Assembly (NCBI GenBank): GCA_013331805.1
Contig: DUFS01000047.1
Location: forward strand, 1-12,026
Direction of reading: 5' to 3'
Origin: Candidatus Micrarchaeota archaeon
GTDB taxonomy: Archaea > Micrarchaeota > Micrarchaeia > Anstonellales > Anstonellaceae
DNA length: 12,026 nucleotides
Shown here: positions 1 through 12,026 of the stretch, piece after piece
How the letters are laid out: every line of letters starts with the position of its first letter
Numbering within the stretch: the stretch's first letter is position 1
The notes under the pieces: model-generated
The model's input: the letters and a program-made list of their open reading frames with translations, nothing else
The model's database searches: none
What the model was told of the DNA's origin: nothing
Program-made: the position numbers and the translations under genes

Positions 1-80
1 AAGAAAATCTTAAGGGCTTACGGCTGAACGCGCAGGCTTAAAAACGCTTTGTGGTAAAAGATGAAAACTAAGGTGGAGCT

Positions 81-467
81 ATGGTGGACCTATTTGATAG
101 GGCTGCGATCACACACTTGGCCAGGCTTCATCAGCTAGTACACACTAACTTTGAGAAATTTAAGACTGCAAAAGCTGCTGATGACGCGAATTTTATCGCT
201 GCTAAAATAATTGAAGACACAAGCGATAGCGCAGAAATAGCAAAAATATTTGTTGAATTTTGTAGAAAACACAACTGGCACGAGCCCCTTGAAACAGCCG
301 CCGCCAGTAAAGTCCTGCGCAAAGATATGTTTTCCTACATCAACGTAACTCTCTATTATGTGGGAAAGAAAGATATAGACGAGAGAACTTCCAGCATGCG
401 GCAACGCAAAGCCACTGCTGCGGCTCCTGAAAAACGTGCGGAAAAAAAGCGGACGCAGCGGCAATAG
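81..467 (+). CDS. Hypothetical protein (128 aa), helical, with a K/R-rich C-terminal tail
   Basis: Clean ORF; AAGGTGG RBS just upstream of ATG81; TTAAAAA TATA-like element near 39-45; converges on the next gene with a 17-nt gap. No recognisable domain. Confidence 0.7.
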   Translation: MVDLFDRAAITHLARLHQLVHTNFEKFKTAKAADDANFIAAKIIEDTSDSAEIAKIFVEFCRKHNWHEPLETAAASKVLRKDMFSYINVTLYYVGKKDIDERTSSMRQRKATAAAPEKRAEKKRTQRQ

Positions 468-484
468 CAAGTCAGAAAAAACCC

Positions 485-1228
485 TTACTGCATCTTGGGC
501 ATGCGCGAAAGCGCGAGCTCCTTACTGATGAGCTCCTCAAGCACTTCCTTTGCGATCACGCGCCTGCCGCCGATTTTCTCATGAGGCACCCTGTTGCGGT
601 CCAGCCTGCGCTCGAACGCATTCCTCTTTATCTTGATGCCGCGCGATGACATTTCAGTAACCGCATCGCCCACGTCGTAGTAGTTTTTGCAGATGTGCGA
701 CAGCCCCTCGATTGCGCTTTTTGGGACCCAGCGCTGGGTGCCGATTTTCAGCGAGGGGATTGAATTCTTTTCTATCCTCCCAATGAACGCACGCAGGTTC
801 AGCTTCTCGTACTTCTTCAGCTCGTTGAATGCCTGCTTCACAGAGTAATATTCGTTGGAAAGGGCCACCCAGTCCTGGATGACAGGTTTTGGAATGAGCC
901 GTTTGCTTCCGATTTTTTCAGAATGGACCGAGCGCCTCTCGACACGCCCGCCAAAAGCCCTGAATGAAAGAGGCACGCCGCCCTTTCGAAGCTCCTCGTA
1001 TGCCTCCTCGAGTGTGAAAAGTCCCATGCCTTTCAGCCTGTCCTTCTCGAGCTTGTCCTGTGAATAGAGTTCCTTTGCGCGGACCACTATGCCCGAAATG
1101 CTCTCGTGGAGCTCTTTTTCAACAGCTGCGCGCTTGGACTTCATGTCGGTGATTTTCATCCCCTTGAGCCTGGTGACTACCGGGTCCTTGATTGTTTTTT
1201 CTATGACTATCCTTTTTCCACGAGGCAT
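485..1228 (-). CDS. DNA-binding protein with three tandem Xis/MerR-like winged-HTH (HTH_17-like) repeats and an N-terminal basic/helical segment (247 aa)
   Basis: Three ~56-aa repeats: LFTLEEA..AF..R..KIGSKRLIPK / YYSVKQA..AF..R..KIGTQRWVPK / YYDVGDA..AF..R..KIGGRRVIAK. Start set at ATG1228 because AAGGTGGAA RBS precedes it; the ORF track start at 1255 is the alternative. Confidence 0.8.
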   Translation of the reverse strand: MPRGKRIVIEKTIKDPVVTRLKGMKITDMKSKRAAVEKELHESISGIVVRAKELYSQDKLEKDRLKGMGLFTLEEAYEELRKGGVPLSFRAFGGRVERRSVHSEKIGSKRLIPKPVIQDWVALSNEYYSVKQAFNELKKYEKLNLRAFIGRIEKNSIPSLKIGTQRWVPKSAIEGLSHICKNYYDVGDAVTEMSSRGIKIKRNAFERRLDRNRVPHEKIGGRRVIAKEVLEELISKELALSRMPKMQ

Positions 1229-1289
1229 GATTCCACCTTTGGGGGCTTTTTTCATAAATACATAATTTACCTAATTCTATCAAACAACC

Positions 1290-1306
1290 TATTTATAAGA
1301 CTTTCG
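1290..1306 (-). promoter_or_regulatory. BRE-TATA promoter for the triple-HTH gene
   Basis: Minus strand reads CGAAAG-TC-TTATAAATA, a good archaeal BRE plus TATA match upstream of the gene. Confidence 0.6.
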
Positions 1307-1365
1307 ACATCTTTCGCCTATAACGACCCTGATTCGCCCCACGGAGAAGTGATGTGCCGACAACA

Positions 1366-1373
1366 TTTAAATA
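1366..1373 (+). promoter_or_regulatory. TATA box for pus10 (probably leaderless mRNA)
   Basis: TTTAAATA ending 24 nt before ATG1398; no SD motif. Confidence 0.6.
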
Positions 1374-1397
1374 TTCTTTCTAGAAGGTCAGAAGCAC

Positions 1398-2525
1398 ATG
1401 GAATTCCACCTCTGCGCCCGTTGCGCCCCCAGATATCATGATCTTGGGGTGGCCACATCTTCTCCACGAGACGAGGCGTGCCACATCTGCAAGGGCGCCC
1501 TTTTGCAAATTCAAAAGTTAGTTGCGCAGGCTGTGGACCTTTCAGACGCATTTGAATGGTCTAGTTTTTCCGTGTCTTCCTCCTTTCCATCCTCTTGCCT
1601 GGTCAGGGAGGAGGAAATTGCTGATTTTGCAGGGCCTGGAAAATTCACTTCGCTGAAAAACCAGATCAACTCTGAGTTATCCGGGATGATTTCAAAGGAA
1701 ACTGGCAAAAAAAACGCCCAGCGGAATGCGGATGCGGCATTCGAATTCGATTTCATAAACAGTAAGTGCGCAGCCCGCCCAATGCCTCTTTTCCTTTTCG
1801 GGAGATACATCAAGCTCTCCCGTAGGCACTGCCAGAGCAGATGGCACTGCTCTTCCTGCAGGGGGAAAGGATGCGCCTATTGCATGGGCAGCGGGATGAA
1901 TTATCCTTCTGTTGAGGACGAAATCGGAAAAGCCGTCCTTCCTTTCTTTTCCGCCAAGGAATGCATTTTGCACGCAAGCGGCAGGGAGGACGTTGACGTG
2001 CGCTGCATTGGGGGGAGGCCATTTGTGATGGAGATCCGGTCCCCGAAAAAAAGAAAGGAGGATGTTTCCCAAATTGAGCTGGAGCTTTCGAAAAACCAGC
2101 ACGTGAAGGCTGCTGGACTGAAAATTGTTCGCCAGGGGATGATAGACGCTGTTTGCAATTCGCACTTTGACAAGGAATATTCTGCCCTTGTGTCGGCAGA
2201 CCGGCCACTGAACGCCGAGGATGCGCGGATTTGCGAATCGCTTTCCGGTTCAGTGCTTTTACAAAAGACTCCCAACCGGGTGCTTTCCAGGAGGGCTGAT
2301 CTGGAAAGGCAACGGCGGGTGCATGCAGTCCGGGCGGATCTTGCTGAAGGCGGAAGGCTGACGCTTCGGATTTTTGCCGAAGCAGGGACCTACATAAAGG
2401 AATTCATCCATTCGGACGGCGGGCGCACAACGCCCAGCCTTTCAGAAGCGCTCGGCTGCAAGGCGACATGTGAGGAGCTGGACGTCATTCGAATCCAAGA
2501 TTACTTTCTTGAGACGCTCCTATAA
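1398..2525 (+). CDS. pus10: tRNA pseudouridine(54/55) synthase Pus10
   Basis: N-terminal CxxC...CxxC zinc motif; GRYIKLSR; catalytic HASGREDVDVR; QKTPNRV..RR; AEAGTYIKEFIHSDGGRTTPS; C-terminal ELDV. Confidence 0.96.
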   Translation: MEFHLCARCAPRYHDLGVATSSPRDEACHICKGALLQIQKLVAQAVDLSDAFEWSSFSVSSSFPSSCLVREEEIADFAGPGKFTSLKNQINSELSGMISKETGKKNAQRNADAAFEFDFINSKCAARPMPLFLFGRYIKLSRRHCQSRWHCSSCRGKGCAYCMGSGMNYPSVEDEIGKAVLPFFSAKECILHASGREDVDVRCIGGRPFVMEIRSPKKRKEDVSQIELELSKNQHVKAAGLKIVRQGMIDAVCNSHFDKEYSALVSADRPLNAEDARICESLSGSVLLQKTPNRVLSRRADLERQRRVHAVRADLAEGGRLTLRIFAEAGTYIKEFIHSDGGRTTPSLSEALGCKATCEELDVIRIQDYFLETLL

Positions 2526-2529
2526 TACA

Positions 2530-2536
2530 TTAAATA
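2530..2536 (+). promoter_or_regulatory. TATA-like element for the A24 peptidase gene
   Basis: TTAAATA about 21 nt before ATG2558; no SD motif. Confidence 0.45.
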
Positions 2537-2557
2537 GCTTGGTATCGATTCACTGGC

Positions 2558-3448
2558 ATGCTTGAAATCTTTTCACCCCAGCCAGAAATACCTGGCCTTG
2601 CACTGCGCTCGCTTGCGGCGCTGGCATTCACTTGCGCGGCGGCGTATTTCGACGCGTTCAACAAGAAGTGGGTGCCGAATTACCTGGTCTACGGCTTTTT
2701 GGGGTGCGCACTTGCGCTTAATGTCCTATTCTTCGACTCTGCACTTTTCATCCAGGCGCTCGTCATTGCTGCCGCGGTCTTCGGTTCCACGTATTTGCTT
2801 TACAAGGCAGGGCAACTGGGAGGCGCGGACGCATACGTCCTGACCTCGATATCGCTTTGCGTCCCTTATTTGTCCAAACCCTTCCTGGCAGGGGAGCAAT
2901 CTGTCCCATATCCATTCATACTTTCAGTCCTTGCCCCCACAGGACTTGCCTTCATACTGCACATGGTGGCGCGCTTCCTTCCATACATCTCGAGGAAAAT
3001 TTCGAAGGGGGAAGTGAGGTTCGGCCTAACGAAGATTGCCGGGCCACTGCTTTTGCTCCTTGCATTCGCATTTTTCATTTACTCGATTTCGATCCTTCCG
3101 GTTGCGCTGCCGATCCAGTATGTCGCGATTTTGTCATTCCTGTTTGCTTCGTTGTTTTTCTTCTCACTTTTCAAGGAGGAGATAAAGGACAGCATGGTGG
3201 AGATGGTCCCGGTTTCCCGCCTTCAGGAGGAGGACGTGCTTGCACTTGAGAAGATGGACAAGCATCTTGCCAAGAAACTTGGGCTGTCGCCACTAATCGG
3301 GAAAGCCGCCATTGCAATTTTGAAAAAATCGAAGCTGAAGCGCGTGCCTGTGTACACCGGGATGCCATTTTTCCTCCCGTACCTCTTGCTCGGGCTTGCC
3401 TTCAGCCTGCTTTTCGGAGACCTGCTTTACTACCTGGCAAGGTTCTGA
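2558..3448 (+). CDS. A24-family type IV prepilin/preflagellin peptidase (FlaK/PibD-like)
   Basis: Polytopic membrane protein; first Asp in AAYFDxxxxxxVPN; second Asp in GGAD; C-terminal V...PF.LPYLLLG typical of archaeal A24 peptidases. Confidence 0.88.
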   Translation: MLEIFSPQPEIPGLALRSLAALAFTCAAAYFDAFNKKWVPNYLVYGFLGCALALNVLFFDSALFIQALVIAAAVFGSTYLLYKAGQLGGADAYVLTSISLCVPYLSKPFLAGEQSVPYPFILSVLAPTGLAFILHMVARFLPYISRKISKGEVRFGLTKIAGPLLLLLAFAFFIYSISILPVALPIQYVAILSFLFASLFFFSLFKEEIKDSMVEMVPVSRLQEEDVLALEKMDKHLAKKLGLSPLIGKAAIAILKKSKLKRVPVYTGMPFFLPYLLLGLAFSLLFGDLLYYLARF

Positions 3449-3453
3449 GGAAT

Positions 3454-4014
3454 TCAGCCTTGCCTTCCTGACTTTTCCTGCGCGTCTGATGCGGCCAAAG
3501 CAAGGCTGTTCTTTTCCTCATCAGAGTAGCCGAACTCATCCAGGCCTTTTGATATTGCAAGGATAGTTGGCTTGGAGGGTGGGGCGAATGAAGGCTGCCC
3601 GGAAAGGACGTGCGTATACGCATCCACAAAGCTTCCGGCCGGAGTTTTTACTTTTACGGAAATTTTTCTGTAGAAATCAGGAATGCCAGATGCCTTGTCA
3701 AACGCTTCAGATTGCTCTTGAGAAAGGAAATAGATTGCCCCGGGCACGGACGAGGAAGCGTCAGCCTCAAGATTGGGGATGCCAAACTCAGTGTTCCTGC
3801 TGGTCTGGAATGCCAGCCGGTAGCCCTGCAGCAGCGCAGGGGAGGCGCTTGCTGCCCCCCCTGAACGGGAAAGCATGGTGCTGGCGTCGAGATTGGTGCC
3901 ATAGGCGAAAAACGCGACCGGTTTTTGCTCGGGCTTGGGAAGGGCTATGGCTACGAGGAAAACAAGAGACACTATGACGAGGGCAGTGAAGAGCATTTGC
4001 AGCTTTTTTGCCAT
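3454..4014 (-). CDS. Gamma-glutamylcyclotransferase (GGCT/AIG2-like) fold protein with an N-terminal membrane anchor or signal
   Basis: FFAYGTNL motif, LxGYRLAF, VPGAIY, PS..; hydrophobic residues ~6-25; AGGTG RBS in the 9-nt gap after polB. Confidence 0.85.
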   Translation of the reverse strand: MAKKLQMLFTALVIVSLVFLVAIALPKPEQKPVAFFAYGTNLDASTMLSRSGGAASASPALLQGYRLAFQTSRNTEFGIPNLEADASSSVPGAIYFLSQEQSEAFDKASGIPDFYRKISVKVKTPAGSFVDAYTHVLSGQPSFAPPSKPTILAISKGLDEFGYSDEEKNSLALAASDAQEKSGRQG

Positions 4015-4023
4015 TTATTTCAC

Positions 4024-6423
4024 CTAGAAAAACGAGGAAAGCCCCTTCTGCTCGCCCTTGAACTTCAAGTCATCCTCGGAATAGCCAAGCTCCTTCAGTA
4101 TTTTCAGCACCGAAGGCAGAACCTGATTGTCAATGTAGTAGTTCGGGTCGTAGTCCTGCGCATATTCTGCAAGGCAAGCCTTTTCCGAAATGGTGGAGCC
4201 CTTTTTGGTGATCACGTACCCTATGACCGTGCCACGCTCAATCTGGACCCCCATTTTTATCGCCTTTTCAGCAGCTGAAAGCTCGGGCGACTTTATGTCG
4301 TATTTCCGGGGGTCCTTGCGCATCTGCGTGTAGATCGTCAGGTCCTCGAGGGGAACCTTGCCTTGTTTCAGCCTTTCAATCACGTCCTTCACCACCTTCA
4401 CGGCCATTTCCTTGCTGCCGTGCTTGAGTATTGCCTCCAGGACCCTGCGCTGCGTGGTCTTGGCAATCGCAGACCAGTCGCGGCGGACAAGCTCAAAGCC
4501 GCGTATCTTTATCCTGCCATCCTCGCCTAAAAGTGCGTATTTCTTTTTTGCCCCGGTCTCCTTGTCGCCCGAGACCTTCTTGGTGACGAACACACCACGC
4601 GGGTAAAAGCCTTCGAGCTCAAGCTCCATGTCGCCGGGAAGCTCGCTGTTCACCTTTTTCATGAAGGAAAGCGCGTCCTCCTTGGTTTTGCTTCCCAAAA
4701 GCAAAAAGATGCTGTCCGTGTCTCCGTAAAGGACCTCGAAGCCGGATTGCGTTGCCTTTTCAATCGTCTCCTGGATGAAGTGCCTGCCCCAGGCTGTGAC
4801 CGATTCGCCGCAGTCGCGCGAGTACCAGCGCGAGCGGGGGTAGGCAAGGTAGCCGTAGTAGGAGTTGGCAAGTATTTTCAGGGACTGGACCCGCGCAAAA
4901 GCCTGCTCGTGCTCCGGAGTGTCCTTGTCTGCCTTTTTCAGGCGCTTTTTCATCTCGCCCCTCATTTTGATGAGCTCTTCAAGGACGGTCGGTATCAGGC
5001 CGCGGGGCTTTTTGAGGAACCTGTGCCCGTTCGGCGATATGAAGCAGTCGGAATCAGGAACGCTTTTTGGTGGATTGAGCGTGAACGGGTCGATGTTGTG
5101 CGAGGTGATTATTGAGGGGTACAAGCCGCGGAAGTCGAACACCACCATGTTTTCGTATATCCCCGGCTGCGGAAGCTTGACGAACGCGCCTTTTATCGGC
5201 CCAAGCTCCCGCTCATGCGCAAGCGCATCATTAGGCTTGCTCGGGATTACCGCACGGTGCTCAAAGCTTTTGTGCATGAGCAATGATTCCACCAGCTGGC
5301 CCGCAGTGGCGCTTGAAACGTCAAAAAGCGGCAGGCGCGTGAGCCTGCCCATTTCCACCATGAGGGGGAGGAGAATTTTGCCTATTTCCATCGTGGCAAG
5401 CGCATCGAACCGTGAGTAGTCCGCAAGCGCTGCCGAAAGGTTTTCATCGTCCCACATTTTCCAGATGTCCAGCTTGCCCACCATGAGCTTCTTTTTTCCT
5501 GTCAGCTCCTCATACGCGTTCTCAAGAGTGTATTTGGAAACCTTGAACGCGCCTATGAAGCCCATGAACCGCACCAAGGGGTATAGGTCCACATGGATCC
5601 TGCCGGTTATTTCGGCAACGTCGCGTATGCCCTGCCGCCTCACACGGAATGAGGAACCGTCCCTGCCTATTGAGAAGTCCAGCCCGTTCGCATCCGCACG
5701 CGCCTTGAGGTAGGGCAGGTCGAAAACAGTGCTGTTGTAGCCAAGGAGGACCTCGGTGTCCTTTTCCTTGACGGTTTCCAGGAATTTCTTTATCATTTCG
5801 CGCTCATCCTTGCAAACAATGACGAAGTCGCGGTCGATTTTCTTGCTTGTGATGACTTTCCGCTCGCCGTCGATTTCGTAGCTTATCATTATCACTTCGT
5901 CCTTGTCCGGGCGGGGGCTGCCTTTTGGATTGTAGGTTTCGATGTCAAAGGACATTGTGCGAAGGGAGACCTTGGAATCCCTTTTGCTTATGATTTTCTT
6001 GATGAACCTGCCCTCGCGCTCATAGGTAAGCTCTGTGAATGGCGCAAGGCCCTTGTCAATCAGGTAACGCCTCCCAAAGGGGATGCCGTTCTCGTAAACG
6101 GGGTATTTTTTTGCCAATTCCCCGCTCACGTGCGGGATGTCGTAGGGGCGCTCGCAGTAGACCTTCCATATTTCCTTTTCCTTGCCAAGCACGCTCATCG
6201 CAGCCCGCTCGCACCTGGTCGGTGAGACCTGCCTGTCGCGCGAAGGGACCTTTGCGCCCATTATTTCCTTTTCTGCGCCCTTTGGTGCGTCTAGGTAGAA
6301 GTAGGGCTCGTATTCGTCGTAAAGGCGGACAAGATGCCTGCCCTTGAGAAGCAGCCGGACCAGCGTCTTGCCGCCTTTAATCCTATAATCGACATCGATG
6401 AGCGTTGCCTTTTTCCTTACCAC
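4024..6423 (-). CDS. polB: Family B DNA polymerase (PolB3/euryarchaeal type) with 3'-5' exonuclease
   Basis: ExoI SFDIETY, ExoII GYNSTVFDLPYL, ExoIII YSRFDA; motif A DFRGLYPSII, B KILANSYYGY, C YGDTDS; KKKYA; RGFELVRRDWS; C-terminal PIP box QKGLSSFF. GTG start with GGGGG RBS. Confidence 0.98.
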   Translation of the reverse strand: MVRKKATLIDVDYRIKGGKTLVRLLLKGRHLVRLYDEYEPYFYLDAPKGAEKEIMGAKVPSRDRQVSPTRCERAAMSVLGKEKEIWKVYCERPYDIPHVSGELAKKYPVYENGIPFGRRYLIDKGLAPFTELTYEREGRFIKKIISKRDSKVSLRTMSFDIETYNPKGSPRPDKDEVIMISYEIDGERKVITSKKIDRDFVIVCKDEREMIKKFLETVKEKDTEVLLGYNSTVFDLPYLKARADANGLDFSIGRDGSSFRVRRQGIRDVAEITGRIHVDLYPLVRFMGFIGAFKVSKYTLENAYEELTGKKKLMVGKLDIWKMWDDENLSAALADYSRFDALATMEIGKILLPLMVEMGRLTRLPLFDVSSATAGQLVESLLMHKSFEHRAVIPSKPNDALAHERELGPIKGAFVKLPQPGIYENMVVFDFRGLYPSIITSHNIDPFTLNPPKSVPDSDCFISPNGHRFLKKPRGLIPTVLEELIKMRGEMKKRLKKADKDTPEHEQAFARVQSLKILANSYYGYLAYPRSRWYSRDCGESVTAWGRHFIQETIEKATQSGFEVLYGDTDSIFLLLGSKTKEDALSFMKKVNSELPGDMELELEGFYPRGVFVTKKVSGDKETGAKKKYALLGEDGRIKIRGFELVRRDWSAIAKTTQRRVLEAILKHGSKEMAVKVVKDVIERLKQGKVPLEDLTIYTQMRKDPRKYDIKSPELSAAEKAIKMGVQIERGTVIGYVITKKGSTISEKACLAEYAQDYDPNYYIDNQVLPSVLKILKELGYSEDDLKFKGEQKGLSSFF

Positions 6424-6456
6424 GAAAATTTCCCCCTTTCTTACTTACCAACAAGC

Positions 6457-6468
6457 ATTAATTAATTA
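6457..6468. promoter_or_regulatory. Self-complementary AT element, probable shared bidirectional TATA for polB and SemiSWEET
   Basis: ATTAATTAATTA (two overlapping 10-bp palindromes) is the best TATA-like tract in the 61-nt divergent gap 6424-6484. Confidence 0.5.
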
Positions 6469-6484
6469 CCCGCCAATTCGTTGC

Positions 6485-6739
6485 ATGGAAACTTCGGAAT
6501 TGGTGGGCATGGCGGCTGCCGTTCTGACCATGCTTTCCACAGTGCCGCAGGTAATGAAGAGCATCAAGACCAGAAGCACGCACGATTTGTCGTGGGGCTG
6601 GCTGGCGATAATCACCTCTGCCCTTTTCTTATGGGTGATTTACGGCATGATGATTTCAAGCCTGCCCGTGGTGGTTGCAAATTCGGTCTCGGGGGCCCTT
6701 TTTGTGGCGCTTATCGCACTCAAATTCAAATACGGATAA
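6485..6739 (+). CDS. SemiSWEET/PQ-loop family sugar transporter (84 aa, three TM helices)
   Basis: METSELVGMAAAVLT..PQV.K..KTRST.DLS, LWVIYG, PVVVAN. Start reset to ATG6485 because the track start at 6398 overlaps polB. Confidence 0.92.
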   Translation: METSELVGMAAAVLTMLSTVPQVMKSIKTRSTHDLSWGWLAIITSALFLWVIYGMMISSLPVVVANSVSGALFVALIALKFKYG

Positions 6740-6798
6740 CGGGGAGGATTTTAAACCTGCACTCCGATTTTGCAGCATCCTATTTTGGAGGTGTTCCA

Positions 6799-7809
6799 AT
6801 GGCAATAAATGTGGCAGTTAACGGATTTGGGAGGATTGGAAAGCTAGTGGTGCGCGCTGCCTTTGAGCGCGGTTTTGTGGGCAAGAAATTCGACATTGTT
6901 GCGATAAACGATACGCACGACCCCAAGCTCTCCGCCCATTTGTTCAAGTATGATTCCACGCAGGGGAGGTTTTCCGGAACAGTGAAGAGCGAACAGGGCA
7001 AGCTCACGATCAACGGTCATGAGATGGCTGTTGTTTCCTCGCGCGACCCGGCAACGCTGAATTGGGGCGCGATGGGCGTGGATTTGGTGCTGGAATGCAC
7101 TGGCGCGTTCACAGACAGGGCTGGTTCTTCCAAACACCTGCAGGCCGGCGCAAAAAAGGTGCTTATCTCCGCCCCATGCAAGGGAGGCGAAGCCGATGCG
7201 ACAGTGGTGATTGGTGTCAATGATGAGGCGTACGACAAGAAAAAACACAATATCGTTTCAATAGGCTCGTGCACCACCAACTGCCTTGCCCCTGTTGCCA
7301 AGGTGCTGGACGACAGTTTCGGCATTGAAAGCGGCTTCATGACCACCTGCCATGCCTATACCAACGACCAGCTCATACTGGATGCCAACCACAAGGACTT
7401 CAGGAGGGCGCGAGCCGGAGCTGTGAACATAATCCCCACCAGCACCGGGGCGGCAAAGGCTATTGGGGAAGTGATTCCAAAACTGAAAGGGAAGATGGAC
7501 GGGCTGGCACTTCGCGTTCCCATTCCTGTGGGCTCGGTGAACGATTTGTCTGTCCTGCTTTCGAAGGAAGCGAAAAAGGAGAAGATAAACGCCGCGCTGA
7601 AAAAGGCTGCCGAGGGAAAGATGAAAGGCATCTTGCAATACACCGAAGACCCCATTGTCTCACAAGACATCGTGCACACAGAAGTGAGCTCCATTGTGGA
7701 CGGCTTGTCCACGCTTGCAATCGGAAAAACCGCAAAAGTGCTTTCCTGGTACGATAATGAATGGGGCTTTTCCAACAGGATGGTGGAAATGGCCTCAAGG
7801 ATGTTCTAG
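6799..7809 (+). CDS. gap: Class I (bacterial/eukaryal-type) glyceraldehyde-3-phosphate dehydrogenase (336 aa)
   Basis: VAVNGFGRIG, SCTTNCLAP, HAYTNDQ, RRARA..NIIPTSTGAAKA, ALRVP, SWYDNEWGFSNR; GGAGGTG RBS at 6787-6793; TTTTAAA at 6749-6755. Confidence 0.98.
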   Translation: MAINVAVNGFGRIGKLVVRAAFERGFVGKKFDIVAINDTHDPKLSAHLFKYDSTQGRFSGTVKSEQGKLTINGHEMAVVSSRDPATLNWGAMGVDLVLECTGAFTDRAGSSKHLQAGAKKVLISAPCKGGEADATVVIGVNDEAYDKKKHNIVSIGSCTTNCLAPVAKVLDDSFGIESGFMTTCHAYTNDQLILDANHKDFRRARAGAVNIIPTSTGAAKAIGEVIPKLKGKMDGLALRVPIPVGSVNDLSVLLSKEAKKEKINAALKKAAEGKMKGILQYTEDPIVSQDIVHTEVSSIVDGLSTLAIGKTAKVLSWYDNEWGFSNRMVEMASRMF

Positions 7810-7812
7810 GAA

Positions 7813-8016
7813 GTGGTATTCTTGAAACTCATGGCGATTTTTGCAGCCCGCTTCCTGATCCTCGCGCCCATGGCATTCTGCATATTCGTCATCCTTGCAA
7901 GCGAGGAAAAAATGGTGCGGCTGCTTGCGGTAATCAGCCTCATTGTGCTGGAGCAGGCCCGCGAGTTCATGCTGGTTCAAAGCATGAAGGATTTGGGCAA
8001 AAAAGACAGGCACTAG
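7813..8016 (+). CDS. Putative small membrane protein (61-67 aa, two hydrophobic segments)
   Basis: Starts 3 nt after the gap stop (GTG7813, or ATG7831); helical-hairpin hydropathy pattern with a charged tail; no family recognised. Confidence 0.45.
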   Translation: MVFLKLMAIFAARFLILAPMAFCIFVILASEEKMVRLLAVISLIVLEQAREFMLVQSMKDLGKKDRH

Positions 8017-8117
8017 CTGGGCAAAGCTTCGTACGGATTGGAATACAGAGATTCCAATGCAACAAGAAAAAGCCCTGCCCGGCTGTTTTGGGCAAGCATA
8101 ATAAACATTAGCGCAAG

Positions 8118-8277
8118 TAATCTCCGCAACGAGGGAAATGCCTGTGTTCTGGTTGCCTATCTCTTGCCCTGAAGGAATGGTAAAGAGAAGTAGGCCCGCG
8201 CAAAAGCGCGGGCAAGGCGACCAGTTTTCTGTCAGAGACAGAAACAAAAGACGGGCATTTCCTCTGTTGGGATATTG
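8118..8277 (+). ncRNA. Candidate structured non-coding RNA of unknown family (five nested helices, two three-way junctions)
   Basis: Hand-derived pairing: P1 8127-8145/8251-8269 (extends imperfectly to 8118/8277); P2 8149-8158/8215-8224; P3 8160-8168/8179-8188; P4 8194-8201/8206-8213; P5 8226-8233/8237-8244. G-U wobbles occur on the + strand. No convincing ORF covers it. Confidence 0.6.
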
Positions 8278-8282
8278 GCAGA

Positions 8283-8296
8283 GCCGAATATTTAAA
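8283..8296 (+). promoter_or_regulatory. BRE-TATA promoter for the coiled-coil gene (TATA also readable on the minus strand)
   Basis: GCCGAA-TATTTAAA ending 33 nt upstream of ATG8330. Confidence 0.55.
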
Positions 8297-8329
8297 GGTT
8301 CCTATACGGACTAACATAAAAAGCGACAA

Positions 8330-9148
8330 ATGGGTAATAATTTGGACAAACCCGGGAAAGCCAAGGCGTCAGACATTGCCGAAATGCCGGACGGGCTAAA
8401 GGAACTTTTGGACGCGCCAGTGGAGGAAGGAACTCCCCCCGCCATTCTTCTTCCTGCGCAGGAAAACGCGGCGCAGGGGCTCCTTAATCCAGCGCAACAG
8501 CAACCGCAGCTGCCCAAGACCCAAAGGGAAACCGAACTGGATGGGTTCATAGCCGCAAGGCAGGGAATAATTGAGAAACTCAGGGAAAAAAACCCGCAAG
8601 TATCCCAAGCCAGGCGGAAAATCGCTGAAATGGTGCCCGTCATCCGCGGAAGCGGGGCAAGCCACACAATGAAGCTTGCCGCAGAAGCCGAGCACATTGA
8701 GTTTTCAATCGCGACCGAAGCGTATACGCCGAAAAAGGAGAAGGAGCTCATAAAGCGCCTGCGCGACATCCGCCAGGAGCTTTCCAAGCACAAGGAAATC
8801 GACGACGCCAGGAAGGCCGTGGAGGCGGAAAGGCGCAGGCTGCACGAGCTCGTTTCCGAAATCCGGTTCCTGGAGCGCGGGCTTGACGAGGCGAGAAAAA
8901 AGTGCGATGCCGCTTACGCGGAAGTCCTGGCCGAAAGGAAGGCTGCATACGAAGCCAGGCAGAAAAATCGGGAGGAAAGGCGCCAGAAACAATATGATGA
9001 ACTCAAGCACCGCGTGCATGAGCAGAAAAAAAGGGAGTACGCGGATGAGATCAAGCCCTATATGAAGGATTACGACGACACCGTTTCAATGGATGAAATC
9101 GTGCAGATCGAAAAGAAGGGCAAGAAAGACGGAAAGGAAAGCCCCTGA
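8330..9148 (+). CDS. Archaeal coiled-coil protein (COG1340-like)
   Basis: Long E/K/R-rich heptad helices; IEFSIATEAYTPKKEKELIKRL resembles the conserved 'lEf..qT..lt.ekEkelv..i' segment of uncharacterised archaeal coiled-coil proteins (recalled, not searched); P/Q-rich disordered N-terminus; start uncertain. Confidence 0.75.
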   Translation: MGNNLDKPGKAKASDIAEMPDGLKELLDAPVEEGTPPAILLPAQENAAQGLLNPAQQQPQLPKTQRETELDGFIAARQGIIEKLREKNPQVSQARRKIAEMVPVIRGSGASHTMKLAAEAEHIEFSIATEAYTPKKEKELIKRLRDIRQELSKHKEIDDARKAVEAERRRLHELVSEIRFLERGLDEARKKCDAAYAEVLAERKAAYEARQKNREERRQKQYDELKHRVHEQKKREYADEIKPYMKDYDDTVSMDEIVQIEKKGKKDGKESP

Positions 9149-9200
9149 CGCTCTTTGATGGACAGCTGGGCGGGAAAAGAGACGACAAGCCCGATTTTTG

Positions 9201-10268
9201 CTACCAGCGGCCGGTCAGGCCGAATTTTAGGCGCTCTGCTTCGAAAAAAAGGTTTTCAATGAGCCAGTAGAGTGGGAACCTTTCGGGCGCCGCGTTTGAA
9301 ATGTCCACGATGGCGCCGTTCCTGTGCTTCCTCATGAAAAATTCCACCACAGAATCGCCGAAAAGCGAAAGGGGAAGCCTGCGCGCCAGGTCCTTTTTCA
9401 TGTCAGGGAGGATGGCGCTTCTCCAAAGGGCATCATAGTCCTTTCCCTGCAGGATTGCGTCCGCGCAAAGCTTCCCGCTCATGAGCGCGTACTTGATCCC
9501 AAACCCCATGAACGGGTCCTGGAACCCCGCGGCTTCACCAATTAGGATTTTGCCCCCGGAATACCCGGTTTTCGGCACCCTGACCGTTCCAGAGCCGCCG
9601 AATGCGGATATTTTTTTCTTCCCGCCCAAAAAATCACGGAGTATTTTGCGCTCGCGTATTGCCTTATTTGTAAGCGCAAAAAGCTTCGGAACGTGAGGTT
9701 GGGAAACGCAGTTCACAAACTCTATTTGGTCTTTGCTTATGGGGAATATGTAGCTGTACCACCCCTTGGGCGAGTAGCGGTCGTCGAAAACCACGAGCAG
9801 GCGGTCCCGCGGGAAATCCGAATCTTCGTAAATCCCGCCAAGCGCGGCAAAGTCGCAGCCGCTTCCCCCTGCTGCGATTATGTCACAAGCAGAGGGCGCC
9901 TCGCGGGAATTGAAGCGAAAAGCCGCCCCGAGCTTTTCAGCCTCCTTGAAAAGCGCGTATTCCAGCGAGCGCCTACCGCCGCGTTCCACAAATGGGATTT
10001 TCTTGTGCTGGCCTGTATCAAGCTCAATGTCGCGGCTCCTGGTCCCGAAAATGACCTTGGAAAAGTAACGGAAATCGACTTTCGCGCCCAGGCCCATCTC
10101 TTTCATGAATTCGCGCGGGTCGTTTATGTACTTGATGCCCTGCAGGTTGGCGGGAAAGCGCAGGCCAACGTCGGCGCGCTTTTCAAAAACCGTCACCTGC
10201 TCCCCGCCTTTTGCAAGGTTGATGGCAGCACAGAGGCCGGCAGGCCCTGCACCAAGTATTTTTTTCAA
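9201..10268 (-). CDS. NAD(P)/FAD-dependent oxidoreductase, geranylgeranyl-reductase/FixC (COG0644) superfamily
   Basis: ILGAGPAG..AA..LA, VFEK, PKGWYSYIFP, GEAAGFQDPFMGFGIKYALMSG; TTG start with GGTGGTG RBS. Confidence 0.9.
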   Translation of the reverse strand: MKKILGAGPAGLCAAINLAKGGEQVTVFEKRADVGLRFPANLQGIKYINDPREFMKEMGLGAKVDFRYFSKVIFGTRSRDIELDTGQHKKIPFVERGGRRSLEYALFKEAEKLGAAFRFNSREAPSACDIIAAGGSGCDFAALGGIYEDSDFPRDRLLVVFDDRYSPKGWYSYIFPISKDQIEFVNCVSQPHVPKLFALTNKAIRERKILRDFLGGKKKISAFGGSGTVRVPKTGYSGGKILIGEAAGFQDPFMGFGIKYALMSGKLCADAILQGKDYDALWRSAILPDMKKDLARRLPLSLFGDSVVEFFMRKHRNGAIVDISNAAPERFPLYWLIENLFFEAERLKFGLTGRW

Positions 10269-10284
10269 ATGCCCACCACCAGGT

Positions 10285-11511
10285 TCATAAGAAGAGCAGC
10301 TTGAGGTAAAAAAGCGGCGAGGTATACCCCTTTTTCGCCTCGGGGTTGGAAAAGGTGCCGGATATGGCTTCCCTTGCCCTGTCGGAGGATGACGCCTTGG
10401 ATATCACAAAATTCAACAGCCACTCCACCTTGCCCAGCCTCTGCATGTTGTAGCTCATGGAAAGCTCGCCCCCTATTTCCTTCCAGAGAAGCTCTTCATA
10501 GTGTGAGAGGAATTTTTCAGTTGTGTCCCCTGCTGAAAGCGCCTGGTCAGCGATGGTTGCCGCAAGCTTTCCCGAAAGCATGGCATTGCCGATTCCTTCC
10601 CCGGAAAACGGGTCAACCAGCCCTGCCGCATCCCCCACCAACAAGATGCCGTCTGCGTGGACTTTGCGCCTGATCGAGCCAAGCGGAAGCGACCAGGCGG
10701 CGATCGGCGAGACCTGCTTTGCCCCTGCAAAGCGCTCCTCGAAAAGCGGGTTGTTCTCAATTATGTCCAGCATTGCCTTGTGTAGGCTGATGCTGGTTTT
10801 TTTCATGTCAGACATTATCATGCCCAAGCCGACGTTCATGAGGCCGCCGTCTGCGGGGAAGATCCAGAAATAGCCCGGAAGGATGGATTTCACAAAATGG
10901 ATTTCCAATGTGCCGTCATTTCCCCTGACCCCAGAATAGTAGGCGCGGTAGGCCACGCAGGTGTGATTTGGATCGATTCGGGCGCCCCGAACCTCGCGCG
11001 CAATGAGTGAGGAGGCGCCGTCGGCGCCGATTATTATGCCTGCATGGAATTCCTTTTCAGCCCCGCCAGCGAGAGATGCCTTTACCCCTATGATTTTGCC
11101 GCCCTCCTTCACCACAGAGGTGACCAGCGCCCCCTCGAGGACTTTTGAGGTGTTTTTGGCGTGTGAAAAAAGCAGGCCGTCATATACAATCCGCCTGCAC
11201 ACGTAGCCTTTTTCTATGCCCTTGTCGCCCCTGCGGAAGGGGATGGTGATCGACTTGCCGTTTGGGGAGGAGAAGGTGAGCCCGGTTACTTGGCCGTGCT
11301 CTGCTTTTTGGAGGCGTTCGATCAGCCCAAGCTCGGATAAGATGCCCACGGACTTCCCAGAGACCGCATCGCCGCAGGTCTTGTCCCTTGGAAAAATGCC
11401 TTTTTCCAAAACAAGGACTTTCCTTCCTTTCATTCCAAGGAAGGCAGCCGCGGTTGAGCCCCCAGGCCCCCCACCCACAACTATGACATCGAAGTTTTCA
11501 ACCTCAGGCAC
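10285..11511 (-). CDS. Geranylgeranyl reductase family flavoprotein
   Basis: DVIVVGGGPGGS, FPRDKTCGDA, GADGASS, PGYFWIFP, NVGLG, GDAAGLVDPFSGEGIGNAMLSG. GTG11511 preferred (AGGGTG RBS upstream); GTG11520 is the alternative. Confidence 0.92.
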   Translation of the reverse strand: MPEVENFDVIVVGGGPGGSTAAAFLGMKGRKVLVLEKGIFPRDKTCGDAVSGKSVGILSELGLIERLQKAEHGQVTGLTFSSPNGKSITIPFRRGDKGIEKGYVCRRIVYDGLLFSHAKNTSKVLEGALVTSVVKEGGKIIGVKASLAGGAEKEFHAGIIIGADGASSLIAREVRGARIDPNHTCVAYRAYYSGVRGNDGTLEIHFVKSILPGYFWIFPADGGLMNVGLGMIMSDMKKTSISLHKAMLDIIENNPLFEERFAGAKQVSPIAAWSLPLGSIRRKVHADGILLVGDAAGLVDPFSGEGIGNAMLSGKLAATIADQALSAGDTTEKFLSHYEELLWKEIGGELSMSYNMQRLGKVEWLLNFVISKASSSDRAREAISGTFSNPEAKKGYTSPLFYLKLLFL

Positions 11512-11558
11512 AGTAAACACCCTTGATGGATTTCAGGTTCCTTCTGATGGCTAACCAA

Positions 11559-11584
11559 TAAAAAATCACCACAGGGATTTTTTA
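11559..11584. promoter_or_regulatory. 9-bp perfect inverted repeat in a divergent intergenic region (back-to-back TATA-like boxes or operator)
   Basis: TAAAAAATC (11559-11567), 8-nt spacer, GATTTTTTA (11576-11584). Confidence 0.5.
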
Positions 11585-11607
11585 CCTTTGTCTTCATTTT
11601 TTTGCGT

Positions 11608-12026
11608 ATGGGCAACAGCACGATCTTTTCCGGGCTCAAAGTCACGCTATTCGGGCACGCGAGTGTGATGCTAGAGGCGGACGGGCTGAGATTCTACATT
11701 GACCCTTTTGTCCTGCCAAAAAGCGTGGAGGCGGCGGACGCCATACTTTACACACACGGACACTTTGACCACTGCGTTCCTGCGCCATCAATAACCAACC
11801 AGAATACGATCTCAATAGGGCATGGTTGCAAGCTTCCTGGCCGTGTTATCGAGATAGGGGGCAGGGAAAACGTAAAGGGCGCTGTTGTGGAAGCAGTGCA
11901 CGCGTACAATATCAGCAAACCATTCCACCCAAAAGGCTCGGGCGCGGGCTATTTGGTGTAATTCAAGTCAGTGAGGACCTATCATGCAGGAGACACAGAC
12001 TTTATCCCGGAAATGAAGGACATCCG
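11608..12026 (+). pseudogene. MBL-fold metallo-hydrolase (UPF0173/YtkL-like) interrupted by an in-frame TAA at 11959-11961; continues past the window end
   Basis: GHASV, YIDPF, THGHFDH, AYN...FHPK...GY, then TAA, then the same frame gives FKSVRTYHAGDTDFIPEMKDI with the conserved YHAGDT motif. Could be a sequencing error rather than a true pseudogene. Confidence 0.75.

Follow-up and report, generated by a model that had tools for sequence, protein, structure and literature searches.

Positions 8266 to 8182 of the window, by which we mean the whole 12,026-nucleotide stretch of Candidatus Micrarchaeota archaeon DNA analyzed here, probably encode on the minus strand a stand-alone small RNA (sRNA), about 85 nt long and conserved through most Micrarchaeota. 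The putative sRNA would have a BRE/TATA promoter of its own and, at its 3′ end, a GC hairpin that leads into a U-rich tract; between its hairpins it would expose an invariant strand, AAAC-UGGUCGCCUUGCC, with a pyrimidine-rich motif ahead of it. That it is transcribed, where exactly it begins and stops, and how it acts are inferences; its 5′ end was deduced from the geometry of the promoter, and the U-rich tail was used to set its 3′ end.

A preliminary description of this locus had placed a structured RNA on the plus strand, as a nested fold of five helices (P1 to P5) across 8118-8277. All of the pairings listed for P1 to P5 are present in the DNA, and the minimum free energy (MFE) structure calculated by RNAfold for the plus strand of this interval is the P1-P5 fold itself, at −81.5 kcal/mol; shuffled controls have a mean of −45.2 kcal/mol (sd 4.2), giving a z-score of −8.66, and none of 200 shuffles equals the native value. 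The G.U pairs at 8143/8253, 8154/8219 and 8166/8181, as well as the TAATAAA box at 8099-8105, are also where they had been reported. The reverse strand of the same interval folds to −69.8 kcal/mol (z = −8.00), 11.7 kcal/mol less stable than the plus strand; since both strands fold far beyond chance, folding energy alone cannot select between them.

The strand on which selection acts was instead read from the homologues of this element. Species-representative genomes were scanned for the 17-mer, which gave at least 120 matching stretches, and 80 of these were examined. Among the matches listed, those with a hairpin lie in records titled Micrarchaeota, Micrarchaeia, Anstonellales or Burarchaeum; the bacterial matches listed have no hairpin and are about as numerous as expected by chance. 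The GC hairpin (P4) was scored in 67 distinct loci among the matches listed, one of them a bacterial chance match (L068); on the plus strand it contains 563 Watson-Crick pairs, 21 A.C pairs and no G.T pair, with the A.C pairs, which are G.U pairs when read on the minus strand, spread over several stem positions. The second, variable hairpin (P5) gives 220 Watson-Crick pairs, eight A.C pairs and no G.T pair in 34 distinct hairpins that were picked automatically, a few of which are probably spurious. Because the plus strand has A.C and never G.T at these positions, every wobble in the two conserved hairpins (29 of 29) is a G.U pair on the minus strand, which shows that selection acts on that strand and goes against the plus-strand assignment of the preliminary description. 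Both hairpins also covary. RNAalifold finds eight pairs in the GC hairpin of the 66-sequence minus-strand alignment, five of them with compensatory changes; one covarying pair occurs as AU in 51 sequences, UA in six, CG in four, GC in four and GU in one. Of the 66 loci, 45 give the core a lower MFE on the minus strand and 21 give it a lower one on the plus strand (Wilcoxon p = 6e-6), although these statistics overstate the support, as the loci come from related, non-independent genomes.

Conservation is limited to P4, P5 and their linkers, which is at odds with the extent and the five-helix architecture first proposed. The match in 40 relatives is confined to query positions 62-149 (about 8179-8266), and the 5′ half of the fold shows no sequence conservation in the extracted loci. 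This lineage-specific segment (8118-8181) holds the 5′ arms of P1 (8134-8145) and P2 (8149-8158) and most of P3, and the three plus-strand G.U pairs that had been taken as a sign of selection on RNA all sit in this non-conserved half. To examine the pairing of P1 and P2 in relatives, we compared the upstream 106 nt with the two core strands in 21 same-genus loci against shuffled sequences, with a threshold of z ≤ −2. Both helices pass in four of the 21 loci (the window, L010, L012 and L013), a single helix passes in L017 and L019, and neither does in the other 15. The latter include L009, the closest relative, whose core is 99% identical and in which the P1/P2 pairing is absent. The 5′ half would not fit in L023, L027 and L028, where a small open reading frame (ORF) ends only 12-29 nt upstream of P4. 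Same-sense local alignment of the 5′ half with the minus-strand sRNA scores 27.5, compared with 12.9 (sd 2.2) for shuffles, and on this sequence similarity the segment appears to be a partial, inverted copy of the 5′ part of the sRNA that is now decaying. Such a copy would be able to pair with the core on either strand, and the plus-strand five-helix fold would arise from this lineage-specific copy adjoining the sRNA gene.

The small ORF also accounts for the TAATAAA box. In the window it is a conserved ORF of 67 amino acids on the plus strand (7813-8016), convergent with the sRNA and carrying the C-terminal motif ...LEQxR[DE]W/F.... TAATAAA occurs in 18 same-genus loci, and in at least 11 of them it consists of the last codons of this ORF (...AKGNKP stop); the suggestion that it is a promoter is thus not borne out. 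In the window the ORF ends at 8016 and the box (8099-8105, plus strand) sits in a second copy of its end, 8087-8111 resembling 7992-8016, so that TAATAAA is a relic of the C-terminal codons of the ORF and no supported promoter. The 3′ end of the ORF (TTTGGGCAA...CAC TAG) is doubled here, with copies about 95 nt apart of which the second holds TAATAAA; this second copy looks like a duplicated relic. In relatives the P4/P5 core is conserved and covaries, and P1 to P3 are not conserved. The idea of a novel stand-alone non-coding RNA survives to the extent that a conserved structured RNA gene is found at this place; its strand, borders, promoter and five helices do not. A striking fold in a single genome can mislead on both strand and borders.

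The block kept in relatives (8182-8266, minus strand) corresponds to the proposed gene and to the match of our covariance model, which in the window covers 8182-8283 of the minus strand with 90 bits. In plus-strand order the conserved block consists of an A-rich flank, the GC hairpin, GGCAAGGCGACCAGTTT, the second hairpin and CARAAGACG. The 85-nt minus-strand RNA (8266-8182) is predicted to fold into a three-way junction of −33.0 kcal/mol (z = −4.96; MFE frequency 0.20); the plus strand of 8182-8266 gives −30.0 kcal/mol (z = −3.0; MFE frequency 0.009). A BRE/TATA-like box on the minus strand (GGAACC followed by TTTAAATA, 8289-8302) lies about 23-26 nt upstream of the presumed start, which is thereby placed at 8265-8268. 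In homologues the AT box reads, in the minus sense, TTTAAATA, TTTATATA or similar, and TTWAWA peaks 60-80 nt upstream of CUGGUCGCC. The seven nucleotides before the AT box have the minus-sense consensus GGAAASS, and AAA is found in them in 32 of 61 loci in the minus reading versus eight of 61 in the plus reading. GGAAASS and the AT box together match the archaeal BRE-TATA arrangement; the consensus and the spacing expected of the promoter of a stand-alone archaeal sRNA gene are both found in the homologues. The TATA core is close to a palindrome, and the divergent plus-strand gene may use it as well. A simple scan of the window for bacterial-type promoters and terminators returned no sites, and such a scan is uninformative for archaea.

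From its 5′ end, the minus-strand RNA would begin with a pyrimidine-rich motif (8245-8253), which is CGUCUUUUG here and CGUCUUCUG or CUCUACUGU in the alignments of other clades. The variable hairpin (P5, 8226-8244, UUUCUGUC-UCU-GACAGAAA) follows; its stems differ between homologues yet pair (CUGUC/GACAG, CUGCC/GGCAG, CCGC/GCGG and others). Next is the invariant single strand AAACUGGUCGCCUUGCC (8211-8227), defined by the invariant columns of the 66-sequence alignment, the final three bases of which start the GC hairpin. This strand, AAAC-UGGUCGCCUUGCC, is 13-17 nt long, lies between the variable hairpin and the GC hairpin, and its core is not palindromic. The GC hairpin (P4, 8194-8213, GCCCGCGC-UUUU-GCGCGGGC) is followed by a pyrimidine- and U-rich 3′ tail, CUACUUCUCUUU (8182-8193), which is the presumed termination region. 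Over 66 homologues, U makes up 52% of the 12-nt tail, pyrimidines together 75% and G 2.8%, and a T4 run occurs no more than 25 nt after the GC hairpin in 49 of the 66 loci, with T5 or longer in 19; the minus strand also holds internal U4 runs. In 15 of 66 loci a closing stem between the tail and upstream purines is better than chance (z ≤ −2); most of these loci belong to a clade in which GGAAGGG pairs with UCUUCC. End-pairing of AGAGGA with UUCUCU in the window's genus was also considered, and is at chance level.

To establish how widely the element occurs, we searched for the 16-mer AACTGGTCGCCTTGCC with at most one mismatch. Of 401 genomes sampled from the phylum, 317 contain it, as do 156 of the 188 that are at least 90% complete, and it occurs in 113 of 155 genera; a reversed control pattern gave seven matches in six genomes. 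Among the genomes listed the 16-mer nearly always occurs once, and most of the tolerated mismatches, among those listed, affect bases one to three. When 151 genomes at least 85% complete were searched with a covariance model derived from the alignment, 132 of them gave a match, including 116 of 134 high-quality ones, with one match per positive genome except in G088; the model picks up families that the strict motif had missed (f2, f6, f9 and f21) and returned no match in the genomes searched from f16 (0/5), f18 (0/2), f20 (0/2), f22, f23 and f24 (0/1 each). The tallies include unpublished genomes (G219 and G061 for the motif, G061 for the covariance model), and dropping them changes nothing material. 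The window's own 1.19-Mb assembly (G000) has a single copy by BLAST and by the covariance model. These searches show a small RNA family that is phylum-wide, nearly always single-copy, and conserved in most Micrarchaeota.

Two genomes depart from this pattern. G088 is the only one of the 151 with two matches (G088:C30:4513-4617 and G088:C31:130753-130857), which have similar scores and could reflect duplication or a mixed bin. In G007 (75% complete) BLAST finds no canonical copy; AGGCGAGGCGACCAG is present there in an AT-rich intergenic region (L168, G007:C42:5528-5541) from which the GC hairpin is missing, and this locus may be a degenerate or rearranged copy.

The genes around the element vary. 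In the window, the coiled-coil protein gene on its right (8330-9148, plus strand) is divergent from the sRNA promoter. Among 59 right-hand neighbors on the plus strand, 34 belong to this coiled-coil family, which is without a Pfam match and adjoins the sRNA divergently throughout the window's order, and 18 are DUF92 membrane proteins, which fill the right-hand place in another clade. The left-hand neighbor is GAPDH in 15 loci, where it is convergent, RadA in 11 and RtcA in nine, both co-directional, and others elsewhere. The co-directional gene starts 29-297 nt after the hairpin in 20 loci (11 radA, nine rtcA), and in most of the radA loci an AAAGG-TTTATAT box lies between the element and the start codon. 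Since the neighbors vary by clade and most radA genes have separate promoters, the sRNA forms a transcription unit by itself and is no leader tied to a particular gene; with at least three families of left-hand and at least two of right-hand neighbors, its independence from the flanking genes is shown.

Some further features of the neighborhood are recorded here. The rtcA gene, encoding RNA 3′-phosphate cyclase, is directly downstream in L048, L052, L073, L079, L085, L093, L096, L100 and L126, and the 11 loci with radA downstream belong to another clade. On the plus strand, 8297-8345, past the TATA box (CATACAGAC..ACA.AAAA.CGACAA..GGTAAT), is conserved at the nucleotide level in same-genus loci, and same-genus relatives have no ATG at the start of the window's coiled-coil ORF (8330). 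The true start of this ORF may be downstream, with 8297-8345 a conserved 5′ UTR.

Comparison with 4227 Rfam models gave no match at the element at the gathering threshold (whole window), only chance-level fragments at E ≤ 10 (8000-8400), and no match at the element in 12 diverse homologous loci at E ≤ 1, which agrees with the earlier suggestion of a novel structured non-coding RNA at this locus. The preliminary description had also seen faint echoes of RNase P and SRP RNA without their diagnostic motifs, and both RNAs are located elsewhere in the genome. Archaeal RNase P RNA (RF00373) and type T RNase P RNA have no match at the element at E ≤ 10, and the genome's copy is at C13:3486-3742 (87.7 bits); archaeal SRP RNA (RF01857) has none either, the genome's copy being at C19:22115-22381 (94.6 bits, E = 2e-22, slightly below the Rfam cut-off of 96.5). 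The 5S rRNA (RF00001) gave no match at the locus and lies at C28:1588-1702 (73.3 bits). We also considered tRNA genes and split halves: ARAGORN finds none in the window, the Rfam tRNA matches are elsewhere, and the hairpin loops range from 3 to 14 nt without a T-loop. C/D boxes (C, RUGAUGA near the 5′ end; D, CUGA near the 3′ end) occur on either strand in none of 66 homologues, which leaves out box C/D sRNAs; for H/ACA sRNAs, ACA is found within 6 nt past the GC hairpin in none of the 66, and the internal loop is one-sided, unlike the two-sided pseudouridylation pocket of that class. A MITE or other repeat, named in the preliminary description as a way in which its proposal could fail, was rejected on the single copy in G000.

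Several known classes resemble the element in part. Like the universal archaeal RNase P and SRP RNAs, it is near-universal in its phylum, single-copy, and has invariant single strands between helices, but those RNAs have separate loci in this genome and the element scores against neither model. Stand-alone, trans-acting sRNAs are known in archaea, for example from Methanosarcina and Haloferax. They share with the element a BRE/TATA promoter, a length of about 80-90 nt, hairpins around an exposed conserved strand, a U-rich 3′ end and an intergenic position. Unlike the element, they are conserved at the level of genus or family and use short seeds, whereas the element is near-universal in its phylum, has 13-17 invariant bases, and has no conserved target among those we searched. 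Rfam also holds orphan structured RNAs of unknown function, such as the HgcC-type archaeal RNAs and the bacterial OLE and raiA RNAs. These too were found through conservation and covariation and have a housekeeping-like spread, but the element has no sequence or structure match to Rfam models and is far smaller than OLE. Full-text searches on non-coding RNA in Micrarchaeota, DPANN and ARMAN gave no description of such an RNA among the results listed, and it is not mentioned in the matching passages of a study that mapped AMD metatranscriptomes to ARMAN genomes (bioRxiv 10.1101/538918) or of the description of Anstonellales (PMC8561730). The element is an undescribed family.

For the invariant strand we sought an RNA partner conserved to a similar degree. 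Pairing the strand with the 16S, SRP, RNase P and 5S RNAs of this genome gives predicted duplexes of −19.7 to −23.1 kcal/mol, no stronger than roughly the best 1% of random genomic 40-mers. In 23S rRNA, G016 and G004 have a 12-nt complement that G014 lacks, and 23S rRNA was rejected as a partner. The invariant strand contains UGGU and then CGCC, which are complementary to a tRNA end of the form ...GGCG-A-CCA. Binding of NCCA ends is known from the UGGN bulge of the T-box antiterminator and from GGU in L15 of RNase P, and like these RNAs the element has a UGGU-type motif that could face a tRNA 3′ end. None of the 19 detected tRNAs fits, the best duplex being −19.6 kcal/mol; tRNA 3′ ends were rejected as partners and the resemblance to NCCA-binding RNAs is probably fortuitous.

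The best complement in the genome is a 14-mer, GGCGAGGCGACCAG (G000:C62:13443-13456), with 13 Watson-Crick pairs and one G.U pair. It lies directly 3′ of the ATG, in codons 3-7, of a TrmB-like ORF of 255 amino acids (G000:C62:12698-13462, minus strand). Two close orthologues have complementarity at the same place (G015, −30.6 kcal/mol; G001, −30.2 kcal/mol), and seven more distant TrmB-like orthologues (56-68% identity) give −15.6 to −23.1 kcal/mol, which is background. The exact 14-mer is present in four of 141 genomes of the order, and two of these occurrences are the sRNA gene itself; the site at the TrmB-like start is lineage-restricted.

These observations bear on what the RNA might do. 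We propose that the invariant strand serves as a recognition platform for a conserved protein and that the RNA is a component of a ribonucleoprotein (RNP); we regard this as the most likely function, with a probability somewhat short of even. Recognition by a protein or through tertiary contacts is favored because at least 13 bases are invariant, no wobble is tolerated among them, and no conserved complementary RNA was found. Regulation of mRNA by antisense pairing, in which the sRNA would block translation, for example at codons 3-7 of the TrmB-like regulator, is our second choice and on the whole an unlikely one. The complement just after the ATG in G000 and the similar sites in G015 and G001 speak for it, but a site that is lost in the seven more distant orthologues and is found exactly in four of 141 genomes, two of them through the sRNA gene, cannot explain invariance throughout a phylum, and the search of 16S, 23S, 5S, SRP and RNase P RNA and of the tRNAs gave no conserved site.

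Other readings deny that there is a minus-strand sRNA gene at all. A stand-alone plus-strand transcript some 150 nt long (8128-8277), built of five helices and two three-way junctions and started from the TAATAAA box, would fit the greater stability of the plus-strand fold (z = −8.66, 11.7 kcal/mol below the minus strand), the G.U character of the P1-P3 wobbles on that strand, and the return of P1/P2-like pairing in L010, L012 and L013 and of one helix in L017 and L019. It is made very unlikely by the unconserved 5′ half, with both helices in only four of 21 same-genus loci and not in L009, by the ORF that ends 12-29 nt before P4 in three relatives, by a promoter box that is coding in relatives, and by the 29 of 29 conserved-hairpin wobbles that favor the minus strand; three out of three G.U pairs on one strand is a one in eight outcome by chance. 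That the element is instead a cis-acting leader for the minus-strand gene that follows it, similar to a riboswitch or attenuator and with the GC hairpin and U tract as a regulated terminator, seems most improbable. The 20 loci with radA or rtcA 29-297 nt beyond the hairpin would suit a leader, as would the order of invariant, junction-like bases and then a hairpin of terminator type, an arrangement resembling an aptamer with its expression platform. The downstream gene nevertheless varies by clade, radA has a separate AAAGG-TTTATAT box in most of its loci, and in the window's family the gene at this place (GAPDH or the small ORF) is convergent, leaving nothing for a leader to regulate; moreover, we know of no established mechanism of hairpin-dependent attenuation in archaea. 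We give the least credence to an element acting as DNA, either a protein-binding site by the divergent promoter or a site of recombination or replication, with the hairpins as incidental palindromes. A single copy per genome with a 16-bp invariant core adjoining a promoter region would be compatible with this, but a duplex or cruciform is blind to the difference between G.T and A.C, and yet each of the 29 stem positions that depart from Watson-Crick pairing is A.C on one strand; in addition, the stem sequences vary freely with pairing retained, and the invariant core is not palindromic.

A minus-strand sRNA gene of this kind would matter in several respects. Genomes of Micrarchaeota and other DPANN archaea are about 1 Mb in size, and non-coding sequence retained in them is likely to matter. 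With its presence in about 85% of good genomes and more than 100 genera, and with 13-17 invariant bases, the sRNA is conserved to a degree comparable with the core of SRP or RNase P RNA. It is a defined candidate for a new conserved class of RNA in an uncultivated phylum, and the covariance model lets annotators mark an intergenic region that is currently blank. More speculatively, and with less confidence than we place in the gene itself, the RNA might be a fourth near-universal small RNA of Micrarchaeota beside 5S, SRP and RNase P RNA, with the UGGUCGCCUUGCC platform as the core of a lineage-specific RNP, or else a ligand-binding or catalytic RNA, in an essential role possibly tied to unusual RNA processing in these intron-rich, reduced genomes.

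Sequence from RNA libraries was also compared with the locus. Runs X2, X3 and X7 gave no sequence at the element. Library X1 (oligo-dT, soil) contains 30% of the sampled words and yields one 151-nt contig of depth 2 over 8157-8306, with five differences and two indels relative to the window, and thus from a close relative; it carries no information on strand or ends. The contig runs beyond the proposed start of the sRNA and its TATA box and may derive from carried-over DNA or from a longer transcript, and it counts neither for nor against transcription.

The search of the window's assembly for known RNAs showed other features of its RNA genes. The 23S rRNA was not found in the G000 assembly. 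The model match to its 16S rRNA (G000:C10:197-4064, minus strand) falls in two pieces over about 3.9 kb, so the gene has large insertions. In this assembly, which is 91.5% complete, 17 tRNA genes were detected with the Rfam model, 19 with ARAGORN allowing introns and nine with ARAGORN without them. Many of the tRNA matches are 100-180 nt long (for example C37:6925-7103, C37:16793-16949 and C12:6326-6469), which suggests that the tRNA genes of G000 are intron-rich or atypical and are missed by standard finders.
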